The position numbers were made by a program, and so were the translations under genes. The notes under the pieces are model-generated. The model did not search any database. It saw nothing but the letters and a program-made list of their open reading frames with translations, and was not told where the DNA came from. A DNA stretch of 64,000 nucleotides from an uncultured Phycisphaerales bacterium (lineage in GTDB: Bacteria; Planctomycetota; Phycisphaerae; Tepidisphaerales; Tepidisphaeraceae): positions 224,001 through 288,000 of the forward strand of contig CAVWVQ010000005.1 of assembly GCA_963758525.1 (NCBI GenBank), written 5' to 3'. Shown piece after piece: positions 1-64,000 of this stretch; the first letter of the stretch is position 1, and each line of letters starts with the position of its first letter.

Positions 1-1416
1 GCAGGGTCGCATCCGCCGAATCACCAACGATCATTCCTACACGGGAGTGCAGGTGAAACTCGGGCTGATCACGGTGCAGGACGCCGCGTCGAGCCAGTTG
101 CGATCGGTTCTGACGCGGACGGTGGGGCAGGATCCGTTCGTCCGCCTCGACTATCACACGGTCACGGTCACGCAGGGGGATTACCTGGTCCAATGCACCG
201 ACGGGCTATGGTGCTTCGTGACCGATGGTGAAATCTACGATCTGGTGACCAAGAGACCGCCCGAGCAGGCGTGCAAGGAATTGATAGAGCTTGCTGTCCG
301 GCGCGGCGGCGATGATAACCTCACCATTCAAATCGTCCGCGTCGAGAGCGTCGAGCGGCTGAGCTACTACCGGGGACTTCCTACTTATTCGAAGGTCGAG
401 AGTGCGGTTATGGGACATGATCTGGAACCCGGGCAGGTTCTCGATGATCGCTTCGAGATCACCGACCTGGTCGCCAAGAGCGGCATGGCATCCATCTTCC
501 GTGCGACCGACCGAAAAACCGGGCGCGTGGTGGCGCTCAAGGTGCCGTTCATGCATCTGGAGAGCGACCCGGGATTCTTTTCCCGCTTCCAGCGTGAAGC
601 GGAGATCGGCAAGCGGCTGGACCATCCGTACATTCTCAAATTTGAAACCGACGGCGACGAATCGCGCAGCCGTCCCTACATCGTGATGGAATATCTGGAG
701 GGCCAGACGCTGGGGCATCTGATGCGCAGTGTCCGCCCGATGCCCACGACCGACGCGCTGCGCATCGCCAGCCGGGTGTGCGAGGCGCTTCACTATATGC
801 ACGAGCACGAAGTCGTGCATCGCGATCTGAAGCCGGAAAACATCATGATCTGCAATGACGGAAGCATCCGCATCATGGACTTTGGGATCGCCAAATACGA
901 AGGAATGCGCCGCCTGACCTTCGGCGGCTTTACGCCCGCGATGGGAACGCCCGACTACATGGCCCCCGAGCAGGTCAAGGGGCGCCGCGGCGATCAGCGG
1001 ACCGACATTTACAGCCTGGGGGCGATTCTCTACGAGATGGTCACCGGCTCAGTGCCCTTTGAGGGCGCCAACCCGTTCATCATCATGAACGCGCGATTGA
1101 GCGGCGACCCGATCGCGCCGCGCATGCGCAACCCGGAGCTGAGCCCGCAGGTCGAGGAGATCATTCTCCACGCGATGGCGCCAATCCGCACGACCGCTAT
1201 CACTCTGCCATGGAGATGAAGAACGATCTCGATGCCCCCGATCAGGTGCAGGTCACCGGCCGAGCCCAGCGACTGCAGACGCCTAAGCTGTGGCGCACCC
1301 GCTGGCGCCAATTTCGGGTGTTCATCATTACCCTGGGAATTCCCGCCATCGGCCTCGGCGGTTATTTTATCGTGAAGGCGATTCACTACATCGCCGGGCA
1401 TCTCCACTGGCAGTAG
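1..1416 (+). CDS. Bifunctional PP2C phosphatase / Ser-Thr protein kinase with C-terminal TM segment (5'-partial; frameshift ~1180)
   Basis: PP2C motifs TNDHS, CTDGLW, GGDDNLT; Hanks kinase motifs VALK, HRDLKPEN, DFGIA, GTPDYMAPEQ. A 1-nt shift restores NPHDRYHSAMEMKNDL and joins ORF 1210-1416. Confidence 0.88.
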
Positions 1417-1436
1417 TTCGAAGTGATCTTGCCTTA

Positions 1437-2714
1437 CTACACCGCCATCAGAACCCGTCGATCTCCGTGTAGGGCGGGATTTATCCCGCCGCTCCCTGGC
1501 GTGTCGGTCCGGGTGAAAGCGAAGAACCGTTTCAACCGCAGAAAGTGCTTCTCGAAGAGGTGCCAGCTCACATACGCTGCGCCGAAAGTCGCCGCGATGA
1601 GGATGAGACAATTGACTGCGTCATTGGCTCGCAGAAACCGATCCGGCAACGGGTGGGCCGGAAGTCTCAGGAGTTTTTCAAGCAGGCTGCGAACGATGAA
1701 TTGCAGGACGTACATGCCGTAGCTGTATTTCCCGATGGTTCGCAGCATCGGCGATTCCAGCGCACGGCGCACCCGGTTCTCGCCGGCGGGGCGGGAGACG
1801 ATCGCAATCAGGCACGCATACGCACATGTCGCCAACGGAAGCGCCAGCAGTTGCAGGTATGGTAGGGGGGAAGTGCGATATTGCCGCAAGCCGAAAAGCA
1901 GGGCCGCGCCGCCGGAAATCAGTCCAATGAGTTTCAGGCGCGTTGCGAGAACGCCCAGATCATTTCCACCGCGAAGCGTCAGCGCCACCAGCGCTCCAGC
2001 GGCGAGCGCGTCCATCCGGCACAGCGTCAGCACGTAGGCGGCCACTGAATTGTCCGCAAAGACACAATAGATCCGGCAGATTGTCGCCAGGAATATGCAC
2101 GCGATCGAAACCCCAATCGCCTGTCGCCTGCTGCAAAAGCAAATGACCGCCGGCCACAGCAGATAGAAATGCTCTTCCACAGCGAGCGACCAGTAGATGC
2201 CAAACCATCCGCGCGGCACTTCGTGAAATAATGAATGGCGGACGTTTGAAAGATACAGCCACCACCACCAGGTGTGACCGGTCGGAAGCTCGCTGCGGAA
2301 CAGTCCAAGCCTGGGAACAACCAGTGTGCCGACGAATAGAATTCCGTAGTAGAGCGGGAAGATGCGCAGTGCGCGGCGGGCATAGAAGTTTCGGAAATAA
2401 TGGGCCGAGCCCCTGGCGTCGAGCAGAATGCCGGTGATCAGAAAGCCTGACAGAACAAAAAACAGATCGACGCCCGAGCAGCCGAACGTCCAGAGGTTGT
2501 TGATGAGGTTTCCCGCAAGCGATGCCGTCGGCCGCGGCGGCATAAAGTGAAACAGGAGCACCATCAGGATCGCAATTCCCCGCAGTCCATCGAGCGACTT
2601 GATATGCCCGCCGGGCTCGCTGCGCCGCAGTCGCTGCCCGGATGCAATAATCGATGGACGAGGAATTGTTGCTACGCCGCGGAGCTGGATGTCAGACATG
2701 CTAGTCGGCGTCAT
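1437..2714 (-). CDS. Acyltransferase family 3 (OafA-like) membrane O-acyltransferase
   Basis: SLDGLRGIAIL, GVDLFFVLSGFLI, RRALRIFPLYY, YWSLAVEEHFY motifs; many TM segments. Confidence 0.92.
   Translation of the reverse strand: MTPTSMSDIQLRGVATIPRPSIIASGQRLRRSEPGGHIKSLDGLRGIAILMVLLFHFMPPRPTASLAGNLINNLWTFGCSGVDLFFVLSGFLITGILLDARGSAHYFRNFYARRALRIFPLYYGILFVGTLVVPRLGLFRSELPTGHTWWWWLYLSNVRHSLFHEVPRGWFGIYWSLAVEEHFYLLWPAVICFCSRRQAIGVSIACIFLATICRIYCVFADNSVAAYVLTLCRMDALAAGALVALTLRGGNDLGVLATRLKLIGLISGGAALLFGLRQYRTSPLPYLQLLALPLATCAYACLIAIVSRPAGENRVRRALESPMLRTIGKYSYGMYVLQFIVRSLLEKLLRLPAHPLPDRFLRANDAVNCLILIAATFGAAYVSWHLFEKHFLRLKRFFAFTRTDTPGSGGINPALHGDRRVLMAV
1469..1492. repeat. GTAG-type REP palindrome (single copy, inside 3' end of the acyltransferase ORF)
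   Basis: GTAGGGCGGGATTTATCCCGCCGC, one mismatch to the copies at 17432-17500. Confidence 0.75.
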
Positions 2715-2837
2715 CGACCGATCAGCGCGATGACTTCACTCAAAACTCGAGCGGCTTACACGCAATAATGCATCAGCGGATTTATGCGCGAATTAGGCAA
2801 CATCGCGAGATCATATCCGGTTGGGTACAATCCAATT

Positions 2838-3425
2838 GTGCTTCGGTCATCGATCAATGAAACGCTGCTGGATCGGATGGTGCGGGCCGTGGAACAGGTC
2901 AGGGAAAGATTGCTGCGCGCCACGGCCGCCCTGGAATCGGCAGGATTGGAGTACGCTGTCGCCGGCGGCAACGCCGTGGCTGCCTGGGTTGCGACCGTGG
3001 ACGCGGCGGCGGTCCGCAATACTCAGGATGTAGGCATCCTGCTTCGACGGCGCGACCTTGAAGCGGCCGGGCGATCGCAGAACGCTGGTTTCGTTCCACG
3101 TCATGTCGCGGGGGTCGACATGTTTTTGGACGGGCCGCATGCAAGCGCGCGCGATGCCGTTCACGTCGTGCTTGCCGGCGAGAAGGTTCGGCAGGAATAC
3201 ACCGCGCCGGCGCCGGATGTGACCGAGGCGCAGAAGCTCGATCAATTCAAGGTGCTCTCGCTGGACGCGCTCGTTCGGATGAAACTGACTTCGTTCTGTC
3301 GCAAGGACCAGGTCCATCTCCAGGATATGCTCGACATCGGGCTGATTGACTCGACATGGCTTGCGCGTCTGCCCGTCGAATTGGCGCCGAGGCTGCAGCA
3401 CCTGATTGACACGCCGCAGGGCTAG
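2838..3425 (+). CDS. Nucleotidyltransferase-fold hypothetical protein
   Basis: YAVAGGNAV...RNTQDV and LVRMKL...RKDQVHL motifs; in-frame GTG 6 nt after TACAAT. Confidence 0.65.
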   Translation: MLRSSINETLLDRMVRAVEQVRERLLRATAALESAGLEYAVAGGNAVAAWVATVDAAAVRNTQDVGILLRRRDLEAAGRSQNAGFVPRHVAGVDMFLDGPHASARDAVHVVLAGEKVRQEYTAPAPDVTEAQKLDQFKVLSLDALVRMKLTSFCRKDQVHLQDMLDIGLIDSTWLARLPVELAPRLQHLIDTPQG

Positions 3426-3563
3426 AAACGCCATTTTGCAAAGCGTTGCCAGGGCATTTCTCGAGTCCTGCTGACTACATGATCTTTTAGCGAGCGTCGC
3501 AGACGCTTCGGCACGTTGTGGTCGAACAGAACTCTCACAGCGATCTGTCCGGTGTCGAGCATG

Positions 3564-4970
3564 TTAGAGCACTCCCGCCATTCCGGTTTCGATTGGTTGA
3601 GTGACGAACTCCCGAGGATCGGTCACATGACCGGTCAGGGCGCTGGCGGCCACGGTTAAGGGCGATGCAAGATAAACCGCGGACTTGGTGCTGCCCATCC
3701 GTCCGGGGAAATTGCGGTTGGTGGTGCTGATGCAGACCTCGGCGCTGTTGAGCCGGCCAAACGTATCGGCGGGGCCGCCGAGGCAGGCGCTGCACCCGCT
3801 GGGGCCGACCAGACAGCCGGCGTCGATCAGGATGTCTTCGATGCTCTTTTCGTTGATGTCCTTCTCGACGCCGCGGATGTTGAGGCGCTTCATGTCGGCG
3901 TGGACTTCCGTGCTGCCGGGGACGACGAAGGTTGGCAGCTTCACATGATTTCCCTTGAGGATGCTGGCGGCAAAAATCATGTCGGTGATCTTGCCGCCGG
4001 TGCAGGAGCCGATGTAGGCGCGATCGAGCTTCACATCGCGGCAGTTATGCGCCGTGTCTTTATTATCCGGAGAGTGCGGCTTGGCGACCAGCGGCTCCAT
4101 CGTGCTGAGATCCCATTCATATTCGCTGAAATATTGAGCGTTCTCGTCGTCGGCAAAGACCTCCCACGCCGGGACGTTGCTGCGATTGCGGACGTATTGC
4201 AGCGTCTTCTCGTCGACGTCGCAGACTCCATTTTTGCCGCCAGCTTCGATGGCCATGTTGGTCAGCGTCATGCGGTCTTCAAGAGTGAGAGACCCGACGC
4301 CATCGCCGGCAAAATACATCGCGCGATACGTCGCCCCATCGACTCCGATGGCGCCGATCACCGCCAGGATCAGGTCCTTGGCGGTGAGGTAGGGGGGAAT
4401 CTGGCCATGAAACGTGAACTTCATCGTGGGAGGAACTTTCAGCCAGGTTTTCCCGGTCCCGAGCACGAAAGCGGCATCGGTATTGCCGACGCCCGTGGCG
4501 AATTGTCCGAACGCTCCCGCGGTGCATGTGTGACTGTCGGTCCCCAGGAGAATCTCGCCGGGGCGGACGTGCCCCTCTTCCGGCAGAGCCTTATGGCAGA
4601 CGCCCTTGTAGTTTGTCTTGGTCGGGTCCTTATACGGATTGGGCATCCCAGGCTCGTTGCGCACGAACTCAGGATCGTAGTAATACCGCAGTCCCTGCTC
4701 GCGGGCGAAATCGCGGAGCACCTGGACGTTTCGATGGCATTTTTCGTCAGCGGTGAAGATGTAATGATCCGGAATGATCACCACCTTGTCGGGCGACCAA
4801 ACCTTGGCCTGACGACCGAATTTGTCGTGAAAAATGCCGATGGTGCCCGGGCCGCAGATGTCGTGGGTCATGAGGACATCGACGTTGACCCAGACATTTT
4901 CTCCGGGGGCAACGTGCGTCTTGCCGGAATGCTTGGCAAGGATCTTCTCGGTGGTGGTCATCGCGGCCAT
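3564..4970 (-). CDS. leuC: 3-isopropylmalate dehydratase large subunit
   Basis: PDH, GTDSHTCTAG, YIGSCTGG, CSACLG, STTNRNFPGRMG; GGAG RBS before MAAMTTTEKIL. Confidence 0.9.
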   Translation of the reverse strand: MAAMTTTEKILAKHSGKTHVAPGENVWVNVDVLMTHDICGPGTIGIFHDKFGRQAKVWSPDKVVIIPDHYIFTADEKCHRNVQVLRDFAREQGLRYYYDPEFVRNEPGMPNPYKDPTKTNYKGVCHKALPEEGHVRPGEILLGTDSHTCTAGAFGQFATGVGNTDAAFVLGTGKTWLKVPPTMKFTFHGQIPPYLTAKDLILAVIGAIGVDGATYRAMYFAGDGVGSLTLEDRMTLTNMAIEAGGKNGVCDVDEKTLQYVRNRSNVPAWEVFADDENAQYFSEYEWDLSTMEPLVAKPHSPDNKDTAHNCRDVKLDRAYIGSCTGGKITDMIFAASILKGNHVKLPTFVVPGSTEVHADMKRLNIRGVEKDINEKSIEDILIDAGCLVGPSGCSACLGGPADTFGRLNSAEVCISTTNRNFPGRMGSTKSAVYLASPLTVAASALTGHVTDPREFVTQPIETGMAGVL

Positions 4971-5110
4971 GGTTCGCTCCTGTGAACAAAAAATCGAAGT
5001 CCCTAAGTATAGCGGTTCGCGGGCGTCCTGGGCAAAGGCGTCGCAACGGACAGAGCTGCGAAAGCGCACCGCGCGGCCGATCCGCTCCAAAGGGACCGGG
5101 AAATGCAGAG

Positions 5111-5146
5111 CACGAATCGACACGAATTCGCACGAATCTTCACGAA
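5111..5146 (+). repeat. 4 x 10-bp tandem repeat with CACGAA core
   Basis: CACGAATCGA CACGAATTCG CACGAATCTT CACGAA in the intergenic region. Confidence 0.8.
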
Positions 5147-5160
5147 GCAGATTATCCGGT

Positions 5161-6021
5161 TCACAGCGTCAATTCGCGATAGGTCTTCCATCGGTATCCG
5201 CTGCCGATGTTGATGGCATGGAGGTGTCCAATGCGCGCCTCGACGGGGAGATGGCTGTGGCCGCAAAAGACGGTTGTGACGTTTGGATACTGCAGCAGAA
5301 GAGCGCCGATCTTCTCGCTGCCGAGATAGGCTTTGGTGAAGTCCCACAAAGCGCGGTGGGAGGAAGGGCACAGCGACGCGAAGGGGAGATGATGAACGGC
5401 CGCGACGACCTGCTTCGCGCGGGAAACTCGGCTGAGATTTGCCGCAAGCTGTGCCAGCCGTTCCTCGAGGAATGCTTCGTCACTCATGCCGAGCTTGACG
5501 TACCGGCCGTCGTTCCAGCGAGCGACGACGTCTCTGCCGGCAGGGCTGATGTCATCCCTCTCTTGAAACAGATCGGCCATCTCAGGCAATCGCTGGGCCG
5601 CTCCCGGCGAAATCTTGCGGGCATAAAAACGTCGCGGAATTCCCAGGGAGTCGACGGCAAAGGAGTAGTCGTACCAGCCGATCGTGCCGACGATGGCAAC
5701 GTCGTCGGCAAGGAAGGGATCGGTTTCGAGCCACTTCCAGCCGAGCCCCCGCACGCGCGCCGGAAGATCTTCCATGAACAATTGGTAACTGTCGAGCCCG
5801 GCGGTCCACAATTCGTGATTACCGGCCACGAAGAGTTTCGGACCAGCGAAATGAAATCGCTCCAGACAGCGCTCCAGCGCGTCGCCGTCGGCCGCGGCGG
5901 AATCCCCGACCACCAGCAGCACGTCGCCGCCGGCGGCGTTGATTCGTTCGATCACCTCGTCGGCCAGCGGTCGGCTGTGCGCGTGGTTGTAGTGGAGATC
6001 CGCAGTGACAAGAAGACGCAT
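5161..6021 (-). CDS. Calcineurin-like metallophosphoesterase
   Basis: ADLH, VGD, AGNHE, HHLP, GHSH motifs. Confidence 0.9.
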   Translation of the reverse strand: MRLLVTADLHYNHAHSRPLADEVIERINAAGGDVLLVVGDSAAADGDALERCLERFHFAGPKLFVAGNHELWTAGLDSYQLFMEDLPARVRGLGWKWLETDPFLADDVAIVGTIGWYDYSFAVDSLGIPRRFYARKISPGAAQRLPEMADLFQERDDISPAGRDVVARWNDGRYVKLGMSDEAFLEERLAQLAANLSRVSRAKQVVAAVHHLPFASLCPSSHRALWDFTKAYLGSEKIGALLLQYPNVTTVFCGHSHLPVEARIGHLHAINIGSGYRWKTYRELTL

Positions 6022-6048
6022 GAAAGAATATTAGGAGAGGCAGCGTTG

Positions 6049-6306
6049 GGGAAGGCACCAAGGGAAGGCACCAAGGGAAGGCACGAAGGCACAAAGGCAC
6101 GGAGGCACGAAGGGTAAGGAATTGAGTAATAGGAGATGGGCGATTCGAAGCGATCGAACCCCCGCAATTCGCCGGCGGTCGAGCCGTCGAGGGTCTTCGG
6201 ACAAAGACGCGAACGAAGACGAAGGAACACGATCCAAAAAACGCTGCCGCGCAGCGTCCTTCCCTTCGTGCCTTCGTGCCTTCGTGCCTCCGTGCCTCCG
6301 TGCCTC
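6049..6306. repeat. Inverted pair of GGCACG(A/G)A octamer tandem arrays
   Basis: 6049-6114 GAAGGCAC... array; 6262-6306 is a reverse-complement array; both end GGCACGAAGGG. Confidence 0.8.
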
Positions 6307-6340
6307 TCTCCCTCCCCGCGTTTCTGCTATAACTTGCTGC

Positions 6341-7078
6341 ATGGCGCCGTTGGTGATTGAGGGAGTCCGCAAGGAGTTTCGGCAAGGGGATCGGGGAGTC
6401 TCCGCGCTGGCGGGCGTGAGCCTGGAGGTGCAGGCGGGGCAGTTTCTTGCGGTCATGGGAGCCAGCGGATCGGGAAAGAGCACGCTGCTCCATTTGATGG
6501 CGGGGCTGACCAAAGCGGATGCCGGAAGGGTGATCGTCGACGGCACCGATCTCACGACGCTCAACGATCGCGATCTGACGCTGTTTCGCCGCCGAAAGAT
6601 CGGACTCGTTTTTCAGGCGTTTAATCTGATTCCGACGCTGTCGGCCGAGGAAAACCTGGCGCTGCCGCTGATGCTTGAGGGACGCAATGGATCGGAAAGC
6701 CGGGCCAAGGTGGACGCACTGCTCGACAGCCTGGGACTGCGCCAGCGTCGCACCCATCGGCCCGACGCGATGAGCGGCGGCGAGCAGCAGCGCGTCGCGA
6801 TCGGCAGGGCGCTGGTGACCGACCCCTCTGTGATTCTCGCCGACGAGCCGACCGGCAATCTCGACTCGGGCAACAGCAAAGCCGTCTGCGAATTGCTGCG
6901 CGATCTATCGACGGTTCAGGGCAAAACGATCGTGATGGTGACCCACGAGCCGTCGGTTGCTGCATATGCTCAGGAGGTAGCCGTGCTGAAAGATGGACTC
7001 CTGGTCGAACGATTCGCCATCGACGAAGCCGACGGAAGGCAAGGCTTGGCCGCGCGCTACCAGGAGAGTTTGAAGTGA
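6341..7078 (+). CDS. ABC transporter ATP-binding protein (LolD/MacB-like)
   Basis: [38 protein letters not shown]. Confidence 0.93.
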
Positions 7079-7343
7079 GCGGGGAACGCCCAAAGGCACG
7101 GAGGGACGACTGGGAAAGCACGAAGCACGGAAGGAAGCGACGATGCACGGAGTACGAAGCTTCCTCCAGGAAAGTGGAAGTGCATCAGTCGTGCGGCGCC
7201 AGGCTCGCCAACTGCGCGGCCGTAGCTTGCCCTTCGCGGAGCGAAATGAAGAACCACGTCAACCCGCACGCCCCCGCGCTTTGGGTTCTATTCCATCCCC
7301 GCGTCGCAATCGCGTCAGTCCACGGAATTTCCTCTGATTGAAA

Positions 7344-10010
7344 ATGAAGCTTCTCATTCGTCTCACGCTCGCATCGCTCAACGCCCGCCGGACCCGGGCG
7401 GTGCTCACCATCCTTGCGGTTGCGCTTTCCGTGAGCCTGGTGGTCGCGGTCACGGGAGGGTATGCATCGGCCCGGTCGGCGTTCCGAGTCTATCTGGATC
7501 GATATCTCGGGCCGATTGATATCCTCATCAGCAAGCAGAACGATCCGCGCGGCACAATCTCCGAAGACGTCGGGAACGCGCTCCGCGGCGACCCGCGCGT
7601 ACGCGGTCTGGCTGCGCGTCTGGAACTGCAGAACGGGCTGCTCAAAGACGTCGATGGGAAAGAGGAAGCCGCGAGAGTGGCGTCGATCGTCGGCATGGAT
7701 TGGCCCGGCGATCTGCTCGCAAAGAACCTGCAGATGGTTGACGGAAAATGGTTCGACGGAACGGATGGTGACTTTGTGGTGGTGGATCAGAGCACCGCCG
7801 AGCAATTGAAAGTCTCACCCGGCCAGACGCTGGTCCTGCCTGGACTCGGCAAGCGATTGACGCTGACCGTTGTCGGGGTCGTACATAAGCCGGCAATCAT
7901 CGTCGAGGGCCGGCCGGTGTTGTATGTGCCGCTCAGGACGCTGCAGCGATTCACAAACCTGCCCGGCCGGGTGAGCAGGGTGCTGGTGGCACTGGCGCGG
8001 GGAGTCGACGTCAACGCCTTTGAAAGCGAATGGACGCCGAGGCTGGAGAAAATCAGCCCGGGCGTCCGAATGAAGTCGTCGGCGGAGACGAAGAAGCAGC
8101 TCGACAGTCAGTTGGAGCTGCTCGATCTGCTCAGCTACGCCGGCGGCACCGTCTCGATGCTGACCGCGACGTTTATCGTCTTCTCCGCGCTCAGCATGGG
8201 AGTTCTCGAGCGCCAGCGCACCCTCGCGATGCTCCGGGCGGTCGGCGCGCTCAAGTCGCACGTCGCTGCTCTGGTGCTGATCGAGGGGATTCTGCTGGCG
8301 GGGGCCGGCGCGTTGATCGGCGTGCCGCTCGGACTGCTGTTCGTTTTCATTTTGACGATGACCTTCGGCGACTTTTTCGTCACGGGCGTCGTCCTCAGTT
8401 GGGGAGGAATCTTCCTGGGAGTTGGGGGATCGCTCGCGGCGGCGCTGCTGGCGAGCCTTCTGCCGGCATGGACCGCGTCCCGCGTGAGTCCGCTGGACGC
8501 GATGACCCCGCAGTCTTCTCCGCCGCGAGCGCACAGCTGGATCGCCTGCGCGGCAGCGGGCGCGATCCTCGCATCGGTCGATCCGTTCATCTTCTTTGGT
8601 CCGCTTCCGCGGATTGTGGCTGCACTGGGCGTGCAGAACCCTTTGGCCACGACGCAGACGATTCGCTTTATCGCGCATTTCGCGCTGGGTTTGCCAACGC
8701 TGCTGACGGGCCTGTTTCTCATGTCGCCGGCAATCGTCTGGCTTGTCGAACGACTTGTCGGGCGGCTCGTGGCCGGGATCTTCGGGGTGCGCTTCGCGAT
8801 GCTGCGCCAGCAACTCAGCAGCGGGATCTGGCGGGCCGCGGGAACCTGCACGGCAATGATGGTCGGCCTTGCCACGCTGATCGTGCTGCAGATTCAGGGA
8901 AACAGCGCGCTAGGCGGCTGGAAACTTCCCGACAAGTTTCCCGACATCTTCATCGCCACCAACATGCTTGGAGGCATTCCGATGGAAGAGGTCGCGAAGC
9001 TCGACGACATCGATGGTATCAAGCGCGGGCAAGTGATGCCGATTGCGATCGCAACGCCGGGCCTGGCGCACGGATTCTTCGGGCTTGCCGAGGCGATGAT
9101 CATGCCGGATGCGACCATGTTTTTCGGGATCGATCCGGATCGCGGATTCAATCTGATGGCCCTGGACTTCCGGGAAGGGAACGCCCAGGACGCGCAACGC
9201 CAGCTCAAGCAGGGCCGGCATCTGCTGGTGACGGAGGAATTTCGCAAGATCAAGGGACTGCACGTAGGCAACACGCTCATGCTCAGGACAGATCATGGGC
9301 CGCAGGACTACACCATCGCCGGCGTGATCTGGTCGCCGGGAATCGACGTGCTGGTCAGCGTGTATGACATGGGCAATGCGATGGACCAGCGCACCGCCGC
9401 CAGTGTCTTCGGCACGCTGACCGACGCGAAGCGCGACTTTGGCGTCGATCGTTATTCACTTGTCGTGGCAAATCTGCAATATGGGGCTGACAAGGCCGAC
9501 GTGCTGAAGAAAGTGCAGAAGGAATTGAAGCTGCAGGGTCTTCGCGCCGGCGACGTGCGGCCGCTGAAGTACAAGATTGAAACCGAAGCGCGTAAGATCA
9601 TCCTGATGATCAGCTCCGTTGCCTTTGCGGCAATGGGCATCGCTTCGCTGGGCGTGACGAACACGATCATGGCCAGCGTTCGCAGCCGGCGCTGGCAGTT
9701 TGGAATTCTCCGCAGCGTCGGCGTCACCCGCGGAGCGCTGTTGCGGCTGGTGATGGCTGAAGCGGCGCTGCTGGGAATCGTGGCATGCGCCATGGGCGTT
9801 GGCGCCGGTTTGCTGATGGGAATGGACGCGCATGCGCTCTCGGCGGACGTCACCGGCTACGACCCCCCAGTCAGCAGGCCTTGGGGCATTATCCTGATTG
9901 GAGTGGCCGCCGTGCTGGTCATCTCGCTGGCTGCCAGCGTGGGCCCCGCGGTGCAGGTTGCCGTCGCCGAGCCCCTGACATTGCTGCAGGCAGGAAGGTC
10001 CTCCGCGTAG
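7344..10010 (+). CDS. FtsX/MacB-type ABC transporter permease (duplicated)
   Basis: Two FtsX-like repeats (ERQRTLAMLRAVG; RRWQFGILRSVG), periplasmic loops, follows the ATPase. Confidence 0.88.
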   Translation: MKLLIRLTLASLNARRTRAVLTILAVALSVSLVVAVTGGYASARSAFRVYLDRYLGPIDILISKQNDPRGTISEDVGNALRGDPRVRGLAARLELQNGLLKDVDGKEEAARVASIVGMDWPGDLLAKNLQMVDGKWFDGTDGDFVVVDQSTAEQLKVSPGQTLVLPGLGKRLTLTVVGVVHKPAIIVEGRPVLYVPLRTLQRFTNLPGRVSRVLVALARGVDVNAFESEWTPRLEKISPGVRMKSSAETKKQLDSQLELLDLLSYAGGTVSMLTATFIVFSALSMGVLERQRTLAMLRAVGALKSHVAALVLIEGILLAGAGALIGVPLGLLFVFILTMTFGDFFVTGVVLSWGGIFLGVGGSLAAALLASLLPAWTASRVSPLDAMTPQSSPPRAHSWIACAAAGAILASVDPFIFFGPLPRIVAALGVQNPLATTQTIRFIAHFALGLPTLLTGLFLMSPAIVWLVERLVGRLVAGIFGVRFAMLRQQLSSGIWRAAGTCTAMMVGLATLIVLQIQGNSALGGWKLPDKFPDIFIATNMLGGIPMEEVAKLDDIDGIKRGQVMPIAIATPGLAHGFFGLAEAMIMPDATMFFGIDPDRGFNLMALDFREGNAQDAQRQLKQGRHLLVTEEFRKIKGLHVGNTLMLRTDHGPQDYTIAGVIWSPGIDVLVSVYDMGNAMDQRTAASVFGTLTDAKRDFGVDRYSLVVANLQYGADKADVLKKVQKELKLQGLRAGDVRPLKYKIETEARKIILMISSVAFAAMGIASLGVTNTIMASVRSRRWQFGILRSVGVTRGALLRLVMAEAALLGIVACAMGVGAGLLMGMDAHALSADVTGYDPPVSRPWGIILIGVAAVLVISLAASVGPAVQVAVAEPLTLLQAGRSSA

Positions 10011-10060
10011 CTGCGGGTGAACGCCTCTGGAATGAATTTGTTGAATGCTTGCGTAACATA

Positions 10061-11242
10061 ATGCGTATCGGAAATCACCACATTGACGCCCCTTTCTGCC
10101 AGGCTGGCCTGGCCGGGTACAGCGACCGCGCCATGCGGCTTGTCGCGAGACGGCGCGGATGTCCGTATGCGGTCACCGAGGCGTTGCTCGATGTGATTCT
10201 CCTCAACGGCGGAGAAGGGCTTCGGAGATCCATCGACATCAACGACGAAGATCATCCCATCGCCGGTCAGATCATGGGGAGCGAGCCGGAGACGATGGCG
10301 CGGGCCGCCGTCATTGTCTGGGAGGCTGGATACGATGTGATCGATCTCAATTTCGCCTGTCCGGTGAAGAAGATCAAAAACAAAGCGCGTGGCGGTCATA
10401 TGCTGATGGACGTGCCGCGGGCCCTGGCCATCCTTCGCGCCGTCCGCGATGCGCTGCCGGCAGACGCGCCGACGACCGTGAAGCTTCGCCGCGGCTTCGA
10501 TGATTCCCGCGAATCCGAAGAGCGCTTCCTTCAGATTCTCGATGCGGCCTGGGACCTTGGATATGCCGCCGTCTGCGTGCACGGGCGAACCGTCGAGCAG
10601 AAGTACGTGGGCCCGAGCCGTTGGTCATTTCTCACGGACCTCAAGCAACTCTATCCGCGCCGCACGATTCTCGGCAGCGGCGACGTCTTCACCGCTGAGG
10701 ACGCGGTGCGCATGCTTCGCGAGACGAAGGTCGACGGCGCATGGATCGCGCACGGCGCGATCGGCAATCCGTGGATCTTTCAGCAGGCACGCGAGCTGAT
10801 TCGATCAGATCAACCGGCGCCTGCGCGTGAGTCGTTGGTCGATGACGCGTGTGATCCGCGTCATTTCCCCTCCCCCGGTGTACCAGGGGAAGGGGAAAGC
10901 ACATCCGCTGCGGAAGCTGCCTCGGTGATGTCACGCACGTTCGATCCCCCGTCACTCCTCGCCCAGCGTGACGCGCTGCAGGAACATTTTCAGATCGCGA
11001 TGGAAATCCACGGCGAGCAGCTTGCCGGACGGCGGATGCGGAAGATGGGGATCAAGTACAGCCGATTTCATCCCCTTGCGGGAGACGTGAAAGCCGCGTT
11101 TATCGATGTGAAGAGCCTCCGCGACTGGACCGCGGTTCTCGATCGTTTTTATGCCGGCGATGGTCCGGGCGTCTGGCCTGATCCCCGGTCCGCTGACGAA
11201 GTTAACGCTGGCGCGGGCATGCAGACTTGCGAGGTGGCCTGA
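10061..11242 (+). CDS. dus: tRNA-dihydrouridine synthase
   Basis: IDLNFACPVKK, VKLRRG, VHGRT, GSGDV, GAIGNPWIF. Confidence 0.88.
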   Translation: MRIGNHHIDAPFCQAGLAGYSDRAMRLVARRRGCPYAVTEALLDVILLNGGEGLRRSIDINDEDHPIAGQIMGSEPETMARAAVIVWEAGYDVIDLNFACPVKKIKNKARGGHMLMDVPRALAILRAVRDALPADAPTTVKLRRGFDDSRESEERFLQILDAAWDLGYAAVCVHGRTVEQKYVGPSRWSFLTDLKQLYPRRTILGSGDVFTAEDAVRMLRETKVDGAWIAHGAIGNPWIFQQARELIRSDQPAPARESLVDDACDPRHFPSPGVPGEGESTSAAEAASVMSRTFDPPSLLAQRDALQEHFQIAMEIHGEQLAGRRMRKMGIKYSRFHPLAGDVKAAFIDVKSLRDWTAVLDRFYAGDGPGVWPDPRSADEVNAGAGMQTCEVA

Positions 11243-11415
11243 TGGATCGCTCCGACTCTGACGATCTCAAATACGCTTCCGGAGCCAACGGCGAAGAGCC
11301 GGACGGGCCTCCCTACAAGCCCACGCAGGCCGACCGCCGCACGATCTTCATCATCATCACCGTATGCGCGGTGCTGATCGTGCTTTTCATGTTGTTCATT
11401 CTGCGGATCTTCTGA
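11242..11415 (+). CDS. Small single-TM membrane protein
   Basis: TGATG coupling to dus stop; hydrophobic C-terminus. Confidence 0.6.
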   Translation: MDRSDSDDLKYASGANGEEPDGPPYKPTQADRRTIFIIITVCAVLIVLFMLFILRIF

Positions 11416-11684
11416 TGCACTCGCGCACGCCGCCACGCAATCGACTGGCCAAGGTCCTGCCGGAGGAGTGGCGCAAGGCGCTTCTGGAGCACGGGTGCGC
11501 AAAGCGAAAGTACACGGCCGTTTGCCGGGCCACACTGGTTTCGGGACGGATCATCGAGCAACTCATTATCGAGGAGGGGTGGATTATCGCGCTGGACAAA
11601 TCCGGACTGGGCGGAACGTTTGAGAAGCGGATCGATTTCGATCCGCGCACGATCGCGGCGCTGGAAGTGTTGCAGGTGGTTTAG
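11415..11684 (+). CDS. Hypothetical protein
   Basis: TGATG coupling to the upstream ORF; host-like codon usage. Confidence 0.6.
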   Translation: MHSRTPPRNRLAKVLPEEWRKALLEHGCAKRKYTAVCRATLVSGRIIEQLIIEEGWIIALDKSGLGGTFEKRIDFDPRTIAALEVLQVV

Positions 11685-11710
11685 AGGCGGCTGCCTCTCG
11701 CGTCAGCGCA

Positions 11711-12019
11711 TCAAGACCCGCGCTTGCTCCAATAGCCTGGCCGCCGCCTCGTATATGCGATGGCTAACACCAGCAACTCGTGTTCGCGGATCTCATAGAC
11801 CACAGCGAATGGGAATCCATCAAGCAGACGCCGACGCACCTTGCGCGACCCGCGATATGCAGGGATTACCGCAGCAAGCGATGGGCGCTCTGCAATTGCC
11901 GACGAAGCATCAGCTGCAGCTTTAATAAATCGATCCCCCAGACCTGCCTGACGATCTTCATCCCACTGCGCCGCCTCATCAAGTTTCTCGGCCGCTGCCG
12001 GCAAGAATCGAACGGTCAT
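11711..12019 (-). CDS. RelE/ParE family toxin
   Basis: GLGDRFI, RRRLLDGFPFAVVY, VLAIAYTRRRPGYW. Confidence 0.85.
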   Translation of the reverse strand: MTVRFLPAAAEKLDEAAQWDEDRQAGLGDRFIKAAADASSAIAERPSLAAVIPAYRGSRKVRRRLLDGFPFAVVYEIREHELLVLAIAYTRRRPGYWSKRGS

Positions 12020-12105
12020 TCAGGCCTGTCGCGCCGAAGCAATGCGCGCACGGATGAACACTTGTTCTGCATCCAATGCCTTCAGTCCCCCCTGCTCATA
12101 CGCTA

Positions 12106-13335
12106 GTGGCCCCGCTACGAAGTCGTGCAAGAAATTGAGGCCACGTGTTCGGCGTACCATCGTCTCATCCGCTCGTTGGTCCAGGTCCACTGGAACGGAT
12201 GAGCATACCGCCGATTGTACTCGTCGGACGCGGCAGTTACATGGTCGATGAAATGCTGGCGATCTTCCCAGGAGCCGCGGCGAAGGTAGTGCAAGCCGAA
12301 GTTGTCGACCAGCAACTCCGCTTGGTTGAGCCATGAGGCGTGAGCGGGGGTAAAGCGGGGCCGCCACCAGTGATGACACTGGGCCCAATACGCGGCGGTC
12401 TCGCCCGAGGTATGACTGGGATCTCCGTCCTGAATCAAGAACACTCCGTGAAGACCGCGATGGCGGCTGCGGAACCTTCGCAGTTGTTCGATGTAATGTT
12501 CGGCATCCTTCTTTGCCACCACGGCGGACTCCATCCGTCCGCTATGGAGGATCAGGAACAGGAGCAGATTGACGGTCCCATGCCGGGTGTACTCAAACTC
12601 CTGCTGCTCAATCGAGCCGGGAATGGCTGGCCGGATCGGCTTTCGTTCCAGGACCTGGTGGTTGGGGACTTCGTCAACCGCGACGGTCCAGACGCCCAGG
12701 TGGGCCAAATGGGCCGCTTGGGCATAGCACCAGAGCACTTTTTCCGCACGCTGCTTAAACAATGGATCGAGTCGGGCGGTTCGCCAGTACCGGGTGCGAT
12801 GCGGTTGCAAGTTCACGTCCTGCAGGATTCGCCGGACCATACTGGGGCTGATGGTGTCGACGATTCCGTCGACGACGGCCTGATGAGCCAGGTCGGCGCT
12901 GGTCCAATGAGTCATGTGCAACCCCTCGGCAATCGGCTCCAGGCAGGCCAACTCGACAATCCGCGCCCTTTGGAGGGGGGAAAGCTGCTGGGGCCGGCCC
13001 GAGCGAGGCTGGTCCGCCAACAGTTGATCAATGCCGCTGCGCTCATACCGCCGGCAGAGTCGCCAGATGGTTGAAGGGTCGCAATGGAGGTCGGATGCGA
13101 TGGTCGCAATGCATTGGCCGCCCGCGACTGCCAGGACCGCGCGGGCATGCTGCACTTGGAAGAAAGGCCGGCTCCGACTTCGGGAAACGCACTCGAGTGC
13201 CCGAACATCGTCTGCGGAAAGAATCAGCGGACAAGGCCTTCGACCGCGCATGGAAAATCCTCCGTGAATAACAAAAAGAATCCATTTACTATCTTAGCAC
13301 TGCTAATTTCTTGCAGGACTTCGTAGCAGGGCCAC
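12106..13335 (-). mobile_element. IS630-family insertion sequence, copy 1
   Basis: 31-bp terminal inverted repeats GTGGCCCYGCTACGAAGTCSTGCAAGAAATT; CTAG at both junctions (TA duplication). Confidence 0.93.
12115..13251 (-). CDS. IS630 DDE transposase
   Basis: N-terminal HTH, PRSGRP, VDE / QDGD / SWLNQAE triad. Confidence 0.92.
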   Translation of the reverse strand: MRGRRPCPLILSADDVRALECVSRSRSRPFFQVQHARAVLAVAGGQCIATIASDLHCDPSTIWRLCRRYERSGIDQLLADQPRSGRPQQLSPLQRARIVELACLEPIAEGLHMTHWTSADLAHQAVVDGIVDTISPSMVRRILQDVNLQPHRTRYWRTARLDPLFKQRAEKVLWCYAQAAHLAHLGVWTVAVDEVPNHQVLERKPIRPAIPGSIEQQEFEYTRHGTVNLLLFLILHSGRMESAVVAKKDAEHYIEQLRRFRSRHRGLHGVFLIQDGDPSHTSGETAAYWAQCHHWWRPRFTPAHASWLNQAELLVDNFGLHYLRRGSWEDRQHFIDHVTAASDEYNRRYAHPFQWTWTNERMRRWYAEHVASISCTTS

Positions 13336-13665
13336 TAGAGCCCTTGATTCGATTTCGTTAGCCCAGATCTGATCCGCATCAGCATCGACCGGTTCGTTGT
13401 CGAGGCTTTCCAACAGCTTTCGAGCGATGTCCGCCCGTTGTCAGGGCGGGCAGCACCAAGGCGCCTTCAAGAACTTCAGCATCCGTCAAAATAATCTCCA
13501 GCTTGGCAACCGGTATCTGATCCGTCAAGCAAATTCGACCGTCAGGGCCTCATTCATCGACAAACTTCTGCAGTTTCAACTAGAAGCATGAACCACCCTT
13601 CGCAATCGCTTTTACGGCGAACCGCGGCATGCTAAGTTGATCTCAGCAAACGAGGGGCTGACGGC

Positions 13666-15671
<2,006 letters not shown>

Positions 15672-15728
15672 ACCCCGTCTCTACCCAGGTGCTATGATGT
15701 GCTCATTCAGCAACGGAAGGATGAAATC

Positions 15729-17381
15729 ATGGAATTCGAAACTCAATCGATCACAGAGCGCCCGGCATGGAACGCGCTTCAGGCGCATTGCCAAGCCGCG
15801 GGAAAGACTCACTTGCGTGATTTGTTCGCAGAGGATCCGTCGCGCGGCGAGCGCCTCGCCACGGAAGCCGTCGGCATCTACCTCGACTATTCGAAAAATC
15901 GCGTCACCGGTGCAACGCTCAAGCTTCTGCTGCAACTCGCGGAAGAAACCGGCCTGCGGGGCCGGATCGACGCCATGTTCCGCGGTGAGAAGATCAACGT
16001 CACCGAAGGCCGCGCGGTGCTGCACATCGCCCTGCGATCGCCAAAAGGTGCTTCAATCATCGTAGACGGCCAGAACGTCGTCCCGCAGGTGCATGCGGTG
16101 CTCGACAAGATGGCCGAATTTTGCAATCGCGTTCGAAGCGGTTCATGGGTCGGTCACACGGGCAAGCGCATTGTCAATATCGTCAACATCGGCATCGGCG
16201 GATCGGATCTCGGGCCGGTGATGGCCTACGAGGCGCTGCGGCATTACAGCGATCGCGGGATCAACTTCCGCTTCGTCTCCAACGTCGACGGAACCGATGT
16301 TGCCGAGGCCACGCGCGATCTCGATCCGGCCGAAACATTGTTCATCGTTTCCTCGAAGACGTTCACAACGCTCGAAACCATGACCAACGCCCAGAGCGCC
16401 CGCGAGTGGTTGCTGAAGGGTCTTTCCGGCGACGCGAAAGCCGTGGCGAAGCACTTCGTCGCGGTTTCGACGAACGGCAAGAAGGTCGCGGAATTCGGCA
16501 TCGACACCGCCAACATGTTCGGCTTCTGGGACTGGGTCGGCGGCCGATACTCCTTGGATTCAGCGATCGGCCTCTCCACGATGCTCGCCATCGGCCCTGA
16601 CACGTTCCGAAGCATGCTCGACGGCTTCCATCAGATGGACGAACACTTCCGTACGGCTCCGTTCGACCGGAATTTGCCGGTGCTCATGGGCCTGTTGAGC
16701 ATCTGGAACAACAATTTTCTCGGTGCGCAAACGACTGCCGTGCTCCCCTACGAGCAATACCTCAAGCGTTTCCCCGCCTACCTGCAGCAGTTGACGATGG
16801 AGAGCAATGGCAAGCAAGTGACGCTTTCAGGCCAGAGAGTGACCTACGATACGGGCCCGATCTATTGGGGCGAGCCGGGCACGAACGGACAGCATTCCTT
16901 CTACCAATTGATTCACCAGGGAACGCGACTCATTCCCTGCGACTTCATCGCGTTCGTGGAAACGCTTAACCCAATCGGCCACCATCACGACATCCTGCTG
17001 GCGAACGTATTCGCACAGAGCGAGGCGCTCGCCTTCGGAAAGACGCTGGCCCAGGTGAAGGCGGAGGGAACGCCCGACGCGATCGCCCCGCATCGCGTGT
17101 TCGAGGGCAACCGTCCGTCTAACACAATTTTGGCGCAGCGGCTCACGCCGGAGACGCTCGGCAAACTCGTCGCCCTCTACGAACACAGCGTCTTCACGCA
17201 AGGAGCGATCTGGGATATCGATTCGTTCGATCAATGGGGCGTCGAACTCGGCAAGGTGTTGGCGCAGCGCATTATCCCCGAGTTGCAAACTGATTCCGAT
17301 TCCCAACTCGGGCATGACAGTTCGACGAACGCATTGATACGCCGATACCGGCAGCTGAAGACAGGGAAATCGTCAACGTAA
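15729..17381 (+). CDS. pgi: Glucose-6-phosphate isomerase
   Basis: [30 protein letters not shown]. Confidence 0.97.
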
Positions 17382-17431
17382 TTACGTGCAACCATCGCCA
17401 CCTGCGAAAGGCTTACGTCGGATTAGCATGT

Positions 17432-17500
17432 GTAGGGCGGGATTCATCCCGCCGCATTTTGTCAGCATCTCAAACCGCGGCGGGATGAATCCCGCCCTAC
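17432..17500. repeat. Inverted pair of GTAG-type REPs (BIME/REPIN-like)
   Basis: GTAGGGCGGGATTCATCCCGCCGC at 17432-17455 and its exact reverse complement at 17477-17500. Confidence 0.88.
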
Positions 17501-17564
17501 GGTCGATCGATCAACCGGCAGCGTCTGATCGAACGATACACGAGTGCCCTCGCTGGGCGCGGCT

Positions 17565-17976
17565 TCATTCTGCCTCGGAGACAATTTGATTCGGGTCCCG
17601 CGGCACCAGCCGTTGGCCTACGCAATCCACGAGAAAATCCAGTTCTTCGAGCACGATCGCGCCGATCAGGATCGATTCCCGGTCGGGCTCGACGATCGCG
17701 CTAAAAACACTTTCGCGGCCGCCGTACGTGAGAAGAATATCCTTCACGATCGTTCGTTCGGCAGTGCGGCCGTCCGCGTAGCGCACCTTCGCGCTTCCCT
17801 TGGTTTCCAACCCGAGTTGGTCCGCAATTTTTGCCGGAATGACGAGGCGCGTAGCACCGCTGTCAACGACTCCGCGCACGCACGCGGCGCACCTGCTCCG
17901 GCGTGATCAGCCCGGCCCTCGCGCGAAAAAGATCTTCCTGATTGGCCAAATCCACTTCGACCGCGAAACGCCCCAT
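17565..17976 (-). CDS. Clan AA aspartic protease (frameshift ~17880)
   Basis: MGRFAVEVDLAN start; VDSGAT catalytic motif; ILIGAIVLEELDF. Confidence 0.8.
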
Positions 17977-18102
17977 GATCGGCTCCGTTGTGGTAATCAT
18001 TGCAACTCCAGTTCGCGGCAACTCGCCCGGTATGTACTCGGCTTCCGATTATCCCCTCCTTGAGTAATAAAACGGTAACATTCCCTCCCAAGGAGAAACG
18101 CA

Positions 18103-19476
18103 ATGGTTCCTTCGCATTCCGATGCACTCGTTTTCTTCGGCGCGACCGGAGACCTGGCATATAAGAAGATCTTTCCTTCGCTGCAATGCATGATCAAACG
18201 CGGCACGCTCAGCGTTCCGATCGTTGGCGTTGCGAAGGCCGGTTGGGATCTCGACAAGCTCAAGGCGCGCGCCCGCGACAGCCTCGAAAAGCACGGCGGC
18301 GTGGATGCCGCGGCGTTCAAAACGATGTGCGAATTGTTGCGATATGTTGACGGCGACTATGAATCGCCGGCGACTTTCGCCGCGCTGAGGGAGGCGCTCG
18401 GAGCCGCGCGGCGGCCCGCGCACTACCTGGCCATCCCGCCCGCGCTCTTTGATCTGGTTGTCGACCAGCTCGGTAGATCCGGCTGCGCCAAAGACGCCCG
18501 CGTCATTATCGAGAAACCTTTCGGCCGTGATCTGGCGTCTGCTATTGCGCTGAATCGCACGCTGCTGGCGCATTTCGAAGAGGGGGCAATCTTCCGCATC
18601 GATCACTACCTGGGCAAAACCCCCGTCCGCAACCTTCTCTACTTCCGCTTTGCCAATGAGATCCTCGAGCCGATTTGGAATCGCCAGCATGTTGCAAGCG
18701 TGCAGATCACCATGGCCGAAAGCTTCGGCGTGCAGGGACGCGGCGCATTTTACGACCAGGTCGGCGCCATCCGCGACGTGGTGCAGAATCACATGCTGCA
18801 GATTGTCGCCCACCTGGCGATGGAGCCGCCGGCCGGGACGGATGCCGAGTCGGTTCGCGACGAGAAGGTAAAGGTGCTCAAAGCGATGGCTCCCTTGGAT
18901 CCGAGCCGTGTCGTCCGCGGCCAATTCCGCGGGTATCGCAGTGAGCCTGGCGTTGCGCCGGACTCGCACACCGAAACATTCGCCGCGGTCCGGTTTGAGA
19001 TTAACTCGTGGCGATGGAAGGGCGTGCCATTTCTGGTCCGCGCTGGAAAGAGTCTGGCGGTGTCGTGTACCGAAGTGATGGTTGAATTTCGCCAGCCCCC
19101 GGCGATTTATTCGTCGAAGCCATCACCGGCCAACTACTTCCGGTTTCGCATCAGCCCCGATATCGCGATCGCGCTGGGCACGCAGGTCTTGGAGGAGAGC
19201 GATCCGGTCGCGGGACGAACAGTCGAATTGACTGTGACCCAGGACGCCCGCGCGGCCGGCATGGAGGCGTATGAACGGCTCCTGCACGACGCCATGAAGG
19301 GCGATGCCACGCTCTTCGCCCGGGAAGATTCCGTCGAGCAGGCCTGGCGTGTGGTCGAGCCGGTCTTGGGAACTGCGACGCCCCTCTTTGAATACGATCC
19401 CAACACCTGGGGGCCTGCGGAAGCCCAGCAAATCACCGCCGGCCACAGCCCCTGGCACGATCCGAAGGTAACTTGA
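18103..19476 (+). CDS. zwf: Glucose-6-phosphate 1-dehydrogenase
   Basis: [32 protein letters not shown]. Confidence 0.96.
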
Positions 19477-19718
19477 TGGTGCGGACCCCAGTTCATCCAA
19501 GCTGCCTCATGATGCCGGCAGACATCCGGCCGCGGTCCCGGTTGTGTGAGCGGAATCTTCAGTAACTCCCCAGGCGATCGGACGGAACGTTCTCGCACAT
19601 TTTTCTGAGAATTGTTACTCATCCATCGAATCTGGTGCTAGAGTTTCCCCATTGGCGGCTGAAGGCGGTTCAGACGTCGCATTCCTTTAGCTGGGGGACA
19701 CATTGTTGGAGGTACGCT

Positions 19719-21218
19719 ATGTCGTTGGCAACGTTCCCGATTCTTCGCCCCGTTGAGAATTTCATCGGAACCCCGCGCAAAATGCTCATCGATGGGCAAT
19801 GGATCGCGGCTCAGAGCGGCAAGACGTTTGACGTGTTCAACCCTGCGACGGGAGAAGTGCTCGCGCGTGTGGCGGAGGGAGATCGCGCGGATATCGATCG
19901 GGCAGTAAAAGCCGCCCGAGCCGCGTTTGAGTCGGGGCCATGGCACACCATGACGCACTCGGCGCGGGCACGGCTGATGTGGAAGCTTGCCGATCTGATC
20001 GAGGAGCATACCGACGAGCTGGCGCAGCTTGAATCACTCGACAATGGCAAGCCCTTCGCTGTCGCCAAGGCTGCCGACGTTCCGCTGGCCGCGGAACTGT
20101 TTCGCTATATGGCCGGATGGGTCACCAAGCTCGACGGCTCCACGCTGTCGCTCTCGGTCCCCTACATGCCCGGGTCGATGTTTCACGCGTACACGATGCG
20201 GGAGCCGGTTGGTGTCGTCGGCCAGATCATCCCGTGGAATTTTCCCCTGCTGATGGCGGCCTGGAAGCTGGGTCCCGCGCTTGCCACGGGCTGCACCATC
20301 GTGCTCAAGCCCGCGGAGCAGACGCCTCTGTCGGCTTTGCGTCTCGGCGAGTTGTTCGAAGAAGCCGGCTTCCCGAAAGGCGTGGTCAACATCGTCCCCG
20401 GTTTCGGCGAAACCGCCGGGGCGGCGCTGGCGGCGCACGACGGAGTCGACAAGATCGCCTTCACCGGCTCGACCGAGGTAGGCAAGCTGATTGTCAGGGC
20501 CGCCGCGGGCAATCTCAAAAAGGTGACACTCGAACTGGGCGGGAAGAGCCCCAATATCGTCTTTGCCGACAGCGATGTGGACAGCGCCATCGCGGGCGCC
20601 GCCAGCGCGATCTTCTTCAATCACGGGCAATGCTGTTGTGCCGGCTCGCGATTGTTCGTCGAGAAGAGCATTTACGATCGCGTCGTGGAAGGAGTCGCGG
20701 CGGCCGCGAAGAAGATCAAGGTCGCGCCGGGCCTCGATCCGCAGTGCCAGATGGGCCCGCTGGTTTCGCAGGAGCAACTCGATCGCGTTACCGGATACCT
20801 CGAGTCCGGCCGGGAGCAGGGGGCGGAGTTTGTCACCGGCGGACATCGCGTGGGCAACAGCGGATACTTCGTCGAGCCGACGGTTCTGGCGAAAACCAAC
20901 GACGACATGAAAGTCATCCGCGAAGAAATCTTCGGCCCCGTCGTGGCGGCGATGCCTTTCAAAGACATCGAAGAAGTGGCGCGCACCGCCAACAATTCCA
21001 TCTACGGTTTGGCCGCCGGGATCTGGACGCGCGATACGAGCAAGGCGCACCGGCTGGCCTCGCGCATCCGCGCCGGCACCGTCTGGATTAACTGCTACAA
21101 CGTCTTCGACGCCGCCCTTCCCTTCGGCGGCTACAAGCAGTCCGGCTGGGGCCGGGAAATGGGCAAGGAAGCGTTGGAGCTTTACACGGAAACCAAGGCG
21201 GTCTGTATGCAGATTTGA
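19719..21218 (+). CDS. NAD-dependent aldehyde dehydrogenase
   Basis: PWNFP, FTGSTEVG, LELGGKS, GQCCCAGSR, EEIFGP; GGAGG RBS. Confidence 0.95.
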   Translation: MSLATFPILRPVENFIGTPRKMLIDGQWIAAQSGKTFDVFNPATGEVLARVAEGDRADIDRAVKAARAAFESGPWHTMTHSARARLMWKLADLIEEHTDELAQLESLDNGKPFAVAKAADVPLAAELFRYMAGWVTKLDGSTLSLSVPYMPGSMFHAYTMREPVGVVGQIIPWNFPLLMAAWKLGPALATGCTIVLKPAEQTPLSALRLGELFEEAGFPKGVVNIVPGFGETAGAALAAHDGVDKIAFTGSTEVGKLIVRAAAGNLKKVTLELGGKSPNIVFADSDVDSAIAGAASAIFFNHGQCCCAGSRLFVEKSIYDRVVEGVAAAAKKIKVAPGLDPQCQMGPLVSQEQLDRVTGYLESGREQGAEFVTGGHRVGNSGYFVEPTVLAKTNDDMKVIREEIFGPVVAAMPFKDIEEVARTANNSIYGLAAGIWTRDTSKAHRLASRIRAGTVWINCYNVFDAALPFGGYKQSGWGREMGKEALELYTETKAVCMQI

Positions 21219-21240
21219 GCGTCATGCAATCGCCAAAGAA

Positions 21241-21266
21241 AATCCCTCCGACGCTGCGGAGGGATT
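21241..21266. terminator. Hairpin between convergent ALDH and rpsA
   Basis: AATCCCTCCG-ACGCTG-CGGAGGGATT perfect 10-bp stem. Confidence 0.7.
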
Positions 21267-21300
21267 ATCGTTGACAGATAACGAGCACGAACGCGATCGC

Positions 21301-23097
21301 TTACTCCTCGTCCTTCAACTGAATATCTCCCAGGCCTCGGCTCTCTTCGCCGCCTTCCAGACCGCCGCGGAGACCGCGACGATCGGCTCGCTGCGAGCGG
21401 GCTTCTTCCCGGGCCACTTCCTCGGCGGCCCACTGGGCGCGCTTCAGAGACAGGCCGATCTTCCGCTCCTCACTGTCGACGCGAAGAATCTTCACCTCGA
21501 CCGGCTGACCAACCTTGAGATTGTCCTCGGGCTTGTCGACCTTCTGATCGCTGATCTCGCTGATGTGCAGCAAACCTTCGAGACCGGCCTCGAGCTCGAC
21601 GAACACGCCGAAGTTGGCGATCTTCGTGACCGTGCCCGCGACGACCATGCCCGGCCGGTAGTTGGCGGGGATGACCGTCGTCCACGGATCTTCCTGCATC
21701 TGTTTGAGCCCCAACGCGATGCGCTGCTTCTCCTGATCGACACTGAGGACCACCGCGCGAACGTTTTCGCCCTTTTTGAGCACTTCGCTGGGATGGCCAA
21801 TCTTTTTGGTCCATGACAGATCGCTGACGTGAAGCAGGCCGTCGATCCCTTCTTCGATCTCGACGAATGCGCCGTAGTTGGCGATGTTGCGAACTTTGCC
21901 TTCGACGACCGAGCCGGGCGGATACTTCTCGGCAACACGTTCCCAGGGGTTCTCCTCGACTTGTTTCATCCCCAGCGAGATCTCCTGCTTCTCCTTATTG
22001 ATCTCAAGAACCTTGACTTGCACTTTCTGATTCTGCGAGACCACCTCGCTGGGATGATTGATGCGCTTGGTCCAGCTCATCTCACTGATGTGGACCAATC
22101 CCTCGACGCCTTCTTCCAGTTTGCAGAACGCGCCGTAGGACATGATGTTGACCACTTCCGCGTCGTGCACGCTGCCGACCGGGTACTTCTGCTCGATGTT
22201 TTCCCACGGGCTGGCGTCCTTCTGCTTGAGGCCCAGGGCGATCTTTTCCTTCTCTTTATCGATCGATAGCACCTTGACCTCGATCTCCTGATCGATCTTG
22301 AGCATATCGCTGGGATGATTCACCCGGCCCCACGACATGTCGGTGATGTGGAGCAAACCATCGATGCCGCCAAGGTCGATGAACGCGCCGAAGTCGGCAA
22401 TGTTCTTGACCGTTCCCTTGCGGACCGAGCCGACGGTCAGGCCTTCGATTGTCTTGCGTTTGAGATCTTCGCGCTGCTGCTCGATCAGCTTGCGGCGGGA
22501 GATCACGATGTTGCGGCGCTCTTCATCGATTTTCAAGATGACCGCGTCGATCGATCGGCCGATCCAATCGCTGATCTCGCCGGGCCGCCGGATGTCCACC
22601 TGGCTGGCAGGAAGGAAGACGGGAACGCCGATGTCTACCAGCAGACCGCCCTTGATCTTCTTGGTCACCTTGCCGGAGACCGGGTCGCCCTCCTTCTTCG
22701 ACTTCATGATCGCTTCCCAATTGATGATGCGATCAGCTTTGCGTTTGGAGATTTTGACCAGACCGGTGTCCCCCTCGACATCTTCCAGCAATACCTTCAC
22801 GGGATCGCCGACCTTGACGTTCTCCGGCTCGTCGAACTCGGTTTTATCCAGCACACCTTCGCTCTTGAGCCCCAGCTCGACGACAAAATCGTCGCCCACC
22901 ACACTGCTGATGCGCCCTTTGAGGATCGCGCCGGGGGTGAAGTCCTGCACTTCGTCGTTGCCGACGAGCTTGCTGAGATCGATGTCCATCGCGCCATCGG
23001 TGTCGCGTGTCACGGCGTCCGGAAGTGCGGTGGCAACAGCACTGTCTACCTCGGCGTCAATATTTCCCAGAGAATGAATCAGGTTGTAATCGACCAT
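21301..23097 (-). CDS. rpsA: 30S ribosomal protein S1
   Basis: Six S1 repeats (FLPASQ, DGLLHITDMSW, EGLVHISEMSW). Confidence 0.96.
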   Translation of the reverse strand: MVDYNLIHSLGNIDAEVDSAVATALPDAVTRDTDGAMDIDLSKLVGNDEVQDFTPGAILKGRISSVVGDDFVVELGLKSEGVLDKTEFDEPENVKVGDPVKVLLEDVEGDTGLVKISKRKADRIINWEAIMKSKKEGDPVSGKVTKKIKGGLLVDIGVPVFLPASQVDIRRPGEISDWIGRSIDAVILKIDEERRNIVISRRKLIEQQREDLKRKTIEGLTVGSVRKGTVKNIADFGAFIDLGGIDGLLHITDMSWGRVNHPSDMLKIDQEIEVKVLSIDKEKEKIALGLKQKDASPWENIEQKYPVGSVHDAEVVNIMSYGAFCKLEEGVEGLVHISEMSWTKRINHPSEVVSQNQKVQVKVLEINKEKQEISLGMKQVEENPWERVAEKYPPGSVVEGKVRNIANYGAFVEIEEGIDGLLHVSDLSWTKKIGHPSEVLKKGENVRAVVLSVDQEKQRIALGLKQMQEDPWTTVIPANYRPGMVVAGTVTKIANFGVFVELEAGLEGLLHISEISDQKVDKPEDNLKVGQPVEVKILRVDSEERKIGLSLKRAQWAAEEVAREEARSQRADRRGLRGGLEGGEESRGLGDIQLKDEE

Positions 23098-23399
23098 AGG
23101 AACCGTAAGGGGCAAATGCGTTTGCCCGACCTCTGTTATGCGTGGCCCAATTGAAGTATGAATCACCCGCGTCCACGCGGCGCAGGCGCTCCGATCATCC
23201 GTTCGATGGTGGGGGACCTTCCGCCCGCCAGACGAAACGAAATAGTATACCGAGGCATCAATCCGCACGCCAGCGCGATGGTGAACGGGTTGAGGGTCCC
23301 TTTGAAATGACACGCGTTGCTTGATTTTGCCTCCGGTGCGACAACAATCGCGTACAAGTCAATCGTTTTGATGCGTTTGGGCCTTCAAATGGATTCTCG

Positions 23400-24608
23400 A
23401 TGAGCGAGATGGATCCGCCGTTAAATCTTCTGTCCGTCGCCGCGTTCCCGGAGCTGGCGGCCGCAGTCCGCCTGCGTCAGGAGGGCGTGACGCATCGATG
23501 GGAGCAGGTCGTCCGCCAAATACTCCCCAAGGCCGACGAGCTGACGTTCACGCAATTACGCGATGACATCCCGCGTGTCCTGGCGCAGATTGCCGATGCG
23601 CTCGAGCGCGCCGGTTCGCGACACATCGACGATCTGCTGGCCTTGAGTGAAGCGCACGGCTCCATCCGCTTCCACCAAAGCTACAACCTCAACGAAGTGC
23701 TCCTTGAATACGATCTGCTCCGGCCCCTGCTCCTCGAGGAAGTGGTTCAGCAGATGGGACGAAGGCTCACGATCGACGAAATCGTCGCGATCAACGCCGG
23801 TATCGACGTCAGCGTGCGACGATCGGTGCTCACATTCGTCCGGTATCAATCGCAGGAACTCTCCGCGGCCACCGAGTCGCAAAGCAAATACCTCTCGTTC
23901 CTTTCCCATGACCTCCGCGGCGGCTTGAACGGTGTCTTTCTGATGATTGAGGTTCTCAAACGCGAGCTCGCCGGCGAAACGCGCCTTGCTGCCACCATCG
24001 AAGATCTCGACAGCATGCGCCGGTCGTTGCTTGAGACGGTTGCGACCATGGACCGCTTTCTGCATGCCGAGCGCTTCCGCAAGGGGAAGGTGCAGGTTCA
24101 CAAGACGCGCGTCGATCTGAGGAATCTCTGCAATGAGGTCGTCGCGCATTTCATCTATCAGGCGCAGGAAAAGGGTCTCAAGCTGGAATCTGCCGTCGAT
24201 GGCGATTGCGTCCTCAACTCCGATCGCGAGCTCCTGTCGCTCGTTCTGCAAAATCTTGTCTCCAACGCGGTCAAGTACACCGAACACGGCGCCGTGCGCG
24301 TCACCGCCAAGGCCATTGCCGGTGGCGGATGCCTCGTGGCTGTCATCGACCAGGGTCCCGGCATCGAACCGGATAAACTTTCCGAGCTCTTCGCCGCCTT
24401 TACCCGCGGCCAGACCTACGGCCAGCCTGGCGTCGGTCTGGGGCTTTCCATCGCGCGCCAGGCGGCCGATCTGTTGCAGGCAAAGCTCTGGGCCGAGTCG
24501 GCGCCCGGGAAGGGGTCGACGTTTTTTCTGGAGCTCGCGCCGGGTAAATCGGGAATCATCCTGAGCCTTCTTTGCCGCCGCCAGATAGTGCCATACAAAA
24601 GTCCGTGA
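23400..24608 (+). CDS. Cytoplasmic sensor histidine kinase (RsbRD-N-like sensor, HisKA, HATPase)
   Basis: SHDLR H-box, NLVSNAVKY, DQGPGI, GVGLGL; no adjacent response regulator. Confidence 0.88.
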   Translation: MSEMDPPLNLLSVAAFPELAAAVRLRQEGVTHRWEQVVRQILPKADELTFTQLRDDIPRVLAQIADALERAGSRHIDDLLALSEAHGSIRFHQSYNLNEVLLEYDLLRPLLLEEVVQQMGRRLTIDEIVAINAGIDVSVRRSVLTFVRYQSQELSAATESQSKYLSFLSHDLRGGLNGVFLMIEVLKRELAGETRLAATIEDLDSMRRSLLETVATMDRFLHAERFRKGKVQVHKTRVDLRNLCNEVVAHFIYQAQEKGLKLESAVDGDCVLNSDRELLSLVLQNLVSNAVKYTEHGAVRVTAKAIAGGGCLVAVIDQGPGIEPDKLSELFAAFTRGQTYGQPGVGLGLSIARQAADLLQAKLWAESAPGKGSTFFLELAPGKSGIILSLLCRRQIVPYKSP

Positions 24609-24632
24609 GCGACGCTATGATGAAGTGCTGTC

Positions 24633-24941
24633 ATGGTTGATCTGATCGAACACCAATCTCCGCGATTATTTGAGCTTTGCCGGAAGTACGGTGTGCGCCG
24701 CTTGGACCTATTCGGCTCAGCCCTGCGAGAGGATTTTGATGTGGAACGCAGTGACCTTGATTTTGTAGTTGAATTCCACAACTTTACGATCGAGAACGCC
24801 GCCGATCGCTATCTGGGCCTGATGATCGACCTGGAAGATCTGTTCCACCGCAAGATTGACTTGGTTTCCTATCGCGCCATCAAGAACCCGTATTTTAAAC
24901 AATCGGTGGACAACACACGGGTCAACCTGTATGCCGCTTGA
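24633..24941 (+). CDS. MNT nucleotidyltransferase antitoxin
   Basis: LFGSALR...SDLDFVV, KIDLV. Confidence 0.88.
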   Translation: MVDLIEHQSPRLFELCRKYGVRRLDLFGSALREDFDVERSDLDFVVEFHNFTIENAADRYLGLMIDLEDLFHRKIDLVSYRAIKNPYFKQSVDNTRVNLYAA

Positions 24942-25275
24942 AACGGCCAAGCTTCTGCTCGACATGAAGAGCGCCGCTGAGCGGATCGGCCGATTCGTCG
25001 GGGGAAAAACATTCGAGGATTATCTGAAGGATGAGCTTCTTCGCTCAGCCGTTGAAAGACAGTTTGAAATAATTGGTGAGGCCATGGCACGGCTGATTAA
25101 ACTGGACCGAACCGTTGCCGAGCAAATCAGTGAGTATCGTAAAATCGCCGGCTTTCGGAACGCCCTCATTCACGGATATGACTCAATTGATGATGAAACC
25201 AGTTGGGGAATAATCACGAGTAAATTGCCCGTTCTCGAACGTGAGCTGGCCTCGCTCCTCCCCCAGCAGAACTGA
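24931..25275 (+). CDS. HEPN/DUF86 RNase toxin
   Basis: AVERQFEIIGEA, RNALIHGYD (RX4H); overlaps the MNT gene. Confidence 0.88.
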   Translation: MPLETAKLLLDMKSAAERIGRFVGGKTFEDYLKDELLRSAVERQFEIIGEAMARLIKLDRTVAEQISEYRKIAGFRNALIHGYDSIDDETSWGIITSKLPVLERELASLLPQQN

Positions 25276-25423
25276 TTTGGCTTACTTGTCTCGCGCGGGC
25301 TTTGCTGAGCGTCGTGCACTCATCGCTCGATTGCTGCTTTGTCGATTGCCATCGGCCAAACTCTCGCTTCCCGTTCCCGCTTCCACTAAATTCATCGCAA
25401 AGCGACATTCAACCGGAGCATCC

Positions 25424-26218
25424 ATGGGCTTACTCGACGGAAAAAAAGGACTGATTCTCAACATCGCCAATGATCGCAGCATCGCCACGCACATCGCGTC
25501 GGCTGCGGTGCAGCACGGCGCCAAATGCGGCTTTGGCTTTCTGCCGATGGACAACATCGAAAAATCCCAGCGCCGTGTTCGCAAAGCCATGGAGGAATCG
25601 GGATATCCCGACGAATGGCTGCACCCCTGCGATGTCGGCAGCGACGAGTCGATCGAGAAGTTCTTCGCCGCCGCCACGGAGCGTTTCGACAAGATCGATT
25701 TCCTGGTGCATTGCCTGGCCTTTGCCGACCGCACCTATCTCAAGAAGGATGCCGGCAATTTCACGAGCACCCCGCGCGAGGTCTTCAAGCAGGCATGCGA
25801 CATCAGCGCGTACAGCCTGATCGCCCTGACCCGTGCCGCGCTTCCGATGATGTCAGAAGGCGGTTCCATCATCGCTTTGACGTATCTCGGCAGTGAAAAA
25901 GTGATACCCGGCTACAACGTGATGGGAGTGGCCAAAGCCGCGTTGGAGGCGACCGCCCGCTACCTGGCTTTTGACCTTGGCGGCCGAAAAATCCGCGTCA
26001 ACACGCTCTCCGCCGGCCCCGTCAAAACCCTCAGCGCCATGGCCGTCGGCGGGATCGACGAGATGTTCACTCACATGGAGAAAAAAGCCCCGCTCCATCG
26101 CAACATCACCGGCGAAGAAGTCGGCAAAACCGCCGTCTATCTCCTCAGTGACCTTTCCTCCGGCGTAACCGGGGAGAATATCTACGTCGATTCCGGCTTC
26201 AACATTGTGGGCTTGTAA
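25424..26218 (+). CDS. fabI: Enoyl-ACP reductase
   Basis: ANDRSIA, YNVMGVAKAALE, SAGPVKTL, VTGENIYVDSG. Confidence 0.94.
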   Translation: MGLLDGKKGLILNIANDRSIATHIASAAVQHGAKCGFGFLPMDNIEKSQRRVRKAMEESGYPDEWLHPCDVGSDESIEKFFAAATERFDKIDFLVHCLAFADRTYLKKDAGNFTSTPREVFKQACDISAYSLIALTRAALPMMSEGGSIIALTYLGSEKVIPGYNVMGVAKAALEATARYLAFDLGGRKIRVNTLSAGPVKTLSAMAVGGIDEMFTHMEKKAPLHRNITGEEVGKTAVYLLSDLSSGVTGENIYVDSGFNIVGL

Positions 26219-26240
26219 CGCTCACCCCGAACGCTCCCGA

Positions 26241-26269
26241 AAGCCAACGGATTGCCATCCGTGGGTCTT
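26241..26269. repeat. Imperfect palindrome (REP-like or terminator) after fabI
   Basis: AAGCCAACGGATTGCCATCCGTGGGTCTT. Confidence 0.5.
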
Positions 26270-26355
26270 CGTTTCCCGCAACAGGCAGTCGTATCGGATC
26301 GCACGTTGCCTTTGTCCCGCTTCACGATTGGATGAACATTTGGATTGCACATTTC

Positions 26356-26384
26356 TTGCCAACTTCGTTGCCGACCGATAGACT
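26356..26384 (+). promoter_or_regulatory. sigma70-type promoter of tRNA-Gly
   Basis: TTGCCA-17 nt-TAGACT, 12 nt upstream of the tRNA. Confidence 0.65.
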
Positions 26385-26396
26385 TTCTTCCACGCT

Positions 26397-26468
26397 GCGG
26401 GCGTAGCTCAGTGGTAGAGCGTCACGTTGCCAACGTGAATGTCGAGGGTTCGACCCCCTTCGCCCGCT
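26397..26468 (+). tRNA. tRNA-Gly(GCC), CCA not encoded
   Basis: Acceptor GCGGGCG/CGCCCGC, D-arm AGCTCAGTGGTAGAGC, anticodon arm TCACG-TTGCCAA-CGTGA, T-loop TTCGACC. Confidence 0.96.
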
Positions 26469-26762
26469 TTTTAAGTTTATATTTAACATGATGTTACACG
26501 TCTTGCTCATCGCCTGTTTTTGGTCAGGGAGAGTTCCTGAACGCTCCGCCGAAATCGCTTCCTCCCGCGCGATAACCTCCACATCAATCACCCTACCGCG
26601 CTGGCGCTGCGTTGCACTCCGATTTTGCGCGAAAGTTCTCGGAAAACGCGCCGATCAGTTGAAGTCTTGCGCCTTGTTCGTCTGACTGGAGCAGGTGTGT
26701 CGGGGAAGCGAAGGAGATGAACGCGCGGGGCAGGCGGCCGTCGTTGAAACCGCAAAGACCAA

Positions 26763-29178
26763 TCACTCATAGGTCAATTGCACGGTCGCCGCGCAAGCCT
26801 TGTTGCACCGGGCCCGCATCCACTGGGCCGAGTAGCCGGCGGGGAAATCGAACTTGACGGTTTGAGCGGCTGGGACGTCAAACGTCTGAAAGGGAACCCA
26901 CGACCCGTTGGCGAGAAAATCCACATCAATGCTGATTTGCACCGGGCCGTCAGCATCGTGAGATAGTCGCAGACTCTTGCGGTCATATCCCGCCATCAGG
27001 TAGGGATCGGACGGCTCATCGGGCCGCACAGTCGAGCGAAGCCAGGGTCCGCCATGGCCGCGCGGCTTGCCGAGTTTCCAGAGGTCATCGATATCCCCGA
27101 GCCACACTCCCGCGCCGCCGCCCGGCGCGGCGAAATAGTGGCCGTCGGGCATGGCGGAATCGCGCGTGCCGGCCAGGACCATCAGCCCGCGCCATGAGCA
27201 AAAATCGGTGATCCGCTTGTCATGCGTGCAGACCGGCTTGATCCGTGCAGCACCGCCCGCATTCGGGTAGGGCACCATGAAGAATGATCCACCGGCGTTG
27301 AGGAGAAAACGCTCGGTCACGCATTCGCGGATCAGCCGCGGCGACAGGCCGAGGTGATCGTACGTTGTGGAAATCGGTAGGCGGTAACGTCCCTTACCGT
27401 CTTCGATCACGACCGACGCATCGTCGAGATGAACGACGTATTGCTGTCCCACGCCGATGGATTTGGGCTCAGCCAGGGCGGGACCACTGTACGGGCGGAC
27501 ATGCAGGTCGGGCGTGATCTCAAACGCCGTCGCAGCGGCCGAAGCGCCGGAAGCATCCACGGCGATCGAGTCGTACCATAGTGTCCCCTTATCGTGCCCC
27601 ATCGGACGAACCGTCCCCGCGTGCCAGGCCTCGCTGCCTTTCGCGTCGGCCAGTGAAGCAAACATCGCTGGATCCGTGACAGCTCCCCCACCGGGGCCAT
27701 AGTGAAAATACGCCGTCGCCTTCGGGCAATCGCGGTCGGTTTTCACGCGGACCCACTGCGCCGTAAACGTATCGGGGAACACGTGCCACGCATATCCGTG
27801 CGCCGGCACTGTGATCGACTCGTCCGCGACCCATCGTCCGCGGCCATCAACATCAGATTCGAACGTGAAGGTGACCGGCTGATCACAGTTGTGAGCCAGA
27901 TGAACCATCCGCTGGCGATACCCGCCGATCAAATATGGCGCCGAAGGCTCACCGGCCTTGACCGGATCGTCCACCCACGGTCCGCCGAATCCGGCCGGCC
28001 TTCCGTGAGTGACCAGATCCTCCCAGTTGGTGAACCAGAGGTTCGAGACGGATTGGCTGCACAGGGGGTTTCCCAACAACGAGGCGTCGTCGCAGCCAAA
28101 AACGATCCGATCGTTTCCCTGATATTTCCATGGGCAAAAATCACCAGTGATTTTCAGATAGGATCCCAGCGGGCGAATCCCACCGCTATTCGCGGCGGTG
28201 AAGGTCCTGGGAAAATCGAACCACTGGCCGTGCATGTTCATCAGGTAATGGCCGCCGGTCACCTCGCGAATGCGAGGCCATTCGGTATACCAGCCATTTT
28301 TGGAAACATACGAATAATCCGCGACGGGCAGGCGGTATTGGCGCCATTGGCCGGCATCGAGAAGCTCGAGGATGACCGAGCGTTTGTCCCACCCCAGCGC
28401 CCAGAGGGGACTGGCATCGTCGGGAGAACCGGTCAGGCCGCCGGGGCCGGTGATGTCGGTAAACTGGCGCCGCTCCAGGATGTGCCACTTCTTTCCGTCC
28501 CACTCGGCGAGCACGCCGCACGCTTCGGGGTCATCGTCGTATCCGGGATCAGTGGCGGCGGGCATTGCCGGGTTGCGGTTCCCGTCCCCGTTATTGGCGA
28601 CGACCAGCCGGTCCTGCCCGGTGTAGGCGCCCTTGCCGTGGTGACCGGGGGCAGCCCGCGCGAAAAGTGTCTTCACTGCCAGCGTGTGAACATCCACCTC
28701 AAAGAGCGCGCCCTCCATGTCATAGATGTACACTTTGTTCGCCGGATCACTCAGATCGCGTGCCGCGGCAGTAAGCCGGGCGGGCATTTGGCTGGGCTGC
28801 AGCGCGCGCACGTTCCGCTGCGCGTCAATGAAATACGGACCGATGATCAGTTGGTTGGATTCGGCGTGGATCATCCGGTCGGCCGGCGTTCCGCCGACGC
28901 TTTCCGGGCGCGTCACGCGGCGCAGGTTGCCGTCAATTTCGTAGAGTTTGTCGTCACTTCCGAGCGGTTGATGCGGGGCGTAGGTGATGACCCAGAGGCG
29001 ATCCGCCCAGCTGACCACCGCGCCGGTGCCGCACTCATTCTGGTGGTTCATTGTCGCCAGCTCGGGGTAGCGGCCGCTGACGGCGATCGGCGCCTGCCCC
29101 TGCGCGGGTGGCGCCGATGAGGGCGCAGGCCACTGCCATCAATGCGACACCGCAACGCCAAACTTCACGTGTTTTCAT
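26763..29178 (-). CDS. Secreted hypothetical protein with internal duplication (frameshift ~29100)
   Basis: GGAG RBS and signal peptide MKTREVWRCGVALMAVACALIG in another frame joins the 762-aa ORF; two GGPW..PS.PYL..GY modules. Confidence 0.78.
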
Positions 29179-29399
29179 CGATCAGCTCCACCAGGATCTG
29201 ACGGCCATCCGCTGCACGTCCCGCTCATGGATTCCTTGACATACCTCACGCCAGTTCAGTTGGTTGCTCCGGAATTCGGATCGCCTGGCAGCATAAGACT
29301 GAACGTCCTTGCCGCTGTCGGGACACTGCGGCGTCGTCACGCGCATGTACCAGCTCGAAGGAATCTTCGGGTTTCCTCAGCTCACTGCGGCAGATTGAT

Positions 29400-29580
29400 T
29401 GCCGATCCGTGTCCCAGCCGCCTGTGTCGGCGAACTGCTCGGCTTCGAGGAAGATCAGATTGGAGTTTCTCCCGGGAGCGACACCCTCGGCCGCGTTCAG
29501 CAAACGGCCCGGCAGCAGCCCGGCGATCACTGCGGCGCCTGAAAGACGGGCGAAATTGCGGCGTGTGGTTTCGATGTAGT
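29400..29580 (-). pseudogene. N-terminal fragment of a Tat-exported protein (resembles FAD-dependent oxidoreductase starts)
   Basis: TTRRNF Tat-like motif then IFLEAEQFADTGGWD, after which similarity is lost. Confidence 0.5.
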
Positions 29581-29681
29581 TGATTACAAATCCAATATTC
29601 GTTTGTGAAATTGCGAATTCGGCATGGTGCATTCCATTGCACCAACGCCACGACGCCAGGTTTTGGTGAATTGCATGAAGT

Positions 29682-30485
29682 TCATTTATTCTTTGGCGAA
29701 AAATCTGACGTAGTCGTATTGCACTCAGCCGGAAGCTTGTCGTCATCGACTTTTTTTGCGCCGCCGAGACCGGAGGCGATGGTGGTCAACCAGATGTTTT
29801 GGTCCCCATGCGGGAATTTGGTGGCATCAACCGTCTGCACCAGTTTGCCGTCGAAGAAATACTTCACGGTTTTCGCGGTGAACTCGCAGCCGAAAACGTG
29901 AAAGTTCTCGGAGAGATCGGGTGTTTTAACGGTCTTGTGCCCCATCACCTGGTGAGGCTTGGGGATCCATTGATGAACATTGACGCCGTAATCGGTGAGC
30001 CGAAGCGAATCATTCTCGCAAACGTCCAGTTCCTGCACGGCGTCGACAGGCTCGCTCTTCGCCCCGTGTTCCTCGTAGTGCATCATCCAGAATGAGGTAT
30101 GCCATCCTCCGCCGGGAGGCACCTTGAATCGCGATTCGTAGTAGCCGTATTTGAATGCCTTTTTGCTGATGATCCCACCGCCGGTGTAATGCAGTTTTCC
30201 GGCCTCCTCTTTTCTGCAAGCAAGGTGCAGCATTCCTCCGCCCAGCGATACATTTTCCGGCTTCTGAACGCTCCAGTGTCGCGCGTCGGTGCGGTAGTTC
30301 CATTCCGCGGCGTTGAGCTTGTCGCCGTCAAATTCATCGTGCCAGACGAGCTTGTAGCCCGCCATGCTCTGATCGGTCACCTGCGGCAGAATCGCGCCCG
30401 GCGACGCGGAATCCTCGTGACGAGCCGCCCCCAACACGAGCAACACCAGCGTCAAGAGCGAGATGCGAATTGAGTGGTTTTTCAT
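29682..30485 (-). CDS. Glycoside hydrolase family 16, secreted (probable frameshift ~29720)
   Basis: Signal peptide MKNHSIRISLL; WHDEFDG, YGYYESR, ELDVCE catalytic motif; YDYVRFF in the shifted frame. Confidence 0.85.
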   Translation of the reverse strand: MKNHSIRISLLTLVLLVLGAARHEDSASPGAILPQVTDQSMAGYKLVWHDEFDGDKLNAAEWNYRTDARHWSVQKPENVSLGGGMLHLACRKEEAGKLHYTGGGIISKKAFKYGYYESRFKVPPGGGWHTSFWMMHYEEHGAKSEPVDAVQELDVCENDSLRLTDYGVNVHQWIPKPHQVMGHKTVKTPDLSENFHVFGCEFTAKTVKYFFDGKLVQTVDATKFPHGDQNIWLTTIASGLGGAKKVDDDKLPAECNTTTSDFSPKNK

Positions 30486-30599
30486 GGCAGACCCCCGCCG
30501 GATCACTTGCGATAAATTACCAATATCCGCGGTAGTAGACGCCGGTGTCCAAGACATTCCATCTCTCCTGGACATTGTTCTGGGGGGACCCATCCCACG

Positions 30600-31523
30600 T
30601 GGCCATCGAATCGCCCAGGATGCAACTCCGGTGCTGGCCACGCCGCTGGCCTTGTCCACGCCGCCGTGGGCAAACTCCAGCAATCCGCCGGTGACTTCGG
30701 TCATGTTTCCAACGTTAACCATCGCCGTCTTATTCCCCGTCACCCCCGACGCGGTATCCACGACGGACAATCCCGAGAGGATCTGGGTTCCGGTAAAACT
30801 TTGAGTTGAATTGCCGGAGGGACTGGCGATTACGCGGAGCATGCCGCCGGAAAGGGTGAGGGTGTTGCTGCTGCTGAGCAGGTTACTGAGGCTGGCCGCG
30901 TTGGCGAAATCCACGACCACCGTGTCGCCGTTGACGGCAAGCCCGCCCGTGAACGTGCTGGCGCTGGTGCTGTTGAATGTGAGTCTATTAGGCCCGGCGG
31001 TGGCGATTCCATAACCGGTGCCGCTGATCAATCCGCCGAGGCTGATGTTTCCGGCGGCCATGTTGAACGTCTCATTACCGCCCAGGCTGAATGGGCTATT
31101 GATCGTTTCGGTGGCCGTGCTGTTATTCGTGACGGTTCCGGTGAGGATGAAATTGCCGCCAGTGTTCTGGACAGTCGTTCCGTTGCCGATCACAAACGCA
31201 CCGGCCCCAGAGTTGAACGTGATTCCCGCGACGTTCCAAGACGCGCCGGTTGTCAGATTATTGTTCAGATTCAGGCCCGCGGAGCCAGCGGCCCCGAAGA
31301 CCCAGGAGTCGCCGGAGATGGGCGGATTATTGGCCGCTCCGGTCCAGTTGGCTTCGGCCATATCCGCTGAAGTATCGCCGACCCACGTGTCCGTTGACGC
31401 CCAAACCGCTCGTCCGCCGAGCGCCGAAGCCGGGGCAGCTGCCAGCAGCAATTTCCCCCGTGCTGAGTTTCGGGACCGGACACCGCTGATGGGACGCTGC
31501 ATCTTAAACCCTCTGCTGGACAT
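30600..31523 (-). pseudogene. Truncated autotransporter-associated beta-strand repeat surface protein
   Basis: Signal peptide, G/T/N/S-rich beta-helix repeats (STFTGGLAVNG, LTLSGG); abrupt end. Confidence 0.65.
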
Positions 31524-31860
31524 TTTCGATCCTCTGTTAGCAGATGCGGCTTGGCAGCCGCGGGACGATTTGCCAGGAATGAACTGGTTCTTGCTTCAGG
31601 CAACCTCTCCGAACAGCCAGAAGTCAACAGCACTCAACATACTTCGCAAAAGGCCGACTGGACTCGGATTTTGCGGCAAAATTCTTAGAAAACCCGCCAA
31701 CAAACCCGGCAACCCATGGTCGCGCAGAAATACAAAGAGCGGGAAGTTTGACCGCGGACAACCCAGCGCTGCCTCGCGACGCTCGGCCGACAACCCAAGA
31801 GGGATATGCCGATATGCCGGGTAACTCCGCGGTCGAACCTTGTTCTGCGTTGAATTACAA

Positions 31861-34256
31861 TTAATGCGCGGACAGAATGATGTGCGTCATCAGTTCGGTC
31901 GCCGAGGCCGGGGAGTAGCCCATGATTCCGTCCACCGGCTCGCCCACCAGACCCGCGCTGAGGTCTTCGCGGCTGTAGATGATCGCGAGGCGACCGCCGA
32001 TTTTGATCCCTTGCAGCCGCGGCATCTTCGCGTGGCCCAGGCGCTGGCGGGCAAACTGACGATACTGCACCTCCTGCACGACGCGCCCGGGCTGCTGATA
32101 GACCGCCGAGGACGGATCGAGCGGCGATGCGATCTGCTGAGTATCGAGCCCGAACGTGGATTGCAGCATCTGCTCGACGGAATCCGCAAACGCTGTTGAG
32201 CCGCCGGCGGCGTCGATGATCAGCGTGCCGCCGCCAACGACGTACTTTTTGAGATCCTGGCGCTGGGCGTCGGTGAGGTTGAACGCAGCCGTTCCCGTCA
32301 GATGCGCAATCGGAGCGGTCAGCTTTCCCTCGCCGATTTTGACGTCTTCCACCTGCAGCGCAATCTTCTCGGTGTTGTGCAAAATCGCCGTCAGCCGGCG
32401 CCACCCGCCCGGCTCGGGGTTCCAGTTCCCCCCGTATTCCAACCGCGCGAGTTTGATGGTGCGATCGATCGGCGCGGCGGGATTTTCCGTCACTAGATAA
32501 GTCTTCCCCTTGCGTTCCAACCCGGACGTATCCCTGGCATAGAGAACAATGTCGGCCAGCAATTGGAATGACTCCGGATGCAGTGCATCATTGTGGTGCT
32601 GGAACGCCCGGGACAAATCCTCTTCGGGCAGCAGCATCAGCTCGCGCACGCCGTTGCTAAGTCCAAGGACCCGGGCAGGACGCTGGAACTTCGCCGCGTG
32701 GTATTGCTCGTTGGCGCAGATGGGGTGCGTTGGGGGGAGTTCGCGAAATTCGTAGGGGAACAGATCGCTGCCGAGCTTGAGGAAACTGTCGGTGAATTCC
32801 TTCTTATCACAGTCGGCGTTGCCGAGGATCATTCCGCCATCTTCGACAAATCGCCGGAGCTTGGCGCGTTCCGGCTCAGAGAAACTGAGCGGCTTGCCGC
32901 CTTCGATGACCAGGATCGGGGCATCGTGCAGCGCCGCGGCGGGAGAGGAGAAATTCACCACCTGCCAGTTGAAGCGGGTCTCCAGACGATGGCCCATCCA
33001 GTCGACGAAGTTGAGCAGATCCTGCGGCCGTTGGTTCCACTGCTCGACCGCGGGTTTCCCCGCCTCGGCAGGCGTCGGGTATTGGAGCTTGTCGAAAAGG
33101 ACCGGGGCGTCCCGTAGGCGAGGAACAGGAGGCAGAATGGCGTCCCCGCGGCGCCGGTATCATCCCAACCCCCATTGGGCTGTTGCGCGGCCACGAGGTA
33201 GTCGGCGCCTTCCTCAAACCAGTCGACTTTTCCGAAATATCGCAGCCCGCTGGCCACGCCCACCCGCGAGATGGCAAACAGGGCATATCCCTCGTGGTGC
33301 TGTTTATAAAATTCGTGGCTGACTTCGAAGGTGTCGGCGAAATTTTTCGCCAGCCAATTCAGTCCGTTGTCGATGTGCGGATCGTCGGCGTCTCCCTTGC
33401 ATTCGCTGGCCGTATTCAGAAAACTCTGGGTGATGAAGAGCGTTGCCACCCCGGCGGCGGTCATGGACGCAGTACGCAGCCCGAGATTGGCCGCCGATCC
33501 GTTGAACATATACGACCAGGCGCCGTCTGCATATTGATGCTTCTGCCAGGCCTGCTCGGTCAGGAGCCAGAACTTCTCCGGAACCTCGTAGCCAAGGGGA
33601 ACCATCACGCTCAGACCCAGCGCCCCCATCTGGCTGACGCTGTGATCGTATTTGTCTTCGGTCTTGTCGTCCCCCCCCGGCTTAAAGGGAGAATAGTACA
33701 TCAGCCCGTCGGCCTCTCCCTTCGACCTGACCGCGCTGATGAGTAAATCGACATCCTTCTGCCCCGCGGCGCGCACCGCGGGCGTTTGCGTCAGACGGCT
33801 CCAGACGAGGCAGCGGCAGCAGGAGGCGTAGACGCCTTGCGAGGGATGGGCCATCAGAAAGCTGATCGCCGCCGAGATGTGTTTGTCCCCCGCGGGTTCG
33901 CCCGCGGAGATCAGCGCGTACACCGTCAGCGCGGTCAGCCCTGTCCATTGCTGTCCGTTGTAGCCGGACTTCGGATTCGCCGGATCTCTCGCCTGCGCCA
34001 CCTCCCAATTACCGTTTCCGTTCTGCGAGTAGAGAAACTCGATCGCCTTTTTCATCGCCGCATCGATTCGCTCGGCCCGGACCTCACTCGGCAACTTTAC
34101 AACGGCGACAGGTTTGGAGGGCTCAGGTTTCCTGGCTGCGGGCTTGGATGGCTTTGCCGCTGCCGCAGGCCTGCTCACGTTGATCGCGAGGACTCCAACC
34201 AGACAAATCAAGGGGACGTAGAAGGCAGGCACGGAGGGGCGGAGGGACGGAGGCAT
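31861..34256 (-). CDS. DUF4159-domain secreted protein with prenyltransferase-like alpha/alpha repeats (frameshift ~33110)
   Basis: DHSVSQMGALGL, QYADGAWSY, QQPNGGW; C-terminal LRRFVEDGG, GNWNPEPGGW, IIYSREDLS. Confidence 0.75.
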
Positions 34257-34374
34257 TTGATTCCCCAGAGTAGCGTTCTCCCTGTCGAGTGCAGTGCAAT
34301 TTTGCGCCAAAGAAATCAGGAAACCCGCCAAGCCAAGCCTTGATCGAACCGGTGGCCCGGCAAGCGATCGTCAT

Positions 34375-35526
34375 TCAGATCGCCCGCATGCGCAGGCGAT
34401 ACTTCAGCGGCGTGAGTCCGGTCGCTTGCTTGATGACATACGCCAAATACATCGGCGAGCCGAAGCCGCTCGCCTGCGCGACTTTCGGAATGGGCATCGA
34501 CGTTTCCGCCAGCAACTGCGTCGCCCGGGCCAGACGAACGCGGCGGATCTCCGCGGCGGGGCTGCGGCCGAGCCAATCATGGAACTTGCGCTCCAGCGAC
34601 CGGCGGGCGATGCCCACGTCACAGGCAACATCATCAACCTGGATCGGCTCGGGGGCGTGCTGCTGAATGTAGCGAACCGCGGCTTCCAGTTCGGCGTCCT
34701 CCACGCCGAGCACATCGCTGGATTGGCGGGTGATCACGTGCGTCGGCTTGATCAGCACCGGCTCCTGGGGCGTCTTCTCCCCGTCCATGATTCGGCCCAG
34801 CGTCGCCGCCGCCTCGATGCCCAATTGCTCCAACGGGATATGAATGCCAGACAGTGGAGGCGTCGTGATTTCGTAGAGAAGCTCGTCATCGTCCCCGCTC
34901 AGGACGGCAACCTCTTCAGGCACTCGCAGTCTTGCCCACGCGCATGCGTTCAACACAGCCAGCCCCTGTTGTGCCCACGTGAGGACCGCCACCGGTTTGG
35001 GCAGTTGCGCGAGCCACGCGGAAAGTTGCGACTGCTGTTGTTTCCAGCCGTGCGAGGAGCTGTTCCGGGAGCCAAGAGGAAACAATTCGCAGGGGCGTCC
35101 CTTCGTCCCCTCTGCGTAGGCGGTGTATTGCCGATGAACGTGGGCGAACCTGACCCAGCCGCAATATGCAAAGTGACGAAAACCGCGATCGACGAAATAC
35201 TCCGCGGCCATCGTTCCCGTCGCGCGGTGGTCGATGGTCACGCGCGGAAGCGTCACCCCTTCAAATTCGATGCCGGACACATTGACGATCGGAACCCGCA
35301 GCCGGCGCAGCTGCGCCGCCATGGCCGCTGAAGAAACGCGGGCGATGATCCCCTCACCGGTCCAGTTGTGCGGCGGGCGCAGCGCCTCGCTCTGCCCATG
35401 CGGCTCGACCCGAAGATGCCAGCCGTGCAGCCGTGCGTGGCGGGTGACGCCTCGCACCAGCCCCCGGCCCCAGCCGGTGGAAGTATCCACCAGCACCACC
35501 ACGCGCGGTCGGTTCAACCCCGTCAA
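34375..35526 (-). CDS. XylR-type regulator (periplasmic-binding-like domain + AraC HTH)
   Basis: GIIAR, RVPEEVAVL, PPLSGI, RRSLERKF, SGFGS. Confidence 0.9.
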   Translation of the reverse strand: MTGLNRPRVVVLVDTSTGWGRGLVRGVTRHARLHGWHLRVEPHGQSEALRPPHNWTGEGIIARVSSAAMAAQLRRLRVPIVNVSGIEFEGVTLPRVTIDHRATGTMAAEYFVDRGFRHFAYCGWVRFAHVHRQYTAYAEGTKGRPCELFPLGSRNSSSHGWKQQQSQLSAWLAQLPKPVAVLTWAQQGLAVLNACAWARLRVPEEVAVLSGDDDELLYEITTPPLSGIHIPLEQLGIEAAATLGRIMDGEKTPQEPVLIKPTHVITRQSSDVLGVEDAELEAAVRYIQQHAPEPIQVDDVACDVGIARRSLERKFHDWLGRSPAAEIRRVRLARATQLLAETSMPIPKVAQASGFGSPMYLAYVIKQATGLTPLKYRLRMRAI

Positions 35527-35544
35527 ACTAGGATCCTTCCCAAG

Positions 35545-37065
35545 TCAGTGAACATCGTCTCTCCCTCTCGCCGACGAATTCGTCGATGCCTCGGGAGTGA
35601 TAGGCCAGCCCAGCGAAACGAGAAAGGCGTCCGAATCCGCAAGGATTTGCTGACGGTAGGGCGAGTCTCCTTTACGGTATTCGTAGATCGGGTGACCTCG
35701 TCCTTCGAAGAGCTTCAGGTCACAACGTACTCCTGCGCCGGCCATGCGAGACTGATATTCTTTGATCGTCTTCACTGGGATGCAGGAATCTTGCGTTCCA
35801 AGGAATATCAGTGTGGGGGGCGTAGTTGAGGTAATATTGTGCAGGGGCGAAAACTCCCGATAACGCGCCTTGACCCGGACGTCCCCGTAGCCATCCGGGC
35901 CGTTGTCGATCACTGGATACCAGAGTATTTCGGCGCTTGGCTTCGAACTAATCGCCGAATCCTCGGCGGGATCGTCCAGGCCAGGGAGCGTGCCCGCGGC
36001 GGCGGCAACCTGCCCTCCGGCCGATGCGCCCGCGGCCACAATCCTGTTGGGATCAACGCCCAGTTGCCGCGCATGCTGGCGTATCCATCGAATCGCGGAT
36101 TTGCCATCGGTCACGCTGTCGAAGGGCGTGCTGTGATCTTTGGATTCAATTCGATAATCGGCACTGATTGCCACCATTCCCATCGCGGCGAAGTGCGCAC
36201 ATTCCGGATAGAACTGCAGCGGCGTCCCGGCCTTCCACGCCCCGCCGAAGAAGAAGACAATCGCCGGGCGGGGCTTGGCTGCATTGGGTCCGGCGGAGTC
36301 GAAGATGTGCAGCTTCAGATCGCGCCCGTCTGTCTTCTTGTACGTCACAAGGCGCGGCTCATACGAGCAGGTTGGTTTCTCAAGCACCTGTTGCAACGCC
36401 GCGAACCAGCAGCTCGCCATCTTTTCCGCACCCGCCGCGTTGGGATGAACTCGGTCCGCGACTGTGTCTGTCGCCGGATCAAAATCCTTGGCCTGATCGA
36501 CGAGCACGACGCGCTGCTGTGGCGTGTCGAGTCGTTGAGCCAGTTGTGCCAGCGCGTCATTGAGGGCGGGTATGTAGGCGTACTTGGGAAGCTCCCCGCT
36601 GTGAATCACTTGCGCCAGCAAAATGATCACGCGCGGATTGGTCCTGCGAAACGATCGGATCATCGATTCGGTGGCACTGACAATTGCCTGGACCGGTTGT
36701 TCTTCGACACTGTGGTTGTGGCCCGCATGAATCAAAACGATGTCCGCCGGGTGATCGCGAAACGATTTGGCCGCCGCTGGGGCGATGAACTCGGCATTTT
36801 TCCCCGGATAACCTTCATGAAGCAGCGTGCCGATGCGCGACTCCCCCTTTTGCGATCCGACGTATGCGATGAGGTAGCCGGCGGTGTAAAGTTTCTCCCA
36901 GAGCGCAAATCTCCAATTGGAAAATGTGGTTCCACCGGCGGTAATTGAATCACCCACCGCCATCACACGGTAGACCTTCTGTGTCGTGGTTCCCGCGGCA
37001 ACGAACGTCCGCGGCACTCCCAGAAGCAGCGCAAGATAGATGCTCAAATGGCGACTGAATCTCAT
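35545..37065 (-). CDS. Secreted SGNH/GDSL esterase fused to alpha/beta-hydrolase
   Basis: GDSIT, GHN, DRVHPN; then FFGGAW, GASAGG, GTQD, GRGH. Confidence 0.85.
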   Translation of the reverse strand: MRFSRHLSIYLALLLGVPRTFVAAGTTTQKVYRVMAVGDSITAGGTTFSNWRFALWEKLYTAGYLIAYVGSQKGESRIGTLLHEGYPGKNAEFIAPAAAKSFRDHPADIVLIHAGHNHSVEEQPVQAIVSATESMIRSFRRTNPRVIILLAQVIHSGELPKYAYIPALNDALAQLAQRLDTPQQRVVLVDQAKDFDPATDTVADRVHPNAAGAEKMASCWFAALQQVLEKPTCSYEPRLVTYKKTDGRDLKLHIFDSAGPNAAKPRPAIVFFFGGAWKAGTPLQFYPECAHFAAMGMVAISADYRIESKDHSTPFDSVTDGKSAIRWIRQHARQLGVDPNRIVAAGASAGGQVAAAAGTLPGLDDPAEDSAISSKPSAEILWYPVIDNGPDGYGDVRVKARYREFSPLHNITSTTPPTLIFLGTQDSCIPVKTIKEYQSRMAGAGVRCDLKLFEGRGHPIYEYRKGDSPYRQQILADSDAFLVSLGWPITPEASTNSSARGRDDVH

Positions 37066-37082
37066 GGGATCACCTTGCCGGA

Positions 37083-39366
37083 CTACGACTGGTAACAACG
37101 CACCTCGAACACCGCGGCCGGGACCGAGTCGCTGGGATGTTCGAGTTGAATTGCCAGAAACCGCGTTCTTGCGGCGCTCTGCAAACGCACCGTATTGCGC
37201 GTGCGATGATTCTCAACACAAGCTGCGAGCACCTGGCCGGTGTCGTCGAGAATGCGGTATTTGCGGACGCACATCGGCATGACGTCCTCCGGATGCCCCA
37301 TCAACACGGATTCCATCGGATGGTCATAGTCAGTATCAAAGGTCAGTTCGATCCGGCTGATACTTTGCGGGTGGTCCCACGAAATCGTGAGGTGCGGCCG
37401 GGAATCATTCGGATCGGCCACCCATGCGTTGGGCTGGTTCGTCGGCCGGGCAATTCCGTTCACCACGTTTTGAGGCATAAACAGATCGATCGCGGGCTCG
37501 ATCTTCATCGCCAGGTTGTGCCCGCCGGGACGACGCCGCGGAAGCCAGAACTCAAAGCTCTCCACGCCGATGTCTTCAGGCGGTTGCTGGGTTGCGCTCC
37601 TGGCAACCGCCTTGTTTGCAGCATGCGTGAGCGACAGAACTCCGGTCACACGCAGCGCGCTGGCGCGCACCGTCAACTGCCTGTTGGGACACAAAATCAC
37701 GAACGCGTAGCACGGATGGTCGATGTCCGCGTCAAAATCAATCCACACGGGCTGCTCCTCCCCCGCGCAAGCAGATCGATCGGCGCGACAGCGTCACGTC
37801 CGGCGTATGGTTGTCCGGCTTCGAAGCGATACGCAGCTCGGCCTGCAATTCCGTGGCAAGAGCGACGTCCAGCAGGAAGGACATCCGCGGCAGCTTTCCG
37901 CACGCAACCGGCAGCATCATCGCCAACGCATCAGTCAGAACAATTCTTGAGCCGGAGGGAGGAAGCGCACCCAATTTCAGCTGGCTTGATGCGGAGATTC
38001 GCGCGGATCGGCACAGGTCGTCGGGATCTTCCAGTCGCCGGCCGGGAATGTATTGGCCCATGCGGATCAAATCGCGCTGAAGCGCGCGGATCTGTTGGGC
38101 GCCGGAGATGTCTCGCGGCAGAAGGCCTTTGTTTTTGCATAGCGCCGCCGCCATTCCCACCGCCTGCGCGGCGTGGGCGCATGTCGCCATGACGCGCGAT
38201 GATCCGAATGCCACGTGCGATGCGGAAATAATGCGGCCGGCAAGGAAGAGGTTGCGAATATTCCGCGAATACATGCAGCGATACGGGATTGGGTAGACTC
38301 CCTTTGTATGCCATTGATTGCAGCCCGGCCGCTCGGAGAAGACTCCGTCAGCGGGATGCAGATCGATCGCCCAGCCGCCGAAGGCGACGTCATCCTGGTG
38401 GCGGCGCTGTTCGACCACATCCTGCTGCACCAGCATGTAGTCCCCCTCGAAGCGGCGTGATTCGCGTTTCCCGGGTATCTGTCCGATCCATTCGAGCGTG
38501 AGGTTCTCCGCCTCGGGAAACTTTCCGGAATTCTTAATGTGGTTCCACACCCCGTAAACCACTTTCCACAGCTCCCACTTGATCGTTTCAGTTTCATGCA
38601 CCGTGTCGAGCCGCCCGCCGTACTCGATCCACCAGAGCCGGCAGCCAAATTCCTTCGTGTTGAAGCAGCGGAATCGCGGAATCGTGGTCATGTCCGTCAG
38701 GGCAAAGCTCGGAGGCGTAAACTTCACCGGCTTTCCCGCGTCCTTCGAATAGAAATAGAGCGAGTGGCCCAGCAGCTCGCCATACTCTTTGGACGGGGCG
38801 AATTTCTCTCCAAACTCCTCGCTCGACTCGGCTCCCATGCGGAACGCCGCGCCGGCGAGAAAGCCGACCACGCCGTCCCCGGACGCGTCACAGAAGAGCG
38901 GCGCGCGAACGTCATACATCGTGGAGTTTTGCGAGCAGAATGCGCGGAGAGATTCGATGGTGTCGGCATCGCGCTTGGCCAGTTCACAGACGGCGGTGTT
39001 GAGCAGGAGGGTGATGTTTGGCTCTTTGACGAGCATCTCCAGAAGCAGGGCATCGACGAAAAGCGGATTGCCGTCAGGATTGCGATACATGTTCTCGACG
39101 AGGATTTCGTCGATGACGCCCCCTTCGCGCGCCCAGCGGTTGTTGTTCCCCATGTGCGACGTCGCGCCGAGGATCCACAGCCGGACTTCCGACGACGCGT
39201 TCCCGCCCGGCACCGGGCGATCGTGAACGAGCACCACCTTGATTCCCGCCCGCGCCGCGGTGATGGCGCAGCAAACCCCTGCCATCCCTGCGCCGGCGAT
39301 CGCCAGATCACAATCCAAATGGATGGTTTTGAGCGCGCGTTGATGTTCCCCTGGGGCCACGATCAT
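37083..39366 (-). CDS. FAD-dependent oxidoreductase (frameshift ~37765)
   Basis: GAGMAG, GGNASSE, DASGDG, KRESRR, SSRVMATC. Confidence 0.85.
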
Positions 39367-40684
39367 GGCATTGCCTTAAATCCTTTCAGCGATATCGGAT
39401 TGCGGCCGCTCAGTCCAAACCACAGGATCAGCCAGGCGAGCGGATGGAGTCCGCCGGCCAGCAGGTACCAGGCATTGTAAGAGCCTGATTTCAGCAGGTT
39501 GCCGACAAATTCGTTCATGAAGATCGCACCAAGCGAGCTTCCGGCCGCGACGATGCCAAAGACGGTGGCCAGCGAGCTGGACGGGATCACGTCGACCACG
39601 AGCGCGGTGATGTTGGTCAGCCACGCCAGATGCGCCAGCGCAATCAGCGACGCCAGCGCCAGACTCCATTGCGCCGCGCCACCCAGGCCACCAGTGGTGA
39701 AAGCGGCATCACGACCGCGCACCCCAGCATCGTCATCAATCTTGCGCGTCTGGGTATCTGCCCGCGTCGAATCAGTCTTCCGGCAATGATCCCTCCCAGC
39801 AGGCTCCCGATGCCGCCGGCCAGGAACATTACCCACGTGATTCGGATATCCCCCTGCGAGAAGTGACGCGCGGTCACGAGATACTTCGGATACCAGTTTT
39901 GATAAAAGAACCAGACTGGATCGGACAACATGCGGCCGAAAAGAAGGCACCAGACCGCCGGCTGCGAGAAGGCGTTGAGCCAGCCCATTGCCGGTTCGTC
40001 GCCAGGCAGATCCAACGACATCCTGATTGCCTGGCGCGTCTCAAAGCGCCGCACCATTTCGGTTTTGATCGGGCGATAGAAAATTGCCCAGGGTACGAGC
40101 CAGAGCAGTCCGGCGATGCCTGTCAGCACGAATGCCGAGCGCCACCCGTGTGCGTCGGCGATCCAGATGATCAGCAATGGAGCGACAGTCATCCCCAGCG
40201 GCGTGCCAGACGAGTAGATGCCGATCGCCAGACCGCGCTCCCTGGCGGGAAACCATTCGGCGACCGTCTTCGGCGCCGCGGTCCAGTTACCCGCTTCCCC
40301 CAGGCCAAGCAGAAAGCGAAACATGCCCAGTGAACTGACCGACCTCGCCCAGGCGGTCATGACGTTGGCGATCGACCACCAACCGATAAACAGCGCCATG
40401 CCGAGCCGGGCTCCAAAGCGATCAACGATGAGACCGGAGCCCAACAGGGCGATGGTGTACGCGATCTGGAACGCATTCTGGATCGCGGCGTATGTCTGGT
40501 CGCTGAAGTGGAGGTCATGCTGAATCGTCGGCGCCAGCAAAGCAAACGTATTCTTATCGACGTAGTTCAAGACGCTGGCAAAGAAGAGCAGCCCGACAAT
40601 CAGCCAGCGCGTTGCTGGAAGCGCACCATCGCGGGGAGCTTCGGATTCAATTGGCCGAGGATTTGTCAGGGACTCCGCGATCAC
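39363..40684 (-). CDS. MFS transporter, ExuT/ACS-like (frameshift ~39680)
   Basis: LNYVDK, DRFGAR, RFLLGLGEAGNW, EWFPARERG, DPVWFFYQNW. Confidence 0.88.
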
Positions 40685-42672
40685 CGGTGCGCCTCATTTG
40701 CGGGATGCACTTCCCGCGAAACGCGCACGTGAGGGGACAACTGCTCAGTTGAATCCGCCACGGCGTACCCCGTGGGCGTCATCAGCGTGACCTCTGTTGT
40801 GCCGGGCCCCGTTTGTGCCAGGATCGACGCTGTCCACGCAGCGTCTCCGGGCTTAAGGTCAGGAACATTCATCTCGCCGCCGTCCCACTTCAGCTTGTAT
40901 CCGCGCAGGCAATAGCTGGGGATTTCATCCGTGCCGCGCGGCTCAATTTTGACGACGCCGTTGACAACAGTCAGTGAATGCACGGGGCTGAACAGCCTGC
41001 GCACCTGCTGGTAGGCCGCCTTGGGATGACGGTCCACATCAACAACACCCCACTCCCGATTCCCTGAAGCAGGAGTACCCCTGTAGTCACTGCGATAATC
41101 GTTGAACGTCCACATCGACACGCCAATCACGTACGGATGGCCCGCGAGCGTAGCCATCGTCTTCTCGAGGCCGGGGATCGTCGCATCGCTGGCGGCGCCG
41201 ATTTGACGCGCGCCAAACTCGGAAAAGAAGATTGGCAGATCCGGCCACTTGGCGTGAAGAATTTCCGCCGCCTTTCCCGGCGCTCCGCCGTAGTAATTGT
41301 GGAGAAGGATTTCGCTGGCTGAGATCGGATCGTTCGCGGGGCCGTAGTCTTTTTGAAGTCCGCTGTTGCTGACATACGTGAGAATCCGGCTCAGGTCGAG
41401 TTCCTTTCGCGTGAAGGAGAGCATCGATCGGACGTAGGCGTCATGGTGGGTCAGCTCGTTGCCCATGCTCCAGCCGATGATGCAGGGATGGTTGTAGTCT
41501 CGTTCGATCATCTCGCGCATCCACTGCCGCGCAAGCGGATCGTCGGGCTTCATATTGGGATCCTCTTTGCCCCAGACCGGGATCTCACAGAAGATCAGCA
41601 TTCCCTTCTCGTCGAGATAGTTCAGGAGGTTTGGCGCCTGCGGGTGGTGCATCAGGCGCGCCAGATCGGCTCCCGCGCATTTCATCAGATCGATGTCGCG
41701 CCGAACCAGTTCATCGGGCTCGGTACTGCCCGTGGTGTTGCTGTCGGCGACGCGATTGAAACCGCACAGGCGCACCTTCTCCCCGTTCAGCAGCAGCGCG
41801 TCTTTGGTCACCTCGATTTTGCGAATTCCGAATAGATCGGTCCTCTCATCGACCACATCCCGCCCGATCGACAGGCTCGACGTCAATGCGTACAGGTTCG
41901 GATGATCAAAATCCCAGAGCCGAACCCGATCCTTCGACATGTTGCAGTGCGCCTGGATGATCTGCTCTGCTTTGGTTGGAATAGTCGCAGTTGCCGAGAG
42001 ATTCGGCTCCGCCGCGCCATCGATTCGGGCCGCAATCGATACCACCAGCGGCTTGTCACTCTGGTTGAGCACCTTCCAGTCCACCGACAAGTTCGCCTGC
42101 CCTTCGGAAAGGATTGGCTCGGCGCGGATATGCTGCCAGAGAAGCCGCGCATCGCCGCTGGCCATGAGCGTCACCTCCCGGCTGATTCCTCCCCAGGACC
42201 ACCACGCCCCGCGGTGGGGGGCGTTATTCGCCTCCACGAGCAGGACATTTGGGCTGTCCCACTTCACGGTGCCAGTGAGATCGAATTCAAATGGCGTGTA
42301 CCCGCCCTGGTGAGAACCAAGCTTCGCGCCGTTCAACCAGACAGTCGCCTCCTGCGAAACCGCACCAAACCGAATGCTGACGTGTTTCCCGCGCCATTCC
42401 GGCGGAGGCGCGAAAGTGCGTCGATACCAGCCGCTCCCTTTGTGCGTGCGATAGGCCGGCAGCGTGTCCCAGTTCCCCGGCACGGTGATCGAATCCCAGC
42501 CTGCATCCGAACCGGCGGCAACGGATGAATCCATCGTGAATTGCCATTGGCCGTTCAGCGATACGAGCGGGCTGCCAGCCGCCTGCGCATCCGCGGAGCC
42601 CGCACAGACTGCATCGATGCAGCAGCATGCCAGGAGAATGAAGCCCCCCAGTTTCAACGATCGGAAGTTCAT
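40681..42672 (-). CDS. Glycoside hydrolase family 2, secreted
   Basis: SLNGQW, GWYRR, GGYTPFEF, NHPCIIGWSMGNE, FSEFG. Confidence 0.9.
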   Translation of the reverse strand: MNFRSLKLGGFILLACCCIDAVCAGSADAQAAGSPLVSLNGQWQFTMDSSVAAGSDAGWDSITVPGNWDTLPAYRTHKGSGWYRRTFAPPPEWRGKHVSIRFGAVSQEATVWLNGAKLGSHQGGYTPFEFDLTGTVKWDSPNVLLVEANNAPHRGAWWSWGGISREVTLMASGDARLLWQHIRAEPILSEGQANLSVDWKVLNQSDKPLVVSIAARIDGAAEPNLSATATIPTKAEQIIQAHCNMSKDRVRLWDFDHPNLYALTSSLSIGRDVVDERTDLFGIRKIEVTKDALLLNGEKVRLCGFNRVADSNTTGSTEPDELVRRDIDLMKCAGADLARLMHHPQAPNLLNYLDEKGMLIFCEIPVWGKEDPNMKPDDPLARQWMREMIERDYNHPCIIGWSMGNELTHHDAYVRSMLSFTRKELDLSRILTYVSNSGLQKDYGPANDPISASEILLHNYYGGAPGKAAEILHAKWPDLPIFFSEFGARQIGAASDATIPGLEKTMATLAGHPYVIGVSMWTFNDYRSDYRGTPASGNREWGVVDVDRHPKAAYQQVRRLFSPVHSLTVVNGVVKIEPRGTDEIPSYCLRGYKLKWDGGEMNVPDLKPGDAAWTASILAQTGPGTTEVTLMTPTGYAVADSTEQLSPHVRVSREVHPANEAHR

Positions 42673-43096
42673 TGAGTGATCCTGCTATTTCACCCGCTCG
42701 CCCGCGGACATCCGTTTTCGTGCGTTTATAGATAGCAACAGAACCAGCTCGCCGACCTCCAATTTTGCGCAATTATTTTCAGATTTTGCGCCATCGCAAG
42801 CGTCGCCCGACGCAGGGAAATCGCACTGCACATCAAGCTTGTCATTTGCACCGCCTCTGTCCGGTAAAAACACCAGAACGACGTGACAATATCTCAGTCA
42901 TAGATCCGTGTTTGTTGCAAAGGAGGGAATCAGGGATCGGGAGTTTCTTTTTTTTCCGCCGCCGGCTTTCCCTTCGTCACCCCGTCGATGGTGGCGCCAG
43001 GAACTTCTTCAGCCGCGCCGACCCGCTTGCCCCACGCCGACCACTCCCGCGACAGCATTGACCATCGCGGTGATTTTTCATGTCCAATTTTTTTTG

Positions 43097-44704
43097 TTAT
43101 TCTTCGACGTGAGCCGGTGGGTTAGGTTCTGGCGCATCCAGGGCTTTGCCAAAGTACTGTGGGTTGGGTGTCGGCATAATTGCCCCGACGTCCTTGCGCC
43201 ATTGGACGAGCTTGTCGTGAAGTTCGGTGGCTTTATTCGGGTTGGTGGCGGCGAGATTGTTTTTTTCGCCGATGTCGTCGTGCAGATTGAACAGCTCCAG
43301 CTTCCCGTCTTCGTACCACTCAATCAGCTTCCAATCTCCATCGCGAATGGCGCTGCCGGGCGATCCACCCTGGTTGCTGTAGTGCGGGTAATGCCAGAAG
43401 AGCGGACCATGCTGGACGCTGCCGCCGCAGAGCAGTGGCGCCAGGCTTACGCCGTCCACGTGCTGCTGGGGCTGTAGCGGCAAGCCGGCCAGTTGCAGGA
43501 GAGTTGGGAACAAATCAGGCGAGATCACTGGCGTGTCATTAACGGTCCCGGGCTTCGTGACGCCCGGCACGCGGAAAATCATTGGCTCACGGATTCCGCC
43601 CTCGTAAAGCCAGCCCTTCCCGCCCCGCAGCGGCAGGTTGCTGGTGGGCGATCCCTCGGCTGTGCTGAGACCGCCGTTGTCCGATGTAAAGATGACGATC
43701 GTATTCTGGGCGAGACCCAGCCGGTCCAGTGCTCCCAATACGTCGCCGATGCCCGAATCCATCGCTTCAATCATCCCGGCATAAACGGCATGATTCTGCA
43801 CCAGGCGCACCTGGCTCTTTTCTTCCTGTCCAAACTCCGCACCGGACTCCCGCAGTGTTTTCGCCTTGGCCGCATATTTTGCGATCAAATCTTTGCGTGC
43901 TTCCAGCGGAGTGTGGACGGAATAAAAACTCAAATAGGCGAGAAACGGTTTGTCGTGATGCTCTTCGATAAACTTGATGGTTTCCTGCGCAAGGCGGTGC
44001 GGCAGATTCTCCCCAACTGGCCCGTCGGGCAGCTTGGAATTGCCGTAGGGGGAGAAATACGTCTTCGGATGGCCCCAGCCGAGGCCTCCAATATTGATGT
44101 CGAAACCCTGGTGTTCCGGCCAATAAATCTCCTTGTCGCCCAGATGCCATTTGCCGGCGAAGAACGTCGCGTAGCCCTGATCCTTAAACGCCTTGGCGAG
44201 CGTTGTCTCCGACAGCGACATGTACTGTTGATAGTGAGCAGGTATTAGTTTGTGTTTTCCTCGGTACCGGGGGCCGGGCTCTGCTCCGCCGATCCATTCG
44301 GTGATTCCGGTGCGGGGCGGATACTTGCCTGTCAGAATGCTGGCGCGAGTGGGGGAGCAAACCGGGCAGGCCGCGTATCCGGATGTGAAGCGCATGCCGT
44401 CTTTGGCAAGATGATCGATATTCGGTGTCTCATAGAACGTCTTTGGATTGTTCGCGCCGATATCCATGTATCCCATGTCGTCGGCGAGAATGAATAGAAC
44501 GTTCGGTTTGATGGCCGGGGCCGTGTCTGCTTTGGTATGAACAACGGTCCATGTCAGAAGGTAGGCCGCGACGAGAACCAGCGAGGTCGCAGGCAGCAGA
44601 ACGGTACCGCGCAACTGCTGCCATCTGCCTGCAAGGGGTTGCTTATCTGAATGATGGCTTACGTTTTTGGTCATGAATGCTTTCTTCGAGCGTTCGTTGT
44701 TCAA
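43097..44704 (-). CDS. Arylsulfatase (formylglycine-dependent)
   Basis: ADDMG, CSPTRASILTG, GKWHLG, SDNGG, YEGGIR; start may be 44674. Confidence 0.92.
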   Translation of the reverse strand: MNNERSKKAFMTKNVSHHSDKQPLAGRWQQLRGTVLLPATSLVLVAAYLLTWTVVHTKADTAPAIKPNVLFILADDMGYMDIGANNPKTFYETPNIDHLAKDGMRFTSGYAACPVCSPTRASILTGKYPPRTGITEWIGGAEPGPRYRGKHKLIPAHYQQYMSLSETTLAKAFKDQGYATFFAGKWHLGDKEIYWPEHQGFDINIGGLGWGHPKTYFSPYGNSKLPDGPVGENLPHRLAQETIKFIEEHHDKPFLAYLSFYSVHTPLEARKDLIAKYAAKAKTLRESGAEFGQEEKSQVRLVQNHAVYAGMIEAMDSGIGDVLGALDRLGLAQNTIVIFTSDNGGLSTAEGSPTSNLPLRGGKGWLYEGGIREPMIFRVPGVTKPGTVNDTPVISPDLFPTLLQLAGLPLQPQQHVDGVSLAPLLCGGSVQHGPLFWHYPHYSNQGGSPGSAIRDGDWKLIEWYEDGKLELFNLHDDIGEKNNLAATNPNKATELHDKLVQWRKDVGAIMPTPNPQYFGKALDAPEPNPPAHVEE

Positions 44705-44884
44705 TCGTCAGTGGCGTTGGTAGCGCCATTCGTGCTCGATCATCGCAGCTTTGGGGTGATACCCTCAACGCCGTGTAAATCGATCTTGGCGATCGCAGGC
44801 GGCTGGTTGTCGTCCGGAAATCCGGACAATGGCCTCGGCAGCAGAGCGGCGAGGCTGCCATTTATGGAATATCTCATGCTGTTC

Positions 44885-45388
44885 TTATTTTTCACTGGGT
44901 ACGGAGTCCGTATTGTCTTCATTCAACAGCTCACCAAGCGACGCGCCATTCTTTTCCATTTTCGGTTTTTTAGTGACTTTCTCGGATTGCTCCGGGGTGG
45001 TGTAGTGCGGGGAGGGCGTGTGGTCCGCGAGCATGATGTGCTCGATTTTCCGAACGATGTCCGGATGGGCGGCGGCAACCTGACGTAATGCGAAGCGTGC
45101 CGGTCGCAATGGTAATAGAAGCTGCCGGTATCTTTCAGAACGCGGTGTAGTTCCACGCACCTTGGCCGCATGTACTCGATGTACGCCTGGGTGGATTCGT
45201 GCCGGTCGTCGAATGACCGCTTCTCTTTCGTCTCTCCCCAAAAGACTTCGTAGGTTCCGATTCGAGTTAAACGGCGCGTCGATGTAAACGAGGTCAACGC
45301 ACTTCTCTGGCAGCTTGCCGAGTTGATCGAGATTGTCGCCGCAGCAGATGACGCGGGTATCGACGAGCGCGAAGGGTTTGCCCTTCAT
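44885..45388 (-). pseudogene. Chimeric remnant: N4/N6 DNA methyltransferase N-terminus fused to a sulfatase-like C-terminus
   Basis: CGDNL, DLVYIDAPF (DPPF mutated), +1 frameshift, RVLKDTGSFYYHCD..ASHY, then AAAHPDIVRKIEHIM. Confidence 0.72.
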
Positions 45389-45471
45389 GCGTGGCGAGGA
45401 TAGCTGAGCAGCGGCGACGGGTCTACCTTACGGCATCTGACATGCCCTCCCCCGGGAGGTATACTGCCAAC

Positions 45472-45744
45472 ATGAAATGGAATGAGAAATCGGTCGCAGC
45501 CGCCACGGGTATCGGATGCCTGGTGCTGTTCACGGGGCTTCTTATCGCGGATCGGATCGGCCCTGGCTTCTATGCGATTCTCGTTGCGTTCACGATGATT
45601 GTCTCCATCGCGATTTCCGCACTGCCACGCCTCCAAGAACTGACGCTCAAACTTGGACAGAAAACCCCTCACCCCCCATACGCCCTCGCAGAATCAAATT
45701 TCCTATCAGCGTACGACAGCTACGGCAAACATCCATCCTGCTGA
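45472..45744 (+). CDS. Small two-TM protein, possibly truncated
   Basis: TATACT 6 nt before ATG; two hydrophobic stretches. Confidence 0.5.
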   Translation: MKWNEKSVAAATGIGCLVLFTGLLIADRIGPGFYAILVAFTMIVSIAISALPRLQELTLKLGQKTPHPPYALAESNFLSAYDSYGKHPSC

Positions 45745-45767
45745 AACTCCTTCTAAAACAGTTGATC

Positions 45768-47378
45768 ATGAAGCCGAGATTTCTCATCCCTTTCCTGTTG
45801 ATGATGTGCTCGTCCGCACGCGCGGCCGAACTCACACTCCCTTCTGTTTTCTCCGATCACATGGTTTTGCAACGGAGTATCGCGGCGCCCATCTGGGGCA
45901 CGGCCGAGCCGGGTGAACGGGTCGTTGTGAAATTCGACGGACAGGAAAAGACAGCGACCGCGGATGGAATTGGAGACTGGGAGGTCAAGCTTGATCCGTT
46001 GCATGCTGGCGGGCCGGAAACGCTGACCGTCGCAACCACGAAAACGATCACGATCAGCGATGTCCTGGTCGGGGAGGTCTGGCTTGGTTCCGGGCAGTCC
46101 AACATGGCCTATGCGGCCAGTCATTTTTTTTCCAAATCGAATCTTGGCCAATATCGAGGCGATCTCAACCTGCTGAATGCCATCAATGCGGGTCCGTATT
46201 CTCAGATTCGAATGATTAACACGGGTGATAAAGGCTGGATAACAGCCACTCCGGGAAACCTGATCAACTTCTCCGCGCTTCTTCAGTCCTTCGGTCTTTC
46301 TTTGAACAAAAAACTGAATGTTCCCGTCGGTTTGATCATGGCCGCCCGGCCAGGTATGCCGTCTGGACGTTTCGTCACCCAGGCGGCGATTCGCCAGGAC
46401 CCTGCCTGCCAAGAGGAGATCGCCAAAGCGTCTGAGCCGGCAGCTTTGGCGGAGGCAGATCAGAAATACGCGTCTGACCTTCAAAAGTATAACGTAGCGA
46501 TGGCGGCCTGGAATGAATTGCCCGAAGAGCAAAAAAAGATTCACAAGGCTCCGTATAAGCCGTTTCCGCCGGTACGTCCCGGTGATTTGAAGGGAGCCCG
46601 AGTGGGTGAACTTCACGACCAGTTGATCAAGCCATTTTTGGGCTACGCCATTCGCGGTGTTTTGTGGGATCAGGGTGAGAGTGGGACCGATCTCCCCGGG
46701 GTTGATCAGGTTACTTTAATGCGAGTGCTGATCCAGAGTTGGCGACAGGAGTGGAAATTGGCGGATGTGTCAGGAACAAGCGTCGATTTTCCGTTCATTT
46801 ACATCCAAAAACCGAGTGGAGGAGGCTGCGCCTTCGATTACCACGACACGGTTTTTGCCCCCTTTGCAGATAAGTTTTCCCCTCTTCCCCCGGAAGTGCC
46901 CGACGACGGAGCGAGCATTGAGATGTTTCAACGGATCGCCTCTGTTCCCCATACCTTCATGGTACAGAGCAGTGATCTTGGCTCCGGATTGCACCCTTTC
47001 AACAAATCTGGTTATGGTGCGCGCGCAGCTTTTGTCGCGCTGGGCACTGTTTACGGCGAGGACGTCGAAACGTCTGGACCTGTCTATGCGAGCCATAAGA
47101 TGGAGGGTGGCAAAGTCAGGGTGAGCTTCACGCATGTGGGGCAGGGTCTTGTCTTTCGCAACGGCAATAAGCTCCAGGGCTTCGCACTGGCGGGCGCGGA
47201 CAAAAAATTCGTCTGGGCCGACGCGGTAGTCGAGGGCAACACTGTATTGGTGTCGTCGCCGCAGATTCCGCTGCCAGCCTTTGTGCGTTATGCATGGTCG
47301 ATCAACCGGGCATGGGCAAATTTGTTCAACAAGGACGGACTGCCTGCGCTGTCCTTTCGCACGGATGAGGACAACTAG
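45768..47378 (+). CDS. Sialate O-acetylesterase-like protein
   Basis: FSDHMVLQR, GEVWLGSGQSNM, WDQGES, LHPFNK, VRYAW, NLFNKDGLPA. Confidence 0.88.
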   Translation: MKPRFLIPFLLMMCSSARAAELTLPSVFSDHMVLQRSIAAPIWGTAEPGERVVVKFDGQEKTATADGIGDWEVKLDPLHAGGPETLTVATTKTITISDVLVGEVWLGSGQSNMAYAASHFFSKSNLGQYRGDLNLLNAINAGPYSQIRMINTGDKGWITATPGNLINFSALLQSFGLSLNKKLNVPVGLIMAARPGMPSGRFVTQAAIRQDPACQEEIAKASEPAALAEADQKYASDLQKYNVAMAAWNELPEEQKKIHKAPYKPFPPVRPGDLKGARVGELHDQLIKPFLGYAIRGVLWDQGESGTDLPGVDQVTLMRVLIQSWRQEWKLADVSGTSVDFPFIYIQKPSGGGCAFDYHDTVFAPFADKFSPLPPEVPDDGASIEMFQRIASVPHTFMVQSSDLGSGLHPFNKSGYGARAAFVALGTVYGEDVETSGPVYASHKMEGGKVRVSFTHVGQGLVFRNGNKLQGFALAGADKKFVWADAVVEGNTVLVSSPQIPLPAFVRYAWSINRAWANLFNKDGLPALSFRTDEDN

Positions 47379-48608
47379 TGGCCCTGCTACGAAGTCCTGC
47401 AAGAAATTAGCAGTGCTAAGATAGTAAATGGATTCTTTTTGTTATTCACGGAGGATTTTCCATGCGCGGTCGAAGGCCTTGTCCGCTGATTCTTTCCGCA
47501 GACGATGTTCGGGCACTCGAGTGCGTTTCCCGAAGTCGGAGCCGGCCTTTCTTCCAAGTGCAGCATGCCCGCGCGGTCCTGGCAGTCGCGGGCGGCCAAT
47601 GCATTGCGACCATCGCATCCGACCTCCATTGCGACCCTTCAACCATCTGGCGACTCTGCCGGCGGTATGAGCGCAGCGGCATTGATCAACTGTTGGCGGA
47701 CCAGCCTCGCTCGGGCCGGCCCCAGCAGCTTTCCCCCCCTCCAAAGGGCGCGGATTGTCGAGTTGGCCTGCCTGGAGCCGATTGCCGAGGGGTTGCACAT
47801 GACTCATTGGACCAGCGCCGACCTGGCTCATCAGGCCGTCGTCGACGGAATCGTCGACACCATCAGCCCCAGTATGGTCCGGCGAATCCTGCAGGACGTG
47901 AACTTGCAACCGCATCGCACCCGGTACTGGCGAACCGCCCGACTCGATCCATTGTTTAAGCAGCGTGCGGAAAAAGTGCTCTGGTGCTATGCCCAAGCGG
48001 CCCATTTGGCCCACCTGGGCGTCTGGACCGTCGCGGTTGACGAAGTCCCCAACCACCAGGTCCTGGAACGAAAGCCGATCCGGCCAGCCATTCCCGGCTC
48101 GATTGAGCAGCAGGAGTTTGAGTACACCCGGCATGGGACCGTCAATCTGCTCCTGTTCCTGATCCTCCATAGCGGACGGATGGAGTCCGCCGTGGTGGCA
48201 AAGAAGGATGCCGAACATTACATCGAACAACTGCGAAGGTTCCGCAGCCGCCATCGCGGTCTTCACGGAGTGTTCTTGATTCAGGACGGAGATCCCAGTC
48301 ATACCTCGGGCGAGACCGCCGCGTATTGGGCCCAGTGTCATCACTGGTGGCGGCCCCGCTTTACCCCCGCTCACGCCTCATGGCTCAACCAAGCGGAGTT
48401 GCTGGTCGACAACTTCGGCTTGCACTACCTTCGCCGCGGCTCCTGGGAAGATCGCCAGCATTTCATCGACCATGTAACTGCCGCGTCCGACGAGTACAAT
48501 CGGCGGTATGCTCATCCGTTCCAGTGGACCTGGACCAACGAGCGGATGAGACGATGGTACGCCGAACACGTGGCCTCAATTTCTTGCACGACTTCGTAGC
48601 GGGGCCAC
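47378..48608 (+). mobile_element. IS630-family insertion sequence, copy 2 (transposase 47462-48599, +1 C at ~47735)
   Basis: Essentially identical to copy 1, opposite orientation; same TIRs; CTAG junctions. Confidence 0.93.
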
Positions 48609-49073
48609 TAGGTCTCGCCTTTCCTGCAAACATCACTTTAAATGTCCTCTCAAATAAAGTCATGCGTCTCCCTCGATGCAGGAAACGAGGACTGCTGCCG
48701 ACAACGCCGGGATTATGCGAGAGGGCGACACGCGCCAATGAGCACTCTGGATCCGCCAACTCTCTTTGCTCCGGAGCCGTCGAGGCAGCAGACCGAAGCC
48801 GCCATCCCCGACGATTGGGCGCAGGTGATGGCGTTCGCACTCGCTTGGGTCCAGGATCAGCATGTTTCAGCAGCCGATTCACGCGTGCGATGGAACGTGA
48901 GTTCGGTTCCATGATCCGGATGGACCTGCTCGACGTCGTTGAGCACCTGAAAAGTCAAAAAGTGGGAAGTACGATCGAGAACTACCTGGCGTTCACTCTT
49001 AGTGGTAGCGAGAAGCGCCCGCCCTCGGAGCGAACGTACTCAGCTTGGCCATTGGATTCAGACGAAGTTTCGC

Positions 49074-49331
49074 TCATACGGTTTCTCCCGTTTCTATTCG
49101 GTGGGATACGGTGGGTGTGTCGCCAGTCGCGGCCTTGACCATCGCGATGATGCCGGATCTCAAAGCGGTGGGGAGTGCCGGCCAAGCGTCAATTACCGTC
49201 TGCAAGTTTGTATCGGCCGCGACTGGCAGGGATAGTGCTACTGACGCATTCGCTGCGCCGGGTTTCGAAACATGCTGATTTCTCTCGGAAAGCTGCGGTA
49301 TTGCATCGGGTTCGACCCCCTTCGCCCGCTT
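49074..49331 (-). other. Start-less ORF from attR resembling an integrase C-terminal tail
   Basis: 85 codons KRAKGVEP...DTNLQTVIDAWPALPTALRSGIIAMVKAA...; begins inside the att repeat, directly after a TAA. Confidence 0.6.
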
Positions 49332-49341
49332 TTATTGCCAA

Positions 49342-50850
49342 TCATTCCTGTTGTGCCGATTCACATTTGAGTACATAGGCTAACGATTCTTTAGCGGCCT
49401 GCGGGAAATGAATTTCCGTCGCGCCGTTGGAGGACTTCCACTCGAGGGGCTCCTCGTATCCCAGCAGCGTCACTTTTGAACCGGCCGTGGGAGAGAATCC
49501 CGTCAGCGTTGCGGTGGCTGCGGGACGCTTGGTAACAATTGCGTAGACGTGCGTGTGATCATCGCTTGCGGTGTAGCGAACGTCGTCTCCTTCCGCCCAT
49601 AGCGAGCCATTCCGCGCACGGGTGTTGAAGATCGCTTCACCATTGGTCTTCAGCCACGCTCCCACTTCTTTCAACTGGGCGATCGCCGTCGGATGAAAGG
49701 CGCCGGTTGCGTCGGGGCCGATCCCGATTTCGAAATTGCCGCCCTTGGCGACCGTGTCGGCGAGGTGGCTCACCACCCAGGACGCCCCCTTGTAGTCCGC
49801 GGCCGTGGCGTCATAGGAAAAGTTCTTGCCGAGGGGGTAGATCACCATCCAGGGCATCGGGCTGTCGACCTTGCCGCGCGGAATGGTCCGCTCGGGCGTG
49901 TAGAAGTCGCCGTAGTTGCCAATGCCGCGGTTTCGAAACATCACATCGGGTTGAATTGTCCTCAGTTCCTTGATGGTTTGCTTGTACTCCGGCCAGTCTG
50001 CGGCCCCCAGTTGAATGTCGAGACAGACCATGTCGACTTTGCCGTAGTTGCTCAGGATCTCCTTCAGCTGCGCTCGGTGGCGATCGATCATTTCGCGTCG
50101 GTCGGCGGCCGTGGGTTCGGTGAAGATGGTGGCGGGACGCTTCTGGTCTTGCTCCACGGCCTTACGTTCGGTTGAAGTCGGCGTCTGCATGGGACTCCTG
50201 CCGTAGGGCCGGAAGTCCGCGTCGTACCAGTCGGTGTTGGAGAAATAGAGGTCGATTTTGATGTCGTGTTTGTGAGCCGAATCGCAGAGTTCACGGATGA
50301 TATCCCGCTTCGAGGGGGTCTCCATGACACTAAACGCCACATCGCAGTCCTCGATTGCGGGGCCGCCGGGTGCTGTCCAGTTGACGCGGTGATGCACGCG
50401 CGTTTTGGTGTCGAACAGAGAGAATCCTTCATGGTGCTTGGTGGTGATGGTGAAGCACTTGAAGCCGGAGTCTTCAAAGAAGTGCATCCATTGTTCTGGA
50501 TCGAAGTTGCTGGCCGTCCATTTGTTGGAGTTGTCGAGATACTGTTGCCGCTGTTCGTTCGAGAGCGGGAGAAAGGACCAGGATTCTCGCGAGTCGGGCA
50601 GGAAGGAATAGAGGCCCCAGTGGATCCGCACGCCGTATTTCATTTTTCGAAAGGCGTCGTACGCGGCCGCGGACGCGTGGTGATAGTCTGGGTCGGGATT
50701 CACTTCAACATACGGGTTGCCTTTGGCAACGCTGGGGGGAAATCGAAGCGTGCTCTCCCGATCGGCTACCGCATCCGCTGCCAGTGTCATCCCTGCGGCG
50801 CTGGCGACGGCGCCTACGGCCAGGATCGCCATCAGCATGCGTTTACTCAT
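49342..50850 (-). CDS. Alpha-L-fucosidase (GH29), secreted
   Basis: YGVRIHWGLYS, TTKHHEGF, TPER, KGGNFEIGIGP, NGEAIFNTR. Confidence 0.9.
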   Translation of the reverse strand: MSKRMLMAILAVGAVASAAGMTLAADAVADRESTLRFPPSVAKGNPYVEVNPDPDYHHASAAAYDAFRKMKYGVRIHWGLYSFLPDSRESWSFLPLSNEQRQQYLDNSNKWTASNFDPEQWMHFFEDSGFKCFTITTKHHEGFSLFDTKTRVHHRVNWTAPGGPAIEDCDVAFSVMETPSKRDIIRELCDSAHKHDIKIDLYFSNTDWYDADFRPYGRSPMQTPTSTERKAVEQDQKRPATIFTEPTAADRREMIDRHRAQLKEILSNYGKVDMVCLDIQLGAADWPEYKQTIKELRTIQPDVMFRNRGIGNYGDFYTPERTIPRGKVDSPMPWMVIYPLGKNFSYDATAADYKGASWVVSHLADTVAKGGNFEIGIGPDATGAFHPTAIAQLKEVGAWLKTNGEAIFNTRARNGSLWAEGDDVRYTASDDHTHVYAIVTKRPAATATLTGFSPTAGSKVTLLGYEEPLEWKSSNGATEIHFPQAAKESLAYVLKCESAQQE

Positions 50851-50900
50851 CCGATTTCCTCCAAGTAATCGGATTGAATCTAACCGCGATGGGCTAACAT

Positions 50901-51809
50901 CTACACAGTGGCATCTTTCATTTCCGGCGCCACAGAATTCGCGGAGGCTCCTGTGCCCCTCGCAAAGCCAGCCAGTTCGGTCATGTTCTGCATGACATGC
51001 AAGCTCTTTGAGGGACGGAGGGCCAATGATGTGACTGCACTTCCGCCGAGGACAAAGAGCGTTCCCGACGCCGCAAGTTGTTCGGCCAGCGCGTTCACCT
51101 TATCGCGCGCTTTGGTCCCCTCAACGGTCGCCTTTACCGCCAACCACGCGATGCGGGCTTTATGTTCGCGAGCGGCGACAGCCAGCACTTCCAGCGGGGT
51201 ATCCGGCCCAAAATTCATCTCCCGGAATCCCGCCTCCGCAAGGACGGTGCCCGCCATCATGGATGGCAGAATGTAAGGGTCTCCCTGCGGCGCTGCACCC
51301 AGGGCAATTGGCGCCTCTTCGGCCGGCTGTCCCAACATTTGCCGAAGCATTCCCAACGCTTGCAGGCACATCGTTGTGGCCCGATGTTCGACGAGAACGG
51401 CACGCGGGTCATTCGGCCACAGTTCCCCAATCCGCGTCATGGCGCCCCGAATGGGACCATCACAAATCGCTGCCACGCTCAGGCCGTTCAAGAAGAGACT
51501 GGCGACGCAACCGTTTGCCGAAAGAGCATTCCCGGAGCAAAGGGCCTCGAAGAGATTCTCTTCCAGAGCCTGTGAACCGAGCATCTTCCCTGCAGCGGCA
51601 GGGAGTTTGGGCATCCCCAGCAGTTCCGGTCGAACGATTGCTGACCCCGATTCCCGCACGAACCGAATCGCCTCCGGCAGTGCAATCCGTCGATGCCCGC
51701 CGGCGGTTTTGGCAGTGCGAATGGCGCCGGTGTTGGTCCATCGACGCACGGAGCTTTCGCTGGCACCGATCGCCTCGGCAAATTCAGTCGTTGTAAGCAG
51801 TTTTTCCAT
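50901..51809 (-). CDS. MerR/excisionase-HTH + cobalamin-binding-like regulator (CarH/LitR-like)
   Basis: SESSVRRW, TAGGHRRI HTH; IGELW-x9-EH; Rossmann-like C-terminus GFREMNFGPDTP. Confidence 0.8.
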   Translation of the reverse strand: MEKLLTTTEFAEAIGASESSVRRWTNTGAIRTAKTAGGHRRIALPEAIRFVRESGSAIVRPELLGMPKLPAAAGKMLGSQALEENLFEALCSGNALSANGCVASLFLNGLSVAAICDGPIRGAMTRIGELWPNDPRAVLVEHRATTMCLQALGMLRQMLGQPAEEAPIALGAAPQGDPYILPSMMAGTVLAEAGFREMNFGPDTPLEVLAVAAREHKARIAWLAVKATVEGTKARDKVNALAEQLAASGTLFVLGGSAVTSLALRPSKSLHVMQNMTELAGFARGTGASANSVAPEMKDATV

Positions 51810-51822
51810 TATCGTGATTGAA

Positions 51823-51977
51823 TTGAATGAATTATACGGTGGGCCAGGTAGATGTCTAACGCGCGTCAGGTAAATTAAAACACTCCGCTAGATCAGTCAT
51901 AATTTTAACGCCAGCTAATTTGACTGTGTCGGACGCTAGGCATAAGCTTCGACCGAATTGGATGATTTGGATGAATT
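51823..51977. promoter_or_regulatory. Divergent promoters with TTGRATGAWTT candidate operator repeats
   Basis: Minus-strand TATAAT 51831-36; plus-strand TTGACT(51920)-17 nt-TAAGCT(51943); motif at 51823-33 and tandem at 51958-77. Confidence 0.6.
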
Positions 51978-51997
51978 AGCTGTTTTTGGGAGATATC

Positions 51998-52648
51998 ATG
52001 TTCTCTGAGGCCGTCTCAACATCTCTGATCCTGCAAACCTCACCTCGATTGAGGCATGGGTCAAGGGAACCATCAGACCAAATAGATCTCAGGCGAATTG
52101 AGAATGCGGTGAGGGAGATCCTCATTGCAATCGGCGAAGACCCCGACCGAGACGGGCTGATCGATACGCCCAAGCGGGTGGCCAAGTCGTATCGGGAGCT
52201 GTTCCGCGGGTTGACGGAGAATCCGTCGACGCACCTCAGTCGCACCTTCAGTCATGAGCACGATGGGATCGTGATTCTCCGCGACATCGAGTTTTCCAGC
52301 GTCTGTGAGCATCACCTGCTCCCCTTTTTCGGCAAGGCGCACATCGCCTACCAGCCGAGCAACGGTCGGGTGGTTGGTTTGTCAAAACTGGCCAGGACCG
52401 TTGATGTCTTTGCCCGAAGGCCCCAAGTGCAGGAACGGATGACCGACCAGATCGCGGATGCGCTGGTCGAACATCTCAACCCTAGAGGTGTTGCCGTCGT
52501 GATTGAAGCCCAACACATGTGCATGAAGCTGCGGGGTGTGAAAAAAACCTGCAGCACGATGCAGACCTTTGGTCTGCGAGGCTTGTTCAGGTCGGACCAG
52601 GCAAAGGGAATGCATATCACTTCACTTCTATGCCGGCACCATGCATGA
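51998..52648 (+). CDS. folE: GTP cyclohydrolase I
   Basis: [43 protein letters not shown]. Confidence 0.95.
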
Positions 52649-52777
52649 CAGTTTTGATCAGTGGCGATTTGACCCGATTCCAACAAGAACCGAACGTCTT
52701 CGCAAATATGCCGTGTGGCATGCGAGCGAATGAGGATTATCTAATTACCTCGGTCGGAAGACCGAAAGGAACTCACC

Positions 52778-53317
52778 GTGATCTTGAACAACCGTTTGTT
52801 TGTCGCTGCCCTGCTGGGGCTTGGAGTAACTTCCGGCGTCGGCATCGTTGGCTCGCAGTTTGGAGCCGTCGGGGCCTCCGCTGTAGCGGCGGATGCGCCC
52901 GCCGCTGCGCCGAAGGACATCGTCGACACCGCCGTTGCGGCGGGAAATTTCAACACGCTGGCGGCTGCGCTCAAAGCAGCCGGCTTGGTCGAAACCCTCA
53001 AGGGCGCGGGGCCCTTCACCGTCTTCGCGCCGACTGACGAGGCATTCGGCAAGCTCCCGGCTGGGACTGTTGCCGACCTTCTTAAGCCCGAAAACAAGGA
53101 GAAGCTCGTCGCGATCCTGACCTACCACGTGGTCGCTGGGAAGGAGATGGCGAAAGATGTTGCCGGTCTGTCCTCGGTCAAGACCATCAACGGCAAGGAT
53201 CTTTCCTTGAAGGTCGTTGATGGAAAGGTCATCGTCGGGGGCGCCACCGTCACAACAGCTGACATCGAAGCGTCCAACGGCGTCATCCACGTAATTGATA
53301 CCGTCCTGCTGCCTTAA
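52778..53317 (+). CDS. Fasciclin (FAS1) domain secreted protein
   Basis: [34 protein letters not shown]. Confidence 0.93.
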
Positions 53318-53344
53318 GACAAGACTCGACCTTTCCCCTCTACC

Positions 53345-53377
53345 AAGGCCGGATGTCGGAATACGACATCCGGCCTT
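53345..53377 (+). terminator. Strong hairpin after the fasciclin gene
   Basis: AAGGCCGGATGTCG-GAATA-CGACATCCGGCCTT. Confidence 0.65.
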
Positions 53378-53393
53378 CTGAAACAGGTAAAAC

Positions 53394-53576
53394 ATGAACA
53401 AGTTGAAGGCCGCAAAACTTTTGATCGTTATTGCCGCAAGTCTGTCCTTTCTGTTTTCCGTCTATCTCTGGTTCCTGGTGGACAAGCAGAAGGGCGAGTT
53501 TGTCGGCCTGTGGGTGCCGTCGATTCTTTCTTTCGGAACTCTGATGCTCAGCGGGGGAGGATCGAGCAATGGGTGA
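53394..53576 (+). CDS. Small two-TM protein
   Basis: Hydrophobic helices, FVGLWVPSIL. Confidence 0.65.
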   Translation: MNKLKAAKLLIVIAASLSFLFSVYLWFLVDKQKGEFVGLWVPSILSFGTLMLSGGGSSNG

Positions 53577-53706
53577 TGCGTTCATCTTCATTTTCGGATG
53601 CTTTATTATGGCATTACTCCTCCTTGCCGTTCTCTTAGTCGGCAGGATGGAGAAGACAATGTTGGACGACAACCGAGAGCGAAAGAAACCGGTTCTCGAT
53701 AGGTAG
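53569..53706 (+). CDS. 45-aa single-TM microprotein (not in the ORF track)
   Basis: GGAGG RBS, overlaps upstream stop; MGDAFIFIFGCFIMALLLLAVLLVGRME... Confidence 0.55.
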   Translation: MGDAFIFIFGCFIMALLLLAVLLVGRMEKTMLDDNRERKKPVLDR

Positions 53707-53844
53707 CTTCAGTTTAAGCACGTGACTGAAACGAGTAAAAGTTTCAGAGGTCCTGATTCGGGCTCTCTGGAACGGTGAACGGCCGGCACAGAAATGTCGT
53801 CGCTGAGAACAACGAGGTCATGCTACGTTGAAGAACGTTTAGTA

Positions 53845-56363
53845 TCAGACGGCCGGCAAAGCGACGGGCGGATTCGGCACCACCGGCGTTTTTACAATCG
53901 ACGTGGCGTTGGTTGGATCGAAGATTCGATACGCGAGCAGCTTGATGCGGTCGTTGATCAGGAACCACACCAGGGCATAGCCCCATACAAACGCTGCCCA
54001 ACCCCAGCCGAGCGGCGTCATAAAGGCTCCGTATACCGCGATCAAGGTTGCAATGATTTGCGTTCCCACAACGGCGATCCAGAGAATCGTCGCGGGCCTG
54101 ATAGACCAGAACGGGCCGCGCGTGCGAGTCAGAAATATCGTCAGGTGGCCAGCCACGGACAGTTTCAAATACATCAAAGTTTGAATGTGTGGACGGTCGA
54201 GATGAAAGACGCGTTCACCGAGGTAAAAAAGCCCGAACGCGGACACGACGCCGATGACGCCCAGCACGGTCGAAACACCGAGCACCAGGCGCATGTTCCA
54301 TGCCTCAGGTTTGTCCTTGTAATGCACGTTGTCATACGCAATTGAAAGGATCGCTCCGTCATTGAGCGACGCCAGCATGACAATCATCACGGCGGTCAGC
54401 GGATAGAAGTTGAACACGAGGATTGCCAGCGTCATAAAGAACAGCACGCGCAGGGTTTCGGCGATGCGGTAAATGGCATAGCTGTTCATTCTCTGGAAGA
54501 TTCGACGGCTTTCCTTGATCGCGTCGATGATGACCGACAGACCGTCGGTAAGAAGGACGATGGATGCCGCGGCGCGGGCTGCGTCAGTTGCTCCGGAGAC
54601 GGCAATGCCGCAGTCCGCTTTTTTCAAAGCCGGTGCATCGTTCACGCCGTCGCCGGTCATTCCGACGATATGGCCGCGCTGCTGGAGAATGTCGACAATG
54701 TGGAACTTGTGCTCTGGAAATACCTGGGCGAAGCCGTCCGCCTTCTCGATGAGTTTCGTTTCCTCGGAAGTTTCCTGTTTTTGAGAATCACCAAGACCGC
54801 CGGCGTCAAGGATATTGGAACCGAGTCCCAGCTCTTTTGACATTTCCCGCGCGATGGCGAGAGAGTCGCCGGTCACCATCTTAATGCTCACCCCCATTTG
54901 CCGAGCGCTGGCGATGGTGGCTTTCGCCGACTCGCGCGGCGGGTCGGACAATGGCAGGATGCCCAGGAACCGCCACTTGCCTTTCTCATCTGCGCGGGCG
55001 ACGCCCAGTGATCGGAACCCACGAGCAGCGAAGTCGTTGACGGCTTTTTCAACGGCAGTCTTGATCTCGGCGGCGTTTGCCGACATTTGCAAAATCACCT
55101 GCGGGGCGCCCTTGGCCACGTCGAATTGCTTTCCGTCACTACCCTTTACTGTGGCTTGGGTGCGTTTGTGTACAGGGTCGAACGGTTGAAAATGGACGAC
55201 TTCAAAGCCTTTCAACGTCTTGTCGTCTTTCATTCCGCCCAAGACCGCCAGATCAATGGTGTCCTTATCCTCCGCGCGTGAAGCAAGAGCGCCGGCAAGG
55301 ATCACCTGGTCGGCGGGGATGTTATCGACGGTGAATGCCTCGCCCAGCGTGAGCTTGTTTTGAGTCAGCGTTCCCGTTTTATCCGAGCAAAGCACGTCCG
55401 CGCCGGCCAGTTCTTCAATCGCTACCAGGCGGCTGACAATCGCCTTCTTCTTGGCCAGCAGGCGAGCCCCGACGGCCATGGTGACGGACAACACCGTGGG
55501 CATCGCGACGGGAATGGCGGCCACGGTCAGCACCAGCGCGAACTGCAACGTGGTGAGAATTCGGTCCCCGCGATAGATCGCTACAGCGATAATGATCGCC
55601 ACCAAAGCTACGGCGAGGATGACCAGGTAATTGCCGATCTTCATGACCGCGCGCTGAAAGTGACTGACTGTCTGTACCCCTCCCACTAATTGAGCGGTCC
55701 TGCCGAAATACGTGTGCGTTCCGGTAGCGTAAACCAGGGCATCTATTTCACCGCGACGCATGATCGAGCCTGAAAACACTGCATCACCTGATTGATGCGT
55801 TGCCGGCAACGATTCTCCCGTCAGAGCGGACTGGTCGACGGCGATTTCGTCGCCCGCCAGCAAGCGTGCATCGGCGGGCACAATGTCGCCTAGTCGCAAT
55901 CGAATGACATCGCCCGGAACAAGCTCGCGCGCGGGGGCGTGATCCATTTCCCATCCCGCTTGACCTTTGCCGCAACGGCCAGTTCTTTTTTCAAGGCCGC
56001 GATCGCATTGCCCGCCTGCCGTTCTTCCCAGAATCCGACCACGCCGTTGGCGAGAAGCAAAAGGAGAATGATGAAAAAATCCGGCCAGTGGCGGACGATG
56101 CCCGACAAGGCCACGGCCGTTTCGATCATCCAAGGGATCGGACCCCAGAAATAAGACAGAAATTTCAGAAAGAGATTTGTCTTCTTTTCCGCGATTTCGT
56201 TGGGGCCGTATTGCGCCAGCCGCTTCTTGGCCTCAACGTCAGTGAGACCGTCCGGGGACGAACTCAACCGTTTTGCAACATCAGCAATTGGAAGGGTCTT
56301 TAGATCATCCTTGGCATCGGGATGCGGGTGAGCAGCCTTAGATTGAGTGGGGTCGGAAGACAT
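53845..56363 (-). CDS. P3A-type plasma-membrane H+-ATPase (frameshift ~55935)
   Basis: WGPIPWMIE, TGES, PVAMP, CSDKTGTLT, KGAPQ, TGDGVNDAPAL, LNDG. Confidence 0.92.
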
Positions 56364-56403
56364 ATGGTTCTACTTCTCGGCTCTTGTAAACGACGAGGCA
56401 GTG

Positions 56404-56625
56404 CTAAGGCGCATTTGCCTCGGGGGTTTGCTGAATCGCACGCTTACCCGGCCTGAGGGACAGGCTGTCGGTCATCACGTACGCCAGGATCGCCGCGAGC
56501 ATCAGCGTCACTGCAATCCACACGCGCCAATCGCGATGCGCGGTTTTCCAAAAGTGATGGCGCGGATGAATGTGATCCCGTGGTTTGGCTCCCTCACTTT
56601 CCACATTATGTCTGTTAGTGCTCAT
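56404..56625 (-). CDS. Small single-TM protein upstream of the H+-ATPase
   Basis: HRDWRVWIAVTLMLAAILAYV; GGAG RBS. Confidence 0.55.
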   Translation of the reverse strand: MSTNRHNVESEGAKPRDHIHPRHHFWKTAHRDWRVWIAVTLMLAAILAYVMTDSLSLRPGKRAIQQTPEANAP

Positions 56626-57155
56626 CTGGCTCCCGTAGTCGGCATCATGAACCTTGCTCCGCAGCCTTGAGTACGGGCGCAACGCGCGCCGGTCTGGCGA
56701 CGGAGCGCGGGCGCGTTCCCGCCCGCCAATGTGCTTCGATCTGTTCGAGGGTTTTGCCCTTGGTTTCCGGAACCAGGAAAAACGCGAAGATCCACGCGCC
56801 GATGCTGACGACACCGTATAGCCAAAAGGTAGCGGTTTGCCCAACAGGTGCGTCAGCGTCAAGAACGACAGCACGCCGAGGTGTGGGGCTTCAATTGCGT
56901 CGGCTTACTCTTTAACGGGCCTCCGACGAATAGCCGGTTACCCTTTATGGAGTCATCCGAAGATTCGAGATTCTACTGGGACCTGATTTATTTCAAGCTC
57001 CAGAGAATTGGATGATAAGCGTCTTCGTCCCGACTAAGCAAGAAGGTTGCTGAAATATACTGTCGTGAGCACGCCGCATTGGCTTCCTGTATTGGTTATG
57101 GCAACATTGCTGAAAATGCACCTGCGACAGCGATGCACAACAAAAGGACGGTTTT

Positions 57156-57685
57156 ATGACGCGTAGCATTTTCGACCCGACCGGCGATCCCGAACGCAGC
57201 GGCTCCAGATTCACGCCGCCGGACGCGGATCAGATTTCCCAGATGCCCGAGGAGTTCGTCAATCCGCCATCCTCGCTTTCGGCGGGAACCGTCGAATTTC
57301 AACCGCCTGCTGAAGAACCGGCGATTGCCGTCTCCACAGAGAACGACGGGAAGTTGCTGGTGGTCCGGATGACGGCGAAGTTGCACAAAAACGACTACCA
57401 GCACTTTGTCCCGTTTGTTGAGCAGGCTGTCCAACGGAACGGCAAGGTCCGCATGCTGGTGCAAATGCACAATTTCCACGGATGGGATGCCGGCGCCTGT
57501 GGGAAGACGTGAAGTTCGATGTGAAGCACTTCAATGACATCGAACGGCTGGCGATCGTCGGCGAATCCGCTTGGGAGAAGTGGATGGCGGCATTCTGCAA
57601 GCCGTTCACGACGGCAAAGATTCGATATTTCCCCGCGGAGCAATTGGCCGAAGCTCGCGCCTGGATCGTGGCTTCCAACGGTTAG
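57156..57685 (+). CDS. STAS/SEC14 (SpoIIAA-like) protein (frameshift ~57497)
   Basis: KVRMLV..FHGWDAGA|LWEDVKFDVKHFNDIERLAIVGE. Confidence 0.8.
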
Positions 57686-57780
57686 CCGCAGCTAGTTATA
57701 CGCGTGGGCGTCAGGCGGCTCACCGGGCAATTCAGTCAAGCGCTGGCGGCCCGGGTCAACACCACGAATAACGAACCCTG

Positions 57781-59073
57781 TCAGCCTCGCGCGGGAGTCG
57801 CGCCGTTGTCGCCCGAAAAGACGCAGCGCCCCGCGAGCGTCACGCGGCTCACTGTGGTAGCGGGGTGATTGGGATCGATTGGCAGCAGCGAGCGTATGGC
57901 CGCGTCGGCGGACATGTGCGGCGACAAGCCCGAGGACGCGACCTCGATGAAGGACATCGGAAAGCCTTGTTCGAGGCTGCCGAAGCTGGTCCCCATATCC
58001 AGCAGATCAGCTGGAGCGCGCGTCGATCGGTAGAGCGCTTCGGAGGCCGTGCCGCGATCGGATCTGCCGGCGTGAACGTCGATAAACCGGCGCATCTCTG
58101 CAAGCATCGAAACCGTCGGCGAAGCTCCAACGTCGGTGGCGATCGCGTAGGGCACGTTCCATCGCGCCACCTCATCCAGCGACATGATGCCCGATCCGAG
58201 CAGCGTGTTGGATGTGGGGCAGTGCGCGATCACCGAGCCGGAATCTCGTGCAATTCGCCACTCATCGTCTGTCATATGAATGCAGTGAGCCAGAATGCAG
58301 CGGTGATCCAGCAGGCCGTCTGCGCGGTAGATGTCTGTATAATTCGCGCAGCCCGGATATAGCACGTTTTCCACAAGCGTTTTTTCAGACGATTGCTCAT
58401 TCAGATGCGTCTGGGTTCGCAAGCCATATTCGCCGGCAAGCGCCGATGCGCGCGGCGCAGGGGGGAGTTCACCGCCACCGCGAAGCGATCGGTGACGATC
58501 AGGCGGCGGCCATACCGAGTTGCCAGACGTTTGATGTCCGCCTCGAGCATCGGCTCGTCGGCGCAGATCCTGCGGGCAATTCTGGTTCATCAGCACCAGA
58601 CCGACGCTCCAGGATTCGGGAAGCATCGAGAGTGCAACCTCCGTCGCCACCGCCGAGGGTGTCATGTAGGCCGATCCGCCAACAACGCCGTGCGAGAGCG
58701 TGTCGGCGAGAAATTCGCGGACGACTTGTTCGGCATACGCTTCCGTCGCGCATTTTGCCTCTGCCGGAAAGACGTTGCGGCGCAGGCCGGCGAGCAGCTT
58801 GCCCTCTTTCGCGTCATTGGCGATTCCCTCCGTGAAGCGACCGCGGATCGGGTGTTGCGGAATATGAATATGAATGTCCAGCAGCGGCGGAAGCATTACC
58901 CCATCGCTGAGGCGCGTCGGCTGATTCGACGAACGGTTGTGAAATTCTTCAAACGAGCCGGCGAACCGGAGCACCTGGCCGGCATCGGCAGCCAGAATCC
59001 CGTCGAAATGGAAGGTGACCGATCCGTCTGCCCGCGGAATCAGCAGCGGTCCGCGCACAATTTGTTCAAGCAC
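57781..59073 (-). CDS. guaD: Guanine deaminase-like amidohydrolase (two compensating frameshifts ~58450-58560)
   Basis: DIHIHIPQ, QTHLNE, AHCIH, HCPTSN, ATDVG; last gene of the purine operon. Confidence 0.75.
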   Translation of the reverse strand: MLEQIVRGPLLIPRADGSVTFHFDGILAADAGQVLRFAGSFEEFHNRSSNQPTRLSDGVMLPPLLDIHIHIPQHPIRGRFTEGIANDAKEGKLLAGLRRNVFPAEAKCATEAYAEQVVREFLADTLSHGVVGGSAYMTPSAVATEVALSMLPESWSVGLVLMNQNCPQDLRRRADARGGHQTSGNSVWPPPDRHRSLRGGGELPPAPRASALAGEYGLRTQTHLNEQSSEKTLVENVLYPGCANYTDIYRADGLLDHRCILAHCIHMTDDEWRIARDSGSVIAHCPTSNTLLGSGIMSLDEVARWNVPYAIATDVGASPTVSMLAEMRRFIDVHAGRSDRGTASEALYRSTRAPADLLDMGTSFGSLEQGFPMSFIEVASSGLSPHMSADAAIRSLLPIDPNHPATTVSRVTLAGRCVFSGDNGATPARG

Positions 59074-60415
59074 CGGCCGGCCCCCTTGCAGGTTTGATCA
59101 GGCGGCCGCGAAAATCACTGGCGACGGCGCCCTTAAGAGACACAGTCCTGCCCCGCACGATCGTCCGCTCGACCATTCCCCTGAAGGCCCGGCCGACGTA
59201 CGGGCTCAGTTGATGGCGATCCAGGAGCATCTCCTTCGTCAGCGTATAGTTTCCCGATAAATCAACCAGAGCTAAATCCGCATCAAAACCCTCCGCGATC
59301 TTTCCCTTCCCCGGCAGCAGGAAGCGCTTGGCGGTGGTGGTTGCGGCAAGCCTGGCGACTTGCTCGGGTGCAATGGCCGGCTGGCGCGTGAGGAGAGAGG
59401 CCAGCGTGGATTGCACGCCGGAGACACCTCCCCAGGCAGTAAAGAAGTTGCCCGATTTCATCGCGGGGGGCGCGGGAGAGTGATCCGATCCGATCAGGTC
59501 GATCGTTCCATCGACCACCTTTTCCCAGAGCTGGTCGCCGTGCGGCGCGGCGCGGATCGGCGGCGCGCACTTGGCGGCGGGGCCGATGCGAACGACGTCT
59601 TCGTGCGTCAACATGAAATAGTGCGGGCAGGTTTCGATCGAAACATCCGCCACGCGTCGCCCCATGGCCGCCATTTCCACGCAATAGCGGTTGCTTACAT
59701 GGACGATGTGCAGTTTGCATCCAGTTGTGCTAGCCAGGAGGATCGCGCGCCCAATGGCGTCGGCCTCGGCGACCGGCTCGCGGGTGAAGACCCAGTCCTT
59801 CGCCGACAGCTCGGGCAACAGGCTTTGCATCCATTTGGTTTTGCCGGCGACGAGCTCCTGGTTTTCGGCGTGAACCGCGACCGGCAATCCCAGCTTCGCC
59901 GCCAGTTGCATGCCACGCTCCAGTGTCCAATCGTCAGCCCGTTGGAAATCATCGATGCCGCTGTCACACATGAATGCCTTGAACCCGACGACGCCGCGTT
60001 CGGCAAGCTCCTCCAGTCGATCGAGATTGCCGGGTGTCAGACCGCCCCAGAGCGCGAAATCGGTGCGGCTCGAAGCTTCCGCCGCCTGACGCTTGAGATC
60101 AAAACTCGCGCCGTCGAGGGTCGGGGGAGAGCTGTTGAGGGGCATGTCGAAAAAGCACGTTCCGCCGCCCGCCGCCAGAGCCGCCGAGCCGGTGGCGAAC
60201 CCCTCCCAATCGGTTCGGCCTGGCTCATTAAAATGGACGTGCGGGTCGATCGCGCCCGGGAAAATATGGAGCCCTCGCGCGTCGATCTCTTCCCTTGCAG
60301 GCCCAGATGGATCACCGATCTCAATAAGTTTTCCGTCGATGATCCCCAGTGACAGCGGGCGATGAGCGTCGACGCCAACGATCAGACCATTACGAATGAG
60401 CAGGTCGAATTTCAT
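59066..60415 (-). CDS. allB: Allantoinase
   Basis: HVHFNEPGRTDWEG, DMPLNS, GFKAF, HAE, ETCPHY, SDHSP. Confidence 0.93.
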   Translation of the reverse strand: MKFDLLIRNGLIVGVDAHRPLSLGIIDGKLIEIGDPSGPAREEIDARGLHIFPGAIDPHVHFNEPGRTDWEGFATGSAALAAGGGTCFFDMPLNSSPPTLDGASFDLKRQAAEASSRTDFALWGGLTPGNLDRLEELAERGVVGFKAFMCDSGIDDFQRADDWTLERGMQLAAKLGLPVAVHAENQELVAGKTKWMQSLLPELSAKDWVFTREPVAEADAIGRAILLASTTGCKLHIVHVSNRYCVEMAAMGRRVADVSIETCPHYFMLTHEDVVRIGPAAKCAPPIRAAPHGDQLWEKVVDGTIDLIGSDHSPAPPAMKSGNFFTAWGGVSGVQSTLASLLTRQPAIAPEQVARLAATTTAKRFLLPGKGKIAEGFDADLALVDLSGNYTLTKEMLLDRHQLSPYVGRAFRGMVERTIVRGRTVSLKGAVASDFRGRLIKPARGPAGA

Positions 60416-60433
60416 CTCGGTTCATCGTTCGTT

Positions 60434-60787
60434 TCAGCTGCCTCGATACGTCGAATAGGCCCAGGGAGAAACCAGCAACGGCACATGATAGCCGGCCAAC
60501 GCATCGTCAATTCGAAAGAGCACAGGCACGACATCGAGAAATCTCTTCGCATCGCTCGAGCCGACCGATGCAAAATAATCGCCGACGTGAAACAGCAACC
60601 GGTACTGCCCCGCGGCAAAAAGGTCGCCACTGAGCATTGGTTCATCAGTGCGGCCATCCTGGTTGGTAATTCGATCTGAAATCGGAATCTTCTTTCCGCT
60701 CTCCAATCGGTGCAGTTCGATGCGCACCCCAGCGGCGGGTTTGCCATGTGTCGTGTCGAGCACGTGCGTCGTCAGTTTGCCGCTCAT
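60434..60787 (-). CDS. uraH: 5-hydroxyisourate hydrolase
   Basis: LTTHVLD...YHVPLL...YRGS. Confidence 0.95.
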   Translation of the reverse strand: MSGKLTTHVLDTTHGKPAAGVRIELHRLESGKKIPISDRITNQDGRTDEPMLSGDLFAAGQYRLLFHVGDYFASVGSSDAKRFLDVVPVLFRIDDALAGYHVPLLVSPWAYSTYRGS

Positions 60788-61641
60788 GATTCCTCCCGCT
60801 CGAGATGCCCGACGATTTTCCCCGATGGCTCATCCGTCGTCACATAAACATCATTGTTAAATTCCAGACCGAATGGTTTGAAATTGAACGGCACGCGATG
60901 CTTATTCGGCATGCGCAGGGTGATCCCCGTAATTGACGGTTCAACGGCGAGAGCGGCTTCTCCCATCGCAAACAAGGTTTGTTGAACCGCGTCACTCTTG
61001 TGCGTCGCGAACGTCTCCAGCATCGCGGTGCGAATCTTTGAAAACGCGCGGCTGAAATCAACATCGCGGCCGGCGAAGACCCACTCCGCGGAAACCTCCG
61101 TCGCCAGAATCCGGTCCGTGGTTTCCGGAAGTGTCGTGTATTGATCCCGCACAAAGCCGGTGAACGCCGAATCGGTTGTCTTAAGCACCAGCAGATCGCT
61201 CAGGCCGCCGTGAATTTCCACGCGATTCTCGTTCCGGTCGACGGCGACGAAGGCCTTGCGCAGCTCGCTCCCGGCGGATTCAAACGCGGTGGGATGTGAA
61301 ATCCCATCAACAGTGATCCGTTGCCACCGCGATTGATCGATATTGATTCGCGCCGCGCTGGCCTGCGGGTACGTCTCCACAAAGTGATCGGCGAGGCGGA
61401 GCGCGAACGATTCGGGGCTCTCCATCGAATGCTCTTTCGCCAGCAGGTAGACGGTGTTTTTGATCGAGTCGGTGGCGATGACGTTGGAATTGTCGCCGTG
61501 CGTGTAGGATCGCTCGAATGAGCCGAGCAAGATCACGCTCACGTTCATCTCCACCAGCTCGTGGCGGTCGGCGAGCCGGTGAACCCTCGTGACCCGGACG
61601 GATGACTTGCCATATTGTTGATGGAGTAATTTCGCGGGCAC
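60784..61641 (-). CDS. pucL: Cofactor-independent urate oxidase
   Basis: YGK, ATDSIKNTV, VLKTTDSAF, TTLPE, SDAVQQTL, MPNKH. Confidence 0.93.
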   Translation of the reverse strand: MPAKLLHQQYGKSSVRVTRVHRLADRHELVEMNVSVILLGSFERSYTHGDNSNVIATDSIKNTVYLLAKEHSMESPESFALRLADHFVETYPQASAARINIDQSRWQRITVDGISHPTAFESAGSELRKAFVAVDRNENRVEIHGGLSDLLVLKTTDSAFTGFVRDQYTTLPETTDRILATEVSAEWVFAGRDVDFSRAFSKIRTAMLETFATHKSDAVQQTLFAMGEAALAVEPSITGITLRMPNKHRVPFNFKPFGLEFNNDVYVTTDEPSGKIVGHLEREES

Positions 61642-61644
61642 GGT

Positions 61645-62157
61645 TCAATCCTCGCTGATCACGTCGGCCATGCGGAGCCTGGCGATCTGGTAAATCTCAT
61701 GGAGCGCCGCCGCGATTTCGGCATCGCGATCATTCCGCAATCGCGCCGGAAACGCCGCGAGAATCGCATCTTTACGGTTTTGCCTCGCGCAGATGACAAA
61801 CGGAAATCCAAAACGATCGCGATAGGCGGTGTTATACCGGTCAAACTCGGCGGCTTCAGCGGGAGTCAGCTCGGCCAATCCCGCCGCCGCCTGCTCCGTC
61901 GCGCTTTGCGGGGTTAACCGACCCTCGCGCGCCAGCCGCCCGACGAGATCCGGGTGAGCAGCGATCAATGCGAGCTGTTGCTCTTCCGTCGAATCTTCGA
62001 CGATCCTGCGCATCACCTCATGCAGATGCCCCAGCGATGAAAACGGGCGCGCAGACCATGCCCGTTCCGCAATCCACGGCGAGTGCTCGAAGAACGGACC
62101 ACATACCGTCACAAAGCTCTCGCGATCCGCAAGATTCAGCCGGCTGAGCGCCATCAT
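61645..62157 (-). CDS. uraD: OHCU decarboxylase
   Basis: FEHSPWIA, AHPDL, SATEQ, FGFPFVIC, IARLR. Confidence 0.93.
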   Translation of the reverse strand: MMALSRLNLADRESFVTVCGPFFEHSPWIAERAWSARPFSSLGHLHEVMRRIVEDSTEEQQLALIAAHPDLVGRLAREGRLTPQSATEQAAAGLAELTPAEAAEFDRYNTAYRDRFGFPFVICARQNRKDAILAAFPARLRNDRDAEIAAALHEIYQIARLRMADVISED

Positions 62158-63383
62158 GATTCGGTTACCATCTTTGCCAGAACATTTGCGGCCGCAGTAA
62201 TGTCTTCGATTCGGCTGAACTCCTCGGGGTTATGACTGATGCCATCTTTGCTCGCAACGAAGAGCATGGCCGTGGGAAGCAGCGGGGCGAGAATGGCGGC
62301 ATCGTGCAGGGCTCCGCTGATTGTCGTTGGAATTTCGCCACCGGCCGCACGCTGCAGCGCGGCGCAGACATCGGGGTTCATCTGGATCGGTGGCTGGTCC
62401 TCGGTGGTCATGAAGTTGAATTCCGTACCCCGGGGATTGAAGCAGACGAACTGCTCGAGTTCCTGATGAAACTGCGCCAACTTCTCCGAACTGGGACTGC
62501 GCACATCGACGGTAAACCGGACGGTGCCCGGGATGACGTTGACGGCGTTCGGCTGGCAGTCGATTTTCCCGACCGTTGCGACAATGTCCGGTCCAAGTTT
62601 TCGAGCGAGATCGTCGACTTCGCAGATCACCCTGGCGGCGAAGACGAGAGGATCGCGCCGGAAGCGCATCGGTGTGCTGCCGGCGTGGTTCGGAGCGCTT
62701 ATGAATTTCGCCTTATACTGCTTGCGGCCGGCAATGGCGGTGACCACCGCCAGGGGGACGCCGCCGGCCCACATCGCCGGTCCCTGCTCGGCATGAATTT
62801 CGATCAGGCCGTGATAGCGGGCGGGATCGAGACGATCGGCCGGCAGATTCTGTCGGCGCACGCCATCGGCGGCGCCAGCCTCGAAATATGTCTGCCCGTC
62901 GCGATTGCGGAACTGGTGGAAGAATGCGTCGTCACCGGTTCCCTCAAACGACACGCTGCGATTGACCCACAGACGACTGCCGATCATGCCGACGCCGAAT
63001 GTCGTTCCCTCCTCCTCGGCAAAGACGATCAATTCCAACGGCAGAACCTTGCCGGCGGCGCAAGCGGAGCGCAACACTTCCAGCGGACAGGTGACACCGA
63101 TCACCCCGTCGAATTTTCCGCCGGTCGGCACGCTATCGATGTGAGAGCCGCTCAGCCACACTTTCCGGTCCCAATCGATCGAGGCATGGCGGGCATGCAC
63201 ATTTCCCGCGGCGTCGATTCGCACTTTGCATTCGGCCGCCTCTGCCTGGGCAATCACATAATCGCGCGCCTGCCGCCAGGCTGGCGAGAAGGTGGGGCGG
63301 CTGCAGCCGACATCCGGTGTCGATTCATTGAAACCCGCAATGGTTTCAATGTCTTGCGAAATTCGCTCGGAGCTGATCGGCAT
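62154..63383 (-). CDS. allC: Allantoate amidohydrolase (M20 Zn hydrolase)
   Basis: GSHIDSV, FDG, EEEG, EIHAEQG, NHAG, GALHDA, SHNPEE; operon context. Confidence 0.8.
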   Translation of the reverse strand: MPISSERISQDIETIAGFNESTPDVGCSRPTFSPAWRQARDYVIAQAEAAECKVRIDAAGNVHARHASIDWDRKVWLSGSHIDSVPTGGKFDGVIGVTCPLEVLRSACAAGKVLPLELIVFAEEEGTTFGVGMIGSRLWVNRSVSFEGTGDDAFFHQFRNRDGQTYFEAGAADGVRRQNLPADRLDPARYHGLIEIHAEQGPAMWAGGVPLAVVTAIAGRKQYKAKFISAPNHAGSTPMRFRRDPLVFAARVICEVDDLARKLGPDIVATVGKIDCQPNAVNVIPGTVRFTVDVRSPSSEKLAQFHQELEQFVCFNPRGTEFNFMTTEDQPPIQMNPDVCAALQRAAGGEIPTTISGALHDAAILAPLLPTAMLFVASKDGISHNPEEFSRIEDITAAANVLAKMVTES

Positions 63384-63396
63384 GGCGCGGGTTGTC

Positions 63397-64000
63397 CTAC
63401 TTTCCAAAATCCCTTCTCCATGCAGTTCCCGTCTTCTCCATTTCGCTCTCGGCGGCGGTCCTTCGCAGACGGTGGAGCATCGGCATCCCAAGGTTCCATT
63501 CCTGCATCCAGTCTCGCGCGAAAACGCCGCTCTCCGTTTCCGTGAGGATTCGGCGGATTTCCGCTTCGTTAATCACGCGGGGGCCGCGCGTGCGAACGGC
63601 AAATTCGCAGGTTCGGCTGCAGCCCTTGGTCAGGTATTCTTCGATGCCTTTTTCGTCCATCACGTCGATGACGCTGCGCAGGCTGCGAATGGCTTTGGCA
63701 TAGGCGAAGCTCGGGGGATAGCCATTTTCAACCATCACGTTGAAGCAGGCGCGCATGAGGTGAATGGCGCCGCCGTACAGAATCTGCTCTTCGAAATTGT
63801 CCCCCTCGGTTTCGTGCTGAAAGCTCATTTCGACAACGCCGGCGCGGGTGCTGCCGACCGCTTTGGAGATCGCCAGAACGATGTCTCTGGCATCGCCGGT
63901 GGCATCCTGATCGACGCTCACGCATCCGTAGACCCCTTCCCCTTTCTGGTATTTTGCACGCACAAATGCGCCGGGAGCGTTGGGAACGTACAGGACGACA
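63397..64000 (-). CDS. Ketol-acid reductoisomerase-like paralog (5'-partial)
   Basis: IlvC-like PG..VR..Y..G.GV, QDATG, RAGV, ETEGD.FEEQ, GY.P..AY, SGVFARDW, with divergent active-site residues. Confidence 0.8.
   Translation of the reverse strand, partial: VVLYVPNAPGAFVRAKYQKGEGVYGCVSVDQDATGDARDIVLAISKAVGSTRAGVVEMSFQHETEGDNFEEQILYGGAIHLMRACFNVMVENGYPPSFAYAKAIRSLRSVIDVMDEKGIEEYLTKGCSRTCEFAVRTRGPRVINEAEIRRILTETESGVFARDWMQEWNLGMPMLHRLRRTAAESEMEKTGTAWRRDFGK

Follow-up and report, generated by a model that had tools for sequence, protein, structure and literature searches.

The gene at the end of the DNA stretch analysed here (the window, 64,000 nucleotides from an uncultured Phycisphaerales bacterium) resembles ketol-acid reductoisomerase (KARI) and lies in an operon for purine catabolism. 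The reading we favour, and hold to be fairly probable, is that it encodes an NAD(P)+-dependent (S)-ureidoglycolate dehydrogenase, which replaces AllD and yields oxalurate. A known reaction slot has thus likely been filled by a rebuilt KARI, and other proteins of this fold, ApnO and BurG, provide a precedent for such repurposing. An earlier note on this DNA had suggested that a KARI paralog was recruited to purine catabolism, a proposal strongly supported by the second KARI found in 51 of 51 carrier genomes, the invariant substitutions in the active site and the linkage to purine genes. Of the two functions considered in that note, the second, oxidation of ureidoglycolate in place of AllD, is the candidate that best fits the slot between allE and allC and the failure to find AllD (0/75 carriers) and ureidoglycolate amidohydrolase (UAH, 0/68).

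The minus-strand reading frame of the KARI-like gene is open past the window edge at 63999 and its stop codon occupies 63399-63397, with a gap of exactly 13 nt to the allC ATG at 63383. This spacing and the co-orientation with purine genes had been noted before and are confirmed. The portion within the window gives matches to PF01450 (106 bits) and PF07991 (66 bits), and the gene starts at L001 8379 (G000:C5:288379), around 380 nt upstream of the edge. Beyond position 64000 the genes found are allE and then ade, so that the co-oriented series reads ade, allE, KARI-like gene, allC, uraD, pucL, uraH, allB, guaD:

L001 about 9162-11182, outside the window: ade, split, further upstream of allE
L001 8406-9146, outside the window: allE, directly upstream of the KARI-like gene (TIGR03214, 255 bits against a cut-off of 200)
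L001 8001-8379, beyond the window: 5' part of the KARI-like gene, with the Rossmann motif, the R...SxS loop and a one-base frameshift near L001 8071
63397..64000, minus strand: last 200 codons (3' part) of the KARI-like gene, a candidate for (S)-ureidoglycolate dehydrogenase, covering the end of KARI_N and all of the KARI_C knot domain
62154..63383, minus strand: allC-like M20 amidohydrolase (NF006771, 331 bits, cut-off 399; TIGR01879 passed)
61645..62157, minus strand: uraD, OHCU decarboxylase (TIGR03164, 195 bits against 96)
60784..61641, minus strand: pucL, uricase (TIGR03383, 336 bits against 168)
60434..60787, minus strand: uraH, HIU hydrolase (TIGR02962, 131 bits against 87)
59066..60415, minus strand: allB, allantoinase (TIGR03178, 492 bits against 358)
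57781..59073, minus strand: guaD-like guanine deaminase (NF006679, 200 bits, below the cut-off of 351), matching in two stretches and probably frameshifted internally

One base is missing from the assembly near L001 8071, which puts the 5' part of the KARI-like gene in another frame. This is probably an assembly error, since ade is also split, most of the relatives with 82-93% identity have an intact gene (326-329 aa), and the extra base is present in a near-identical 252-nt short-read contig (three other differences, depth 3.3), which possibly derives from the source sample and is then not independent. Apparent frameshifts were also seen in a P-type ATPase gene (window 53845-56363, minus strand), in guaD (57781-59073, minus strand) and in ade (L001:9162-11182), which suggests an error-prone long-read assembly.

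Every reaction as far as (S)-ureidoglycolate is covered by genes of the operon, but none beyond it can be recognised, which leaves a hole in the pathway. The M20 enzyme of the window is nearer to allantoate amidohydrolase (1Z2L, 194 bits) than to UAH (4PXE, 147 bits), and three fates are known for ureidoglycolate, through AllD, UAH or the lyase AllA (PMC3793230). The arrangement is conserved in 75 GTDB loci from Phycisphaerae, Pirellulales, Spirochaetota and Rhodothermales, where allE is directly upstream of the KARI-like gene in 73 (one contig edge, one absent) and allC directly downstream in 68 (six edges, one absent), with uraD in 63, pucL in 61, uraH in 59 and allB in 57. No further ureide gene is shared across these neighbourhoods, and no gcl, ilv gene or known oxalurate-consuming gene was found in the clade A operons defined below. 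In E. coli it is allD that belongs to the same trio, in the allECD operon (PMC11326118). Among minor features, allC is apparently fused to uraD in many loci (L035, L038, L039, L044, L144 and others, L144 being backed by family matches), and uraD to pucL in L060 and L084. The operon of this genome does not have the adjacent xdhAB found in many relatives, and divergent from its ade there is a gene of the beta-hydroxyacid dehydrogenase family (L001:10841-11776, plus strand, outside the window; TIGR01505, 140 bits, cut-off 341), at a position often occupied by xdhC in relatives.

The best 120 of 1102 matches in a search for relatives were all 82-93% identical, and a second search seeded with a divergent fragment gave a second group, whose named members come from Anaerolineae. 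The resulting alignment has 465 near-full-length sequences: 184 of clade A, to which the window gene belongs, 153 of clade B, 127 canonical-like and one outlier. Residues are numbered as in the S. aureus KARI; the numbers were anchored through the spacing of motifs in this genome's canonical ilvC, with no direct alignment. The motifs VPN, ETEGDNFEEQ and AYAKAIRS, previously read from the sequence, were all found in the frame quoted for them, within these four stretches:

63970..63987, minus strand: VPNAPG, with Asn at the K130 equivalent (N in 337/337 family rows, K in 127/127 controls)
63784..63813, minus strand: ETEGDNFEEQ, with D190 and E194 kept, L191N, G193E and one residue deleted after E194-Q
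63673..63705, minus strand: AYAKAIRSLRS, with E226K, H229R, E230S, K232R and L233S; Mg(II) ligands lost, hydrophobic pocket now polar
63604..63621, minus strand: CSRTCE, with S251 kept and N252R

A separate canonical ilvC, proposed earlier as a check, is present on contig C3 of the same genome; its product is 38-43% identical to that of the KARI-like gene and its motifs read APKGPG, ETDLFGEQ and AYFECVHEVK. All 337 family rows carry K130N, L191N, G193E, E226K, H229R, E230S, K232R, L233S/T/C, N252R and the one-residue deletion after E194-Q, and the 127 canonical-like controls invariably have K130, L191, G193, E226, E230 and L233. D82, D190, E194 and S251 are conserved throughout all grouped rows, family and controls alike. 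Class I KARIs bind Mg(I) through the equivalents of D190 and E194, and Mg(II) through those of D190, E226 and E230 (PMC5940873; PMC8615647). They also have a hydrophobic pocket lined by L233, L237 and S249, and inhibitors form bonds to S251 (PMC12202844). The Mg(I) ligands D190 and E194 are therefore present in the 337 rows, with a geometry that may differ given G193E and the deletion, and the Mg(II) ligands E226 and E230 have become Lys and Ser in every one (Glu in 127/127 controls). With three new arginines (H229R, K232R, N252R) and changes at published Mg(II)-ligand and pocket residues, site II appears replaced by cations and the pocket turned polar.

Databases name members of the family 'ketol-acid reductoisomerase', and an intact relative passes TIGR00465 (293 bits, cut-off 226). 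The distribution of the family is patchy: 300 other sampled genomes of the window's phylum gave only canonical-type KARIs, at most 47% identical; 7 of 80 loci from a metagenome scan (2 of 64 parts) are family members (61-69% identical to the query, the remainder 37-47%); and plasmid and viral collections held only distant KARI matches. The clade B protein of locus L284 is 69% identical to the window fragment. The outlier, P0121, is 50% identical to the family and sister to both clades; it keeps K226 and R232 and has E130, V193, N229 and G230. In a quick tree built from 82 rows, whose long branches meet near the root, the two clades group together with an SH-aLRT of 99 and are separate from the canonical ilvCs. 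Purine linkage and the Lys/Ser substitutions thus hold across a separate clade, as the checks of neighbourhood and phylogeny suggested in the earlier note indicate.

The GxGxQG cofactor motif is found in 337/337 rows. In clade A (184 rows, 159 parsed) the cofactor loop reads R...SxS, with R in 158 and the final S in 158, whose Arg has disappeared in clade B, where an Asp stands at the end of the loop in 125 of 151 parsed rows; by the rules given in PMC5940873, clade A is predicted to be NADP-type and clade B NAD-type. A homodimer was predicted with an ipSAE of 0.91 (best control 0.00), contact agreement of at least 89% and pLDDT of at least 91. Of 30 solved pairs 20 attained the mark, as did 1 of 23 single chains. 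The 0.91 score shows likeness to solved KARI dimers only, and the predictor may simply be reproducing them. AlphaFold modelled the single chain poorly across the knot domain (mean pLDDT 66), as is to be expected when the partner is missing, and for this reason no geometry was taken from it. The best PDB and Foldseek matches are class I KARIs, and no PDB entry is nearer than true KARIs. IlvC of this class (PF07991 and PF01450; PDB 7Q03, 5E4R, 6AQJ) has the same two-domain fold and length (~330 aa) at 37-46% identity, and GxGxxG, D82, H107, D190, E194 and S251 are kept in the KARI-like family; the two differ in the Mg(II) site, K130 and the pocket, in the location within ureide operons and in the presence of a separate KARI in the genomes concerned.

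Gene content was profiled in 51 carrier genomes: the present one and those of 50 of the 75 loci, most of which were selected because their contigs were longer. Most carriers are incomplete metagenome-assembled genomes, so that absences mean not found, and kin genomes are not independent counts. AllD above cut-off was found in none of 75 carriers (0/70 plus 0/5 further genomes), and Ldh_2-family genes unlinked to the operon in 29/51, this genome included. No UAH orthologue was detected in 68 carriers, the best matches being 31-38% identical and mostly the carriers' AllC. PF04115 was matched in 7/51 with 27-43 bits, and the five proteins tested scored 15-34 bits on NCBIfam lyase models (cut-offs 160-282). 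Divergent AllD or AllA activity may exist elsewhere in carrier genomes. As a separate observation, the spirochaete carriers L107-L111 have remote AllA-fold proteins (27-43 bits to PF04115), often in multiple copies.

A comparison was also made starting from allE. In the order of the closest relative, 42 of 140 genomes matched allE, and in 41 of them (24 and 17 from two locus sets) the KARI-like gene is beside it. The exception, the planctomycete G461 (L256:566-3788), has allC-allE together with a second M20 enzyme, a plant-type UAH (480 bits to the Arabidopsis-type PDB 4PXE), and carries only a canonical-type KARI. The replacement of the KARI-like gene by UAH in G461, a single displacement event, places it at the ureidoglycolate step.

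The maintained NAD(P) site indicates redox chemistry and, together with the C2 geometry and the binding of IpOHA to the KARI site, favours a dehydrogenase. KARI's own product is (R) at C2, and a C2(R) geometry of the ApnO type becomes (S) once C3 is swapped for the ureido nitrogen. ApnO, of the KARI fold, oxidises a C2(R) hydroxy acid (PMC13753588), and (S)-ureidoglycolate is the isomer made by AllE and taken by AllD (PMC3527362). IpOHA, an N-substituted oxamate, binds the KARI site (PMC12202844); oxalurate is N-carbamoyl-oxamate. In the mechanism that we propose, the KARI-fold protein would oxidise the (S)-ureidoglycolate produced by AllE to oxalurate, having kept only the C2 hydride-transfer half of KARI chemistry. 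D190 and E194 would hold one metal or the C2-OH; Lys226, Arg229, Arg232, Arg252 and Ser251 would stand in for Mg(II) and bind the carboxylate, and the polar pocket of Asn130, Asn191 and Ser233 would take the ureido group. Clade A enzymes would use NADP+ and those of clade B NAD+. The loop of clade A counts against a dehydrogenase, the NADP type being more usual for reductases; AllD prefers NAD+ (PMC3527362).

The fate of oxalurate would differ between clades. In this genome no AllG, HpxZ, AtzE, carbamate kinase or TCase-2 (the transcarbamylase described below) was found as an oxalurate route, and oxalurate might be excreted or hydrolysed by some further enzyme. B. subtilis PucG also makes oxalurate without a known next step. 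Across carriers, HpxZ/AtzH was found in 0/51 and AllG in 9/51, all spirochaetes and unlinked; among five clade A genomes, AtzE above cut-off and a TCase-2 orthologue were each found in none and carbamate kinase in two. Given a genome with no known oxalurate-using gene, clade A would lose two nitrogens unless AllC or another amidase acts again. Spirochaete loci L266-L273 have FdrA-AllG-type modules beside NCS2 nucleobase permeases, xanthine-dehydrogenase-like genes, a thiolase-domain gene or carbamate kinase; these AllFGH-like modules are unlinked to the KARI-like gene and were seen without a background control, so we give them little weight.

The context of clade B comes from three loci only. 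That of G585 (L284) contains an ABC transporter, allB, a racemase-like gene, allE and a pseudo-ATCase (TCase-1; motifs STRT, HPTQ and HTLP), followed by the KARI-like gene, TCase-2, carbamate kinase (333 bits, cut-off 358), a flavoprotein and ETF. In L142 an OTC-type transcarbamylase, etfBA, a glycine-oxidase-like flavoprotein, the KARI-like gene and fixC precede a permease, allB, a racemase-like gene (by eye) and allantoicase, and neither allE nor allC is among the annotated genes of this 17-kb contig. In G725 (L286) the KARI-like gene stands at a contig end, in the company of carbamate kinase, racemase, allE and pseudo-ATCase genes; TCase-2 was not found in this fragmentary genome. In L147, a member without clade assignment, the KARI-like gene is followed by allE. 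Three routes therefore converge on (S)-ureidoglycolate as the shared metabolite: allC plus allE, a UGTCase-like enzyme plus allE (L284, L286) and allantoicase (L142).

TCase-2 is an OTC-type protein of the clade B gene cluster (L284:7852-8898 and L142:3551-4603, 65% identical), below every NCBIfam cut-off, and constitutes a candidate single-gene oxamate transcarbamylase. The oxamate transcarbamylase of E. coli is AllFGH, unrelated to the OTC family (PMC11326118). An AllG gene is present at another place in G585, so that oxalurate may be handled there by an enzyme other than TCase-2. In clade B, oxalurate would yield oxamate, carbamoyl phosphate and ATP through the neighbouring transcarbamylase and carbamate kinase, the simplest route being allantoate to ureidoglycine, ureidoglycolate, oxalurate and finally oxamate plus carbamoyl phosphate. 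The Rubrobacter UGTCase route (PMC4016543) shares allantoinase, a pseudo-ATCase with STRT, HPTQ and HTLP, and carbamate kinase with these loci. Beyond this shared set the clade B loci contain allE and the KARI-like gene, a glycine-oxidase-like flavoprotein with ETF, and another transcarbamylase, of the OTC type. One row of Table 1 in that paper shows the same pseudo-ATCase motifs, not necessarily the row of the assayed UGTCase. Tentatively, and with less confidence than for the reaction itself, we propose a KARI-derived family of ureidoglycolate dehydrogenases, with cations replacing one catalytic magnesium, together with a new allantoin fermentation in clade B, the anaerobe-type subclade, through UGTCase, AllE, the KARI-like enzyme, a single-gene OTC-family oxamate transcarbamylase and carbamate kinase, with two ATP per allantoin. 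If this holds, oxamate transcarbamylase, for which no genes other than allFGH of E. coli are known, would gain a second candidate, of classical fold.

Some of these data also fit a lyase-reductase, which would deprotonate the C2-OH of ureidoglycolate, expel urea with Lys226 as acid and use NAD(P)H to convert the glyoxylate still bound to it into glycolate. Such an enzyme would fill the same hole in the pathway, be consistent with the exclusion with UAH and AllA and with the NADP-type loop of clade A, and mirror the cleave-then-reduce logic of KARI. Carriers also seem short of glyoxylate sinks, with glyoxylate carboligase (Gcl) above cut-off in 0/51 (best 342 bits against 711) and malate synthase in 0/5 examined, and this genome has urease. 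Urease was nevertheless matched in only 12/51 carriers (10 above cut-off), and urea carboxylase in 0/5. TCase-2, which needs an N-carbamoyl substrate, and the carbamate kinase of clade B would be left without a substrate, and (S)-ureidoglycolate in the pose of the KARI product would aim its C2-H at the nicotinamide, favouring oxidation. We consider the lyase-reductase unlikely.

A plain reductase of glyoxylate (2-oxo acids), clearing what arises from spontaneous decay of ureidoglycolate or promiscuous AllC, is in our view improbable. The reductase activity of KARI takes various 2-keto acids (PMC5940873), and Gcl and malate synthase were not found (0/51 and 0/5); yet the glyoxylate-making UAH locus is precisely the one without the KARI-like gene, the wholesale, invariant rebuilding of the site would exceed the need, and the linkage to transcarbamylases is left unexplained.

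The flavoprotein of clade B (DAAO/ThiO-like, 59% identical between loci) and ETF alpha/beta, encoded in both long loci (L284:2695-6012 and L142:4780-7858, the latter also with fixC), possibly oxidise ureidoglycine or hydroxyglycine, and could point to another ureide-derived substrate for the KARI-like enzyme, for instance ureidoglycine or hydroxyglycine (to oxamate), perhaps acting with them. To this we assign a low probability: hydroxyglycine has no source in clade A, where UAH was not found, ureidoglycine is also sought by AllE, and the locus with allantoicase would produce no ureidoglycine.

The first option of the earlier note, reduction of tartronate semialdehyde or hydroxypyruvate to glycerate after Gcl, finds little room here. 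ApnO reduces hydroxypyruvate to glycerate in vitro (PMC13753588), and the beta-hydroxyacid dehydrogenase gene divergent from ade could be seen in the same light, but the divergent upstream gene is elsewhere mostly xdhC and tartronate semialdehyde is reduced at C3, not C2; with no clustered gcl and Gcl above cut-off in none of the 51 carriers, the Gcl pathway was rejected and glycerate formation is very improbable. That the gene encodes a second, ordinary KARI is hardly credible in spite of the database names and the TIGR00465 match, given the replacement of both Mg(II) glutamates, K130 and L233 in 337/337 rows, the lack of a clustered ilv gene and the second KARI in every carrier profiled.

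As a ureidoglycolate dehydrogenase, the KARI-like protein would catalyse the same reaction as AllD (TIGR03175; Ldh_2 family, PF02615) in the same slot with allC and allE. The folds are unrelated, and it has no Pfam or NCBIfam match to the sulfolactate-dehydrogenase-like Ldh_2 family; in AllD a His serves as base and an Arg binds the substrate (PMC3527362), and the enzyme prefers NAD+, unlike the NADP+ predicted from the clade A loop. The E. coli oxalurate genes allFGHK are adjacent to the AllD genes, and none adjoin the clade A gene. UAH (PDB 4PXE) and the lyase AllA/DAL3 (PMC3793230) act on the same metabolite but are non-homologous and non-redox, releasing glyoxylate with ammonia or urea. 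The KARI fold has been turned to other reactions before, in the D-apionate oxidoisomerase ApnO and in BurG (PDB 7PCC); NAD+-dependent oxidation at C2 is among them, and metal site I was retained while site II was altered. ApnO is around 15% identical to its structural homologues and has site II rebuilt with His/Zn; BurG keeps KARI residues including the E230 equivalent, in contrast to the Ser at 230 and the Lys/Ser/Arg site II of the present family (PMC13753588). Entries of the 7PCC type reach 163 bits, whereas true KARIs reach as much as 287.

Our literature search, which covered the main text of openly accessible papers, found no description of a KARI-like ureidoglycolate enzyme, and the word 'reductoisomerase' is absent from the main text of the Rubrobacter UGTCase paper (PMC4016543) and from a 2026 review on urate catabolism (PMC13751858). 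The conversion of ureidoglycolate to oxalurate is so far known only from the unrelated AllD. The gene offers a directly testable candidate for a step still missing from the recycling of purine nitrogen by uncultured environmental lineages (Phycisphaerae, Spirochaetia and Anaerolineae by record names), and its neighbours point to a candidate OTC-family oxamate transcarbamylase. Hundreds of proteins named 'ketol-acid reductoisomerase' probably act outside amino-acid synthesis, which would amount to a systematic misannotation, and the family may represent a natural experiment in which the redox half of KARI was split from the isomerase half.

Some other observations were made along the way. The planctomycete locus L274 (G349) combines an aerobic uricase operon with a ygfK-xdh-carbamate kinase-ygeY-ygeW anaerobic purine cluster. 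An environmental spirochaete genome has an AAC(6')-like acetyltransferase match, below cut-off, at L266:8006-9115. Finally, positions 50901-51809 of the window (minus strand) encode a regulator with a MerR-type HTH and a B12-binding domain, divergent from GTP cyclohydrolase I-like and fasciclin-like ORFs (both by eye).
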